Shown here: one piece after another, positions 1 to 64,000 of the stretch | How the letters are laid out: every line of letters begins with the position of its first letter | Position numbering within the stretch: the first letter of the stretch is position 1 | Assembly (NCBI GenBank): GCA_963804165.1 | Contig: CAWDPO010000043.1 | Span: forward strand, 160,001 to 224,000 | Reading direction: 5' to 3' | Length of the DNA: 64,000 nucleotides | Source of the DNA: an uncultured delta proteobacterium | Lineage (GTDB): Bacteria > Desulfobacterota > Binatia > UBA9968 | The notes under the pieces: model-generated | Database searches by the model: none | The model's input: only the letters and a program-made list of their open reading frames with translations | Told to the model about the DNA's origin: nothing | Position numbers and translations under genes: made by a program

Positions 1-26
1 TTACGGGCACAAACAGCGTTGTTCGA

Positions 27-374
27 TTAACTTTTGTCGGGGTCCTTAGGCTCGCGCAGTTCGCGTTTCCAACTCAGGGTTCTTGCTTTAGCCGCGATAT
101 GCTCGGCCTCGGCGATCTGCCCGTGCTTCTGGTAGAAAATCGACAGGCTGGTGTACGCTAATTCATCATCAGGTGCGACTTCGATGAGGCGCTTGCCCAC
201 TTCGATCGCCTTGTCGAACTTTTCCTGATGAGCGTAAGTCATGGCCAGCGCGTGAAGGGCGTCGGCATGGTTGGGATCCTCGTCGAGCGCCCGCAAATAA
301 GCCGCTACTGCTTCGTCCAACTTGTCTTGGGCGAAAAACTCCATTCCTTCGTTGTAATGATCTTGTTTGTTCAC
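27..374 (-). CDS. Tetratricopeptide repeat protein
   Basis: Intact 115-aa ORF with TPR-like helical pattern (AVAAYLRALDEDPNHADALHALAMTY; KRLIEVAPDDELAYTSL). Confidence 0.8.
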   Translation of the reverse strand: MNKQDHYNEGMEFFAQDKLDEAVAAYLRALDEDPNHADALHALAMTYAHQEKFDKAIEVGKRLIEVAPDDELAYTSLSIFYQKHGQIAEAEHIAAKARTLSWKRELREPKDPDKS

Positions 375-381
375 GGCAACG

Positions 382-1543
382 CTAATTGGATTTGGGCACT
401 GTAACTGTAGTCAGGCGGGATGACGAAGACGCAAGGGAAGTGCTCGTTTGGCTGGTCAGTTCCGGTCGACATTGCTGCAGCAGAATTTTCTTCAGCATTG
501 CTGGATTGACCGGTTTCTTGAAGATCACGCCTTGCAACCCCTCAAGGCAGCTCCGCTTGATGATATGATCTTTATCATAATTGAATGCGGTCATTAAGAC
601 CACGGGGAGCTTCGGCGTCTTTTTCTTGACCGCCTGATAGAGTTCATAGCCATCCATATCGGGCATAACAACATCGCTTAACACGAGATCGAACTGTTCT
701 CGCTTCAGCCATTCCAACGCATAGACACCGGATTCGGCGGTTTGAACGCAACAGCCTTCCGCTACGAGCAGGTCTCTAAGAGACTGGCAGACGCCGGCAT
801 CGTCGTCAACGATCAAAACCCGCAGGCTATTCAGCGGATAGCGCTCATCGGGTTCTGGCTGCTCGCAGGGTTTCGCGGCATCGTCGACACGCAAATCTGC
901 CATCATCTTACCGTGCAAATACTCTTTCGTGCCGTATTCGCCCTCATCAGCCATCTGGCTGATGCGGCCGGTAATGTCTTGAATTTTTTTTACTTGCGAC
1001 GCCAGGGATTCCAGTCGATCCGATTCGACGAGAAAGTCCTCGTCGTTAGCGACTCGTCCCACGTATTGACGCAGCATCTCGATTTGATTGACCAACACTT
1101 CGAGGGAGTTGTTATCTTCGTGCGATAGCCCTATGGCGATCTCGCCCAAAGTCACGAGTTGATCACGCCGCCTGATTTCCCGAATATCTTTGGCGAAACC
1201 GATTGATCCGATCTCGTTGCCCTGATCGTCGTAGGTAATCGACGCTGAAATCGCGACCGGGATCTTCTCCCCTTTTTTGGTTTTGAAAACGGTTTCGAAG
1301 TTGCGCAATCGCCCCTTGCCTCCGGCATCGGCTGCGCGCATGGCCGCCATGACTCTGCGGGCCTCTTCAAGACTCGGATAAATTTCCAGGACGTTTTTTC
1401 CCAAGACCTCTTCGTGGCTGAAGCCGAGATTTTGCCGCGCGCCGTCGTTGTAAAAGATGATTGTCCCTTGCTTATCGACTGAAATGATGATATCGGGGCA
1501 ACTCTCGACGAGTTTTTGGAAGTATTGTACCGGGCAGGGCCAT
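382..1543 (-). CDS. PAS + HisKA-like + receiver domain signalling protein (no HATPase domain); one frameshift near the start
   Basis: The frame of ORF 382..1404 continues upstream as YFQKLVESCPDIIISVDKQGTIIFYNDGARQNLGF (PAS) and reaches the ATG at 1543 after a 1-nt shift. H-box-like LSHEDNNSL; receiver motifs VLIVDDD, LSDVVMPDMDG, KKPV. Confidence 0.8.
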
Positions 1544-1657
1544 AGGACTCAGGATGTATCTTGCATGATAAGTCGAACGACGATATCAATGCAAGAGCCT
1601 TGAGCAACATCGGGTTAGCGCGCCTCGCGATAATCTTTGACCGCCTCCGCAGTTTTC

Positions 1658-3499
1658 ATGGAACCGACCAAGGACACCCGGCAGCTCAACTGGTTATTGG
1701 CGTGGGCGGTAGTTTTTTGCGACATCGGCACGTCCGTGTATTACGTGCCTGGCATTCTCTACGGCACCGTCGGCGACAAGACTCCGTTCTTTATTTTGCT
1801 CACGACTTTGGCCTTCATTCCTCTGGCCCTGAAGTACATTGAGATTACTTGGCGTAACCCCGAAGGCGGCGGCGTGGTGACGATCACGACCAAGGCGTTA
1901 GGACCCATGTGGGGCTGCCTCGGCGGGATGCTGATTACAACGAGCTATTTTCTTACTGCAGCGATCTCAGCCGTTTCTGGTATTCATTACGTCGGTAGTG
2001 TTTTACCTTTTCTCGATGCGCACATCGTGGTGTTGGCCTGTTTCGGCCTGCTCGCTTTAGCCATTCTCAATATCGTCGGCATCCGAGAAAGTGCGACCGC
2101 TGCCGTTTTCATGGCTGCTACGGCATTCATCGTCGATATTGTCGTGATCACCTTATCGGTCGAGTAGTTTTTCTTTCGATCAGTGGACACAAGCGCTGGA
2201 AAACTTTATCTCCGGACACGACCTCTCCGTTCACAGCCTGCTGGTTGGCTTTGCCGCCGCTTGGCTCGCCTTCTCCGGATTGGAAAGCATTAGCCAGCTC
2301 AGCCCGGTCATACGATTCCCTATACGCCGGACAACAAGATGGGCGATGATGGCCGTTATTCTAACGACTATCGTTACATCACCGTTGCTCTCAGTTCTGT
2401 CGATCAACCATGCTTGAAGCTAATGTGAAGGCAACCCAGAGTGAACGCTTTATTTCGGAGGTTGCGGATAATTTCCGGCGGCTTCGGCCTGAAGTTAGCT
2501 GTGGTCTTGAGCGCCTCAACGCTGCTTCTCTTCGCGGCCAACACGGCGATTATCGGCGCCTATCACATCTTTCTCGCGTTATCGAAGCGGGATTTTTACC
2601 GCGGGTGATTTCCCTTCGCAGCAACAAATTTCATAGCCCACACATTGCGATTTCCATCGCCACGATAATTCCCGTGGGAGTCATCCTTGCGACGCGTGGA
2701 GAACTGACGCTCCTCGGCGAGATGTATGCGTTTGGCTTTGGGCGCATTTTTCTTTTCATCGCTGAGTTTGGACATCATTCGCTGGCGATTGGGACGGCGC
2801 GATTTCGCCTTCTGGTTTGGAGTGCTCACGACGGCTATGGTCCTAGTCGCCTGGTGCGTCAATATCGTCGATAAAGAACTGGCGACGCTACTTCGGCGGA
2901 CTTCTCAGTGCAATCGGTATGCTTTTCGCCATCGGTGTGCGACGGGCATGGTTCATCGAGGCCCTCATGCAGATTCCCTTTGTGCAGCGGCTCCAGGCAC
3001 GTGCCTATCGCGCTTCCGAAAACCTGGTCGAAGACGAACTGAAGGGACTTGATGACGCTCGCCGAAGCCGTTGAAGTGAAGCCTCTTTACCCTTCCTCCA
3101 CATTGTTGGCGATCCGTGACGAAAATCCGCGCTTGATTCAGGAAGCGCTCACCCGAGCAAAAGGTAAGCGCGAGTCCGCCCTCTATTGTATTTACGTCGA
3201 AGAATGGCCAGGACTGTTCGCCGGAGCGACTCCTCATGCACCAAACGAACAGGGCGTCGAGACTTTAAAGGCGGCGCTGCAAGCCGTCCGAGGAAACCAG
3301 ATCGAGATGATTCCCATCTGGGCCGTCTCCCACAATGCCGCCGAAGCGATCGCCAACGCTGCCAAAGTCGCTCGACGTCGACGCCGTGATCATCGGCGCA
3401 TCGCGCCGTTCGGCGTTTTACCACATGCTGCGCGGCCACGTGGTCAAAGGATTGATGAAGAAACTACCGCGGGATTGCCACTTGATGATCTGCAATTGA
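1658..3499 (+). CDS. APC-superfamily transporter (KimA/YdaO-like) with C-terminal USP-like cytoplasmic domain; multiple frameshifts
   Basis: Fragments AVVFCDIGTSVYY, NPEGGGVVTITTKALG, AWLAFSGLESISQLSP and LGEMYAFG, plus a C-terminal soluble domain (ALYCIYVEE...AEAIANAAK) ending at HLMICN-TGA (3499). Confidence 0.75.
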
Positions 3500-3527
3500 T
3501 TTCACCTCAGCAAATGAGGTGAAATCA
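3497..3527. repeat. Perfect 13-bp inverted repeat (hairpin) between convergent genes
   Basis: TGATTTCACCTCA-gcaaa-TGAGGTGAAATCA read directly from the sequence. Confidence 0.85.
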
Positions 3528-3547
3528 CCTGAGCCAGCGAAGGATCT
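3525..3547 (+). repeat. Degenerate CGTC-type REP-like motif
   Basis: TCACCTGAGCCAGCGAAGGATCT resembles the copy at 50100-50127 (CGTCACCCTGAGCAACGCGAAGGGTCTC). Confidence 0.55.
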
Positions 3548-3582
3548 GTCTTCCTTAATTCCGAATATGATCGATCCAACGG

Positions 3583-4287
3583 CTAAGCCATATCTCTTCG
3601 CTCGCCTTGGCGGACTGCTCGATCAGCTCGTGCGCTTCTTCCGCGCCGAGAAAACGGTCGATCGCCGCGTGACCGGCGTAAAGCAACGGCGTGACGCTCG
3701 AGCGCGACGATGAGCTTGAAAGAATAGTTCGACGCCGCCACCGTCAAAAATTCGGATGTCTGCATTTTGCCGGGGAGCCAGAAGGCGATGCCGATAATGA
3801 CGATGCTGTCGATCAGTTGCGAGACCACGGTGGAGCCGGTGGCGCGCATCCACAGAAATCTTCCGCCGGTCTTGTGCCGAACCAGCCAAAAAATAAAGAC
3901 GTCGACCAGTTGACTCACGGCGAAGGCGATGACGCTGCCGACGATGATCCACAACGATTGGCCGAAACACCGCGTAAAATTGCGCGTCGGTCACCGGTGA
4001 AAACGACGCGGCCGGGAACTTGGATGGCGAGGAAAAGCACGACGAAAGCGTAGACGATCAGGCCAATGGTCATGAACGTCAGCCGCTTGACTCCTTCCCG
4101 GCCAAAGTATTCGTTGATCAGATCGGTGGCGATAAACACCACCGGCCAGGGAATGACGCCGATGCTCAAGGTAAATGGACCGAGGGTAAACAGCTTGCCG
4201 CCGGTCAATTCGCCGAGAATCGCGTTGGTGACGAAGAAACCCGGCCAGCGCCAGATAGACGATATCTCTGCGGCTTTGAGTTCCCAT
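3583..4287 (-). CDS. yhhQ: Queuosine precursor transporter (YhhQ/QPTR, VUT family); frameshifted
   Basis: Fragments IGVIPWPVVFIATDLINEYFG, GSVIAFAVSQLVDVFIF and RATGSTVVSQLIDS are typical of YhhQ; tgt and queA lie nearby. Confidence 0.85.
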
Positions 4288-4328
4288 GGTGACTTAGCCC
4301 GCGCGCGGTGCTGCGATTCGCGCGGAAG

Positions 4329-5365
4329 CTATTTCATGCCGAGAGTTTTGAGAAACCCTGACTTGGTCAAGGCGTCGACAAAAGAATTGTCGTAGAAATC
4401 TTTCGGATCGGCGTTCTTGGCATTGGGGAATTCTTTTTCGTCGAGATATTCGAACTGCCCGCTGATCGCCTCCGGACTGCACGGCCAGACTCATCGCCCA
4501 GTAGGGCGCGAAGGCTTCATAGGTGCCGTCGATGGTCGGCGCGTCGTCGATCTTGGCGTATTTGGCGATCGCTTTTTTAGCCGCCGCGGGATCTTGGCGC
4601 GCCAGCGACGACGCCTTCGGCGATCGCTTTGAGGAACGCATAAACGGTAGTTGGGATTATTTTTCAGATATTTTTCCGTGGTGCCGTAGGCGACTTGGAA
4701 TGCCGGGAATATTGAGCTTGCCGATATCGACCAGGAGATTGAGTCCCGACTCTTTGGCTTTGATCGTATTTGGTGCCGACAGCGTGCCGGCCGCGGTCTT
4801 GCCGCCGAGGATCGAGCTTAAGAATCGCCGGCACCGACTGGACGTAGAGAATCTGCACGTCTTTGTCCGGCACCAGGCCGTTTTTTTTCAGCGCCTCGCG
4901 GGTCGCGGTATCGAGCGCGGCGCGCGGCGTGCTCGCCGCCACCGTCTTGCCTTTTAGATCTTGAATAGTTTTGATTTCCTTGGCGCCCCAAATCTGAAAC
5001 ACCAGCTGCTGGATCGTCCCGCCGAAATATTTCACCTGGCCGCCGTGCAAGCCGCGCATTGATCAGATCCGGCCCATCAGTGTAGAAATCCGCCTCCTCG
5101 GACGATCACCGCCTGCGCCGACACCTGCGGCGTGAACAGTTGCAGAGTTGGCATTCAATCCGTATTTTTTGAACAACCCGGCTTCATACGCCAGCCAGAT
5201 CGGCGTAAACGCGCCGCTCGGTTGCGCGTAGGTCACCACGACGTCCGATTTTTCCGGCTTGCCGCCGACATCTGCGCGCAAACAATGACACCACCGACCC
5301 TGTGAACAGCACACGCTAAGACAAAGCACCCAACTCGCATAAAACACGACCTTGGAGCTAGCCAT
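4329..5365 (-). CDS. ABC transporter substrate-binding protein, SsuA/NMT1-like; frameshifted
   Basis: Fragments PIWLAYEAGLFKKYGL, IKTIQDLKGKTVA, LKKNGLVPDKDVQIL; stop at 4329. Confidence 0.8.
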
Positions 5366-5410
5366 CCCATTCACCTCTGCAATTTTCTTCCGTACGATTT
5401 TTCCCTGGTC

Positions 5411-5442
5411 AACTCCAAGACCCGAGACCCAAAATCTGAAAC
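5411..5442. repeat. Degenerate heptamer tandem array
   Basis: aactcca agacccg agaccca aaatctg aaac, intergenic. Confidence 0.5.
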
Positions 5443-5498
5443 GGCTTCCGCCGGCCGCACATCGACGATTTTCAATTCGACGCTGTGTGCCGTTCCAA

Positions 5499-7186
5499 TC
5501 ATTCTCGAGTCAACCGATAAGCAACATCGATCATCTCTCCCGGCATGCCGGGATAGTCATCGCCGACGCCGAAGACAACGCCGCTGATCACGCGGCCGCT
5601 CTGGCGCAAGCGAAAGCGCACGCCGGCGGAAAAAACTTTGCGTTCGCAAATTTCCGCGCCCGAGTGGTCATGAACACCGGCTCCGGATTGCCGACGCCAA
5701 AAGGCTTGCAGAACGTTCAGCTCGTGCAATAAGCGGCATGCCGATGTCGGAAAAATCCAATCGCGCATCGATCTCCAGCAGCGGCAACAGGTCTTCCGGC
5801 GTGAGCGATTGCCGCGCGGCGTGCTTCGAAAGCTTCGGCGAAACGCTCCAGCTTCTCCGCCCTGATCGACAAGCCGCCGGCGTATTCATGGCCGCCGAAT
5901 TTTTCCAAATGCTCCGCGCAGCGGTGAAATCCGTCGACCATATGAAAGCCGCGGATGCTGCGCGCCGAGCCTTTGCCGTCGCCGCCATTGAAACCGATGA
6001 CGACGGTCGGACGGTAAAACTTTTCGACGATGCGAGACGCGACGATGCCGAGCACGCCGGGATGCCAGCCCTCGCCCGCCAATACCAGCGAATGGCGGCT
6101 GGCCGCCATCCATCGCCGCGTCTCCGCCTGCGCCAGGGCATGCTCTAGTACCGCGGCTTCGATGGCGCGCCGCTCGCTGATTATGCGCGTCCAACTCCTG
6201 GGCGATGCGCAGGGCGATTTCGCTGGAATCGGTCGTCAGCAACTCGACGACTTTGATGCCGTAATCCACCCGTCCCGCGGCGTTGATGCGCGGCCCCAAA
6301 CGAAACCCAACTTGCCCGGCGCTGACTTCGCCGGCTGGAATGCCGGCGACTTGTTTGAGCGCGACGACTCCGGGCCGCGTGGAGGTAGCCAACTCCAGTC
6401 AGACCGCGCTTGATCAGCGTGCGATTGACGCCCTTGAGCGGCACCATGTCGGCGATCGTGCCGAGCGTGACGATATCGAGATAGCGCCGAATATCGGGAT
6501 CGCCGCGCCGTTCTAAGAACCAGCCGCTTCGCGCAACTTGGCGCGCAGGCCAATGACCAGATAAAACGCCAACCCAGCGGCGCACGAGTCCTTTGTCAGG
6601 AAATGCGCAGTCCTTGCGGTGCGGATTGATCACCGCCACCGCCGGCGGAAGCTCGTCCGGCGGCTGATGATGATCGACAACGACGATATCGAGACCGAAA
6701 TCTCGCGCGGCGGCAACTTCTTTGGCATTGGAAATGCCGCAGTCCACGGTGACGACCAAGATCGACGCCGCGTTCTTTGAGCCGCCTCAGTCCTTCAATG
6801 TTGAGACCGTAACCCTCTTCGATGCGATGCGGCACATGGTAGATCGGTGCCGCGCCGATCTCGCGCAAGAAAGAAACCAGCACCGAAGCCCCGGTGGTGC
6901 CGTCGACGTCGTAGTCGCCCCAAATGCCGATCTGTTCGCTTGTTCTTGATCGCCGACAATGCCGCTGCACCGCCGGCTCCATATCGGCCATGTCGAACGG
7001 CGATGGCAGGTCCGCGCGTAGACTGGACGAAAGATAAGAAACGCCGCGTAGACTCGATATCGGCAAAACCGCGCAGGGCAGGATGCGCGCCAGCAGCGGC
7101 GAAAGTTTGAGCTGTTCGGCAGTGTTGAGCGACGCTTCGTGGGTCGGCTTCCTAAGAATCCAACGTTTGGCAGAGTCATTTGGCAT
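5499..7186 (-). CDS. recJ: Single-stranded-DNA-specific exonuclease RecJ; frameshifted
   Basis: Motifs GDYDVDG, VTVDCG, VVDHH, LGTIADMVPL, GPRINAAGR, HPGVLGIVASRI, GSARS, FGGH; downstream of secF. Confidence 0.93.
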
Positions 7187-7295
7187 GTAAGGTTCGGTAG
7201 GAGTCAATGACACGCTGGACAATGCGTCTTGAAGCACGAGTCGGACGTTGATCGTCGGCGTCTCGCGACCTTTGCTGATTTGCAGCCTCGGTGAT

Positions 7296-8239
7296 TTATC
7301 TTCTCGCAGCTATCTCCGAACCGTACCGCCCCACAGCAGGATGACCGGACTGGCGATAAAGATCGTCGAGTAGACGCCGGAGATAAAGCCCACCAACAAC
7401 GCGAAAGCGAAGGGCCGGATCACCGCGCCGCCGAGAAGATAAAGCGCCAACAGCACCAACAAAGCCGTGCCGGTGGTCAAGAATCGTCCGGCTCAATGTC
7501 TCGTTGATGCTGGTATTGATGATATTTTCCAGGGTTTCGCGCCTTATCTTGCGCAAGTTCTCGCGAATACGGTCGCAAATCACCACCGTATCGTTGACCG
7601 AAAAACCGACGATGGTCAGCAGCGCCGCGACCACCGTCAGATCGAACTCGTAGTTGGCCAGCATCAAAGCGCCGACGGTAACCAAAACATCATGAATCAA
7701 CGCGATCACCGCGCCGAGACCAAAATGCAAACCAAATCGCGCGCCGAACGCCGAGCGCGAAGCGAATCCAGATGTACACGCCCATCATGACCGTCGCGGC
7801 GATGACCGAAAGCGTACCGCGCCAGCGCAAATCTTCGCCGATTTTCGGTCCGACGAACTCGATCCGGCGGATCTCAAATTTATCGGCGCCGAATTTGTTC
7901 GTCAGCGCCTTTTTGATTTGATCGCCGAGCGCGCCGATTCGACAGCCGACTTTTTCCACGCGCACGAGAAATTCGTTCGATCCCTCCTGGCCGAAATCCT
8001 GAATCACGCTGCCGCCGAGCTGCACGCTCTCCAGCGCTTGGCGAATATCCGGCAATCGTGATCTTTTGATTAAATTTCAATTGCACCATGGTGCCGCCGG
8101 CAAAGTCGACGCCCAAGAGTGGGCCCTTTGATGAACAGAAACGCGAGGACGATGAAGATTGACCACGCGTGGACAGAATCACCGCGAGCTTGCGATATTT
8201 GGTAAACGGGATTTTGGTTCCTGGATTGATGAGTTCCAT
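7296..8239 (-). CDS. secF: Protein translocase subunit SecF; frameshifted
   Basis: LGVDFAGGT, EFVGPKIG, ALIHDV, GFSVNDTVVICDRIREN, SINETLSRT. Confidence 0.95.
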
Positions 8240-8248
8240 TATTGCCTC

Positions 8249-9863
8249 CTAGATGCTGATGCGCTCGAGACTACGCGCGCTGATACGGTAGTCGTAATAG
8301 ATTCTGGTGAGATAAACCGCCGTAATCACGGTCGTAAGAATGCCGATACAAAGCGTCACGGCGAAACCTTTGATCGGCCCGGTGCCGAACTGAAACAGGA
8401 TCACCCCGGAAAGAAAAGTCGTGATATTGGAATCCAAGATCGCCGGCAGCGCATTTTGATAGCCCGCCTCGATGGCCGAGCGCACCGCGCGGCCCGCTCT
8501 AAGCTCTTCGCGAATGCGTTCGTTGATCAGAACGTTGGCGTCAACCGCCATGCCGACGGTCAACACAATGCCGGCGATACCCGGCAAAGTGAGTACCGCC
8601 TGAAAACCGGCTAGGATGGCGACCATGAACAAGACGTTGAAGACCAGCGCCGACCACGGCGACCAAGCCGGCGCCTTTGTAATAAGCGATCATGAACAGC
8701 ACCACGAAGGCGCCGCCGACGATAAACGAAGTCGATGCCTTGATTGATCGAATCTTGCCCCAGCGAAGGCCCGACCGTGCGCTCTTCGGCGATCTCCACC
8801 GGCGCCGGCAGCGCGCCGGCGCGCAGGACGATCGATAAGATCGCGCGCTTCTTTGATGTCGAAATTGCCGGTGATCGATGCCCGGCCGCCGCCGATCCGC
8901 TCTTGAATCACCGGGGCGGAATAGACGCGGTTGTCGAGCACGATGGCGAGGCGGCGCTTGACGTTGGCCGCGGTGATCTGTTCGAAGAGCCGCGCCGCCG
9001 GCGTTGTTGAGGATCAGCTCGACAGAGGCCCCTGCAGTTGCTCCGCCGGCCGCACCCGCGCGTCCTGAATATATTCGCCCGTCATCAACGCGCGCGACTC
9101 CAGGACATAGGGCTTGCTTTTCCGTGCCCGCTCCCTCGCCCCTGACCGGCGTGGCCGTAGAGCACCTCGCGGCCCGGCGGCGGGCCGTTCTTGATCGCCT
9201 CTTCCGCATTCGCCGTGTCGTCGACGAGTTTGAATTCCAAAAGCGCCGTCTTGCCGATAATATCCTTGGCCCGCGTCAGGATCTTGGATGCCGGGAAGTT
9301 GGATCAAGATGTTGGTTTGTCCCTGGCGCTGAATGATCGGCTCGCTGACGCCGAACTGGTCGATCCGGTTGCGGATCGTTTCCAGCGACTGATCGACGGC
9401 ATAATCGCGCAGAGAGCGCAGTTCTTCTTTGCTCAACGTCAGAAAGAGTCGTGGTGCCGGCCGCCGGTTTGCGGCGTCTTCGCTTCGACAAGTTAGCCGA
9501 AGTCGCTTTTGAGAATGCCGCGCACCCGCTCGGCGTTGGCGGCCGGCGCTTTGATCTGCATCTGCGTCCCTTCGACGCGCTCCACCGACACGCCGGCAAT
9601 ACCCTTCTCGCGAACAGCGTTGGTCAGATCGCCTCGCACACGCTCGACATTGATTTTCGATCGCTTTGTCGACTTTCACTTCAAGCACCAGATGGCTGCC
9701 GCCTTGAAGATCGAGTCCGAGGTGAATCTTTTCCGCTCGGCAAAAAATTACGTCCACCAATCCGGCATGCGGGCCTGCACAAACGTCCGGGAACCAAGTA
9801 AATAAAAGCCACCAGACATGGCGATACTGAATAAAATCATCGCGTCAGAACGCTTCGTCGCAT
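8249..9863 (-). CDS. secD: Protein translocase subunit SecD; frameshifted
   Basis: [63 protein letters not shown]. Confidence 0.95.
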
Positions 9864-9867
9864 TCCT

Positions 9868-10206
9868 CTAATCCTTTCCTTCTTTCGCCGGCGCTTTTTC
9901 GCCGGTGAATACGGCCGAGATCTGCGGGCGATGCACGCGGATGCGCACGTTCGGCGCCACCTCCAACGTCACCACCGTTTCCTTTAAGTCGACCACCTTA
10001 CCGTAAATTCCGCCGGAGGTCATCACTTCGTCGTTCTTTTTTAGCTTGTTGAGCAGCTCTTGATGTTCTTTGGCCTTTTTCTGCTGCGGCCGAATCACCA
10101 TGAAATACATGATGACGAAAATTAGAATGAACGGGAATCATGCGTCATCATCGGGGCCCGGTCCGCCGGCTCCCGGCGCGCTTTGTGCGTAAGCGAGATC
10201 GAACAT
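9868..10206 (-). CDS. yajC: Preprotein translocase subunit YajC; frameshifted near the N-terminus
   Basis: MYFMVIRPQQKK...VMTSGGIYGKV; start MFDLAYAQ at 10206 with a GGAGG RBS. Confidence 0.93.
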
Positions 10207-10216
10207 AATTCCTCCT

Positions 10217-11346
<1,130 letters not shown>

Positions 11347-11352
11347 GGACCA

Positions 11353-11472
11353 ATTTTGGATTGTCGGATTGGAGATTGTCGGATAGGGGCACCGTTCGCA
11401 AGTCTAATGCGGATCGCTCCGAATCCGACAATCCAAATTCCAAAAGCGGCCCCGCAGACGCGATCCAAAATT
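11353..11472. repeat. Inverted array of 7/8-mer repeats between queA and tgt
   Basis: tttggattgtcggatt and aatccgacaatccaaa form a perfect 16-bp inverted repeat; additional units ggagatt/gtcggat and an outer atccaaaatt. Confidence 0.75.
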
Positions 11473-12526
11473 TTAAAGAATCAGCATCGCATCGCCGTAA
11501 CTGTAAAACCGATATTGCCTTCTCGATCGCTTCTTGATAAGCGCGCCGGACGAGATCCAAGCCGGCAAACGCGGCGACGAAAATCAGCGGCGTAGAACCG
11601 GGCAGATGAAAATTCGTAATCAACGCGTCGAGAACGTGGAAATAATCGCCGGGGCGAAGGTAAAGCCGCGCGATGCCTTCGTCGGCGACGATCTTGCCCT
11701 TTTGCCGCGCGATCCATTCCAGCGTGCGCGTGCTGGTCGAGCCGACGGCGACAACGCGATGGCCCGCCGATCTTGTCGCGATTGATTTTCTGCCGCCGCT
11801 TGCCGCGTTGAGCGCTATATCGCTCGCCTTCCATGCGATGATTTTCGATTTCGGCGTGGCGCACGGGTTGGAAAGTACCCGGCGCCGACGTGAAGGGTCA
11901 ACAGCGCGCTGCTCGATGCCCTCGGCGCTCTCAGCTCGGCAAACAGTTCCGGGGTGAAGTGAAATCCCGCGGTCGGGCGCCGCGATCGCGCCGGGATTGA
12001 GCCGCGTAAACGGTCTGATAGCGGTCGCGATCGAGCGCCTCCGCTTCGCGGTCACGGCGCACGTAGGGTGGCAACGGCGGCTCGCCGAGCGTTTCCAATT
12101 GCCCGTTGAAATCGCCGGCGTGATGAAACTCCAGACCAAAGCGGCCGCGTCCGATATCGCCAATCACTTCGGCAGTCATGTTGTCGCCGAAACGCAACAG
12201 GCTACCGACCCGCGGTTTCTTCGCGGCATCGACCAGCGCGATCCACAAATTTCGGCCTTCTTCAGGAAAGCGTTCGAGCAACAGCACCTCCACTTTGCCG
12301 CCGCTCGCCTTCGCGCCTCGCAACCGAGCCGGAAAAACTTTGGTATCGTTAAGCACCAAGCACATCGCCGGCGTCAAGAAACTCGCCCAAGTGCCGAAAA
12401 CACGCTATGAATGATTTCCCCGGAATGGCGCCGGATCACGAGCAGACGCGAGCCGGCGCGATCTCGGCTAGGAAACGCCGCGATGAACGATTCAGGTAAC
12501 TCGTAATCGAATTCCTTGAGATCCAT
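11473..12526 (-). CDS. queA: S-adenosylmethionine:tRNA ribosyltransferase-isomerase; frameshifted
   Basis: MDLKEFDYELP, LVLNDTKVFPARL, PLPPYVRR, DRYQTVYA, VAVGSTSTRTLE, ITNFHLPGST, C-terminal YGDAMLIL. Confidence 0.95.
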
Positions 12527-12539
12527 CTCCCACGATAAA

Positions 12540-12567
12540 GTAAGGGCACGGCATGCCGTGCCCTTAG
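12540..12567. repeat. GTAG-family REP-like palindrome
   Basis: TAAGGGCACGGCATGCCGTGCCCTTA is a perfect 26-bp palindrome (12541-12566) preceded by G, resembling GTAG-tagged REPs. Confidence 0.7.
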
Positions 12568-12614
12568 CGTTTTCAAAACGGCTGGCAGAATCGAGTAGCG
12601 GCGTTGCTTGATCG

Positions 12615-13379
12615 CTAATCGTAACTTGGATCGTTCTTCTTAAGAACGGCGTCAACAAATCGATCGGCACCGGGAAGATCGTCGTCGAATTTTTTTCCGA
12701 CGCGATTTCGACCAAGACTCTGAAGAAATCGCAGTTGCAACGCCATCGGTTGTTTGCCGATGACTTCGGCCGCATCCGCGAGCTTTTGCGAAGCTTGGAA
12801 TTCGCCCTCGGCATGGATGACTTTGGCGCGCCGTTCGCGCTCCGCCTCAGCCTGTTTCGCCATGGCGCGCTGCATCTCCTGCGGCAGATCGATATGCTTG
12901 AGCTCTACCAGCACAACTTTGATTCCCCACGGATCGGTCTGCTGATCCAAGATTTCCTGAATCCGGCTGTTGATCTTTTCCCGCTCCGACAAGAGCTCGT
13001 CCAATTCGCCCTGGCCGCACACGCTGCGCAGGGTCACTTGCGCCAGCTGCGAAGTCGCGAAGAGATAATTCTCGACTTCGATGACCGCTTGTTGGGATCG
13101 AGAACGCTGAAAGTAAAGCACCGCATTGACCTTCACCGAAACGTTATCGCGCGTGATCACATCCTGCGGCGGGATGTCCATCGTCACCGTGCGCAAATCC
13201 ATTTTGACCATTTTTTCGATGCCCGGAATGACGTAAACCATACCCGGTCCGCGCGCGCCCACCATGCGGCCGAGGCGAAAGACCACGCCCCGCTCATATT
13301 CTTTGAGGATCTTGATGCCGCTGATCATCAGCGCGACCGCAATCACAAGAAATGTAATCGGTGCCCCGAATCCAAACAT
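12615..13379 (-). CDS. SPFH/band-7 (slipin, stomatin-like) membrane protein
   Basis: [47 protein letters not shown]; local indels near the C-terminus. Confidence 0.92.
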
Positions 13380-13391
13380 GGCTGCCTCCTC

Positions 13392-14721
13392 CTAGATCTT
13401 GCCGATTCGCCCTCGGAACCCGCGTGACTTTAAGTCGCATTCCTTCGTAGCCGACGACCTCGACTTTTTCGCCCACGTCAATCAGCGCCGTCAGCCTCGG
13501 CATTCCAATATTCGCCGTGGACAAAAATCTCTGCCCGGTGGGCGCAAGTTTGCTGCGCGACTTCGCCGATCTCGCCGATCAGTCCTTCCATGCCCATCGT
13601 CGGCTTGGCTTTCTGTGATGCGAAATACCAGATAGCTGATCGCCAGCACGAATCGCTCCCACCGTGCGCCACCGCGGTGAAAATAATCGCGCGGTCGACG
13701 CCAAGATCGGCAGCTTTCCGTATCGAAAAGAAAGAGCGAACCGAGAGCAAGGAAATAATACCGCCGACGCCTAAAACCCCAAAGCTCGGAAAGAACGCTT
13801 CGACCGACCAGCAGCGCCAAGCCGAGAAGCACCAAAACGAGCCCGGTATAATTGATCGGCAGCAACTGAAACGAAGCTAACGCCAGCAACAGACAGATCG
13901 CCCCAGCGACGCCGGGAAAAATCACGCCGGGATGCGCAGAACTCCATGTACAAACCGAGCAGTCCCGCCATCATCAGCAGATAAGCGATATTCGGGTCGG
14001 CGATGGTATTGAGCACCTTTTGCTTCAGGCTCATGTCATGGCGCGTCAACTGCGAGCGTTTTTGACCGCCAGCACGTGCCTGGTTTGCCGTCGAGATCTA
14101 CTTTGCGGCCATCGGCCTGCTTGAGCAGATCGTCAATATCCTTTGGCGACGATGTCGATGACGTTTTTCTTGAGCGCTTCCTTCTCGGTGATCGCCACGC
14201 TCTTGCGCACCGCTTGGATCGCCCACTCGGCATTGCGGCCGCGTTTTTGCGCGATGCTCTCGCTGAACGAAGCGGTGAAGTTCTCGATCTTCTCGCCCAT
14301 CACGCCTTTGACTTCCTGGCCGCCACCGGCAACCGGATGGGCCGCGCCGATGTTGGTTCCCGGCGCCATCGCCGCGATGTGAGCCGCCAGCGTGATAAAC
14401 ACTCCCGCCGAGCCCGCGCCGGCGCCGCTTGGTCCGACCCAGACCATCACCGGCACCTCGGCGCCGAGCATTTCTTTGACGATCGTGCGCGTGGAATTGA
14501 GCAGCCCGCCCGGCGTGTCGAGCTGAATGACCAGAGCTCGCGCACCGTTGGACTTCGCGCGGGCGATGCTTTCGCGGATGAAATCATCCACTGCCGGATT
14601 GATGCTGCCGTCGATGGCGATCACGTCGACATGCGGCGCCGAGGCGTCCTTGCGACTGCGCCAAGACCGCAAGGCTCGCGGCCAGCAAAAAAGTAAAGCA
14701 AACGAGTTTAAGCGTTTTCAT
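13392..14721 (-). CDS. nfeD: NfeD family membrane-bound serine protease; frameshifted
   Basis: QLDTPGGL, AGSAGVFI, AAMAPGTNIGAAHPV, PNIAYLLM, C-terminal OB domain (VHGEYWNA, VEVVGYEGMRLKV); paired with SPFH. Confidence 0.9.
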
Positions 14722-15469
14722 CGCGCATCTCTTTGATGACTTTTTTGATATCTTCCCACACTAATTTTTTATCCGCCGGGTTGCGCAGCAGATAGGCCGG
14801 ATGAAATGTTGGCATGAGCTTGATGCCGTGATAGCTGTGCCAGTTGCCGCGCAGCTTGGTGATTGGCATTTTGCTTTGGAGCAGCGTCTGGACGGCGAAT
14901 TTCCCCAGGCCGACGATAATCTTGGGCCGGATCAAATCGATCTGTTTTTTGAGAAACGGCTCGCACGCCGCTACTTCGTCTGGCTCGGGATTGCGATTTT
15001 CCGGCGGGCGGCATTTAACGACGTTGGCAATATAAACATCTTCGCGCTTGAGTCCCATTCCCTTGGTAATGATGTCGGTCAGCAGCTGACCGGCGCGGCC
15101 AACAAACGGCTCGCCCTGCAGGTCTTCATCGCGCCCCGGCCCTTCGCCCACAAACATCAACGCGGCGTGCGGATTACCCACACCGAACACCAAGTTCGTC
15201 CGGCCCGAGCACAGCTTGCAACGCTGGCAATCACCGATGGCGGCGCGCAGCTCCTCGAGGCTTTGCGTCTGGAGCGCCGCCGATTTTTCGACAAATAAAT
15301 CGTCCACCGTGCCACCCAGCAGATTGTCTTTCCCGGTAAGACCCGGCTTCACTTCGAGCAGGTCTCCCCTCGCCAGCGTCCGAATTCCGACGCGCTGCCG
15401 CCGCTCCAAATGACGACGCAACGATGTCGCTAATGTTGCCAATTCTTCGCTGTCGCTATTTTCGGGCAC
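14708..15469 (-). CDS. Uracil-DNA glycosylase family 4 (Fe-S)
   Basis: CQRCKLC, VGEGPG, PFVGRAG, NVVKCRPP, TFHPAYLLR. Confidence 0.93.
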   Translation of the reverse strand: MPENSDSEELATLATSLRRHLERRQRVGIRTLARGDLLEVKPGLTGKDNLLGGTVDDLFVEKSAALQTQSLEELRAAIGDCQRCKLCSGRTNLVFGVGNPHAALMFVGEGPGRDEDLQGEPFVGRAGQLLTDIITKGMGLKREDVYIANVVKCRPPENRNPEPDEVAACEPFLKKQIDLIRPKIIVGLGKFAVQTLLQSKMPITKLRGNWHSYHGIKLMPTFHPAYLLRNPADKKLVWEDIKKVIKEMRDENA

Positions 15470-15559
15470 GTCGCGTCAATCCTGTCATCGGCGAATCTTA
15501 TCACCGGAGTATTGCTAGCCGCAATAACGCGAGACGTGGGAGAAGATTCACGGAAAACT

Positions 15560-16093
15560 TCAGAGCCGCCTCAACTGCGCCAGGTGCGCAGCGCGCAATT
15601 GAGCGAAGAATGCGAGCGATTCAGGCCACAGATAGTCCACATAGGTGTACTGCAAGCCATGAAAGGCGCCGTCGTGATAGAGTAATGTCGCCTCGCCGTA
15701 AATTCCCGAATGTAAGTAAATCCGCTGGCCGGCATTCTTGGTTGACGCAAGCACGACCTTGTAAGCGTCGAGGTAGCCGGGGTCCAGATTCACGCGCCTC
15801 CCGCCTGAGACCGGCTCCCGATATTGATTTTCGATTTTCTGCGTTTGCAGCTTGATGTCAGCGAGCCTTTCGGGTGATGCCAATAGAGAAAACGAAAGGA
15901 AGCGGCGCAACAACCCCGAGCCCATTTCCTGTTCGTAGAACTTCGACACAGTCCACGGCATCGCTTCGCTTCGGCCGTCGATCTCGCTCATCATTCGGGT
16001 GAGATCGTTTTCAACTTGAGTGAGAATTTCCCGAGTCGACGAGAGCAGCGCGACGAAATATTTCGCCGCCTTGGGCTCCCTGGGAGTGCCCAT
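15560..16093 (-). CDS. DUF4416 family protein
   Basis: YEQEMGSGL, RRVNLDPGYL, LASTKN, RIYLHSGIYGE. Confidence 0.8.
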   Translation of the reverse strand: MGTPREPKAAKYFVALLSSTREILTQVENDLTRMMSEIDGRSEAMPWTVSKFYEQEMGSGLLRRFLSFSLLASPERLADIKLQTQKIENQYREPVSGGRRVNLDPGYLDAYKVVLASTKNAGQRIYLHSGIYGEATLLYHDGAFHGLQYTYVDYLWPESLAFFAQLRAAHLAQLRRL

Positions 16094-17298
16094 CAGCGAC
16101 GGCTTTTCAAAGCGAGATAATGATCGAGGATACGATCGGCGAGATCGTCCTTGCTCATGAGCGGCAGCGAGCGAATCGCACCGGTGCGATCGACGATGGT
16201 CGCGATGTTGGTGTCTCCATCAAAGCCGCTTCCTTCCTCCGCGACGTCGTTGGCGACCACAATGTCGAGATTTTTCTCGCGCAGTTTTTTTTGCGCGTTG
16301 GCCGTTAAATCCTCGGTTTCGGCGGCAAAGCCCACAAGCCACTTGCCATCCTTGCTTTGTCCCAGCTCCTTGAGGATATCGGGGTTCGGTTCGAGGCGCA
16401 GCTCGACCGCGCCATGACCGCGCTTGATTTTTTTCTCGGTGGTCATGACAGGACGATAGTCAGAAACCGCAGCCGCCATGATCACGGCGGTACATTGCGG
16501 ATACTCCCTAAGAACGGCTTCGCGCATTTCGGCCGCCGTAGTCACGGCAACCACACGCGCACCTATAGGTGGCTCCAGTGCCGTCGGACCGCTGACCAGG
16601 GTCACATTTGCACCCCGGCGTATTGCCGCGCGCACCAACGCATAACCCATTTTTCCCGAAGAACGGTTGGAAATATAGCGCACCGGGTCGAGCGGCTCCC
16701 GATTGGGACCCGCGGTAATCAAAAGCTCTTCAGCGCTAAGATCTTTTTTCTTGAGCAACCGCTCGATCTCTTCGGCGATCTTTCCCGCATCAGGCAGGCG
16801 GCCTTTGCCCTCGTAACCGCAGGCCAGAAATCCTTCCGCCGGCTCCATAATGTGATAGCCGATCCGTCGAAGCTTCCGCAGGTTTTCCTGCAGAATCGGA
16901 TTATCGTACATGTGCACGTTCATCGCCGGCGCTATCAGTACCGGCGCCCGAGTCGCCATCAGCACAGTCGTCAATAAATCGTCGGCGATACCGTTAGCCA
17001 TCTTGCCAATCACATTGGCAGTAGCGGGGGCGATGACAAATAGATCCGCGGCATCGGCCAAATTGATATGCCCGATCTCGGATTCTTGGGTGAGACTGAA
17101 CGTTTCTGTGGCAACGGGATTGCCGGATAGTGTTTGAAACGTTAGGGGCGTGACAAATTCCATCGCGCCACGGGTCATAATCACTTGCACTTTGAACCCG
17201 GTTTGGACCAAGATTCTGACGAGTTCGACTGCTTTGTAGCAGGCGATTCCGCCGCTTACGCCTAGAACCAACACACGCTTTTTTTCGCCGCTGCTCAC
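16093..17298 (-). CDS. coaBC: Bifunctional phosphopantothenoylcysteine decarboxylase/phosphopantothenate-cysteine ligase
   Basis: GGIACYKA, APATAN, APAMN, LACGYEGKGR, DPVRYISNRSSGKMG, AAVSDY, VGFAAET. Confidence 0.97.
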   Translation of the reverse strand: MSSGEKKRVLVLGVSGGIACYKAVELVRILVQTGFKVQVIMTRGAMEFVTPLTFQTLSGNPVATETFSLTQESEIGHINLADAADLFVIAPATANVIGKMANGIADDLLTTVLMATRAPVLIAPAMNVHMYDNPILQENLRKLRRIGYHIMEPAEGFLACGYEGKGRLPDAGKIAEEIERLLKKKDLSAEELLITAGPNREPLDPVRYISNRSSGKMGYALVRAAIRRGANVTLVSGPTALEPPIGARVVAVTTAAEMREAVLREYPQCTAVIMAAAVSDYRPVMTTEKKIKRGHGAVELRLEPNPDILKELGQSKDGKWLVGFAAETEDLTANAQKKLREKNLDIVVANDVAEEGSGFDGDTNIATIVDRTGAIRSLPLMSKDDLADRILDHYLALKSRR

Positions 17299-17512
17299 CG
17301 TTCAAAAATAACCGATCTCGGATGGGGGTGCAAACTACCCTGCCGACAAACCCTGCGCGACAGGTAAGCGAGTCGATTTGCCGCGAATTTGTCACGAATG
17401 CGCCATTGTGTCATCGGGACCCTTCTCTTGAAAGTGATATCCTGTTGTCGCCTAACCAAGCAAGTTCCCTGATTTGCTAATCCTTTAGCGTCGACTCACC
17501 CAATCCAATCTG

Positions 17513-17527
17513 TGGCATGCTTTTGGC
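17513..17527 (+). promoter_or_regulatory. Possible sigma-54 (-24/-12) promoter upstream of mlaA
   Basis: TGGCATGCTTTTGGC has GG-N10-GC spacing; one mismatch in the -12 box. Confidence 0.3.
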
Positions 17528-17630
17528 TTCTACCGCAGTAAATTCCCGGTGATCAAATCCAAGCACGCATAGACTTGACCCTGATGGGGAGTTCGTATAA
17601 ATCACAACCAAGAAGGAGAAGGAAACGGTA

Positions 17631-18488
17631 ATGAACAGAGACGATGGAAAGTGGGTTCCGCGGTTCGTAACGGTAAGCGCACTGGTTATCGTGCTCGCCA
17701 CAGGATTAATGGCGACAAGCATGGTCAGTGCCGATGAGACCCCGGATGCCAACAATAGCTCGACTGTTTCCGACCAGCCGGAACAAATACTCGTGCTCAC
17801 TCAAGCGGATAGTCGGCAGGGTGTCGGTGCGACGACCATCAACGCGGCTGGAATGGCAGCCGCTGCTGCTGCCGGAGAAGACTTCGACGAGGATCCTTTT
17901 GAAGGCTTCAACGAAAAAATGTTTTGGTTCAATCGCGAAGTTCTCGATCGCTATCTTTTGAAGCCACTCGCCACGGGATGGGATTTTGTGTTGCCCGATC
18001 CCGTGCAGCGCGGTGTGCACAACTTTTTTGACAATCTCTCAGTAGTTCGACGCGTCGTTAACAACAGTTTGCAGCTGAAACTGACCGGCGCGGCCACCGA
18101 ACTCGCGCGTTTTGGTATCAACAGCACGATCGGGCTGGTGGGCTTCTTCGATGTCGCTAAGGATGCGTTCGGCATCGAGCAGAAAGACGAAGACACGGGA
18201 CAGACTTTTGGCGTCTGGGGGATGGGACCCGGTGCCTATCTGGTTTTGCCTTTTCTCCCGCCGCTAACGATCCGTGACGGCGTTGGTTACGCTTTCGACG
18301 CGGCCATGACTCCGTATACTTACTTCATCCCTTGGTGGGGCACCGTCGCGGGGACAGCGACCAATACCGTCAACGAGAGATCATTGAATCTGGATCGTTT
18401 CGAGCGGGTCGCCGAATCGACCGTCGACCTCTACGGTGCCGTGCGCAACGGCTACCTGCAGCGGCGCGCCGCTGCGATCAAACAGTGA
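17631..18488 (+). CDS. mlaA: MlaA/VacJ family phospholipid-transport protein
   Basis: DPFEGFNEKMFWFN, RFGINSTIGLVGFFDVA, EDTGQTFGVWG, YLVLPFLPP; strong RBS. Confidence 0.9.
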   Translation: MNRDDGKWVPRFVTVSALVIVLATGLMATSMVSADETPDANNSSTVSDQPEQILVLTQADSRQGVGATTINAAGMAAAAAAGEDFDEDPFEGFNEKMFWFNREVLDRYLLKPLATGWDFVLPDPVQRGVHNFFDNLSVVRRVVNNSLQLKLTGAATELARFGINSTIGLVGFFDVAKDAFGIEQKDEDTGQTFGVWGMGPGAYLVLPFLPPLTIRDGVGYAFDAAMTPYTYFIPWWGTVAGTATNTVNERSLNLDRFERVAESTVDLYGAVRNGYLQRRAAAIKQ

Positions 18489-18522
18489 TCAGCAGGTAAA
18501 TTTAACCTTCGCTTTTTCCATG

Positions 18523-18561
18523 CAACGCGGAAGATTGGCCATGTGCCGACCTTCCGCGTTG
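18523..18561 (+). terminator. Stem-loop after mlaA (possible terminator)
   Basis: CAACGCGGAAG...CTTCCGCGTTG 11-bp arms; weak U-tract. Confidence 0.5.
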
Positions 18562-18621
18562 TCACTCACGGCTATCAAAGACTTTTGAATTCCACACACG
18601 TCAATTTAGCATGATTCGCTA

Positions 18622-18650
18622 TTGACAATAGTGAAGTCGTTCATTATGAA
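18622..18650 (+). promoter_or_regulatory. Sigma-70-type promoter
   Basis: TTGACA-17 nt-TATGAA upstream of the ATG at 18716. Confidence 0.6.
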
Positions 18651-18715
18651 ATAAACCGTCTACAGACGATCAACACTCGCAACGGAACCCATTGAGGAAG
18701 CATCAAAAGACCAAA

Positions 18716-19075
18716 ATGCCACGGGGAAAGAAGAAAATCGCCGGCCGCGCCGCTAAAGACCGGACTCATGACTATATCGACGACGGCACGCACGATGAGT
18801 CGGAAGACGAAGACCTTCCAAGTGACGAAGCCGGGCGCCGCAAGATAAAAAAGAATTACGAAGAACTTCTCGGAATTCGCATCGAAAAGCTCAGAGGCCG
18901 CGTGCTTAACCGGGAGAAGATCAACAAGAGCATTGACGGTCTGTACTTCATCTGCTTCGAGTGCAAAAAAATCTGCCACAATCTCGACGAAGGTTGGATG
19001 GAAGAAACCGGCACGCTCAATAACTTTTGCGGCAGCTGCGCCAAAGCAAAGGGCATCCGAAGCAGCGCGGCCTAA
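18716..19075 (+). CDS. Small C4 zinc-finger protein, divergent DksA/TraR-like
   Basis: Acidic patch (DLPSDEA), basic helix, then IDGLYFICFEC-x21-CGSC. Confidence 0.55.
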   Translation: MPRGKKKIAGRAAKDRTHDYIDDGTHDESEDEDLPSDEAGRRKIKKNYEELLGIRIEKLRGRVLNREKINKSIDGLYFICFECKKICHNLDEGWMEETGTLNNFCGSCAKAKGIRSSAA

Positions 19076-20040
19076 AGCTGAATCCCAACGACCCGCAAGA
19101 CTTCCCGCAATTCATCGGACAATGCCGTCTCGACCGTGACCGTACGGACATCTTCCGGATGGCGAAAAGCCAATCGGTAAGCATGCAAGAAGTGGCGCTG
19201 CAAACCGAGAGTATTCGAATGCTGCGCGCCATAAAGCGCGTCGGCGACGATCGGATGGCCGATGGCAGCCAAATGGACGCGGATCTGGTGCGTCACGCCG
19301 GTAATCATATTGATTTCGAGCAAGCTGAGTCGCCGTGAGTGTCCAATTCTCCGATATCCCGTCACTGCCTGCCAACTTCGCTGATTTTTTTCTCTTTCTG
19401 ATTCAGCGATCGCGCACATCCGACGCCGATCGCGCGCGTCGTGCGCCAGCGGCAATTCGATCCTGCCCTCCGGGTCGGTTATGCCCCAAACCAGCGCCCA
19501 ATAAATTTTTGTAACATCTCTGCGGCGAAACTGCCGGCGCAGCATTGCGAAGGCAGTTTGCGTCTTCGCGATGAGGACAAGGCCCGAGGTCTCATTATCG
19601 AGTCGATGCACGATACCCGGCTCCCAGCGATTCTTTCCCACCACGAGTAGCTCGGCATGCCGTGACGCGATGAAGTTTGCCAACGTATCGGTGTCGCGGC
19701 CGGAGAAACCATGGGTCGGCATACCGGCAGGCTTATCGACGACCAAAACCGACGAATCTTCGTAAACCACCGGAACGTCAAGGCCCGAATTAGGCGGCGG
19801 ATTCGTGGCTATTAAAGCTTCAGGTCCGTTGAAAACCAGCTTATCACCGGCGCCCAACCGGTCGCCTTTTTTGCTCACGCCGCCGTTGACTGAAAATAGT
19901 CCCTCGCGGATTGCGCGGCCAATTTCCCGGCGCGAAAGATGCGGCAAGCATCCACGGACGAAGGCGTCAAGACGAATCGGCGCGTGCTCCGCGAGTACTG
20001 TCCAAGACGTTGTAATCATCGCTGTCGCTTGATCCGTCAT
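19072..20040 (-). CDS. RluA/RluD family pseudouridine synthase
   Basis: S4-like RLDAFV, VVDKPAGM, PGIVHRLDNETSG, TGVTHQIRVH, HPIVAD. Confidence 0.92.
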   Translation of the reverse strand: MTDQATAMITTSWTVLAEHAPIRLDAFVRGCLPHLSRREIGRAIREGLFSVNGGVSKKGDRLGAGDKLVFNGPEALIATNPPPNSGLDVPVVYEDSSVLVVDKPAGMPTHGFSGRDTDTLANFIASRHAELLVVGKNRWEPGIVHRLDNETSGLVLIAKTQTAFAMLRRQFRRRDVTKIYWALVWGITDPEGRIELPLAHDARDRRRMCAIAESEREKNQRSWQAVTGYRRIGHSRRLSLLEINMITGVTHQIRVHLAAIGHPIVADALYGAQHSNTLGLQRHFLHAYRLAFRHPEDVRTVTVETALSDELREVLRVVGIQL

Positions 20041-20088
20041 ACCTACTACCGTACTATACCTCGCGATCTCATCAACAAGGACAAACGC

Positions 20089-21201
20089 ATGACAAACAAT
20101 TCTTTTAGCGTGATTATCGCCGGCGGCAAAGGGACGCGCTTTTGGCCGTTGAGCCGCGCCGGGCGCCCTAAGCAACTGCTTAAAATCCTGAGTCGAAAGA
20201 GCCTGATCGACGAAACTGCCGAGCGTGTCTATGCCCTCGGCGGTCGAAAGCAGACTCTCGTCGTCACCATCGCCGATCAGGTCGCCGCGCTGCGACGGGA
20301 ATTGCGAGATCTGCCGAAAAACAATTTTATTGCTGAGCCCGTGGGCAAAAACACTGCGCCCTGCATCGGCTTAGCGGCTCTGGAAATAATTCGCCGCGAT
20401 CCTGAGGCCGCGATGATTGTTCTACCCGCGGATCATTGGGTCGCCGATGGCGCGGCGTTTCGACGCACGCTCAAAGCAGCGGCGGCGCTGGCGTTTCGAT
20501 ACCAGCAATTGGTAACCATCGGTATTCGTCCGGGCTACCCGGAAACAGGTTACGGCTACATTATGAAGGACAAAGCGGTAGCGGAACAGTCGCGAGCTTC
20601 GGCCTTTTTTGTGAAACGATTTACCGAAAAGCCGACGTTGGCCGCAGCGCGAAGATTAATCCGCCAGCGCGCGTTGTGGAACAGCGGCATCTTTGTCTGG
20701 AAAGCTTCTACGATCTTGCAACTGCTAGCCCGCTATCAGCCAGCAATTTACCGCGGCCTTAAGGCAATTGAGCGCGCCGCGGAGGGAAACTCGCTGGCGA
20801 ATCCAAATTCAAAATTACGTGCGGTCATCGTGCAGGAATATAAAAAGATGCCGAACCTGTCGATCGACTATGCCGTCCTGGAGAAGGCCGGTTCCGAAGG
20901 CAAAGTCTTGACTCTCGAAGCGGATTTCGGCTGGAGCGACGTCGGCAGTTGGGCGGCGGTACATCGCATGAGACCAAAGGACGCGGACGGCAATGCCAGC
21001 CAAGGTCGATGGCTTGGGCTCGGCGCGAAGAACTGTCTGATTCACGCGCCGGATCGCTTGGTCGTCCTGTTGGGCGTCGAGAATGCCGTCGTCGTCGATA
21101 CGCCTGACGTTTTGCTGGTCGGCGATCTAAATCGCTCGCAGGAAGTGCGCGAGTTGGTCGACGCATTGAATCGCCAAGGCCTCAGTTCGTACACGACCTA
21201 G
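20089..21201 (+). CDS. manC: Mannose-1-phosphate guanylyltransferase
   Basis: AGGKGTRFWPLSR, EPVGKNTAPC, LPADH, PETGYGYI, FTEKP, WNSGIF, SIDYAVLEK, WSDVGSW. Confidence 0.92.
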   Translation: MTNNSFSVIIAGGKGTRFWPLSRAGRPKQLLKILSRKSLIDETAERVYALGGRKQTLVVTIADQVAALRRELRDLPKNNFIAEPVGKNTAPCIGLAALEIIRRDPEAAMIVLPADHWVADGAAFRRTLKAAAALAFRYQQLVTIGIRPGYPETGYGYIMKDKAVAEQSRASAFFVKRFTEKPTLAAARRLIRQRALWNSGIFVWKASTILQLLARYQPAIYRGLKAIERAAEGNSLANPNSKLRAVIVQEYKKMPNLSIDYAVLEKAGSEGKVLTLEADFGWSDVGSWAAVHRMRPKDADGNASQGRWLGLGAKNCLIHAPDRLVVLLGVENAVVVDTPDVLLVGDLNRSQEVRELVDALNRQGLSSYTT

Positions 21202-21233
21202 CCGTTGCGGTCGACATCTGCTCGTCAATCACG

Positions 21234-22055
21234 GTGAATAAACAATACCCCAAGGGACCTTTTCAATCCGACGAGGCCGTTGTTTTGCTCGATCGCAAGG
21301 ACCGTGAGTATCTCGCGCGCCTGGACCAGCGCCGCGCCATCGCCATCCGCGGCGGTAAGATCGCCGTTGACAACATCATCGGCCGCGATGAAGGGAGCGT
21401 CGTCCGCTCATCGATGAATGAGCCGTTCCTAGTTTTCCGCCCGAGTTTGCCGCAGCTGATTCCCAACCTGCCGCGCAGTGCACAAGTGATTTATCCTAAA
21501 GACATCGGGCCTATTTTGCTTTGGGCAGATCTCTTTCCGGGTGCGCGCGTGATTGAAGCCGGCGTCGGCGCCGGCGCGCTAAGCATGGCCCTCTTGCGCG
21601 CGATCGGCGAGAGCGGTGAGTTGATTTCCTACGAAATTCGCGAGGACTTTGCCGAGCTGGCACAAAAAAATGTGGCGCGTTACTTCGGTCCGGCACCTAA
21701 CTGGACAGTAAAGCTCGGCGACGTCGCTACCGAACTCGCTGAAAAAGACGTTGACAGAATAATTCTCGATTTGCCCGAACCCTGGCCCGTGATCGAGCCG
21801 GCATGGACTGCTCTGAGACCGGGCGGCTTCCTACTTTGCTATCTGCCGACGGTCTTGCAAGTGAAGAGTCTGGTTGACGCGCTGCGCGCAGATAAGCGCT
21901 TCGCATGCATCGAAACGTCGGAAACCCTGATGCGCTATTGGCACTTCAAAGGCATGAGCGCCCGCCCGCAGCATCGCATGGTCGCCCACACCGGCTTTCT
22001 CACTTCAGCACGCCGCCTGGCGGACGGCGAAAAAGACATTCCCCGAGCGCCCTGA
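21234..22055 (+). CDS. trmI: tRNA (adenine58-N1)-methyltransferase
   Basis: PRSAQVIYPKD, IEAGVGAGALS, SYEIREDF, ILDLPEPW, RPQHRMVAHTGFL. Confidence 0.9.
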   Translation: MNKQYPKGPFQSDEAVVLLDRKDREYLARLDQRRAIAIRGGKIAVDNIIGRDEGSVVRSSMNEPFLVFRPSLPQLIPNLPRSAQVIYPKDIGPILLWADLFPGARVIEAGVGAGALSMALLRAIGESGELISYEIREDFAELAQKNVARYFGPAPNWTVKLGDVATELAEKDVDRIILDLPEPWPVIEPAWTALRPGGFLLCYLPTVLQVKSLVDALRADKRFACIETSETLMRYWHFKGMSARPQHRMVAHTGFLTSARRLADGEKDIPRAP

Positions 22056-22063
22056 TCCGTCCA

Positions 22064-22116
22064 CGTTTCGCGTCTCGCGTTCCGGGTTTCCGAATCCGAG
22101 TTAACTCGGAACTCGT
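22064..22116. repeat. Degenerate heptamer array in inverted arrangement
   Basis: cgtttcg cgtctcg cgttccg ggtttcc ... aactcgg aactcgt, between convergent genes. Confidence 0.6.
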
Positions 22117-22121
22117 ATTTC

Positions 22122-22988
22122 CTACTGATAGCCTTTTTGCAGCCACCACTCGGCGATTTCGATGCGGCGGGCGAACCACACTTTGGGAAAGCCCTTAGCG
22201 TATTGGATGAATTCGTCGATGATCTTGGTGCGAAACGGCACACCCGAGACAAACGGGTGCATGTTGAAAGCGAAGTATTTTGGCGCACCCCGTTCCCCCT
22301 CCCAGTAGAGATAGTCAAACTGGTCTTTCATGATCTGCAACAGATCTCTTGGCGTTCGTCCGGTGCCGTACGTTGAGTAGTCGTTGCATCCCGGCACATT
22401 GTAAGGAACGACGACCACTTTGCGACCTTGAGCCTCGACAATGTAAGGATTATCGCTGTTGAGAGGATCCGCCCACCAGACGAAGCCGGCCTCAGCCACC
22501 AGCTCCAGAGTGTTCGGCGTCGAAGCGTGTCCCGGTGACAAATACCCCGTCGGTTTTTGCCCCAGAACTTTTTCAAATGCCGCCACTGTTTTCTGAATCG
22601 ACTCCCGCTCCTGTTCCTTGGTGTACATGAACGAGTACTCGTGCTCGTAGCTTTCCGAAGAAAATTCATGCCCCTTGGCTTTAAATTCTTTGCACATGTC
22701 GGCGAACTGTTCCACCTTCAAACCGTTCATCAAAAACGTCACTTTGAGATTATGACGATCGAAGAGATCGCTGATTCTCCAGATGCCGACGCGGTCGCCG
22801 TATTCTCGTTCGGTGACAAGCGCCATATTTTGCTTAAACGGCGCCTTCGGCGGCGGAATCGTGGCGCCGCCCTGGCGCTGCAGAGATTCGTGGCTGCCAA
22901 AGTTCTCCGGCCACACTTCCCACGGCACAATGAAAGTCACACAGATTTTGGCCTTATCCGGCCATTCTATCGCTGCTGGTCTGCCCAT
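22122..22988 (-). CDS. Polysaccharide deacetylase family protein (PuuE/allantoinase-like)
   Basis: EYGDRVGIWRI, PTGYLSPG, QFDYLYWEG, NMHPFVSGVPFR; ATG at 22988 with a GGAG RBS. Confidence 0.82.
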   Translation of the reverse strand: MGRPAAIEWPDKAKICVTFIVPWEVWPENFGSHESLQRQGGATIPPPKAPFKQNMALVTEREYGDRVGIWRISDLFDRHNLKVTFLMNGLKVEQFADMCKEFKAKGHEFSSESYEHEYSFMYTKEQERESIQKTVAAFEKVLGQKPTGYLSPGHASTPNTLELVAEAGFVWWADPLNSDNPYIVEAQGRKVVVVPYNVPGCNDYSTYGTGRTPRDLLQIMKDQFDYLYWEGERGAPKYFAFNMHPFVSGVPFRTKIIDEFIQYAKGFPKVWFARRIEIAEWWLQKGYQ

Positions 22989-23158
22989 ACTTGCTCCTTC
23001 GATCAGGGATTTTTTACTGCGATGAACGCAAAGTTCACAACAGACCAAACATATATGGCAGCCACCTTGGCTCGTCAAGCGGAACACACGCGGTTGGGTT
23101 TGCAATTAACTTGACATCCAACTCAGGTGCATCTAAATCTTGAGCGCTGCAGGGTCCG

Positions 23159-24130
23159 ATGAAATCTCAAACGTTGTTGCTGGCCATTTTCCTGTCTCTG
23201 GCGATTGTCCCCGCCGCCCGCGGACAATCGTCGCTCGACAAAGTCGTCATCACCTATCCCAGCCGCAGCATCGCCTCTGTTGATCTTTATATCGCCCAGG
23301 ACCGCGGTTTTTTTCGCCAAGAAGGGATCGTCGCCGACGTGGTGCAAGTCAGGGGCAATATCGGCGTCACTGCGCTCTTGAGCGGTGATGCACACGCGGT
23401 CAATAATGTCGGCACGGTGATCCGCGCCATGGAGCGGAGCGATCTTCCGGTCAAAGTGGTCTCGCAGAGTTTGAAGAAAAATCTTTTCTGGCTCGTCACC
23501 AAGCCGGAAGTGAAATCTCTAAGTGATCTCAAAGGTAAGGTCTTTGGCACGACGACGCTCGGCGGCTCGCAGCATCTTGCCGCCCTGCGCCTGTTGCAAA
23601 AAGCCGGGTTGGACCCGGACAAAGACATCACGGTCGTAATCGGCGGCGACGTGCCGGCACAGTTGCAAAGTCTAATGAGCGGGGTCATTCAACTAGCCGC
23701 GCTGTCTCCGCCCACCGTCATCCTGGCGAGAGATAAGTTCAAGTTGAAAATTCACGGCAGCACGCTCGAAGATGTGCCCAATCTACAAAACGGCCTCGCC
23801 TTCTCGGAAAAATTGCTGCGGGAACAACGGCAATTGGTAAAACGCATCCTGCGTGCCCGCTCGCGCGCGCACCGCTACTTTTGGGAAAACGAACACGGCA
23901 CGGCGGACGTCTTAGCGAATTACTTGAAAGTAGACCTTCCGGTCGCTCTCGAGTCCTATCGGCTTGCGCGTCCGGCATTCACGGCCAACGGCCTCGCTAC
24001 CGACAGAGAAGTCGAAGATTTTCTACGCGCGGACGCTGATGTGCTCAAACTTCGCGAGCCCGTGCCGGCAGCGAAAATTTTTGATTTCAGTCTGCAAAGA
24101 GAAGTAAACCAGGAATTGGAAATTAGGTAA
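23159..24130 (+). CDS. ABC transporter substrate-binding protein, SsuA/NMT1-like
   Basis: Signal peptide; LYIAQDRGFF, SLSDLKGK, GLDPDKD, IFDFS. Confidence 0.85.
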   Translation: MKSQTLLLAIFLSLAIVPAARGQSSLDKVVITYPSRSIASVDLYIAQDRGFFRQEGIVADVVQVRGNIGVTALLSGDAHAVNNVGTVIRAMERSDLPVKVVSQSLKKNLFWLVTKPEVKSLSDLKGKVFGTTTLGGSQHLAALRLLQKAGLDPDKDITVVIGGDVPAQLQSLMSGVIQLAALSPPTVILARDKFKLKIHGSTLEDVPNLQNGLAFSEKLLREQRQLVKRILRARSRAHRYFWENEHGTADVLANYLKVDLPVALESYRLARPAFTANGLATDREVEDFLRADADVLKLREPVPAAKIFDFSLQREVNQELEIR

Positions 24131-24186
24131 CTGCGGACGCTGATGTTTTCGCGCCGCAAAACCAACAATGAGGGAGACTCGTGACT

Positions 24187-25136
24187 ATGAATATTCTGAT
24201 CACCGGAGCCGGATTGATCGGGTCAAACACCGCGCGCCACACTGTCGATGCCGGCCATAAAGTAGTTCTTTTCGATGTCTCACCCAACCGCGATTATATC
24301 GATAAAATCGTCGGCAAGGACAAAGTCGATGTGGTCGCCGCGGACATGCGCGATTTGCCTGCGCTACTTGCCGCGCTGGAAAAATACAACGTGGACACAC
24401 TGGTCGACTACCGCGGGGCTGATCGGCTCGCGGGTTCAAGAAAATTCCTATACCGGCGCGACCAACAATATTCTGGGCACGATCAATGTCCTGGAAGCTG
24501 CGCGATTGCGTAAACTTAGACGCGTAGTTTACGTCAGCACTTTCGGTGTTTACGATCGCGACAAAATCACCGACAGCGTCATCCGCGAAACTCACCCCAT
24601 CGGCGGGCATAATCTCTACGCGACGACGAAAGTCTGCTCTGAACAGCTCGTCCATGCATATGCCAGTATGTATAACCTCGACACGATAATAATCCGCCCG
24701 GGCGGCGTTTTCGGCCGCGGTTTTTACGTCGGCGGTTCGACCGTCGGGAAGGTCATGCGCGATTTGGCGCTCAGTATCATTAAAGGCGAACCGATTACCC
24801 TCGACGCCAAGACCTTCGGTCCCAATGAATATGTCTACGGCAAAGATGTCGGCATCGCGCTATTTCTCGCCTGCCAGGCGCAAAATCCGAAACAGCGAAT
24901 ATACAACGCGGGGACCGGCGTCGTACACGGCGCCAACGAGCTCGCGCAAGTCGTCAGAGAGCTGTTGCCGAATGTGGAAGTAAAAGTCAGCGGGGCTAGC
25001 GGCGCCGATAAGAGCCGGAGCATCCCGATGGACATCAGCGTCATCTAAAACTGAGTTAGGCTATACGCCGAAGTTTACGCTGAAAGACGCATTGCGCGAT
25101 TACATGGACGAGTTGTGGGCTGAGCAACGAAATTAG
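24187..25136 (+). CDS. NAD-dependent epimerase/dehydratase; frameshifted
   Basis: ILITGAGLIG, NILGTINVLEAAR, YVST, YATTK; C-terminus KTELGYTPKF in a shifted frame ending at TAG 25136. Confidence 0.85.
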
Positions 25137-25157
25137 CTTTCCGGTTGTTCCAAATGC

Positions 25158-25185
25158 AACCTTGAAACTGGCAACTGGAATCTGC
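25158..25185. repeat. Degenerate heptamer tandem array
   Basis: aaccttg aaactgg caactgg aatctgc, between convergent genes. Confidence 0.5.
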
Positions 25186-25896
25186 CTAATTCCCGAAGCG
25201 AAACCGAATCATGTAATACAACGCGGCGAGTCCGTCTTTCCAGGTGATCTTTTTTCCTTCTTCGTACGTGCGGCCATGGTATGCGATCGGCACTTCGTAA
25301 AAGCGGCAGCCTTTTTTCGCCAGCTTGACAGTGATTTCCGGCTCGAAGCCAAATCGCTTCGATTCCAGCTCGATGCCTTTCAGCACCTCGGCACGAAAAA
25401 CTTTGTAGCCTACTTCCATGTCGGAGAGGTTCAAATTAGTAAGGATGTTGGAGAGCAGTGTCAGCAAATGATTGCCCATGGAGTGCCAAAAAAAAAGCAC
25501 CCGGTGCGCGCCACCGCCGGCGAAGCGGGTGCCGTAAACGACGTCGGCCAATCCGTCCTGGATCGGCTGCAACAACCTCGGATAATCCTTGGGATCATAT
25601 TCCAAATCCGCGTCCTGAATAATCACCACGTCGCCGGTCACGTGACTCATCGCGGTTTTGAGCGCGGCGCCCTTACCCTCGTTCTGCGGTTGAAAAAAGA
25701 CCTTGATGCTATTCAGTCCGTCTCCGGCGCGGCGATTTTCTTCCTGCAGCCGGGTCAGGATGTCGCGGCTACGATCTTTCGAGCCGTCGTCGACGAAAAT
25801 GATTTCTTTCGTCATTGGCACGGCGCAGACACGGCGCCCGATTTCCTCCAGCGTGCGCTCTTCGTTGTAGACGGGAACCAGAACCGAGAGCTTCAC
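25186..25896 (-). CDS. Glycosyltransferase family 2 (DPM synthase-like)
   Basis: VPVYNE, VDDGSKD, GKGAA, IQDADLEYDP, GKKITWKDG. Confidence 0.92.
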   Translation of the reverse strand: MKLSVLVPVYNEERTLEEIGRRVCAVPMTKEIIFVDDGSKDRSRDILTRLQEENRRAGDGLNSIKVFFQPQNEGKGAALKTAMSHVTGDVVIIQDADLEYDPKDYPRLLQPIQDGLADVVYGTRFAGGGAHRVLFFWHSMGNHLLTLLSNILTNLNLSDMEVGYKVFRAEVLKGIELESKRFGFEPEITVKLAKKGCRFYEVPIAYHGRTYEEGKKITWKDGLAALYYMIRFRFGN

Positions 25897-26675
25897 TGTT
25901 CGAATTCGCGCTTCTTGAGCTCACGCACGAAAGCGGAGAGCTTGGGATCAGAGTTGACGGCTTCGTTGATCTTCGCCTGGAAGTCCGCGGCTGCGCGTTC
26001 CAAAGGACCCGTATCCACGCGCAAGCCAAGCCATTGATTGAGCCGCAGCAGCAAGGCCAGGGTACCGCGCGGATTGGGCGACACCGAAAGGTAATGGGGC
26101 AGCGACGCCCACAGACTCACGTGCGCCACACCCGCGGCGCGGCAAGCATCGGCCAATACGCCGACGATGCCGGTCGGCCCTTGATAACGCGAAGGCACGA
26201 GATCGAGTTGCTCCACCAATTGCGGATCCGTGGAAAACCCCGTGAGCGGCACTGGACGAGTATAGAGAACTTCATCGAGATAGGCACCCAAGAGTGATCA
26301 CCGTATCGATCTGGCACTCGCGCGCAAAACGCAGCATGGTTTCCGTGAACGTGCGCCAGCGCAGATGTGGTTCGGCCCCGATGCCGAGCACAAAGTCCTT
26401 TATCGACGCCGATGCCGGGGCCATGATAAAAGTCGTAAGACGGCCAATGAATTTCACGCTCCTTGTTATCGTTCAAACGAACCATCGGACGCTGCCTGTA
26501 AAAATCGTAAAACTCCTCGGGATCGATGGTGGCAAATTTCTTGCTCATCAGCTGATCGATCAGATATCGTACCGCAGTTGTCGCCGAAGCGCCGGCGTCA
26601 CTCCAACCGGCAAACGACAATAACAACATCGGGATTTCTCAGCGCGGGGCGGCTGTCAAAGTTGAGAGCTTCCAT
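25893..26675 (-). CDS. PAC2 (proteasome assembly chaperone) family protein; frameshifted
   Basis: FAGWSDAG, IDPEEFYDF..QRP, EPHLRWRTF, LGAYLDEV.YTRP, SRYQGPTGIVG, SLWASLPHY. Confidence 0.82.
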
Positions 26676-26829
26676 GATTGATTGCTAATCTAGCATATCT
26701 TCGCCCAACCGCTCCAGCGCAAAAATGGCAACCGGACGGAGACATCCTGTAACCTCTGATGCAAACGAATCCAGTCGGCAAAACGGCTAGGAGTTAGCCA
26801 CTCGGTTTGCTATAGTAAAAAACACTTTG

Positions 26830-29141
26830 ATGAAAACCTCCCAACACCCACTTCCACCGTTGTTTCAAAAGAACGAGGTGCTCTTTGGCCATGCCGGCGA
26901 GCCTGGATTGATCGCATTGGAGATCGACGGGGATGATAAAGTCAAGATTTTCTCCCGTGACGGCGACAAGTTATCTTCAGAGAGAGTGCCGTTTGAGCCG
27001 TTCATGCTGCTGGCGGGCGACGACGGCCTGAAAGGCTGGCAAGGCGAGGCGGAAATCGAAGTGCTCGACGGCGGCGGCGCGTTTAATCGCTTGGCCTGTT
27101 TCCCAACCAAAAGCAACTCGAAGACGCCAAGAGTCATCTGCAAGCTAAAACTGGCAAATCGCCATCAGCGGGCGATGCGCCTTATTGGTATTTCAGCGAC
27201 CCACTGCACCAGTTTCTGTTGCTTTCCGGCAAAACGCATTTTCTGGGAATGACGTTTCGCGACTTGAAACGCATGCAAGCTCGACATCGAGACCTATTGC
27301 CAAGAATGTTTTACTTTTCCCAATCCAGCCCGCGAGAGCGACCGGATCACCGCCATCGCCATGTCCGATTCGACAGGCTGGGAGCGGCTGATCTCAGGCA
27401 AGGAACTGGATGAAGCGCGACATGCTGCGGGAGCTCGTTAAAGAGATTCGCGAGCGCGACCCGACGTGATCGAAGGCCATAACATGTTTCGCTTCGATCT
27501 CGAATACATCGAAGCACGCGCCAAGCGGCATAAAGTCGCGCTCAACTCTCGGGCGCGACGGCTCGTGCTCGGGCGGCCATGCCTCGCGAATGCAGATCGC
27601 CGAGCGCACGATCACCTATCGCAAATATGAAATTTTCGGCCGCCACATCATCGACACCTGGATACTCGCGCAACATTACGATGTCGCTACCCGGGAACTG
27701 GAAAGTTTCGGTCTCAAAGATGTCGCGCGCCACTTCGGCATTGCCGGCGCCGAACGCACTTACGTGCCGAGCGACAAGACCAGCTGGTACTTCGATCATG
27801 ATCCGGACACACTTTTCCGCTACGCCCTGGACGATGTGCGCGAGACCCGGGCGATCTCGGAGATTTTATCGTCCAGCTATTTTGTCGCAGGCGCAAATTT
27901 TTCCCGTACAGCTACCAAAACATCCCGCTGCGCGGCAACGCCACCAAAATCGACGCACTGTTTCTGCGCGAATATTTGCACCAGCGCCGCTCCGTGCCGT
28001 ATCCCGACGAAGGTCGGCGACGTCATCGGCGGTTTCACCCAAATGGAGTACCAGGGCACCGCCCAGCGCGTCTTGCACTGCGACGTGACCTCGCTCTATC
28101 CGTCGCTCATGCTGGTGTACAATTACCTGCCGAAGAAGGATGAGCTCGGCGTTTTCGCGGGCTTGCTCCGCGATCTGCGCAGCGTTCCGGCGTGAAAGCC
28201 AAAGAACTGGCGCGAGACGCCTAGGACGAGGAAAGCCGCGTTTATTTCAACGCGCTTGCAATCGACGTTTAAAATTCTCATCAACTCGTTTTACGGCTAC
28301 CTTGGTTTCCAGATGGGCCACTTCAACGATTTCGAGCGCGGCAAACCAGGTGACCGCCAAGGGCCGGGAGCTGATCCAGTCCGCCATTGCCTGGCTTAAA
28401 AAGAATGACGCCAAAATCATCGAAGTCGACACCGATGGCATCTACTTCGTGCCGCCTGAGAACTTAGGGACCGAAGCCGACGAGGAACGACTGATCGCCG
28501 ACCTCGCGGCGATTCTGCCCAAAGGCATCGAGCTGGAGCTCGACGGCCGCTACCCGGCGATGTTCAGCTACAAGATGAAAAACTACGCGCTGCTGGACGA
28601 GCAGGGCACGGTTGCGGATCAAGGGCTCCGGGCTGCGTTCGCGCGGTCTCGAGTTGTTCCAACGCGAATGGCTGGAAGAAATGCTGACATTGCTCCTGAA
28701 AGATGAGCAGGAAAAAATTCCGCAGCTCTACAATCGTTACGTCGACGACATCGACCAGCACCGCAAAGAAATTACTTGGCTGGCGAAAACCGAGACGCTG
28801 CAGGACTCGTTGGAAATCTACCAGGCAAAGCTCAAAGCCAAGAAGCGCAACGCCGGTGCGCCCTACGAGCTGGCGTTAAAAGCCGATCGCCGCTATCAGC
28901 CGGGCGACCAGATCTCCTATTACGTGACCGGCACAAAGCCAAAGTGAAAATCAACGAAAACTGCAAATTAGCATCCGAATGGGACGCGGAGAACCCCGAC
29001 GAAAACGTCGAACATTACAAAGCGAAGCTCAATGAACTGTATGAGAAATTTAAGCCTTGGATCGAAGTGCGAAAGACACCGCGAATCCAGAAGCCGCGAA
29101 CTGAGCGCTGGTCCAACTCAGTTCTCTTCATTCGTTCCTGA
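26830..29141 (+). CDS. Family B DNA polymerase with 3'-5' exonuclease; multiple frameshifts
   Basis: Exonuclease LDIETY and IEGHNMFRFDL; motif A DVTSLYPS; motif B KILINSFYGYLG; motif C EVDTDG; KMKNYALL; KGSGLRSRG. Confidence 0.88.
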
Positions 29142-29157
29142 GTCTTGATACGCAGCG

Positions 29158-29902
29158 ATGAAACGACCGATACAACAAAGTTGCTCTCATCACCGGCGGC
29201 GCCAAGGGATCGGCCGCGCCGTCGCCTTGGATCTTGGCTAACCAGGCTGGCAGGTGGCGATATGCTATCGCACCAGTGCCAGGAAGCCAACGAAGTCATC
29301 GATGTCGTAAGCAAAAAGGCGGTCAGCGGCATGTCGATTGCAATGCGACGTCTCCAATCCCGAAGCCGGGACGGGCTTGGTGGAGCGAGTGCACCAAGAA
29401 TGGGGTCGGATCGACGCGCTGATCAACGGCGCCGGCCCCTACCATCGAGTGTCGCTGCTGCAAGAAACCAACGACGGCTGGCATTCGATGTTCGACAACA
29501 ACCTCCATCCGGTTTTTTATTTGACCCAGGCGGTCATTCCGATTATGAAAGAGCGCAAATGGGGGCGAATCGTGTGCTTCAGCATGGCGAACGCCGAACA
29601 GCTCATCGCCCAGCCCCAGCTCACAGCGCACTACATCAGCAAGGTCGGCTTGCTGGCGCTGTCGCGTTCTTATGCCAAGTTCATCGCGCCCGACGGCATC
29701 ACTATAAATTGCGTTTCCCCCGGATTTATCGACTCAGGCAGCGCGCCCAAAGAAGAGCTCGAGCGCATGGTGAAGATTTATTCCGGCGGGTTATATCGGC
29801 AGCGTGGACGATGCGGTGTCGGCAGTGCGTTTCTTGCTGTCCGATGAAGCGCGCTACGTCAATGGCGCCAACATTCAGCTGAGCGGCGCCTGGGGAGTGT
29901 AG
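29158..29902 (+). CDS. SDR family oxidoreductase; frameshifted
   Basis: VALITGGAKG, DALINGAG, HYISK, INCVSPG, YVNGANIQLSG. Confidence 0.85.
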
Positions 29903-29966
29903 AAAAGAATCGAAACCGACGGTATAGAGTAATCTCGACTCCATGCGGCGAGATGACGACAAATCA

Positions 29967-30456
29967 ATGGCGCACAGTAAAGATCAAGAACGCGCGCTGG
30001 AGCTCATCGGCGAAGCGATGAAACATCAGATGGCGCGAGGAATTCGACGACGCGATTCGGCTTGTATAGAGAATCCATCGCGATCTATCCTACCGCCGAT
30101 GCGCATACGTATTTGGGTTGGGCCTATAGCTTTATCGGGCGACTCGAACGAAGCCATCGCCCAATGCGAGATCGCCATCCAGCTCGACCCGGAATTCGGC
30201 AATCCCTACAACGACATCGGCGTCTATTTCATGCAGCAGCAGCAGTTCGACGACGCCATCGCCTGGTTCGAGCGGGCAAAATCCGCCAAACGCTACGAGC
30301 CGCGTCACTTTCCTTACATCAATCTCGGCCGGATTTATCTTAACCAAAGGAATGATTCAAAGGGCGCTGGAAGAGTTCGGCAACGCGCTCAAGATCAATC
30401 CGGACGACAGCGAACTTTCGCAACTTGTCGAAGAATGGCGCACGAAGCTCCAGTAA
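29967..30456 (+). CDS. Tetratricopeptide repeat protein; frameshifted
   Basis: AHTYLGWAYS, EAIAQCEIAIQLDPEFGNPYNDIG, PYINLGRIY. Confidence 0.8.
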
Positions 30457-30502
30457 CGATTTCGTTCCGCCGCAGCGTCGACCGGGTGCGAGCGCAAACG
30501 CG

Positions 30503-31825
30503 TTAGCTAGCCTCCGCGATCGCGGCATCGAAGATCTTCACCGCGACACCTGCCTGCTCAGCCGTAACGATCAATGGCGGGCAAAAACGTAGTGTGCTCT
30601 GGCCGCAGCTTAGGAGCAATAAACCTTTTTCAAAACAGTTCTGCATGACGCGATCGCGCAATTTTCCGTCGGGGGTGTGACTACCGTCGGAGCGCTCGAA
30701 ATCGACCCCGATCATCAGCCCCAAGCCGCGCACATCACCGATCACGGAATGGCGACCTTTGAGACCGGAAAGTAGCTCCTTCAGAGTTACGCCGATTTTG
30801 GCAGAGTTCTCGACCAATCCCTCTTCCAGCAATTGGATCGTCGCCAACGCCGCCGCGCAAGCGACCGGATTGCCACCGAAAGTGCTGCCGTGGGTGGTAC
30901 TTTTCCAGGTGCTGATATCGGCGCGTGCAATCATCGCGCCCAACGGCATGCCACTGGCGATGCCTTTGGCGGCGCAAAGAATGTCCGGTTCGATGCTCCA
31001 GTGTTCGCACGCGAACATTTTACCGGTGCGGCCGAAGCCAGATTGAATCTCATCCGCAACGAAAAGAATGCCGTATTTCCGGCAAAGATCCTGGAGCATC
31101 GGCAAATATTCAGGCGGCGGTACGATGTAACCGCCTTCGCCTTGGATTGGCTCGACAAAAATCGCCGCGACTTCCTCAGGGCGGACTTCATAGCGAAAGA
31201 GAATTTTTTCCAGAACTTCAACGCACTCGATGCCGCAGGATCCGTATTTCAATTGGTAGGGACAACGATGGCAGAACCCATACGGCACATGGTGCACGCC
31301 GGCAATCAGCGGGCCGAAATGCGCTCGATGGGACGCGCGGCTGGCGGTAAGCGATAAAGCCCCGAGCGTCCTGCCATGAAAAGCGCCGTGAAAAGCGATG
31401 ATATGCTGGCGCTTGGTATGATAGCGCGCGAGCTTGATGGCGGCTTCGACGGTCTCGGTGCCCGAGTTTGTGAAAAATACTTTCTTCGGCTGGGTGCCTG
31501 GCGCCAATCGGTTGAGCTTCTCCGCCAGCTCCACCATCGGCTCGTAGTAATAATCGCTGCCACAGATATGGAGAAATTTTTTGGCTTGTTCGCTGATCGC
31601 TTTGACCACCTGCGGGTGCGAGTGGCCGGTGCTCGCCACGGCGATGCCCGCCATGAAATCGAGAAACAAATTCCCGTCCACGTCTTCGACGACCATACCC
31701 GACGCTTGTTTCACCACCAACGGATACACCCGGCCGTATGCCGGCGCCGTGACTTGATGATCGCGGTCGATCATCGCCTTTGCTTTGGGCCCCGGCAACG
31801 CTGTCTTGATTTGCGGTGCTTTCAT
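30503..31825 (-). CDS. Class III PLP aminotransferase (GABA/acetylornithine aminotransferase family)
   Basis: NSGTE, AFHGRT, EPIQGEGG, DEIQSGFGRTG, AKGIASG, STFGGN. Confidence 0.93.
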   Translation of the reverse strand: MKAPQIKTALPGPKAKAMIDRDHQVTAPAYGRVYPLVVKQASGMVVEDVDGNLFLDFMAGIAVASTGHSHPQVVKAISEQAKKFLHICGSDYYYEPMVELAEKLNRLAPGTQPKKVFFTNSGTETVEAAIKLARYHTKRQHIIAFHGAFHGRTLGALSLTASRASHRAHFGPLIAGVHHVPYGFCHRCPYQLKYGSCGIECVEVLEKILFRYEVRPEEVAAIFVEPIQGEGGYIVPPPEYLPMLQDLCRKYGILFVADEIQSGFGRTGKMFACEHWSIEPDILCAAKGIASGMPLGAMIARADISTWKSTTHGSTFGGNPVACAAALATIQLLEEGLVENSAKIGVTLKELLSGLKGRHSVIGDVRGLGLMIGVDFERSDGSHTPDGKLRDRVMQNCFEKGLLLLSCGQSTLRFCPPLIVTAEQAGVAVKIFDAAIAEAS

Positions 31826-31843
31826 TTAGTTTTCCTCGTCCAG

Positions 31844-31913
31844 AGTTTTGAGTCTCGCGTCTGGAGTTCCACGGGTTCCCGAAAGCTCGAGACTCGCCCT
31901 AGACCCGAAACCC
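31844..31913. repeat. Degenerate heptamer array in inverted arrangement
   Basis: agttttg agtctcg cgtctgg agttcca ... aagctcg agactcg .. agacccg aaacc; gagtctcg/cgagactc is a perfect 8-bp inverted repeat. Confidence 0.6.
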
Positions 31914-33401
31914 TCAATTGTTGTCAATCTGCGCCCGTTGCAGCTTGCCGGAATAGTCGACGTAAATCGATTTCCACTCAGTGAAAATATCGTAGACCGT
32001 CGTGCCGGCCTCACGGTGGCCGTTGCCGGTATCTTTGACGCCGCCGAAAGGCAGATGAACTTCGGCGCCGATGGTCGGTCCATTGATGTAAGTAATGCCC
32101 GCTTCGATGTCGCGCATGGCGCGAAATGCCCGAGCGACATCCTGAGTATAAATCGAGCTCGACAAACCGTACGACGTGCCGTTCAACACCTCGATCGCTT
32201 CCTCGAAGCTTGTGACCTCGATAATCGACAGCACCGGACCGAAGACTTCTTCCTGCGCGATGCGCATGGTCGGCTTGACCTGGTCAAAGATCGTCGGTTG
32301 GAAGAAGTAACCCTTCCCGCAAGAGCCGGCGTCGTGAATGGCGCCGCCGATCAGCAATCGGGCGCCTTCCTGCTTGCCGATATCGATATAACGCAACACT
32401 TTCTCCCGCGCCGGGTGGTTGATCAACGGCCCCATGTCGACGCTTTCGTCGAGGCCGTCGCCGATCTTGATTTTCTGCGCGCGCGCTACCAGAGCACCGG
32501 TGACCGTCTTCGCGACATCGCGATGCACGATCAATCGGCTCGTCGCCGTACAACGCTGGCCGGTGGTGCCGAAGGCGCCCCACAGCGCACCTTCGACGGC
32601 GAGCTCCAGGTCGGCGTCTTCCATCACGACCTGCGCGTTCTTGCCGCCGAGCTCCAATGAGACGCGCTTCAAATGTTGACCGCATACCGCCGCGATCTCC
32701 CGTCCGACGGCAGCCGAGCCGGTGAATGACACCAGTTGAACGTCCGGGTGGCGCACCAGCGCCGCGCCGACTTCTTCGCCGCTTCCATGCACCAAATTCA
32801 CCACGCCGGGTGGGATGCCCGCTTCGGCGAGAATCTCGACCAGCCGCTGTGCCGTATGCGGCGTGTCCTCCGCCGGCTTGAGCACGACGGTATTGCCGCA
32901 AAGCAGCGCGGGAAACATTTTCCAGGTCGGTATCGCCATGGGAAAGTTCCAGGGCGTGATTAGCGCGCACACTCCGATCGGCATGCGCACGGACATGGCG
33001 AATTTGTTCGGCAGCTCCGCCGGCGTCGTCTCGCCGAAAAGCCGCCGGCCCTCGCCGGCGACGTAGAACGCGGTGTCAACACCTTCTTGCACGTCGCCGC
33101 GGGTCTCTTTGAGAATCTTGCCCATCTCGCGTGTCATGCCGCGCGCGATGTCTTCCTTGTACTTGCGCAACAAATCACCCACGCGGTAGAGAAGCTCACC
33201 GCGTTTAGGCGCGGGCACGAGACGCCAGGAGGCGAATGCTCTCTTTGCCGCTTGCACCGCTAGGTCGACATCGTCCGCTGCCGAAGCCGGGAAAAGACCG
33301 ATCAAATCGTCGCGGTTGGCGGGATTGCGATTTTCAAACGTCTGTCCCGCTGAAGCCGCAAGCCATTTGCCGTCGATATAATTTTTGCAGAGCTCAGCCA
33401 T
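31914..33401 (-). CDS. Aldehyde dehydrogenase family protein
   Basis: [36 protein letters not shown]. Confidence 0.95.
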
Positions 33402-33672
33402 GATGACCTCTCCGTGTTCGGTTTTGATCATTGCTTCGCGCGGGGCAAAGATAGCGATATTCTAAAGGTCCCCCATCGAGAACACAACGCGAACTGTCCC
33501 GTAACGGGTAACCCTAACGTTCGTCACAGGAGCTCCGCTGCGTGATCTACCTAGGTCGGACCGCCCACGTTCCACCGCGGTCAACCGGCCGAAGGATACC
33601 CTTTACAACCACGGCCACCGCTGATATTTAGCGTCGAACGCGGTGCCGCGCCGGCTGGAGGTTTGGATCGTC

Positions 33673-35706
33673 ATGGACATGTTAAATGCATTAGTTTCCG
33701 GTTTTCTGCAGTGCTTCAACTTGTCGACATTCAATCTGATGATAGTCGGAATTGCCATCGGCTTTGTCGTCGGAATCTTACCGGGACTGGGCGGTCCAAC
33801 AGCGATGGCTCTCATGCTGCCGTTCGTATTCAAAATGAATGCGGTCGAGGCATTTGCGTTCTTGCTCGGCATGACCGCCGTAACATCAACTACGGGCGAT
33901 ATCACGTCCGTGCTCTTCGGCGTTCCCGGCGAACCGACCACCGCGTCGACCATCGTTGACGGCCATGCCATGGCGCGAAATGGAGAAGCGGGACGGGCTT
34001 TAGGAGCGGTGCTGATGAGCTCGCTCGTAGGCGCCGTGTTTGCCGGCGTCGCGCTCGGCATCGCAGTGCCGGTCATTCGACCGTTGGTGCTTTCCTTTGG
34101 CTCGCCGGAGTTTTTTATGCTGGCGATTCTTGGCATCTCTTTCGTCGCTGCTCTTAGCGGTGAAGACGTCCTCAAAGGCATTGTCTCCGGCGGTATCGGG
34201 CTGATGCTCGCGACCATTGGATTGGACCCGATTTCCGGGATTCAGCGCTATACTTTTGGTCAACTTTTTCTTTGGGACGGCGTTGGTCTCGTGCCGATCA
34301 CCATTGGCTTTTACGCCATTCCGGAGACCATCGAGCTTGCTGTCCTCGGCACCAGTATCGCCAAACAGGAAGTGGGCAACTTGGGTGGAGTTATGGAAGG
34401 CGTCAAGGACACCTTTCGTCATTGGTGGCTGGTCATCCGCTGCAGCGCGCTGGGCACCTTTACGGCGATCATCCCTGGGATGGGCGCGGCGACGACGCAG
34501 TGGCTGGCGTACGCCCACGCCGTCCAAAGCTCGCCGGATAAAGAACGGTTTGGCAAAGGGGATGTTCGCGGGGTACTGGGGCCAGGCGCGGCCAACAATT
34601 CCACCTTGGGCGGCAGCTTGATCACCACAATCGCCTTCGGCGTTCCGGCGAGCGTCGTCATGGCGATCCTGCTCGGCGCATTTATCATTCAGGGGATCGT
34701 GCCCGGCCCCGATATGTTGCTTCCTCCGCCCAAAGGCAAACTTGATCTTACGTATTCTTTCGTCTGGGTCATCATTATTTCCAACATGATTACGGTAGCG
34801 GTTTGCTTTCTGTTCCTGAAACCCCTCGCCAAAGTTACTCAAGTGCGCGGCAGCATTATCATCCCGATCATTCTTGTGCTGATCTATCTGGGCGCGTTTG
34901 CCGAAAAAAACGCCTTTGAAGACATGATCATCGTGCTCTTCTTCGGCGCCCTAGGCTGGATCATGGAAAAGATGGACTGGCCGCGCCCGCCGGTGCTGTT
35001 GGGACTGGTACTCGGACCACTGGCGGAGAACCGGCTTTTTCTATCCACGGATAACTACGGCTTGGCGTGGACTTCTCGGCCTGGGGTTATAGGAATTTTT
35101 GTTCTAACGCTGTTCGGTATCTTCTATCCCATATTCAAGAATCGTAGACAAAACCGGGAAAAGGCGAACGCAGAAAAAACTCCCGGGAGCGCGGCAAAAG
35201 AATCAACCGAACGTCAGATGCACTTTGGGGCTGCGGCGCTTTTTACAGTTGCCGTTATCGTTCTGCTCGCATTGGCACTATGGCAAAGCCGGAATTTCGG
35301 TTATCGCGCTGGACTTTTTCCTTGGGTTATCGGTATCCCGACGCTCATCTTGGCCATCGCGCAGCTTGGCCGGGATCTATATGGGAAAAAGGCAAGAAGA
35401 ATACGCGGACTGGCGGAGTCGGTCGAAGCCAAAGTCGATGTAGAGCCAAGGATTGTCAGACAAAGAACCACTTCGATCCTCTGCTGGACTGTCGGTTTCT
35501 TCCTGGCGATATGGCTGCTCGGATTTAGTTACGCCGTGCCGCTCACGATCCTGCTTTATCTAAGGTTCGCCGGCAAGGAAAAATGGCCGATGACGATTGC
35601 GGTTACGTTTTTCTCCTGGTTGTTCTACTGGAGCCTATTCGAAAAATTATTGAAAGTTCCTTTCCCCGAAGGTTATCTAATTAGTTTGTTCATGGGAAGC
35701 CAATAA
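33673..35706 (+). CDS. tctA: Tripartite tricarboxylate transporter, TctA fused to C-terminal TctB
   Basis: GILPGLG, GVPGEP, DGHAMAR.GEAGRAL, AANNS, PGP, PVLLGLVLGPLAE; C-terminal TctB-like region (GLFPWVIG, LLKVPFPEG). Confidence 0.88.
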   Translation: MDMLNALVSGFLQCFNLSTFNLMIVGIAIGFVVGILPGLGGPTAMALMLPFVFKMNAVEAFAFLLGMTAVTSTTGDITSVLFGVPGEPTTASTIVDGHAMARNGEAGRALGAVLMSSLVGAVFAGVALGIAVPVIRPLVLSFGSPEFFMLAILGISFVAALSGEDVLKGIVSGGIGLMLATIGLDPISGIQRYTFGQLFLWDGVGLVPITIGFYAIPETIELAVLGTSIAKQEVGNLGGVMEGVKDTFRHWWLVIRCSALGTFTAIIPGMGAATTQWLAYAHAVQSSPDKERFGKGDVRGVLGPGAANNSTLGGSLITTIAFGVPASVVMAILLGAFIIQGIVPGPDMLLPPPKGKLDLTYSFVWVIIISNMITVAVCFLFLKPLAKVTQVRGSIIIPIILVLIYLGAFAEKNAFEDMIIVLFFGALGWIMEKMDWPRPPVLLGLVLGPLAENRLFLSTDNYGLAWTSRPGVIGIFVLTLFGIFYPIFKNRRQNREKANAEKTPGSAAKESTERQMHFGAAALFTVAVIVLLALALWQSRNFGYRAGLFPWVIGIPTLILAIAQLGRDLYGKKARRIRGLAESVEAKVDVEPRIVRQRTTSILCWTVGFFLAIWLLGFSYAVPLTILLYLRFAGKEKWPMTIAVTFFSWLFYWSLFEKLLKVPFPEGYLISLFMGSQ

Positions 35707-35712
35707 TTTCGA

Positions 35713-38016
35713 TCATTTAGTAGGGCGAGGGCGTACTTGTTGTAATCCCAGCCACACTTTCTCGGGCGTTAGCGGCAAACTATAGAGCCGCAACCCGGTG
35801 GCTTGACAAAGCGCATTACCGATCGCCGACGCGACCGGCAACAATCCACCCTCCCCGGTCCCTTTGGCGCCGAAAGGGCCTGGGCCATTATGACTCTCGA
35901 CGAGAATCGACTCGAAATGTTTCGGCAGCTGGTCAAACGTCGGCACCCGATAGTCGACGAGATTGGGATTTAGGAGTTGTCCATCCTTATAGACCATTTC
36001 TTCAAAAAGACTGTGACCGATCGCATTCATTACGCCACCCTCGTCCTGCCCTTCGCAAAGCACCGGATTGATCGCCTGGCCAACGTCGGCGAGCGAAACA
36101 TATTTTGTCAGTTTGATTTCGCCGCTGTCGCGATCCACTTCGACTTCCGCCGCGCCCCAACTGATCTCCCAGAAAGTCGTCGGCGACCCGAGCGCGGCTT
36201 TCTTGCTCTTGATGTCCTGATAGGCGCCGCGTCCGATGAGTTCTCCGGTTTTGGACAAGAAAATTTTTTGCATAAGCTGTTCAAACGATAGGCTCAGTCC
36301 CTTGAGTCCGTGAATTTTGCCGCCGCGCAGTGACAATCTCTCCGGCTTGGTCTTTAAAAATCGCGCCGCGTAACGCAGCAGCTGCCGTTTCAAATCCTGC
36401 GTCGCGCGTTGCACTGAAAGGCCCATGACCACGGTCGAGCTGCTCGCGTTCGTGTTGACGTCGTAGGGCGTGACGTCGGTATCGAGTTGTGCCACGGTCA
36501 CAGCTTCGAACGGCAGACCCAATTCTTCGGCGACCACTTGGCTCAATGCGGTACGCGCTCCTTGACCGACTTCGACGGTTCCGGTCAAAAGGACGACGCT
36601 GCCGTCGGCGTTCATCTTGACGGCCGCAGACGAAACTTTGTAAGTGCCGCCGCCGTCTTTCATACAGACCGCGAGACCTTTGCCGCGGTTCGGCTTATTT
36701 TTGTCGCTCCAGCCGATTTCTTTCGCCGCGCGCAGCAAACCCGCTCTGAGATCGCAATCCACGGGAGTATCGCCCGCAGTGTAGGCTTCGCCTTTTTTTA
36801 AGAGATTTTTCAGACGGAACTGCAACGGATCGAGTCCAAGCTTCGCAGCGATGATATCCATTTGCGATTCGTACGCCCAGGTCACTTGCAGCGTGCCGAA
36901 GCCGCGATAGGCGCCCGCCGGAACCGTGTTCGTGTAGACTGTATAGGCATCGGTTTGCATATGCGGGAAACGGTAAGGGCCGAAACATCGGTAACCGGCC
37001 TTTTGTGTTACGCGCGGGCCGGCGTCGGCGTAGGCGCCGGTCTCCATGTAAATCAGGCATTGACGCGCTACCAGCTTACCGTCATTCATCACCCCGGTCT
37101 TGATCGTGACCCGGGCCGGATGGCGCGAAACCGTCTTGAAACTGTCTTCGACGCTATGAACCAAGCGCACCGGCCGTTTCGCTTTCAACGACAGGGCGGC
37201 CGCCAGCGGCTCCGTCTTGACGGCGAGCTTTCCGCCGTAGCCACCACCGAGGTATGGCACAATGATGCGAATCTTATTGAGCGGCAAATGAAATATCTCG
37301 GCCAGGTGCTCGCGCAGCGTAAACGGCTCCTGCGTGCCGGCCCAAAGCGTCAGGCGGTCGCCTTCAAAATGGGCGACGGTCGCGTGCGGCTCCATGGAAA
37401 AATGTTGCACCCGCGGAAAAGTAAATGTGTTTTCAAAAACACGATCGGATTTTTTAAATCCCTCTGCCACACTTCCCTTGGTATAATTGAAACGGTAACA
37501 GAGATTGGTACCGCTGAACTCCTTCGGAGGCTCGTAGCGTTGTCCCATGAGTTCGCCGCCGCTGGCCGAGGCATCGTGCACCAGTGGCGCGCCCGGCGCC
37601 AGCGCCTCGTCTATACTGGTCACCATGGGCAACTCATCATAGTCGACTTCGATCAGGGCTAACGCCTCTTCTGCGATCGCCTCATCCACGGCGGCCACGG
37701 CGGCGACCGGATCGCCGGCATATCGAACCTTGTCGACGGCGACGATCGATTGATCCTTGTAGGCCGCGCCGAACATCCGCAGACCCGCCTGATCCGCGCG
37801 GGTAATCACGGTGAAGACACCGGAAAGTTTTTCCGCCTTACTCGCGTCGACGCGGACTAAACGTGCGTGGGCGTACGGGCTGCGCAGGATTTTGCCGTGG
37901 GCCATTCCCGGCAGCTCCACATCCACGGTATAAATCGCCTTGCCAGTGACTTTGTCATCCCCATCCGAGCGCGGTTCCGCGTGTCCGATCACTTGATAGG
38001 TGTGTGCCAGCTTCAT
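35713..38016 (-). CDS. Xanthine dehydrogenase family molybdopterin-binding subunit
   Basis: KVTGKAIY, RSPYAHA, GGGYGGK, GAYRGFG, EVGQG, GPFGAKGTGE. Confidence 0.93.
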   Translation of the reverse strand: MKLAHTYQVIGHAEPRSDGDDKVTGKAIYTVDVELPGMAHGKILRSPYAHARLVRVDASKAEKLSGVFTVITRADQAGLRMFGAAYKDQSIVAVDKVRYAGDPVAAVAAVDEAIAEEALALIEVDYDELPMVTSIDEALAPGAPLVHDASASGGELMGQRYEPPKEFSGTNLCYRFNYTKGSVAEGFKKSDRVFENTFTFPRVQHFSMEPHATVAHFEGDRLTLWAGTQEPFTLREHLAEIFHLPLNKIRIIVPYLGGGYGGKLAVKTEPLAAALSLKAKRPVRLVHSVEDSFKTVSRHPARVTIKTGVMNDGKLVARQCLIYMETGAYADAGPRVTQKAGYRCFGPYRFPHMQTDAYTVYTNTVPAGAYRGFGTLQVTWAYESQMDIIAAKLGLDPLQFRLKNLLKKGEAYTAGDTPVDCDLRAGLLRAAKEIGWSDKNKPNRGKGLAVCMKDGGGTYKVSSAAVKMNADGSVVLLTGTVEVGQGARTALSQVVAEELGLPFEAVTVAQLDTDVTPYDVNTNASSSTVVMGLSVQRATQDLKRQLLRYAARFLKTKPERLSLRGGKIHGLKGLSLSFEQLMQKIFLSKTGELIGRGAYQDIKSKKAALGSPTTFWEISWGAAEVEVDRDSGEIKLTKYVSLADVGQAINPVLCEGQDEGGVMNAIGHSLFEEMVYKDGQLLNPNLVDYRVPTFDQLPKHFESILVESHNGPGPFGAKGTGEGGLLPVASAIGNALCQATGLRLYSLPLTPEKVWLGLQQVRPRPTK

Positions 38017-38019
38017 CCG

Positions 38020-39345
38020 TCAACCTCGGTCGCCATAGTTTCGCCGAATCCAGTCAATCGCCTGCTCGCGGTCTTCCAACTCGCCGCCGAGCTGATGATC
38101 CTCCACTTGCCGTAGGATGTCCGCGAAGATCGGTCCCGGAGTGAATCCCAGGGCGATCAAATCATCGCCGCGCACCAGCGGTGGCGGACGAATTTCTCCT
38201 TCATTCAGTTCTGCCAAGCGGGCTTTGCAAAACTGATAGTATTGCAAATCGCCGTTGGACGCCAAAGCGTCGATCCGCGTCAGTTCCAGAAGCTCCTCGA
38301 TGCCCTCTTCGCGCAGGAAACGCTTGAGGGTGGTCAAGCGCATTTGCGGCGCCTGGACATGGCGCAGATGATTGCGTACCAAGTAAGCGACTCGTTCCCA
38401 AGTGGCGCGGCCACGCTTGAGACGTTTGAGAATTTCTTCGGCCATGACCGCGCCCTTCTCGGTATGGCCGTAGAAAGTGATGCGCTCCGCCTCTTGTCGG
38501 AAACAGACCGGTTTTGCAACGTCGTGCAATAAGCAGCCATAAGCCAGGGTTTCCGAAGGCGCCTCCAGGTGGCCGAGAAGCAACAACGTATGGTTGAAGA
38601 CATCGCCTTCAGGATGGTAGTCCGGACTTTGCCGGGTTCCTTTCAGTGCCACGATCTCCGGCAATAGAACTTGCAGCAAACCGCTCGTATCCAACAGCTC
38701 AAAGCCGCGGCGCGCGCCGCCTTCGGTCAGGATACGCGTGACTTCGTCGCCGATGCGCTCCCAGGCAATCTGCGTAATTGTGGCAGCTGACTTTTCAATC
38801 GCGGCAAACGTCGCCTCGTCGATTGCGAAACCAAGACTGGCAGCAATACGCACGGCACGGATCATGCGTAGCCGGTCTTCTTCGAATCGTTGTTCGGCGT
38901 TGCCAATGGCACGGACGAGACGCCGTTCGATATCCTTTTTGCCCTCGACCAAGTCGATGACGCGGTCATCGACGGGATCGTAAACCATGCCGTTGATCGT
39001 AAAATCGCGGCGGCGGATGTCCTCTTCGAGACTACCAAAGCGCACGTTACTGGGATGACGCCCATCCAAATAGGGCCCGTCATGGCGATAGCTCGCCACC
39101 TCAAAAGGGTGTCCGTCGAGCAGCACCAAGATCACGCCGAATTGAACGCCGACCGGAATCGTGTCGGGAAAAATTCTCTGGACGTCTTCCGGCCTGGCAT
39201 TGGTTGCGATGTCATAGTCCTGCGGCGCTTTGTTGAGCAACATATCGCGCACGCAACCGCCGGCGAAAAAGGCCTCATAGCCTGCGGCACGCAGACCGCT
39301 AACGATGGAAATAGCTCTATCCTGTGCAGACACAAGCGTGCTCAC
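38020..39345 (-). CDS. cca: CCA tRNA nucleotidyltransferase (class II, with HD-like region)
   Basis: AGGCVRD, DYDIAT, loop RHDGPYLDGRHP, RRDFTING, EDRLR, HPEGDV, LLHDVAK. Confidence 0.9.
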   Translation of the reverse strand: MSTLVSAQDRAISIVSGLRAAGYEAFFAGGCVRDMLLNKAPQDYDIATNARPEDVQRIFPDTIPVGVQFGVILVLLDGHPFEVASYRHDGPYLDGRHPSNVRFGSLEEDIRRRDFTINGMVYDPVDDRVIDLVEGKKDIERRLVRAIGNAEQRFEEDRLRMIRAVRIAASLGFAIDEATFAAIEKSAATITQIAWERIGDEVTRILTEGGARRGFELLDTSGLLQVLLPEIVALKGTRQSPDYHPEGDVFNHTLLLLGHLEAPSETLAYGCLLHDVAKPVCFRQEAERITFYGHTEKGAVMAEEILKRLKRGRATWERVAYLVRNHLRHVQAPQMRLTTLKRFLREEGIEELLELTRIDALASNGDLQYYQFCKARLAELNEGEIRPPPLVRGDDLIALGFTPGPIFADILRQVEDHQLGGELEDREQAIDWIRRNYGDRG

Positions 39346-39393
39346 ACCTGAAATGATGTTCGAATGTCGTTGAGAAGTCGAACGCGCAGCGAA

Positions 39394-39780
39394 TCAGAGC
39401 GGATAGGTCGTGCTCGCTGAGGGGATCAATTCCCGCACCTTGCCTTGAAGTTCTTGGAAAGTAAAAGGCTTGACAAGGTAACCGTTGCATCCAGCTTCGA
39501 TACAGCTCTTGAGATCGGAATCGCGAAACAGCGCCGTGGCAGCCAAAATCGGAATGTCTTTCGTCTCGGAATTCGCTCGAAGTTCGCGCGCCGCCTCCCA
39601 GCCGTCCATGCCGGGCATCATGATATCCATGATGATCAGCTCTGGCTTTTCGCTGAGCGCCTTTTCGACGCCTTCTTTGCCGCGCCGAGCGGCGATCGGC
39701 ACGAAACCCATCAGCTCGATTTGCCAAGTGAGCAATTCACGCATATCCGCATGGTCTTCGATGATCAGAACTTTCTTCAT
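39394..39780 (-). CDS. Single-domain response regulator (DivK-like)
   Basis: VLIIED, IMDIMMPGMDG, ATA, KPF. Confidence 0.9.
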   Translation of the reverse strand: MKKVLIIEDHADMRELLTWQIELMGFVPIAARRGKEGVEKALSEKPELIIMDIMMPGMDGWEAARELRANSETKDIPILAATALFRDSDLKSCIEAGCNGYLVKPFTFQELQGKVRELIPSASTTYPL

Positions 39781-39976
39781 CAGTTATCAGTATCTGCTCG
39801 GGTGAATCTTCCAAGCGGCCAAGACGACAAAACAGCGTAAACTATGCCGCAGCAGGTCGGCGACTGTCAAGCAGTTCGTGCCCGGTAGGCGCGTTTACGG
39901 CTCGATTCAGGAAAGGTGACCGGGCAAGATCTATGGCCATAGCGCACCGAACCCCGAGCGCCGTTTCTTGGCGCTG

Positions 39977-41299
39977 CTATTTTTCGCCAATTTTCTTCAT
40001 GTTTCCAACGATTACCGTTGTAAGGCTTTCAGGTTGCAAGTATTGCTTGGCGACGCGCTGAACATCTTCTCGAGTGACTTTACGGACCAGTTCCGGGTAG
40101 CGGTCGGGATAGTCAAGACCGAGCTGAAAATATTCTACTTGCGCAAGAAAACCAGCCACTCTGCGATTGGTGTCAAATCGCAGAGGAAAGCTTCCGATCA
40201 AGAAGTCTTTGGCGTCGTTTAACTCTTGCTCACTGACCAGCTGCTCTCGGATACGCTGAATCTCGTCGCGGGCGATGCGGATCGCTTCCAGCGCAGTCTC
40301 ATTCTTGGTCTGCATGGCCAATTCGAAACTGCCGTGACTTTTTTCCGCGGCAAAGTAGCTATAGACGGAGTACGCGAGGCCCCGTTCGTTACGAATGGAG
40401 TCCATCACCCGTGACGAAAATCCGCCGCCGCCTAAAATATAATTCGTCACTTGAAGGGCATAGTAGTCCGGATTGCCGCGCGTCACACCGTTGTGGCCGA
40501 GAATGATATTCGCCTGGGTCAATTCCTTATTGACGCGGACATTCTGCGACGCGCCGGTCCGTGTCGGCACCAGGGTTTTACCACCGGGCTCGCCTTTGCT
40601 CCAGTTCCGCAATGCAGTGTTGAGGGCCTGAGCGATTTCCTGTTCCGACACGTCGCCAACCACCGCGATGATCGAACGGTTGGGGCGATAGTAGCGTTTA
40701 AAGAATTCTTGGAGACTTTTTTGTTGCAGCGTTTTAACCGATGCTTCGGTTCCCTCCACGGGTCGTCCGTAAGGGCTCTGCGGAAACAGCGCTGATGAGA
40801 AAGCCTTGCTGGCCAGCGCGCCGGGTTCTTCTTCCGAAGCCTTTATCGAAGCGATGATCGCCTGCTTTTGTCGATCGATCTCGGGCTGCGGAAAGGTCGA
40901 TTGAGTCAAAACTTCGGCCAGCAGTTCCAAACCCGCAGTCAAGTCTTTTTTGAGCACTGTCATGCTTACGTTGGCAACGTTTTGGCCGCATCCCGTCTCC
41001 AGACTGGCGCCCATAAAATCGAGGGTATCGCTGATTTGCAAAGCCGTGCGGCGCGTCGTCCCATAGGTCAGCAATTTTGCCGCCAAATTGGCCAGCCCGG
41101 CTTGGCTGGCGGGCTCATAGCGCGACCCGGCGTCCATCATCAATGCGATTGAAACCATCGGCAGCGCGCGCTGCTCCGAAGTCAACAATACCATGCCGTT
41201 GTTGAGCACCGTTCGTTTGGGCGTCATTCCTCCCTCAGAAGACATCGGGCCGCACAGCATCGCCAGCAAGACGAACAGGCTAAGACGAAGCGCTTTCAT
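39977..41299 (-). CDS. M16 peptidase family, non-catalytic subunit
   Basis: Signal peptide; NLAAK replaces HXXEH; ILGGGGFSSR..IRNERGLAYSV. Confidence 0.88.
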   Translation of the reverse strand: MKALRLSLFVLLAMLCGPMSSEGGMTPKRTVLNNGMVLLTSEQRALPMVSIALMMDAGSRYEPASQAGLANLAAKLLTYGTTRRTALQISDTLDFMGASLETGCGQNVANVSMTVLKKDLTAGLELLAEVLTQSTFPQPEIDRQKQAIIASIKASEEEPGALASKAFSSALFPQSPYGRPVEGTEASVKTLQQKSLQEFFKRYYRPNRSIIAVVGDVSEQEIAQALNTALRNWSKGEPGGKTLVPTRTGASQNVRVNKELTQANIILGHNGVTRGNPDYYALQVTNYILGGGGFSSRVMDSIRNERGLAYSVYSYFAAEKSHGSFELAMQTKNETALEAIRIARDEIQRIREQLVSEQELNDAKDFLIGSFPLRFDTNRRVAGFLAQVEYFQLGLDYPDRYPELVRKVTREDVQRVAKQYLQPESLTTVIVGNMKKIGEK

Positions 41300-42612
41300 T
41301 GACCTTTTGTCGGAATCAGAGTCCCGACGGTGCGTTGGTCCGGATTGAGATATTGACGTGCGACGCGGCGGATGTCTTCGCGCGTCACCTTCCGAATACC
41401 GTCGAGGTAACCATCCATCTGCCGCCAGCCGCCCCCTACCTCGTAGTAGCCGATCTTCATCGCTTGGCCGAAGATGGAATCTTGCGCAAAAACAAAACCC
41501 GCTTCGATCTGATTCTTGGCTTTTTGTAATTCCCGGTCGGTAATCAACTCGGATTTCACTTTTCCGAGTACACGGTCGATTTCACCCTCGACTTTTCCCG
41601 GCTCGACACCAGGAAGGAGCTGCGTCGTGACCGAAAAGCCCATCGGGTCGACCGACACGCCGCTGTAGTCGGCGTCGACGCTGCGAACCAAGCGCTTCTG
41701 ATAGACGAGCTCGTGATAGAGCCGGGAGCTGCGCCCGCCCGCAAGCACCACCGACAAGAGGTCGAGGGCGAAGCTGTCGGGGCTTTTGTGATTTGGCGCC
41801 CGATAAAACGTGAGGATGAACGGCAGCTCGGCTTCTTTTTTGAAAGTTAACCGACGCTCGCCGCGCTGCGCCGGCTCTGCGACGCCCACCTGCGGCGGCT
41901 CGGCGCCGCGCGGGATCTTGCCAAACGCGCTGCGGATTTTCGGCATGATCTCGGCGCTGGAGAAATCTCCGACGACAACGATAAACGCGTTGTTCGGCTG
42001 ATAGTAAAGCTTATAAAAATCGACCAGGTCTTGGCGCGTGAGCCCTTGAATGTCTTCCATCCATCCGACCACGGGGCGCCGATAGGGATGAATCGTAAAA
42101 GCGATCGCGCTCGCCACTTCGCTAAGGGCCGACGCCGGATTGTCTTCCGTGCGCAACCGGCGCTCTTCTTGAATCACCTTCTTTTCGGGCTCGAAATAGG
42201 TGTCGCCCAGCAAGGCATTGGCCATCCGATCCGCTTCCAGCCCGAGCTCAATCTCGATCTTGTCGCGGCTCATGGTCGCGAAATAGACAGTCATATCCGA
42301 TGTCGTGAACGCATTCGAACGACCGCCGTTTTTAGCGATAATACGGGAATACTCCTCGGGTCCGGTTGTCGGCGTCCCTTTGAACATCATGTGTTCGAGA
42401 AAATGGGCGAGACCGCTCTTGCCGTCTTTTTCATTGCGCCCGCCGACGCGGTACCAAACTTGAAAAGTGACCGCCGGGCTCTTGTGGTCTTCCAACAGCA
42501 GGACCTTCAGGCCGTTGTCGAGCACAAATTCTTGAACCTGAGCGGCATGTACAGTGGGTCGATGAATAGTCAAGATAAGAATTGTAACAAGCAGAACCCG
42601 GCGATGCCACAT
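41296..42612 (-). CDS. M16 zinc peptidase, catalytic subunit
   Basis: GLAHFLEHMMFKGT, NAFT, VIQEERR, FYKLYYQPNNA. Confidence 0.92.
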   Translation of the reverse strand: MWHRRVLLVTILILTIHRPTVHAAQVQEFVLDNGLKVLLLEDHKSPAVTFQVWYRVGGRNEKDGKSGLAHFLEHMMFKGTPTTGPEEYSRIIAKNGGRSNAFTTSDMTVYFATMSRDKIEIELGLEADRMANALLGDTYFEPEKKVIQEERRLRTEDNPASALSEVASAIAFTIHPYRRPVVGWMEDIQGLTRQDLVDFYKLYYQPNNAFIVVVGDFSSAEIMPKIRSAFGKIPRGAEPPQVGVAEPAQRGERRLTFKKEAELPFILTFYRAPNHKSPDSFALDLLSVVLAGGRSSRLYHELVYQKRLVRSVDADYSGVSVDPMGFSVTTQLLPGVEPGKVEGEIDRVLGKVKSELITDRELQKAKNQIEAGFVFAQDSIFGQAMKIGYYEVGGGWRQMDGYLDGIRKVTREDIRRVARQYLNPDQRTVGTLIPTKGQ

Positions 42613-42649
42613 GATGTTTCAAGTTAATGGATGAGACCTTAAAGTCAAG

Positions 42650-43909
42650 CTAAGCACGTGCTGGCGCGTGCGGGCGCCGCGCCAGAAAGATCAGCAGCGC
42701 GGAGAGCAGATAAGACACTGAAAAGATCGTGAAGACAGTTCGATAACTGCCGGTAGAATCAAAAGCGATTCCAGCGAAGAGCGCGCCGAGACCGAGTCCG
42801 CCTTTGTGAAAAGGGTCGAGCACGCTGCTGATGGCGCCGAAAGAACCGCGCCCGAAGTAGCGGGCAATTAAAATTTGCATAAGCACGGCGGCGCCGCGCG
42901 CGTTTAATCCGAAGAGCAAGGCAAATAAATAAGCAGCGCCGGCCGTGCTCACTTGCATCAGCAACCCGACCGATGCGGCGGAAACGATCATCGTCGCGAC
43001 GCTCAAGCGGCGCGGATGAAGGCGTTCGGCGAGCGCGCCCCAAAGCCCGTTGCCGAATGCGCCGGAGAGCGCCATCAGACTCACCGCTCCCGCGGCAACC
43101 GTTGGAGCAATTCGAGCATCGGTAAAATAGGCAGCGGTATGAAATGCCACGCCGCCGGTGCCTATAGAAGCGAGAAACGTACTGCTCACGAGCAACCAAA
43201 GCGTCGGGTTGCGCACCGCCGCAGCACGACTCCAGCTTTGCTCGGCAACACTCCCAGAGTTGTGTCTGTCCATCGATGCGGTCGGCCGACTCGGCGGCAC
43301 GGCAAGTCCGTCGGGATATAGGCCTAGATCTTCCGGCTGGCGACGAAGAAAAATGAGCCCGGGGATAACCACAAACACCCACAAAGCAACACCCAAAGCG
43401 AAGAACGCGCTACGCCAGCCGTAGTGCACAACGAGAAATTGATAAACCAGCGACAAAGCCGCTGATCCAAGCGGTGTCGACATGGCGACCAAACCCATCA
43501 CGCGCGGCCGTTTTAGATAAAACCAATTGGCCGCGGTGGTGAATGCGATCATGCCGCACAAGAGGAACTCGGTCAGCGCTCGCGCTGGCACGAAAGTCAC
43601 GTAAAACTGCCACGGCTCCGTGCTGAGACTGACGCCAAAAGCGAGCAGACCAACTAAGGCGCCGCCCGCCGGCAAGAGAAGACGCGGGCCTAAGCGGTCC
43701 GCGATGGGCCCAAACAGTGGTGATAATAGACCGCCGAGACAAGCTCCGAGCGTAATCGCCGTCGCCGTCAACGTGCGGCTCCAACCTAAGTCTTCGCTGA
43801 TCGGCTTGAGCACCACGGCCATGGTAATATTGCTGACGCCGGCAGCCAAAAAGCCCGCCACCATTGTGATCGCGACGATCAGCCATCCGTAAAAGAATGG
43901 CAGGATCAC
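42650..43909 (-). CDS. MFS transporter
   Basis: FFYGW, GPIADRLGPR, WGALAER; about 12 hydrophobic segments. Confidence 0.9.
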   Translation of the reverse strand: MILPFFYGWLIVAITMVAGFLAAGVSNITMAVVLKPISEDLGWSRTLTATAITLGACLGGLLSPLFGPIADRLGPRLLLPAGGALVGLLAFGVSLSTEPWQFYVTFVPARALTEFLLCGMIAFTTAANWFYLKRPRVMGLVAMSTPLGSAALSLVYQFLVVHYGWRSAFFALGVALWVFVVIPGLIFLRRQPEDLGLYPDGLAVPPSRPTASMDRHNSGSVAEQSWSRAAAVRNPTLWLLVSSTFLASIGTGGVAFHTAAYFTDARIAPTVAAGAVSLMALSGAFGNGLWGALAERLHPRRLSVATMIVSAASVGLLMQVSTAGAAYLFALLFGLNARGAAVLMQILIARYFGRGSFGAISSVLDPFHKGGLGLGALFAGIAFDSTGSYRTVFTIFSVSYLLSALLIFLARRPHAPARA

Positions 43910-44153
43910 GCATCGCCCTTCGACCGCGGACAGCTCACGGATGCCAGTTCCACCCTTGAGGTCGTCATCATCTTCGTTGTCATGGCGTCGATGAGTTCAA
44001 TCGTGAAGCATCATAACCAGCGGGCAACGTTTCGCAGGTTCAAAAGAGCCCGCGCCAGAGATGGCGAAAATAGATTTTAGTCACGTTGTCAGAAACGGTG
44101 GCAGTTTATGGAAAACTCGCCGAGTCCGATCCGGAGCTGTAAATCCATTTCGT

Positions 44154-44369
44154 TTAGTTTAGGAACAAGCGCGCGTAGGTCTCTATCCCCAAACCGAGCA
44201 ACACCAGGGCGAGCCCACGGAGAAAGGCTTTCAATGCGGGACTTTCCGGTTCACGGCCAATCATCTTGAGCTCCGGCTGCTCTCTGCATTCGCGCATCAA
44301 GTTCATTGAGATCTTCAGCCAAATTGCGCCGATCAAACCAATGATAAATCCCGCCCCTTCGATATCCAT
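44154..44369 (-). CDS. Small two-TM hypothetical membrane protein
   Basis: 71-aa ORF starting just after the GFA gene, with two hydrophobic stretches. Confidence 0.5.
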   Translation of the reverse strand: MDIEGAGFIIGLIGAIWLKISMNLMRECREQPELKMIGREPESPALKAFLRGLALVLLGLGIETYARLFLN

Positions 44370-44373
44370 GGCA

Positions 44374-44823
44374 CTAATCCCCTATGCTCGGTTTTGTCGG
44401 CGCAGCCGGATACGGATTTTCGACGGACAAATGAGCAAGCTCGCGCGCGCTCTCTTCCCAATGCCGCCCATCGAACCGTTTTATTTTGATCTCTCGGACG
44501 GTGCTGGGTTCGAGACAGTGCACGTTCACACTGTAGCCGTCAGGATTGGAGCGCGGCACGTAGAAAGACTTGATGCCGCAACTTTGACAAAACAGATGCC
44601 GCGCGACGCCGGTGTTAAAAGTGTAGGTGGTTAGAGCTTCAGAACCTCGAAGCAACGTGAAGCGTGACTTGGGGACAATCAAATGAAGAAATCCGCTCTT
44701 GCTGCAAATCGAGCAGTTGCACTCGGTGGCTTCGATGTCGGCGGGCGCTGTGACCGCAAATTTCACGCGGCCGCAATGGCACCCACCGACATGCCTAATC
44801 AAGGGTTGGTTTGCTTGTGCCAA
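44374..44823 (-). CDS. GFA/CENP-V family protein
   Basis: GGCHCG, CNCSICSK, HLFCQSCG; true start codon uncertain. Confidence 0.88.
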   Translation of the reverse strand: MAQANQPLIRHVGGCHCGRVKFAVTAPADIEATECNCSICSKSGFLHLIVPKSRFTLLRGSEALTTYTFNTGVARHLFCQSCGIKSFYVPRSNPDGYSVNVHCLEPSTVREIKIKRFDGRHWEESARELAHLSVENPYPAAPTKPSIGD

Positions 44824-44840
44824 GACAGTCGAGGATTAAA

Positions 44841-45860
44841 CTACGCGGCTGATTCCAGCTGCGCTGTATAGCTGCCGCTGCGCGCTGCGCTGTTCATCTT
44901 GGCTCGGTGATAGAAGATCTTCTGCGCTGCCGCGACGTTGGCGGCTTCGCCCTTCCAAGCTTTCAGCGCCGGATCCTGCAGCGCCCGGGCATAAGAAAAA
45001 CTCACCTGCCACGGGTGCGGACCGATTTTGTTCATGGCGTTTAAATGCTCAGTGGCGCTCACCGCGCTCTGACCGCCGGACAAAAATGCGATACCGGGAA
45101 CCGCCGCGGGTACGGTGCGCTTGAGACACCGGATCGTGCGTTCGGCGACCTCTTCGACGCCCGCTTGTCGGGGATTGTCTTTTCCGGAAACCACCATGCT
45201 CGGTTTGAGAATCATGCCTTCAAGATGTACGCGGTGCAAAAAAAGCGCCGTGAAGGTTATTTTCAGCGTCTGCTCGGTGACTTCGTGACAGCGCTCAATG
45301 GTGTGATTCCCGTCGAGCAAAACTTCCGGTTCGACGATCGGCACGATGCCGCCCTCCTGGCAGAGCGCGGCGTAGCGCGCCAACGCATGCGCGTTGGCTT
45401 CTAAACAAGTGTAGGTCGGAATGCCGTCCCCGATGGTAATCACGGCACGCCACTTGGCGAATTTGGCGCCTAATTCTTTGTATTCTTTCACGCGCGCGCG
45501 CAAGCCGTCCAATCCTTCGGTGACAACTTCGCCGGGGAAACCGGGAATATCCACCGGCCCCTTGTCGACTTTAATGCCCGGCATAATGCCTTTTTTGGCA
45601 AGCAATTGGGAAAACGGCGTGCCATCGCTCGCCGCCGTACGGATCGTTTCATCAAAAAGAATTACGCCGCTGATCGCTTCTTCGACGCCTTTAGTGGAAA
45701 AAAGCATCTCACGGTAGGCGCGGCGGTTGTTGTCGTTGGATTCTATTTTGATGCTGTCAAATCGTCGTTTGATGGTGCCCATACTCTCATCGGCAGCCAG
45801 GATCCCTTTGCCTTTGGCGACCATCGCTTGAGCGACTGATTCGAGTTCTTGTTTAGACAT
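44841..45860 (-). CDS. Fructose-bisphosphate aldolase class I (glycolytic type)
   Basis: KGILAADES, GIKVDKG, FAKWRAV, PIVEPE, LKPSMV (Schiff-base Lys), FLSGGQ, FSYARAL. Confidence 0.95.
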   Translation of the reverse strand: MSKQELESVAQAMVAKGKGILAADESMGTIKRRFDSIKIESNDNNRRAYREMLFSTKGVEEAISGVILFDETIRTAASDGTPFSQLLAKKGIMPGIKVDKGPVDIPGFPGEVVTEGLDGLRARVKEYKELGAKFAKWRAVITIGDGIPTYTCLEANAHALARYAALCQEGGIVPIVEPEVLLDGNHTIERCHEVTEQTLKITFTALFLHRVHLEGMILKPSMVVSGKDNPRQAGVEEVAERTIRCLKRTVPAAVPGIAFLSGGQSAVSATEHLNAMNKIGPHPWQVSFSYARALQDPALKAWKGEAANVAAAQKIFYHRAKMNSAARSGSYTAQLESAA

Positions 45861-45983
45861 GCGTTCATTCCTCCTTATGAGTTGTTGAACGCATCCATAT
45901 TTGCATTCCGCCCATTCCTTCGCAAGCTTTGCCGGCGACTGCCATTGTCTCATCCATGGCCCTTTGATAGTTTGTGATTCGTT

Positions 45984-46322
45984 ATGCTGGACCTGCTGAT
46001 GCACTGGTTCATCAGCGCCGCGAGCCTGATGATCGTCGCATATCTTTTCCCCGGCATCGAGGTGCGCGGCTTCGGTACGGCGCTGCTTGCGCCGATCGTC
46101 ATCGGGTTCATCAATGCGACCATCGGGTTTGTCATGAAAATATTGACCTTACCGCTCACGTTGCTCACGTTGGGACTTTTTTGGCTGATCATTAACGCGC
46201 TGATGCTTCAGCTTGCCGCTGCGCTTGTCCCGGGATTCTTCATCGCTGGTTTTTGGTCGGCTTTTTTTGGCGCCATCGTGCTGAGTATCGTCAGCACGCT
46301 TCTCGGCGCGCTGATCGAGTGA
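45984..46322 (+). CDS. YvlD/'phage holin' family four-TM membrane protein
   Basis: LTLPLTLLTLGLFWLIINALML, GFWSAFFGAIVLS. Confidence 0.85.
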   Translation: MLDLLMHWFISAASLMIVAYLFPGIEVRGFGTALLAPIVIGFINATIGFVMKILTLPLTLLTLGLFWLIINALMLQLAAALVPGFFIAGFWSAFFGAIVLSIVSTLLGALIE

Positions 46323-46331
46323 CGCGGTGTC

Positions 46332-47216
46332 TCACTTTGTAAATAACCCCGTCGCTTCCGACCAATAAGTCGTATCGTAGAATCTCTCCGGCGGATCGAA
46401 GGGTGGCTTGTACACGCCCATTTCCTTGCGCAAGTCTATGACCGTTTGCAATGCCACCGGGTTGATCCGCGCTTTCGGCACCACCTTATGATAAGCATCC
46501 TCCGCTGCCTCGCGCTTGAGCTTTTCGTTTTCCATCACCAACGCAATGGTTTCGTCGCGGTTCTCCGGCAACAAGAGCCAGTCCGTGGCCGCCGCCCAGG
46601 CGCGAATGAAGCGGACGACGAGCTCACGATGATCGAGCAACCACCGCCTGAGGGTCCAACCACAGGTGAGCGGCCAGCCGGGAACGTATTTTTCAGAATC
46701 GGCCAGCAACACACCGCCGGCGGCCAATGCCTTATCCGAAGCCGGGGGCGTGAGCATCGCGGCGGCGACGCGCCGTTGAAGAAACGCTTCCAACCGCACC
46801 GGCGAACTGCCGATGATCTCGATGTTGTAGTCGGTGTCGTCAATGCCATGGGTGCGAAGAATTTTTTTCCGGATAAGATCCAAATTGGAATCACCGGGAT
46901 CGCCGGCGAGTAATTTATCCCGGAGTTTTTCGATGGAATCGACGCCCGGCTGGCCGATCAGATACGCGCTGAGCCCTTCCTCGGCCTGCATGAAAAGCAT
47001 GTAATCGACGCCGTCGGTGGTTGTGCGCGCGATCATCGTATCAGCGCTGCTCAAAGTAAAATCCCAGCGCCCTTCGGCCATGCCACGATTGTGATCCGGC
47101 GCGTAGGTGGTGTGATGAAATTTCACTTCGAGGTTTTCCTTGGCGAAAAATCCCTTGTATTCTGCAACGACATGCGGCGTTCTGCGCTGGTAACCGGTCA
47201 CGCTAAGTACGTCCAT
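46332..47216 (-). CDS. SsuA/NMT1-like substrate-binding-fold protein without an obvious signal peptide
   Basis: VAEYKGFFAKENLEV, AAMLTPP, VVRFIRA; GGAGG RBS before the ATG at 47216. Confidence 0.8.
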   Translation of the reverse strand: MDVLSVTGYQRRTPHVVAEYKGFFAKENLEVKFHHTTYAPDHNRGMAEGRWDFTLSSADTMIARTTTDGVDYMLFMQAEEGLSAYLIGQPGVDSIEKLRDKLLAGDPGDSNLDLIRKKILRTHGIDDTDYNIEIIGSSPVRLEAFLQRRVAAAMLTPPASDKALAAGGVLLADSEKYVPGWPLTCGWTLRRWLLDHRELVVRFIRAWAAATDWLLLPENRDETIALVMENEKLKREAAEDAYHKVVPKARINPVALQTVIDLRKEMGVYKPPFDPPERFYDTTYWSEATGLFTK

Positions 47217-47353
47217 AATGTCCTCCCCGTCACCTCCCTTTTATCGCCGCGGGCTTTTCGGCTCAAGTGCCTTCGCCTTGGCTTGATCGACGAATCGATG
47301 TAGAAATCAATAGCATTGTTTCTCCGGTGCTCGATCATTCCAAGGAATATTTC

Positions 47354-48055
47354 ATGAACTTGAAAGACAAAGTAGCTCTCATCACCGGTGGCGGCAGAGG
47401 TATCGGCAAAGCGATCGCGGTGCATTACGCCCGCGAAGGCGCGAAGCTCGCCCTATGCGCGCGCACCGCAACGGAGCTGGATCAGACCGTGCGCGAATTA
47501 CGAGCCATGAACGTCGAAGCCGAAGGCTGGAGCTGTGACGTTTCGTTGGAAGAAGCCGCGCGGGAATTCATCGGCAACGTGGACAAAAAATTCGGCCGCA
47601 TCGACGTTCTGGTCAACAATGCCGGCGTCATGACCCGGCCGACTCCGATTGCCGAACTCGACGTAAAAAAATGGGATTACACGATCGCGGTGAATCTGCG
47701 CGGACCCTTCCTGATCACGCAAGCGGTTTTGCCGATCATGACGAATCACAAAAGCGGCTCGATTATCAACGTCTCATCGATGATCGGCCGCGGCGCGTAC
47801 GCCAATTTCATCGCCTACGCGACGTCGAAATGGGGGTTGGAAGGATTCACTCAAACCCTTGCGGCGGAAGTGCGCTCGAGCAATATCCGAGTGAACTCCG
47901 TCGAGCCAGGCTACGTTGCCACCAAGCTCACCGGCTTTCACGGCAGCAAACCGGAATCGGTGACCGATGTCTTCGTATTTCTGGCTTCGGATGAATCCAA
48001 GGGAGTTACGGGGAAGATGCTCAGCGCCTCGGGCTGGAAATCGCAAGTTAAGTAA
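47354..48055 (+). CDS. SDR family oxidoreductase
   Basis: TGGGRGIG, VNNAG, NVSS, YATSK, VEPG. Confidence 0.93.
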   Translation: MNLKDKVALITGGGRGIGKAIAVHYAREGAKLALCARTATELDQTVRELRAMNVEAEGWSCDVSLEEAAREFIGNVDKKFGRIDVLVNNAGVMTRPTPIAELDVKKWDYTIAVNLRGPFLITQAVLPIMTNHKSGSIINVSSMIGRGAYANFIAYATSKWGLEGFTQTLAAEVRSSNIRVNSVEPGYVATKLTGFHGSKPESVTDVFVFLASDESKGVTGKMLSASGWKSQVK

Positions 48056-48344
48056 TACCCAGCTCGGTAAAATGAGACTCATTACCATGTTCTGCGTCGC
48101 GGCCCTCGGGTCGGACGGTGGTCTCGGCGACAATTGGCGCGGCCACATTCTCGGGCGACGCGTCGGCAATCCAAAGCTCCACCACCGCGTCCGGCGGGAG
48201 AGCGATGCGCTCGCGGTAAGCCACGGACCCAGTGACCACGCCTGCGCCGGTGGAAGTCAGGGAGTTATACGTGCACCCAGAAAAGCCCGTGAGGATGAGC
48301 CACAGCAGCCCGAGCATCGGGCGCGGCGAATAAAGTTTCATCAT
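48048..48344 (-). pseudogene. Truncated YbaY/YscW-like lipoprotein (N-terminal half)
   Basis: Lipobox FSGC, then VTGSVAYRERIALPPDAVVEL; similarity appears to end after about 80 aa, where the ORF runs into the SDR stop. Confidence 0.6.
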
Positions 48345-48381
48345 GTCATGCTCCGTTGCCCGGGGGGTCGCGGACGAAGCG

Positions 48382-49065
48382 TCAAAACGCCGCGTTCGCG
48401 GCGCCGCGAAAATCAGACGGTTCCGGCTGCTGCTTCTTTCGCGCGCTGTTTCGAGCTTTTTGGTGATTCATGTCGGCCGGAATGAAGCGAACCTTTTTTC
48501 CTAACCGCTTTGCTGAGATGAGCTCATCCCGAGCCACTTCCCCGCCGCCGATACCGACGATGATGTCGCTGTTTTCGACCATGGCTTTGGAGGTCGGCGA
48601 TAATTCCTTGGTTCCGCCTACGAATCCGCCCCAAGTCGTGTCCTCCACGTAAAAAACGTGATCAACGAAAGGCGATAGCTTGACATTGTGCCCTCTTGCC
48701 TGAGACGACACGATTCCCGTCGTCATGAAGCCTTTCCGTTTCGCCATTTCATAGATCGCGCCGATGCCTTCCGGCGTAGCGCCGATGTTCACGATGGTTT
48801 TGGCCGGGTCAAATTCGCCGAGAATGACCTCCGCGTGTTTGCGCAGCAAAACGTCATCCTCGTATCCGGCGCCCGAATACCCGACAAAGGTAAGTACGGT
48901 TTTCCCTGTGCCTTTGAAGAACGCCTTGATGTCTTGTTTGACCGCATTTTTGACCGTGGCGGTGTGCGCCGGGCCAGCAGCAGCAAGAACGAAGAGACAC
49001 AGATACAGAGGGAAAAACGGCGTGCCGGAAAAACGCAATGATTGGCCGTGCTTTAATATCATCAA
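48382..49065 (-). CDS. Exported protein with SLOG (Smf/DprA/LOG)-like fold
   Basis: Signal-peptide-like N-terminus; TFVGYSG, IGATPEGIG, MVENSDIIVGIGGGEVARDEL..AKRLGKKV. Confidence 0.6.
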   Translation of the reverse strand: MMILKHGQSLRFSGTPFFPLYLCLFVLAAAGPAHTATVKNAVKQDIKAFFKGTGKTVLTFVGYSGAGYEDDVLLRKHAEVILGEFDPAKTIVNIGATPEGIGAIYEMAKRKGFMTTGIVSSQARGHNVKLSPFVDHVFYVEDTTWGGFVGGTKELSPTSKAMVENSDIIVGIGGGEVARDELISAKRLGKKVRFIPADMNHQKARNSARKKQQPEPSDFRGAANAAF

Positions 49066-49107
49066 GCGATCCCCTTCTATTCACGTTCTCGCACGAAAAG
49101 CTGTGTG

Positions 49108-49191
49108 GCCAAACGCCCCGCATCAGTGAACCACAGCACGCGATTGATAACGCAGGCGCGTGCCTAAGCACCAGGCGGAAGCACGTTGGGT
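49108..49191 (-). other. Degenerate attC-like site
   Basis: Minus strand reads ACCCAAC ... internal stem GCACGCG/CGCGTGC ... CTGATGCGGGGC-GTTTGGC, 84 bp, between two co-oriented ORFs. Confidence 0.3.
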
Positions 49192-49211
49192 CTCAGCCGC
49201 ATGAGATCGAC

Positions 49212-49637
49212 CTACTTCGACATCGGGCGCGATTCGACCGGGATGAGCGTTGTCTCTACTGGCTGCCCGGGATTGTTGCTTCTGATCTTGAACTCGCCCG
49301 CGCTCAATCGAAGTATTTCGGCCTTGTAGGAGAGACCCTCCTCGACCATCGTCAGCGCTCCACCCTCGTACTTCCAAGTCCCGAGCGTAGGCTTGGTATT
49401 AGGTGACGTGATGAGCAGCGTTCCCTCTGACAGGAATACATAAAGCGTGCCCGCCGCTACGCCGGACGAACTGCTCACTTGCCAGACCTTGTTGACGAAA
49501 CCGGCGGAAGCGCTACCGGCGTGGTCAAAATCCTGCTTTGCCGCGTCACCTTTATTGAGGCAAGCACCGAGACACAGAGCAAACGTAAAAATCAGGGTGG
49601 ACTTTGGAAATTTGATGTTGAGCCGCCTAGATTGCAC
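49212..49637 (-). CDS. Hypothetical lipoprotein (beta-rich, lipocalin-like)
   Basis: Lipobox LGAC; FVNKVWQV, YVFLSEGTLLI, GTWKY. Confidence 0.65.
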   Translation of the reverse strand: MQSRRLNIKFPKSTLIFTFALCLGACLNKGDAAKQDFDHAGSASAGFVNKVWQVSSSSGVAAGTLYVFLSEGTLLITSPNTKPTLGTWKYEGGALTMVEEGLSYKAEILRLSAGEFKIRSNNPGQPVETTLIPVESRPMSK

Positions 49638-49778
49638 GGAAATAATACTAGCTTATCTCACCGTCACACTGGACGCGCGCTTTGCTCGACTACCACGCCT
49701 GAGCCAACGTGCCGAAAGTCACGTCGGATTCCCAGCGGCAGCCCCGGTTCGTCCGTTATCGACATTCTCCGTCGATCA

Positions 49779-50012
49779 CTAAAGACCTAGTAATTCCATT
49801 ATCTTGACTTGGTCGAAACCGACCACCGATTGGCCGTCGATGATCGTTACCGGCGTGCTTTGAAATCCTTGATCGAGTAATTCCTTTAATGCCGCTTTAT
49901 CCGCCCGTACATTTTTCTCCACGAACTGAACGCCTTTTTGAGATAGAAACTCCACCTCTTTATGACACGGGCCTCACCCAGGTTGGGTATAAACAACGAC
50001 CGATTTAGCCAT
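49779..50012 (-). CDS. Selenocysteine-containing glutaredoxin/NrdH-like protein (UxxC)
   Basis: Manual translation MAKSVVVYTQPG-U(TGA 49974-49976)-GPCHKEVEFLSQKGVQFVEKNVRADKAALKELLDQGFQSTPVTIIDGQSVVGFDQVKIMELLGL*; thioredoxin-fold TP and VGF motifs; RBS GAGGAG. Confidence 0.9.
49940..49958 (-). promoter_or_regulatory. Putative bacterial SECIS hairpin
   Basis: Minus strand GAGGTGGA-GTT-TCTATCTC begins 15 nt after the UGA; G-containing apical loop about 23 nt downstream. Confidence 0.7.
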
Positions 50013-50037
50013 TCTTTCTCTCCTCTAATTTTTTTAA

Positions 50038-50066
50038 AGCTTAACACTTCGCCATAAAGCGCGCAA
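50038..50066 (-). promoter_or_regulatory. Sigma-70-type promoter for the selenoprotein gene
   Basis: Minus strand TTGCGC-17 nt-TAAGCT with an extended -10 TG. Confidence 0.5.
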
Positions 50067-50068
50067 AA

Positions 50069-50105
50069 GTGACGCGTTCCCAGTTTAAAACTGGGAACGC
50101 GTCAC
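50069..50105. repeat. Perfect 18-bp inverted repeat
   Basis: GTGACGCGTTCCCAGTTT-A-AAACTGGGAACGCGTCAC. Confidence 0.92.
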
Positions 50106-50127
50106 CCTGAGCAACGCGAAGGGTCTC
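50100..50127 (+). repeat. CGTC-type REP-like element
   Basis: CGTCACCCTGAGCAACGCGAAGGGTCTC. Confidence 0.65.
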
Positions 50128-50220
50128 GACTGAAATAGCGAGTAAATGCCCAAGGCCTTTCCGATTTGGTCCACGATCTTAAACAACGACCGATAAGCAT
50201 GCTAAGGTAAGCTTCATACG

Positions 50221-52080
50221 ATGCCGCATAGGGATCAATTCAAATTCAAGCTTAGATTTTTCCTCAGCGCTCTAACGCTTGGCCTGACGGTTTTCGCCGC
50301 TCTTTCAGGTTGGACCGATGAGCTGACCAACCGGGACTCGAGCGCGACCGAGGCGCTGGCGCGCCACGTGAAATTCCTATCCGCCGCTGAGCTTACCGGA
50401 CGGGGTGTCGATACTCCCGGGATCAAGCTCGCGAGAGACTATGTCGCCGCCGAATTCGCCAAATCCGGCTTGAAGCCGGGCGGCGATAACGGTAGCTTCC
50501 TGCAACCTTTCGATGTTGCCGTTGGCGTCACCGTAGTCGAGCCGACCAGCCTCACTCTTGGAACCGACGCTCCCCTCCAGCTAAACGAACAGTGGATTCC
50601 GCTTGGGCTATCGACATCCGACAAAATAGCGGCGGAGGTGGTTTTCGCCGGTTACGGGATCACGGCCAAGGACTACGGTTACGATGACTATGCGGGCATC
50701 GACGCCAAGGGCAAGATTATTTTAATGCTCCGCTACGAGCCGCCGCCTTCGGAGACTAAAAGCCCATTCAGAAAACTTCCCGACTATTCGACCCACGCGG
50801 CGCTGCGCAGCAAAGCCAATAACGCGCGGGATCATGGCGCGCTGGGCATGATCTTGGTCGATATGAGCGATTCGAGTCGTGAGAAACGTGAATTGATCTC
50901 GACGCAAAGTAGTTTATGGCGCGGCGGCAATCGCCTGACCGCCGCCCAGGTGAAGCGCCAGGTTATCGAAAAATGGCTCGCCGCCCGGGGAATTTCGCTT
51001 AGGTCGCTCAAAGAACAGATCGACACCAGCGGCAAACCCGCTTCAACGGCCATTCCCAACGCTATTGCCACCTTGCAAGTTAACTTGAGGGAAAATCGCC
51101 AGCACACAGACAATGTCGTCGGTATACTGCCCGGCGCGGATCCGACGCTGAGCGCCGAATCGATCGTCATCGGCGCCCACTATGATCACCTTGGATTGGG
51201 GCATTTTGGCGCGCGAGACTCGGCCTCGGAAGGGCAGGTTCATCCTGGCGCCGATGACAACGCGTCGGGAACCGCAGTGATTATCGACTTAGCCCGCCGC
51301 CTCAGCCTACTGGCGCACAAACCGGCCAGAACGATCGTATTCGTCGCATTCTCGGCCGAAGAGCTCGGTCTTTTCGGTTCGCGCCATTATGTCGATCATG
51401 CAGTGTCCATCTCGGCGATAAAGGCCATGATCAATTTGGATATGGTCGGACGCTTGCGCGACGACCGTGTAACCGTGTTTGGCACACGCTCAAGCACGGA
51501 TTTTAGCAAAACGGTGCTGGCCGGAGCTCAGCAATTGGGCCTCAAGATCGGCGAATCCGACGATGTCGGGCGCAGCGATCACATGTCCTTTTATAGCAAG
51601 AAAATTCCGGTGCTCCATTTCTTTACGGGCATCCACAATGACTATCACCGATCCACCGATACTTGGGAGAAACTTAACATCGACGGTATGGCAAAAGTCG
51701 GCGACCTTGTCATGCTGACTGCGTTGCAGATCGCCAATATTAAGGAACCGATCAATTTTGTCAGCCTGCCGGCACGCCCGCCGGCCGCGGGCGCCGCGGC
51801 GGGTCGAGGATTTCGCGTTTATCTCGGCACCATCCCTGACTACGGCGCACCGGCGGCGGGCGTACGACTTGCCGGAGTTTCCAGCGGCAGCCCGGCGGCG
51901 CTCGCCGGCTTGCAGGAAGGCGACGTAATCATTCGCTTGGCTGACAAAAAAATCGAAAATATCGAAGACCTGACTGGCGCTCTGAGCGACCGCAAAGCCG
52001 GCGACGAGGTCGAAATAGCGATTCTGCGCGCCGGTACGCCGCTCACGTTGAAAGCGACGTTGAAAAGTCGCGGTCAGTGA
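50221..52080 (+). CDS. M28 family aminopeptidase with PA and PDZ domains
   Basis: IGAHYDHLG, GADDNASG, FSAEELGL, NLDMVG, SDH, DYH; C-terminal YLGTIPDY...GSPAALAGLQEGD. Confidence 0.92.
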   Translation: MPHRDQFKFKLRFFLSALTLGLTVFAALSGWTDELTNRDSSATEALARHVKFLSAAELTGRGVDTPGIKLARDYVAAEFAKSGLKPGGDNGSFLQPFDVAVGVTVVEPTSLTLGTDAPLQLNEQWIPLGLSTSDKIAAEVVFAGYGITAKDYGYDDYAGIDAKGKIILMLRYEPPPSETKSPFRKLPDYSTHAALRSKANNARDHGALGMILVDMSDSSREKRELISTQSSLWRGGNRLTAAQVKRQVIEKWLAARGISLRSLKEQIDTSGKPASTAIPNAIATLQVNLRENRQHTDNVVGILPGADPTLSAESIVIGAHYDHLGLGHFGARDSASEGQVHPGADDNASGTAVIIDLARRLSLLAHKPARTIVFVAFSAEELGLFGSRHYVDHAVSISAIKAMINLDMVGRLRDDRVTVFGTRSSTDFSKTVLAGAQQLGLKIGESDDVGRSDHMSFYSKKIPVLHFFTGIHNDYHRSTDTWEKLNIDGMAKVGDLVMLTALQIANIKEPINFVSLPARPPAAGAAAGRGFRVYLGTIPDYGAPAAGVRLAGVSSGSPAALAGLQEGDVIIRLADKKIENIEDLTGALSDRKAGDEVEIAILRAGTPLTLKATLKSRGQ

Positions 52081-52218
52081 CTTTCCTTCTCGCTTCCGAG
52101 CTCCGAGATGTCTGTCCTGGTGAGTCCAACCCCCCGAAATTTAGAAATAATGCTCGCAGCTAATACGCTGTTATGTTAAGATAGCTGCAGTGGTGAAGGT
52201 TAAGGAGGACTGCTGTCG

Positions 52219-52827
52219 ATGATCAAGTTGTATACTTTCCCGCCCTCGACCAACTCTCGCAAAGTTCGCATTGCTCTCTTAGAGAAGGGGCTTGAGTTCC
52301 AGCGTATTAACGTCGATCTTTCCAAAAGGGAACAGAAAAATCCCGAATATCTCAAAATTCATCCGTTCGGACAAATCCCCGCATTGGACGATGAAGGATT
52401 CATCATTTACGATTCGACGGTGATTAACGAATATCTCGAAGACGAATATCCCTATCCTCCATTGATGCCAAAAGATTCGGAAGGACGGGCACGGGTGAGG
52501 CTGATGGAGGATTTTCGCGATACTCACTTCAATCTCTACTGCGTTCATCTGATCCAAGAAATGCGTAAGCCGGAAGGGGAACGCGACGCGCAGCGAATCG
52601 ACAACGCTAGAGCGGCGATCACGCAGGCATTTGACAGAATCGAAACCGAACTTAACGGCAACGAATACTTGGCCGGCTCGTTCAGCCTTGCTGATATTGC
52701 CTTCATGGCCAACCTCGAGCTGTTGGATCGATTCGCGATCCCGGTGGACCCCAACAAATTTGGAAAAACCGTCGCCTGGATTGCCCGGCTCAAGGCGCGA
52801 CCAAGCTTCGCCGCCTCCGCCACATAG
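52219..52827 (+). CDS. Glutathione S-transferase family protein
   Basis: STNSRKV, YLKIHPFGQIPAL, DSTVINEYL, FSLADIA. Confidence 0.92.
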   Translation: MIKLYTFPPSTNSRKVRIALLEKGLEFQRINVDLSKREQKNPEYLKIHPFGQIPALDDEGFIIYDSTVINEYLEDEYPYPPLMPKDSEGRARVRLMEDFRDTHFNLYCVHLIQEMRKPEGERDAQRIDNARAAITQAFDRIETELNGNEYLAGSFSLADIAFMANLELLDRFAIPVDPNKFGKTVAWIARLKARPSFAASAT

Positions 52828-52836
52828 ACCGGCCGG

Positions 52837-53550
52837 ATGTCCAGGAGTCTGATCCTCGCCTGGCTCGTCCACCTTTATACCGCCCTCGGCGTCATCGTCG
52901 GTTTCTTTAGCATCCTCGCCATTGAACAAGCGTCCTTCCGCGCTGCCTTTTTGTTGATGGCCTTCACGGTTGTGATCGACGCCACGGACGGCACATTGGC
53001 ACGCGCCGTCCACGTGAAGGAAGTGATCCCCTGGTTCGATGGCAACCTGCTCGACGCGATCGTCGACTATTTGAACTATGTCATTGCACCATGTTTTTTG
53101 CTGATCCACGCCCGTCTCTTGCCACCTGAAGACTCATTGTGGCTCGTTTCACTGCCGTTGCTCGCGAGTGCCTACGGCTTCTGCCAAAAAGACGCTAAAA
53201 CCAGCGACAATTTTTTTCTCGGCTTCCCGTCCTATTGGAATATCGTCGTCTTCTATTTCTATGTCTTGAAAACGCCCGTGTGGGTCAATGCCTTTGTAGT
53301 CATCGCGCTGTCAGTCTTAATTTTCGTTCCGATCAAGTTCATTTATCCAAGCAGGAGCCCGCGGTTTCGCGTACAGACAAATGTTTTAGGCGCGCTGTGG
53401 GGCGGCGCCGTCTTATATATGATCTACCGGCTGCCGCAGAGTGATCGGGTACTTGCGTTTGCCTCCTTGCTCTTTCCAGCTTACTATACGGCGCTATCGC
53501 TTTGGCTGGAGTATCGTCGCCTGACGAATCAAACATCGCTGCGAGGTTAA
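52837..53550 (+). CDS. pcs: Phosphatidylcholine synthase (CDP-alcohol phosphatidyltransferase)
   Basis: VHLYTALG, IDATDGTLAR, DGNLLDAIVDYLNYV, KTSDNFFLGFPSYWN, PIKFIYPSR. Confidence 0.82.
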   Translation: MSRSLILAWLVHLYTALGVIVGFFSILAIEQASFRAAFLLMAFTVVIDATDGTLARAVHVKEVIPWFDGNLLDAIVDYLNYVIAPCFLLIHARLLPPEDSLWLVSLPLLASAYGFCQKDAKTSDNFFLGFPSYWNIVVFYFYVLKTPVWVNAFVVIALSVLIFVPIKFIYPSRSPRFRVQTNVLGALWGGAVLYMIYRLPQSDRVLAFASLLFPAYYTALSLWLEYRRLTNQTSLRG

Positions 53551-53552
53551 AC

Positions 53553-54998
53553 ATGCGCAAACGGGTCCGCCCCACTTCCGTCACTCACCTATGCGAGACT
53601 TTAATCGTTTTCTTACTTGTTTTGTTTCCCACGTCGGCGCCCCTCGGTCAGCAGCGCGCGGAATCCGGAGTCCCTAAGTACGTGTTTCTTTTTCTTTCCG
53701 ACGGCGGCGGCATGTCCCATCTGGAGATCGCCCGGCAATACCGCCGGCAAGTTCATAACGAGGGCTTCGTCATCGTCGATAAAATCATCAAACAAGGCAG
53801 CGTCGGAGTGATGACGACCCACGCCGCCGACGCGCTTTCAACCGACTCCGCGGCTGCCGCCACCGCGCTCGCCGGGGGATGCAAGGCCAATGTCGGCGCG
53901 CTGGGAATGTGCGCCGATGGCACGCCCACGATCAGCGCCATGGAAGTCGCCCGCCGCCGCGGCATGCGCCTCGGCCTGGTTACCAACGCGACGATTTACG
54001 ATGCCAGCCCGGCGGCATTCGTTTGCCATGTGCCCAATCGGCGCGACTACGCTGCGATCCTTGATCGCTATCTCGACTTGGCGCCGGATGTTCTCTTGGG
54101 CGGCGGCAAGGACCAGTTCTTACCGAAGGACAAGCCCGGCAGTCGGCGCTCGGACGACACCGACATGGTCGCCGCCTTTGAGAAGAAAGGCTATCGTTCC
54201 GTCGCCACCAAGCCGGATCTCGACGCATTATCGCGAGGAAAAGTTTTGGGGCTATTCAGCCTTAGAGACATGAGCATGGAGATCGACAGGGATAAGAGCA
54301 GCGAGCCATCGGTCTACGACATGACGCGCACGGCAATCCGCGTGTTGCACGACCAAAACCCCAAAGGGTTCTTTGCTTTTATCGAATCGGAGAATATCGA
54401 TAGCGCCGGTCATCTCTCCGACATCGCCTCGGTCATCCACGACTATCGCGAATTCGATCGCGCCGTCGGCCTCGCATATGAATTTTACCGAAAGTATCCG
54501 CGCGAAACTTTGATCATCGTGACTTCTGATCATGATACCGGCGGGGTGGGGTTTACGCTGGCTTTAAAGGATATGACCAGCACCAAGGGTGACAACCAGT
54601 TGGTGGGGACAGGCGAAGATTTTAAAAAGATCCAATCCATTGGCATCTCTTTCCGAAAGGCCTCGGAGCTTTTAGGCCGCAATCCCACCGGTGATGCGGT
54701 CGACAAGCTGATGAATGAATATTTTCGCGGCTTCACGCTTGCGCCGGAGTACAAAGACGCAATCGTCAAACGGCAGCCGATCTCGCGCACGCTGTTTACC
54801 GATCCGACGGCGCAAGCGCTGGGCGCCATGATCGCGAACAATACCCAGATTTATTGGCTGACCTCGGCGCACACCAACCAGCCGGTGCTTGTCGCCGCGC
54901 TCGGCGCCGGCGCGGAACGCTTCAAAGGTTACTACGACAACGCCGACTTCGGTCAGAAGCTCAAGACACTCCTGGAAGGCAAGAATCACCAGCGCTAG
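53553..54998 (+). CDS. Alkaline phosphatase (PhoA family)
   Basis: FLSDGGG, TDSAAAATALA, IDSAGH, VTSDHDTGG, HTNQPV; N-terminal signal. Confidence 0.9.
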   Translation: MRKRVRPTSVTHLCETLIVFLLVLFPTSAPLGQQRAESGVPKYVFLFLSDGGGMSHLEIARQYRRQVHNEGFVIVDKIIKQGSVGVMTTHAADALSTDSAAAATALAGGCKANVGALGMCADGTPTISAMEVARRRGMRLGLVTNATIYDASPAAFVCHVPNRRDYAAILDRYLDLAPDVLLGGGKDQFLPKDKPGSRRSDDTDMVAAFEKKGYRSVATKPDLDALSRGKVLGLFSLRDMSMEIDRDKSSEPSVYDMTRTAIRVLHDQNPKGFFAFIESENIDSAGHLSDIASVIHDYREFDRAVGLAYEFYRKYPRETLIIVTSDHDTGGVGFTLALKDMTSTKGDNQLVGTGEDFKKIQSIGISFRKASELLGRNPTGDAVDKLMNEYFRGFTLAPEYKDAIVKRQPISRTLFTDPTAQALGAMIANNTQIYWLTSAHTNQPVLVAALGAGAERFKGYYDNADFGQKLKTLLEGKNHQR

Positions 54999-55238
54999 AT
55001 TATCGATCGATGTCGCCTTTGGACTCGATCGACCTCGCCGGTGACCTACTCAGCGAGTCGAGTCTTACTCTACATGTGCCGGCCCTGCGCTTAAACGCAT
55101 TATTGACTGCAAAGTAGGTTCTCAATGCTTCCTGGGCGAGAACAGTGAGCCCGGCGAGCCGTCGGCTAACTTGCGCCTTTCCTCTTTCACCTGCAAATCA
55201 TCTGGAGTGAAAACGATAAACTTTCCCGTGTTCCGGAA

Positions 55239-56348
55239 TCAACTCGGGTTTAGGGCAGTCATCAGCTCAACCACGTGGATAGCGGCCGGGCTGACTGATG
55301 CTACAACGTCGTCTCCTTCGCGTAAACATAGGGCCGCGAAACGAGACTCGCTCGCCAGCGCCGTCACATAACCACATTCTGCCTGTATCATAATTCGATA
55401 GCGTGCCGTCGATGGCGAAATTCTCCGTACCTTTCCTCTGATGCAGATATTTTCCTTGGCGCATGTCCGGTCGCCAAAGTCGCGATCAATATCGAGGTTC
55501 TCCGGGCGAATACAGAGGATCACCGGCGCGCCACTCCTAAAATCGCCCGACACGGTTGCGATTCCGCCTTGAAACCGCACCGAGATCTTTTGACCAAGAC
55601 TTGCGTCAACGATTCCAGGGATTCTCGTTTCCATGCCAACCATGATCGCGACTTCTTCGTTCGCAGGATGAGTAAAAATCTCCCGCTGTGGCGCGCATTG
55701 TATTAACTTGCCACGACTCAAAACGCCGATCCGTTTGGCCAGCGCCGCCGCCTCATGAAGTTCGTGAGTCACCATGATGGCGGTGATGCCGGTTTGCGCC
55801 AAAATGTCCCGCAAATCCGCTAGGAGAGTCTCGCGGGTGGGAGCATCAAGCGCGGAGAAAGGCTCATCCAAGAGGAGCACCTCCGGATCCAGGACAAATC
55901 CGCGGGCCAAACTAGTCCGCTGCGCCTCGCCGCCCGAAAGTGTGCGAACTTGGCGTCCGGCTAAATGGGCGATGCCGAGTCGCTCAACCCAAGGCCACAG
56001 TTTTTTGTCGATTTGATCACGACTCAATCCGCGGAGCTTCAAGCCGAGGGCGGCGTTCTCGTAAACCGTCGCATTCAACAGCAGAGGCTCCTGAAACACA
56101 CTCGCCATTCGGCGACGTAGCGCTAGAGAGTTTTGCGACGTCGCCCGTTCGCCGCGAAAGTATACGCTTCCGGAAGTCGGCCATTGGAGCAAGCCCATCA
56201 CTCGCAGGAGAGTGGACTTGCCGGCTCCATTGTCGCCGATGACCGCGACGACTTCACCGGCGTGGACATCGAAAAACGAAAGATCGAGAGCCGTAGCGGC
56301 TCCATATTGAACGCAGATATCCCGTAACTCTAGGAGAGTCTCGGCCAT
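55239..56348 (-). CDS. tupC: Tungstate ABC transporter ATP-binding protein with TOBE domain
   Basis: GDNGAGKS, LSGGEAQR, LLDEPFS; same operon as tupAB. Confidence 0.85.
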   Translation of the reverse strand: MAETLLELRDICVQYGAATALDLSFFDVHAGEVVAVIGDNGAGKSTLLRVMGLLQWPTSGSVYFRGERATSQNSLALRRRMASVFQEPLLLNATVYENAALGLKLRGLSRDQIDKKLWPWVERLGIAHLAGRQVRTLSGGEAQRTSLARGFVLDPEVLLLDEPFSALDAPTRETLLADLRDILAQTGITAIMVTHELHEAAALAKRIGVLSRGKLIQCAPQREIFTHPANEEVAIMVGMETRIPGIVDASLGQKISVRFQGGIATVSGDFRSGAPVILCIRPENLDIDRDFGDRTCAKENICIRGKVRRISPSTARYRIMIQAECGYVTALASESRFAALCLREGDDVVASVSPAAIHVVELMTALNPS

Positions 56349-57043
56349 TTGACTCGGTCGTGCTGCTGGATGAGAGTCAGAAAAAAATTCAGCGCAAAAC
56401 AGAGAATGAGAAGAATCAATCCCAATGCGATGGCGATCTCAAAATTACCCTTGCCGGTTTCCAGCACCGTCGCGGTCGTTAGAACCCGGGTTTGTCCGCG
56501 AATATTGCCGCCGACCATCATCGATGCTCCCACCTCGGAGATGACGCCGCCGAACCCCGCCATGACGGCCGCCAGCAGCGGCAATCGCGCTTCTTTGCAA
56601 AGAAGCCAGAGCACCTGGCGCTTCGAAGCGCCGATGCCGAGCAATTGCAGCGCCAGATTCGGATCGAGGCTTTGAAAGCTCGCCATCGTCAGCCCGACCA
56701 CGATCGGAAATGCGATGACGACCTGGGCGATGATCATTGCGCTCGGAGTGTAAACGAGTTCGAGAAAACCCAACGGTCCGCTGCGCCAAAGCAGGATCGA
56801 GATAAAAAGGCCGACAACAACGGGCGGCAGCCCCATACCGGTGTTGACCAGCGCCACAGCGATCGACCGTCCCGGGAAACGGCTGAGCGCGAGCGCAATG
56901 CCCAAAGGTATTCCGAGCAGAAGAGAAATGAATGTCGCGCTGCCGGAGATTTTAATCGACAGCCAGGTGATGGACCAAACCTCGGTATCACCGCTAAATA
57001 CGAGCTCGATAGCCTTGGCCATCCCTTGCCAGATCAGCTCCAC
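56330..57043 (-). CDS. tupB: Tungstate ABC transporter permease
   Basis: NTGMGLPPVVVGL, GPLG, SEVGASMMVGGNIRGQTRVLTTA. Confidence 0.9.
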   Translation of the reverse strand: MELIWQGMAKAIELVFSGDTEVWSITWLSIKISGSATFISLLLGIPLGIALALSRFPGRSIAVALVNTGMGLPPVVVGLFISILLWRSGPLGFLELVYTPSAMIIAQVVIAFPIVVGLTMASFQSLDPNLALQLLGIGASKRQVLWLLCKEARLPLLAAVMAGFGGVISEVGASMMVGGNIRGQTRVLTTATVLETGKGNFEIAIALGLILLILCFALNFFLTLIQQHDRVKWPRLS

Positions 57044-57045
57044 GG

Positions 57046-57903
57046 TTAAACTCCCAGCTCCTCCTCGCGCTTGCCCGCGACGGGCACGAACAAAGATTGA
57101 CCAAACTTTTCCGCTCCGAAAGTCTTAATCGCCGCCTGCGTTTGCGGCGAGACCATGAAATCTGCCAACGCCTTGCCGCCGGCGGCATTGACTCTCGAGC
57201 CGCTGGCGGGATTGACCTCGAGAACAGAGTAGATATTCAGCAGCGCTTTGTCTCCCTCCACCAGGATCGGCAGTACAACTCGCTTTCCGAGGGCCAGGTA
57301 TGTGCCGCGGTCGGTGATCGTGTAAGCATTCCGCTCGTTGGCGATGCCAAGCGTCGCGCCCATGCCCTGACCGGACTCGATGTACCAATCGCCCTTCGGT
57401 TCGATGCCCGCCTCTTTCCACAACGATTTCTCGAGATTGTGTGTGCCGGAATTGTCGCCGCGGGAGACAAAGCGGGATTTTGACTGCTCAATCAACTTCA
57501 GAGCCGCAAGCGCCGTCTTCGCCGACTTGATTTTCGCGGGATCATCTTTCGGACCGATGATCACAAAATCGTTGTACATGACGAGCCGGCGGTTGAGCAA
57601 CTTTCCTTCGCTGACGTATTGCTTTTCCAGGCTGGGCGCGTGGACTAGGGCCACATCCGCATCCCCCTTTGCCGCCAGCGCAAGCGCCTGGCCCGTTCCC
57701 ACCGAAACGGTCTTGACGATGTAGCCGGTTTGTTTTTCGAAAAGCGGGATCAAAACATCCAATAAACCGGAATCCTGTGTGCTCGTCGTGGTCGATAAAA
57801 TTATATTTCGACTTTTGGGTTCGGCGCCGGAAACGAGCTTCAAAGCGAGAACAAAGGTCAAAGCCGGCGCCAGACCGAAGATCAAAATGTTACGCGTTCG
57901 CAT
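57046..57903 (-). CDS. tupA: Tungstate ABC transporter substrate-binding protein
   Basis: TTTSTQDSGLLD, VGTGQAL, VHAP, MYNDF, SRGDNSGTH. Confidence 0.92.
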   Translation of the reverse strand: MRTRNILIFGLAPALTFVLALKLVSGAEPKSRNIILSTTTSTQDSGLLDVLIPLFEKQTGYIVKTVSVGTGQALALAAKGDADVALVHAPSLEKQYVSEGKLLNRRLVMYNDFVIIGPKDDPAKIKSAKTALAALKLIEQSKSRFVSRGDNSGTHNLEKSLWKEAGIEPKGDWYIESGQGMGATLGIANERNAYTITDRGTYLALGKRVVLPILVEGDKALLNIYSVLEVNPASGSRVNAAGGKALADFMVSPQTQAAIKTFGAEKFGQSLFVPVAGKREEELGV

Positions 57904-57955
57904 GACTCCTCCCTCAATATGGCTTTCATCTGACGATGAGGCGGTGCTTTTTTGC

Positions 57956-57984
57956 AGCCTATTTCCTCCGCAGACAAGCGTCAA
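57956..57984 (-). promoter_or_regulatory. Sigma-70-type promoter for tupABC
   Basis: Minus strand TTGACG-17 nt-TAGGCT. Confidence 0.5.
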
Positions 57985-58519
57985 GTTCCTAACCAACATA
58001 AGTGGCAGTACTCGCCAACGACAATGGCGTGAGTTAGCAAAGCAACTTCAGAATTGATCGCTTATTCATTGCTCCCTCATCTAAACAGGTCAGCGCACGG
58101 CGCGACGTCGTTCGCGGAATTGCTTGAGGGCCCGCTTCGACGTGCGCGCATATTGGGATCGGAAGAGCGTCGGATTCTTCGACCCGCGATGGGTCGCCGC
58201 GTGCCCGGCTGTCTATTACTTTACGGCGGTACTGAGAACCATCAAATAGTTTGACCGACTCGCGCTGGGACCTTACAATCAGATAAATAACGACCGAATA
58301 GCACCGATCTACTCTGTACCGAGACGACCACAAAGCGCCGACGGTTTGTAATCCCTGGGTCTTCACACGCGATTGGACGCTGGCTTCAAGGTAATTGCAT
58401 CCTATGCAGCGCATGACGCGTCGCCAACGAGCGAAAATGAAAATTGCCGTTGCTGCTTTTGCAATAGGCCCGCACCACTATGACCGAACCAAATCTCGGG
58501 ATGTGACGGAGCCCACCTA

Positions 58520-61057
<2,538 letters not shown>

Positions 61058-61103
61058 CGATTCGCAGGATATTGAAAATATTTGTCCGTGTTTCTTAAAT
61101 TTT

Positions 61104-61219
61104 TCATTCCCTATTAAGTTTTTCCGCAGCGACATCCGTGCCCAAATCGCCGGCGATCTTGCGGAATTGTTCAAGGGCGGCTTTGAAATCCTCGTCGAGT
61201 GCTGCGCAAGGACTTCGGC
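61104..61219 (-). pseudogene. Relic of the C-terminus of a type I restriction-modification HsdM
   Basis: Minus strand AEVLAQ-(shift)-LDEDFKAALEQFRKIAGDL resembles the HsdM tail LPxPxVLAQEIVEDLEAALEQFREIA (recalled, not searched). Confidence 0.5.
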
Positions 61220-61254
61220 TCGCAACAATTTTCTGAACCGAGTGTTGTTGCGAC

Positions 61255-61675
61255 TCAATGACCTGAACGACGGTTCTTGCTGTTCCTGTTGCCTAATTCT
61301 GCCCTTGCTTCCTTCTGCGACGCGCACCACGAAATGGGTTCACTCAGCGGCGCCGTCTCGATCGTCGCCCCCTGAGAGACCGCCCTCCGCGCGTCGCTCG
61401 TCGCTTCACCTAATGCGATGGCGAGAGTCGCGGTGCGGCCCACACCGCCCGCGCAGTGAATCAGCACGCTTCTCCTGCCCGCAATCGCTTCGCTACGTCG
61501 CTCGCAAGCGCCCGGAAAGCATCCTGGTCTTTCACTCTCTGTAACGTTTTGAACTAAGCAATAGCGATTGACACTGGAACGATTGGCACGGCCTTCGGTT
61601 CTAAAAGCGTCCCGGCATACTATGGAGTAGCGGTTGCCCAGGAACTCGCGCGGGAGGATCGACGCGACGAAACAA
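61255..61675 (-). pseudogene. Decayed tyrosine/dual-specificity protein phosphatase
   Basis: FRRVDPPARVPGQPLLHSMPGRF* (premature TAG), then DAFRALASDVAKRLRAGE-(shift)-VLIHCAGGVGRT (HCxxGxGR). Confidence 0.65.
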
Positions 61676-61862
61676 CTATTCTCCGTTGCAAGCCACCAAC
61701 CGATGGTCACTCATTAAAAATATGTTTCCGACTGTTATCGCGCGGCGAAATGAAGCTGTGAAGAAACCGCGAAAAAAAGAGGAATTCGAAAGATCGCTAT
61801 GATGGGTACGCCGGATACTTGACAGCCGAGACCGGTGACAATCCACATTTGCCAGTCGCGCT

Positions 61863-62876
61863 TTAGCGTGTGAGGGTTCCGCTGGGATAAAGCTGCTTCA
61901 TGAAGCCTTCGTCGCTGAGCTGTTTCATGAACCGGTCATCGATAAACTCGGCGAGAAACGTCTCGGCGGGACGGCCCGAGACTCCCAACTGATCCAATAT
62001 CGTTTTCGTGCCTTCGACAGTCGGAGACGGCACCGGCTCCATATAGCGAGTGTCGGAGTCGTAGGCGTGTTGCAAAATTACCGGATCCGAGACGCGGGTA
62101 TACTTCTGCAGCGTCGCCTTGGCTTCGTTGGGCCGCCTTCGGATATGCGCGATCGCCTCCATAACGCCGGCGACAAAGCCGCGCATCCGCGCCGGCTGTT
62201 TGGCAATGTAAGGACGCATCGCCGCGGTGCAGTTACCGGCGTAGGGGATATTGAGATCGCCCAATTCCAGCAAAGGTTTGAAACCCGCCTGAGCAGCCTG
62301 CAGATCGTTCGGCGAGGTCGCGAAAATCGCCTGTACTCTGCCGTTGACCAGCGCCGCGAACGCCGCGCTGGTCGAACCGCTGTAGATAATGGAAACATCC
62401 TGGCCGGGTTTCATGCCTTGGCGCGAGAGAAAAAGCTTCGCGGCAAAATCGCTGGCGGACCCTGGGTTGGCCACGGCCAACACTTTGCCGCGCAGATCCG
62501 CCACTTTTTGAATAGCCGGAATCACCATGATCTTCGAGGTGAGCTTGTGGACCACGCAAGAGGTGATGGCCACATCTCCGCCGCTCAAATGCATCTGCAC
62601 CAAAGGCGGACCCGCCGAAAAATAAACTTGTATGTCGCCGCTGAGCAGAGCGGGCCTCCCGGCGGCGCGAGGTAAATAGATCGGCCTGACCTGCAAGCCG
62701 TGTTTCTCGAAGAGCTTGGCGTCGGCACCGACCCAAAGAGGTAGTATCGATGCGGACAGAGTCCCATGCCCGGCGAGAATCGTCGGCCGTTCTTGGGCTT
62801 GGGAAAACGCCGCCGAAAGAATAACGAGGCTCAACAGGACGAGCTGGATTTTCAAGAAGCTGCGGTCAGGTTTCAT
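61863..62876 (-). CDS. ABC transporter substrate-binding protein, SsuA/NMT1-like
   Basis: Signal peptide; PLWVGADAKLFEKHGL, DLRGK, PGSASD, FIDDRF. Confidence 0.85.
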   Translation of the reverse strand: MKPDRSFLKIQLVLLSLVILSAAFSQAQERPTILAGHGTLSASILPLWVGADAKLFEKHGLQVRPIYLPRAAGRPALLSGDIQVYFSAGPPLVQMHLSGGDVAITSCVVHKLTSKIMVIPAIQKVADLRGKVLAVANPGSASDFAAKLFLSRQGMKPGQDVSIIYSGSTSAAFAALVNGRVQAIFATSPNDLQAAQAGFKPLLELGDLNIPYAGNCTAAMRPYIAKQPARMRGFVAGVMEAIAHIRRRPNEAKATLQKYTRVSDPVILQHAYDSDTRYMEPVPSPTVEGTKTILDQLGVSGRPAETFLAEFIDDRFMKQLSDEGFMKQLYPSGTLTR

Positions 62877-62886
62877 TGTCCTATGG

Positions 62887-63846
62887 TCATTTGGTAGAGG
62901 CCAGCGCCTCCTTGAGGATCGACCAATCGGCAAGTTTGTCCAACGGCGTGTTTTCTGGAACGCTTCCCAATGCGGCGACATTTCTTAGACCATCGTCGGA
63001 AGTCAGACCGTTCTCTGACCAAAGCCCTCTATACGCGTCAAAAGCGGTGCGAGCCGCTTCCACGGACGGCAGATTCATATACTGTTTCATCAACGCGGGC
63101 AGATCGGCGGCGCGCGATTTAATGTAGCCGTTGGCTTTCAGAATCGCCAACAGCATCTTTCGAACTTCAGTTCTCTTCTCTCGAATCCGATCGTCGTGTG
63201 TGGCTAATCCGGTCGCAGGCAGCTCGGTGATATCTTTTACAAACACGAGTTGCTTGTACCCTTCCTTTTCCAATCGTAAACCGGAAAAGACATCCAGCAC
63301 CGCGGCATCAACGATTCCTTCCTTCACGGCTAGTATGCGATTCGGGGTCTCCCGTAGGCTCACTACCTTCACCTCCTGCGGATCTATTCCGTATTTCTTC
63401 AGAATCAGCAGGAGAAAGCGATGCTCGGTCGCGCCGGATTGAGTAACGCCGACACTGTGGCCGCGCAATTCTCCGACTGAGCGAATCTGTGAGCGAGAAA
63501 CCAAGACTTGGGGAGAATGGGCCATAAACACCATGACAAGCTTTACCGGCAGTCCCCGTGCCGCTCCCGACAAGACCGAGCCAAGCCCCGTGACGTACGG
63601 TATTTCTTTGGCTGTTAACGCCGGAATCTGCACCCGTGGCACCATATAAACGGGAGCAATATCGAAACCCTGCTCTTTGAACATGCCCTTCTGTTCGGCA
63701 ACATAGAGCGGGAAGAGTGTCGGGCTGTGGATTGCCGAGGTGCCTACGTAAATCTTCGGTCGATCTTGGCTGATTGCGTCAAAGGCGGAACCGAAGAACA
63801 AAGCAGCGGTCGATAAGAAGAAAATGAACAAGTGTTTGAGAGTCAT
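62887..63846 (-). CDS. ABC transporter substrate-binding protein, SsuA/NMT1-like
   Basis: Signal peptide; PLYVAEQKGMFKEQG, ELRG, YGIDP, ADWS. Confidence 0.85.
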   Translation of the reverse strand: MTLKHLFIFFLSTAALFFGSAFDAISQDRPKIYVGTSAIHSPTLFPLYVAEQKGMFKEQGFDIAPVYMVPRVQIPALTAKEIPYVTGLGSVLSGAARGLPVKLVMVFMAHSPQVLVSRSQIRSVGELRGHSVGVTQSGATEHRFLLLILKKYGIDPQEVKVVSLRETPNRILAVKEGIVDAAVLDVFSGLRLEKEGYKQLVFVKDITELPATGLATHDDRIREKRTEVRKMLLAILKANGYIKSRAADLPALMKQYMNLPSVEAARTAFDAYRGLWSENGLTSDDGLRNVAALGSVPENTPLDKLADWSILKEALASTK

Positions 63847-64000
63847 ACTCTGTGCCGTCGTAAAACAAATTGACCCACGGAATCGTCATTTCGCCCAAGC
63901 CGGTTATTTTGCGTGATCTGAAGACCGCATCTCGGCGAGTTTTTGTGACCTGCCCCATTTCTTTAGCGGGCGTCCCTCGGCAAGCGCTTTGATTTCTCGT

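Follow-up and report, generated by a model that had tools for sequence, protein, structure and literature searches.

The window analysed here, a stretch of 64,000 nucleotides, carries on its minus strand a small gene for a glutaredoxin-like protein whose reading frame contains a TGA codon. The coding sequence spans positions 49779..50012 and comprises 77 codons, followed by a TAG stop at 49781-49779 with a second stop, TGA, immediately after it. Its ATG start at 50012-50010 is preceded, at a distance of 7 nt, by the Shine-Dalgarno sequence GAGGAG (50020..50025), both read directly from the DNA, and purine-rich, GGAG-like motifs were seen by eye, uncounted, at the same position in the printed orthologues. 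The in-frame TGA at codon 13 (49974..49976) is the proposed selenocysteine (Sec, U) codon and opens a U-G-P-C redox motif. When it is read as U, the translation yields 77 residues with the segment ...YTQPG-U-GPC-H..., 64 codons remain open after the UGA, and the protein ends in ...ELLGL-stop without a second TGA. Shortly downstream of the UGA, at 49940..49958, lies a SECIS-like hairpin with a stem formed by 49958-49951 and 49947-49940 and a G-U-U loop at 49950-49948, placed within codons 19-25 (E-V-E-F-L-S-Q).

Gene calling with translation table 11 yields only a 58-aa ORF at this locus (49779..49955, minus strand), which starts from a GTG and lacks the redox motif, so that the remark in the preliminary description that the gene is absent from the ORF track was correct. 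The same description had named the GAGGAG ribosome binding site with its ATG, and the string YTQPG-TGA-GPC with the open frame behind it; all of these are found by direct reading on the minus strand, a strand it had not specified. The promoter that it had placed in front of the gene found no support, as a consensus scan called no sigma-70-like site upstream on the minus strand. A search of sequencing runs listed no RNA run for the stretch, and for the contig only runs with a small share, which says little about expression. A 16-bp palindrome upstream of the gene was considered as a conserved regulatory part and discarded, since it occurs solely in the window's genome and in the locus of its nearest relative (L123).

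With U written as C, the protein matches the Glutaredoxin family PF00462 over residues 5-63 with 47.8 bits, against a gathering cut-off of 22.9. An AlphaFold2 model, calculated from an alignment of 14 sequences, reached a mean pLDDT of 91.8 and contains strands at residues 5-9, 31-34, 55-58 and 61-64 and helices at 14-25, 39-47 and 68-75. The predicted order of elements, beta-alpha-beta-alpha-beta-beta-alpha, is that of a small thioredoxin-fold redoxin, in which the model places the U/C-x-x-C motif at the start of helix 1. Genus g1 and family f2 have this motif as U-G-P-C, family f3 has it as U-P-P-C, and its x-x residues (G-P, or P-P in the latter family) are thioredoxin-like rather than those of the classical glutaredoxin C-P-Y-C. 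The best PDB matches to the model are glutaredoxins and NrdH. Note that the protein had been described as a glutaredoxin/NrdH-like redoxin, and here only the first part of the name stands, while the likeness to NrdH is one of resemblance: the NrdH-redoxin model TIGR02194 scored 49.9 bits, below its cut-off of 85.75, NrdH structures superimposed with a TM score of approximately 0.83, and ribonucleotide-reductase genes were not found adjacent to the window gene. The best NCBIfam match, the YruB family TIGR02196, likewise remained below its cut-off (69.5 versus 88.55 bits).

Both by sequence and by fold, the top match in the PDB is cGrx1 (entry 7c10, 'dithiol cGrx1'; also 7c12 and 7c13), with 52% identity, TM scores of 0.94-0.96, an rmsd of 0.8 A and an E-value of 2.8e-19 over residues 1-77. 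The two proteins are of the same length class, approximately 77 residues. In Clostridium (Alkaliphilus) oremlandii OhILAs, the native form of cGrx1 is a selenoprotein whose site reads U(or C)PXC; its Sec was replaced by Cys for crystallization, and the protein was proposed as the reductant of a selenoprotein MsrA, the oxidized redoxin being reduced in turn by glutathione (PMC7642778). Residue U13 of the window protein aligns with the first Cys of the crystallized C-P-H-C, the residue that is Sec in native cGrx1 (PMC7642778). The motifs differ, with U-G-P-C or U-P-P-C here versus U-P-H-C in cGrx1, and so do the hosts, an uncultured soil lineage with records titled Candidatus Binatia on the one hand and a Firmicute on the other. 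In addition, the 'tandem Sec' pairing of Grx and MsrA in C. oremlandii is not mirrored here, since the sole MsrA match in the window's genome is without a TGA.

Beyond cGrx1, the second-best match is BC3987 of Bacillus cereus (PDB 3zij and 3zit; 43-44% identity, TM 0.87-0.92), an 8.7-kDa thioredoxin-like protein with a C-P-P-C site and a conserved Thr8 (PMC3720550). Its P-P pair is the same as in the U-P-P-C of family f3, but BC3987 has Cys in place of Sec; Thr8 may correspond to T9 of the window protein. Sec-containing glutaredoxins have been recorded before. A review of 2026 lists 'Glutaredoxin (Grx), PF00462, UxxC' among the experimentally supported prokaryotic selenoproteins and cites Kim et al. 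2011 as the primary paper on the selenoprotein Grx (PMC13188914), and a census of 2006 placed Sec-Grx in Geobacter sulfurreducens, Moorella and Alkaliphilus (PMC1794560). The window protein shares with this family both PF00462 and a Sec in the first position of UxxC. UXX-star proteins (NF041212/NF041114) are also small glutaredoxin-like selenoproteins, and a true member is encoded in the same genome; the window protein, however, scores 44.8 bits with NF041212, below the cut-off of 66, and is without the second Sec three residues before the stop.

The TGA was retained in every orthologue whose DNA could be read. When 40 relatives of the window's genome were searched in six frames, orthologues with exactly one in-frame TGA came from the same genus and from two further families of the same order, and in all 35 extracted sequences, the window's own included, the codon is number 13, in the context ...QPG-U-[GP]PC.... 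This set includes L035 from the unpublished genome G005, and no conclusion rests on that sequence. Among one-genome-per-species contigs, where the best 80 of 158 relatives were inspected, TGA stands at codon 13 in 79 of 79 readable loci, one being masked by an N; most of these records carry 'Candidatus Binatia' or 'Deltaproteobacteria' MAG titles. Those at the greatest distance within this set, with approximately 60% protein identity, are titled Methylomirabilota/NC10. A metagenome scan, although seeded with the Cys-form protein P0012, also gave TGA in 80/80 loci (the best 80 of 240 relatives), and Cys-form orthologue DNA was found neither there nor among the best 80 of 158 genome-contig loci. 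The pooled TGA-form loci amount to 194 sequences, or 150 distinct coding sequences of 225 nt, from sets that overlap partly and were picked by similarity, the DNA being read for the best-matching relatives.

As the assembly contains probable indel errors elsewhere, the TGA might itself be taken for a sequencing or assembly error in place of TGC or TGT. Such an error would have to be a substitution and not an indel, and it would have to recur in every independent assembly read, as the same TGA is present in all 194 sequences from many records. We consequently assign a negligible probability to this explanation.

If the UGA were a true stop, translation would start at the GTG at 49955 and give the 58-aa product, a truncated glutaredoxin that has no redox motif, or else the locus would be a pseudogene. 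The former is exactly what table-11 calling gives, and the public calls do the same in most cases: among the 120 closest clusters listed from a collection of 5.8 billion proteins, 101 are N-terminally truncated calls of 58-64 aa covering 75% of the query, with only 19 of full length, and the database fragments of the gene appear mostly as a 58-aa 'glutaredoxin 3'. The DNA nevertheless argues for translation ahead of the UGA. The 12 codons before the TGA as well as codons 14-18 are conserved as protein with synonymous variation. In a set of 87 distinct sequences, Q, P and G are retained at codons 10-12 in 98%, each written with 2-4 synonymous codons, which indicates that this part of the gene is translated; Cys16 never varies, and both Cys codons occur there. 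Before and after the UGA alike, this pattern is a signature of purifying selection on the protein encoded in this frame. Moreover, codon 1 is preceded by a Shine-Dalgarno sequence and is an ATG, whereas the GTG has just an abutting AAAGAG, and a pseudogene would not, in 150 distinct sequences that diverge to 60% identity, have kept a single TGA and an otherwise undamaged frame.

The more distant homologues show which residue the UGA replaces. HMMER was run exhaustively against 1.84 billion cluster representatives, and in the best 150 of these the aligned site is Cys in 127 cases, 121 of these being CxxC; the remaining ones have W (3), R (1) or S (2), start just past the site (16 models) or align only internally (1). 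The UGA hence stands at the position of the attacking Cys of the family, and the suggested pairing of TGA with Cys in homologues was borne out both by these 127 sequences and by two close Cys-form clusters, P0012 with 78% and P0014 with 75% identity. The 58-aa form would be devoid of the entire active site that 127 of the best 150 homologues keep, and in sum we consider a true stop or a pseudogene extremely unlikely. In the 19 full-length models among the listed relatives, position 13 is W in 14, R, G and L in one each and Cys in two.

The tryptophan in these models bears on the possibility that the UGA is recoded, but to an amino acid other than Sec. Bacteria have been described that read a Sec-type UGA as Cys, and here recoding might proceed to Cys via a Sec-like tRNA/SelB route, or to Trp or Gly via a deviant code. 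The W found in 14/19 models is, however, what a gene call with translation table 4 produces, and a CxxC motif whose attacking residue was Trp or Gly would lose its chemistry. A genome in which TGA is generally a sense codon is excluded, as selA, gshB, trxB and most other genes searched have no internal TGA. Furthermore, SelA and SelD, which are needed solely for making Sec, are both present, and TGAs were found in SelD, FdhA, UXX-star and GrdB, which are listed selenoprotein families in the 2026 review (PMC13188914). We therefore regard recoding to another residue as highly improbable.

The preliminary description had proposed to look for the Sec machinery, and all four components were detected in the window's genome, an assembly of 7.5 Mb in 46 contigs that is 81% complete. 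The genes selA (610 bits), selB (357 bits) and selD (385 bits) lie side by side on contig C16, all above their cut-offs, and selD carries one TGA of its own. A tRNA-Sec was identified with 76 bits by its Rfam model, above the cut-off, and was called by ARAGORN as tRNA-SeC with anticodon tca. A formate dehydrogenase alpha subunit, FdhA, has one TGA and scores 1008.9 bits with its neighbours in frame, a UXX-star glutaredoxin-like protein on contig C10 has two TGA codons (NF041114, 111.6 bits versus a cut-off of 72), and in three GrdB-like genes a TGA directly follows the PF07355 domain and is in turn followed by 83-94 open codons. The idea that the organism has a selenoproteome overlooked by standard gene callers is supported by UGA codons in SelD, FdhA, UXX-star and the three GrdB-like genes. 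Judging from these genes, the uncultured Binatia and their Methylomirabilota relatives appear to run a working-looking Sec system with several selenoproteins.

One component requires comment. In this assembly the domains of SelB, on C16 at 140900-142900, are distributed over three frames (1, 0, 1), with the GTPase, domain II and beta-barrel in the first, wing_2 in another and wing_3 in the first again, and the family could be one of genuine selenoproteins that is not made in this particular organism because frameshifts have inactivated selB. The two shifts in selB cancel out, though, and other genes of the assembly are likewise in pieces, namely a TrxR-like gene on C11 (three pieces), an MsrA gene on C1 (two pieces) and a GrdB-like gene on C10. 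Since several genes share this condition, assembly indels are suspected, and the split genes suggest errors of this kind rather than a broken selB. In the relatives, SelB exceeds the cut-off in 35/40 genomes (36/41 with the window's own genome counted), the five without it being 60-93% complete, and 33 of the 40 have it uninterrupted, as one frame of 637-697 aa that matches over its full length. Finally, at least seven UGA-bearing genes in the genome are otherwise intact. Inactivation of selB is accordingly a very unlikely state of affairs.

The hairpin, GAGGUGGA-GUU-UCUAUCUC at 49958-49940, begins with its stem 15 nt and with its loop 23 nt past the UGA. It had been proposed to lie at about 23 nt and to match the bacterial SECIS model, and this description is accurate for the window and for all 150 distinct coding sequences, in which the hairpin is kept. 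In the form quoted by the 2026 review, the model requires a loop of 3-9 nt with a G within its first two positions, as a rule with G or U next to it on the 3' side, a stem of 4-16 bp, a distance of 16-37 nt from UGA to loop, and a minimum free energy of -7.5 kcal/mol or lower (PMC13188914). With a loop of 3 nt that begins with G-U, a stem of 8 bp and a spacing of 23 nt, the hairpin falls inside these limits as quoted there. The energy of the 46 nt past the UGA is between -9.0 and -17.6 kcal/mol, at or below -7.5 in 87/87 distinct sequences, while the bare 19-nt hairpin with -7.0 to -7.3 kcal/mol falls slightly short of the value of -7.5 in the published model.

RNAalifold predicted exactly this 8-bp helix from the 35 orthologues. 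The 81-nt stretch folds with -22.9 kcal/mol versus -16.7 +/- 2.6 for shuffled sequences (z = -2.39; 3 of 200 shuffles as stable). Pairing was observed in 99.6% of the helix cells, as compared to 40-70% after a shift of all 3' partners in the proposed structure by 1-3 columns; the shuffle control on the aligned orthologues overstates the support, because the sequences are related. All eight pairs are formed in 145 of the 150 distinct sequences and seven in the remaining five; 128 of the 150 have a GTT loop and 22 a GTA loop. A lower stem of the SECIS element, pairing columns 10-13 with 44-47, was examined and rejected: it is not conserved in register, its fourth pair is unpaired in 10/32 sequences, and the other three of the four pairs are uninformative, being invariant because Pro and Gly codons fix them.

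The stem also shows a two-sided exchange, in which Val20 GUR together with Leu23 CUA (102 sequences) alternates with Lys20 AAR together with Leu23 CUU (48 sequences), with no discordant case and with a synonymous change at Leu. On a midpoint-rooted tree built without the hairpin codons, this covariation corresponds to approximately two evolutionary events, and for this reason it is real but thin, and weak as independent evidence. The stronger evidence lies in the synonymous sites of codons 19-25, as evidenced by the 87 distinct sequences. At codons 19 and 21, GAG is used without exception (87/87), as against 55-71% at the other Glu codons of the gene. Phe22 is TTT in 94%, whereas the invariant Phe30 and Phe66 favour TTC (71-80%), and Leu23 uses two of the six Leu codons where other Leu positions use 5-6. 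Ser24 is TCT in 86/87, and Gln25 is CAA in 94% as opposed to the CAG favoured at other Gln positions. The codons that flank this segment on either side vary freely. As synonymous sites are frozen only here, the comparison points to a constraint at the RNA level that falls exactly on codons 19-25.

Taken together, we put the probability at about 0.9 that the UGA at codon 13 encodes Sec in the glutaredoxin family of the window gene, and equally that the window gene is genuine and specifies a selenoprotein, a thiol/selenol-disulfide oxidoreductase of 77 residues with the glutaredoxin fold. Gene anatomy, the conservation of UGA and hairpin, the pairing of Sec with Cys, the fold and the Sec genes were computed directly, and from the established bacterial mechanism we infer the insertion of Sec, the contact of SelB with the hairpin, and the roles of substrate and reductant. 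A ribosome arriving at the UGA of codon 13 would encounter SelB-GTP with Sec-tRNA(Sec), held in place by the hairpin 15 nt downstream, and Sec would be inserted there instead of termination taking place. In the folded protein, Sec13 would lie exposed at the N-terminus of helix 1 and act as the nucleophile that attacks a disulfide or a sulfenic acid of the substrate. Cys16 would then resolve the intermediate, and the resulting intramolecular selenenylsulfide would be reduced by a cellular reductant. Glutathione synthetase (gshB) and thioredoxin reductase (trxB) are each encoded in the genome, with 389.5 and 410.3 bits, respectively.

The neighbourhood had been described as holding a GST and a tungstate importer. 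The GST gene is real (52219-52827, plus strand), and in 39/80 loci a GST is the divergent neighbour, either directly or beyond an M28 peptidase gene. An SDR gene is convergent downstream in approximately 33 of the 37 loci with a match. Within this one lineage the synteny of GST and SDR may serve as a weak hint to function. An ABC transporter at 55239-57999 does have its best matches in the TupA/TupB/WtpC models, but these fall below the curated cut-offs, so that its assignment to tungstate is upheld only as a best match.

Selenoproteins of this kind are already known, with experimental backing, and the protein with the closest solved structure is natively a Sec-glutaredoxin (PMC7642778). What is new is the lineage, uncultured Binatia and their Methylomirabilota relatives, together with a Sec that is nearly fixed in the clade, the extent of the misannotation, and the compact, near-invariant hairpin. 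A full-text search found no literature pairing Binatia with selenocysteine or Binatota with selenoprotein. The main text of the BSepDB paper contains none of the terms Binat*, Methylomirabil* or Grx, and the BSepDB and deep-Sep supplements may list the clade.

A bolder proposal would be that soil Binatia and Methylomirabilota possess a clade-wide, essentially Sec-fixed Grx with an unusually minimal SECIS, a perfect 8-bp stem with a G-U-W triloop that is bulge-free in this fold, confined to seven codons, near-invariant in its nucleotides across two phyla and fixing the peptide E-[V/K]-E-[F/Y]-L-S-Q. We consider this rather unlikely in its full extent. The understanding of how selenoproteins work is unchanged by these results. 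They do correct a systematic annotation error, by which the gene has mostly been recorded as a 58-aa fragment (101 of the 120 listed relatives) or with a Trp in its active site (14 of the 19 full-length models). The compact conserved hairpin is also a clean natural example of dual coding, with an RNA signal placed inside seven codons. Should the bolder proposal be true, the scarcity of Cys forms would speak for a functional need for Sec in these proteins, beyond mere tolerance, and if SelB of these lineages recognizes such a triloop, the hairpin would represent a distinct class of SECIS and could provide a compact, portable tag for the insertion of Sec.

A second glutaredoxin-like selenoprotein gene is present in the genome to which the window belongs (G000), on the plus strand of contig C10 (C10:254632-254856, equivalent to positions 1489-1713 of the extracted locus L144), and it contains two in-frame TGA codons. 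The first of these is located at the redox motif, in the context KDL-U-PYT, while the second is found three residues ahead of the stop codon (GGS-U-EV-stop). The same genome holds three GrdB-like genes, all on the plus strand (C45:202998-204035, C11:52540-53586 and C11:85349-86404), that match PF07355 with scores of 379-442 bits. In each of the three a TGA directly follows this stretch, embedded in the sequence T-[SA]-T-U-G-T, and beyond it the frame remains open for another 83-94 codons. The formate dehydrogenase alpha subunit (C35:23018-26293, plus strand, 1008.9 bits including the neighbours in frame) and SelD (C16:139949-140875, minus strand, 384.7 bits) have a single in-frame TGA each, as is expected for their Sec forms.

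In this assembly the gene for SelB (C16:140942-142891, minus strand; 664-2613 of locus L001) is split among three reading frames, with pieces of 424 amino acids, 219 amino acids including SelB-wing_2 and 92 amino acids including SelB-wing_3, in that order. Note that the two frameshifts cancel each other; SelB is encoded in one frame in 33 of 40 relatives. As a TrxR-like gene (C11), MsrA (C1) and a GrdB-like gene (C10) of G000 are likewise in pieces, the pattern suggests assembly indel errors as the source of the broken-up genes, selB included.

Among the 120 closest protein clusters listed, three full-length models (P0004, P0005 and P0009) have arginine, glycine or leucine at the Sec position of the window glutaredoxin. 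All three residues can be reached from TGA by one base change, and these models may represent genuine variants or read errors. In many relatives, open frames of 258-299 amino acids include an additional glutaredoxin-like domain that contains a single TGA, as exemplified by C6:335179-335394 in genome G004 and C48:101831-102040 in genome G019. A possible explanation is a fused redoxin that contains Sec, for instance one of the HUGP/GUXX-star type; a search of G000 with the same query did not find such an additional domain.

Between the genes for the window glutaredoxin and the SDR protein lie two minus-strand ORFs of 141 and 227 amino acids (window 48382-49637), neither of which has a match in Pfam or NCBIfam, the former with a lipoprotein-like N-terminus. 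Because the pair is found in only one of 80 orthologous loci (L072), it looks, by this comparison of gene order, like a recent insertion into an otherwise conserved synteny. Divergent from the glutaredoxin gene, the plus strand (window 50221-53550) encodes an M28 peptidase that carries PA and PDZ domains, along with a GST and a protein resembling CDP-alcohol phosphatidyltransferases. M28 and GST genes occur in 40 and 39 of the 80 loci, respectively, and in some of them GST is the immediate divergent neighbour.

A perfect inverted repeat of 16 bp with a 5-nt loop (window 50069-50105) is positioned 57 nt upstream of the glutaredoxin ATG and, read on the minus strand, is followed by TTTT. It occurs once in the genome and in one other locus, that of the nearest relative (L123), where a two-sided change preserves the pairing. 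Candidate roles are a terminator-like hairpin or an operator of the divergent intergenic region.

Three further minus-strand genes (window 55239-57999) encode the binding protein, permease and TOBE-domain ATPase of an ABC importer, whose best NCBIfam matches are tungstate TupA (225.5 bits), TupB (166 bits) and WtpC (228.9 bits); none of the three scores reaches its curated cut-off. Judged from these matches, a tungstate/molybdate-type oxyanion importer is plausible, which would accord with the formate dehydrogenase encoded elsewhere in the genome.
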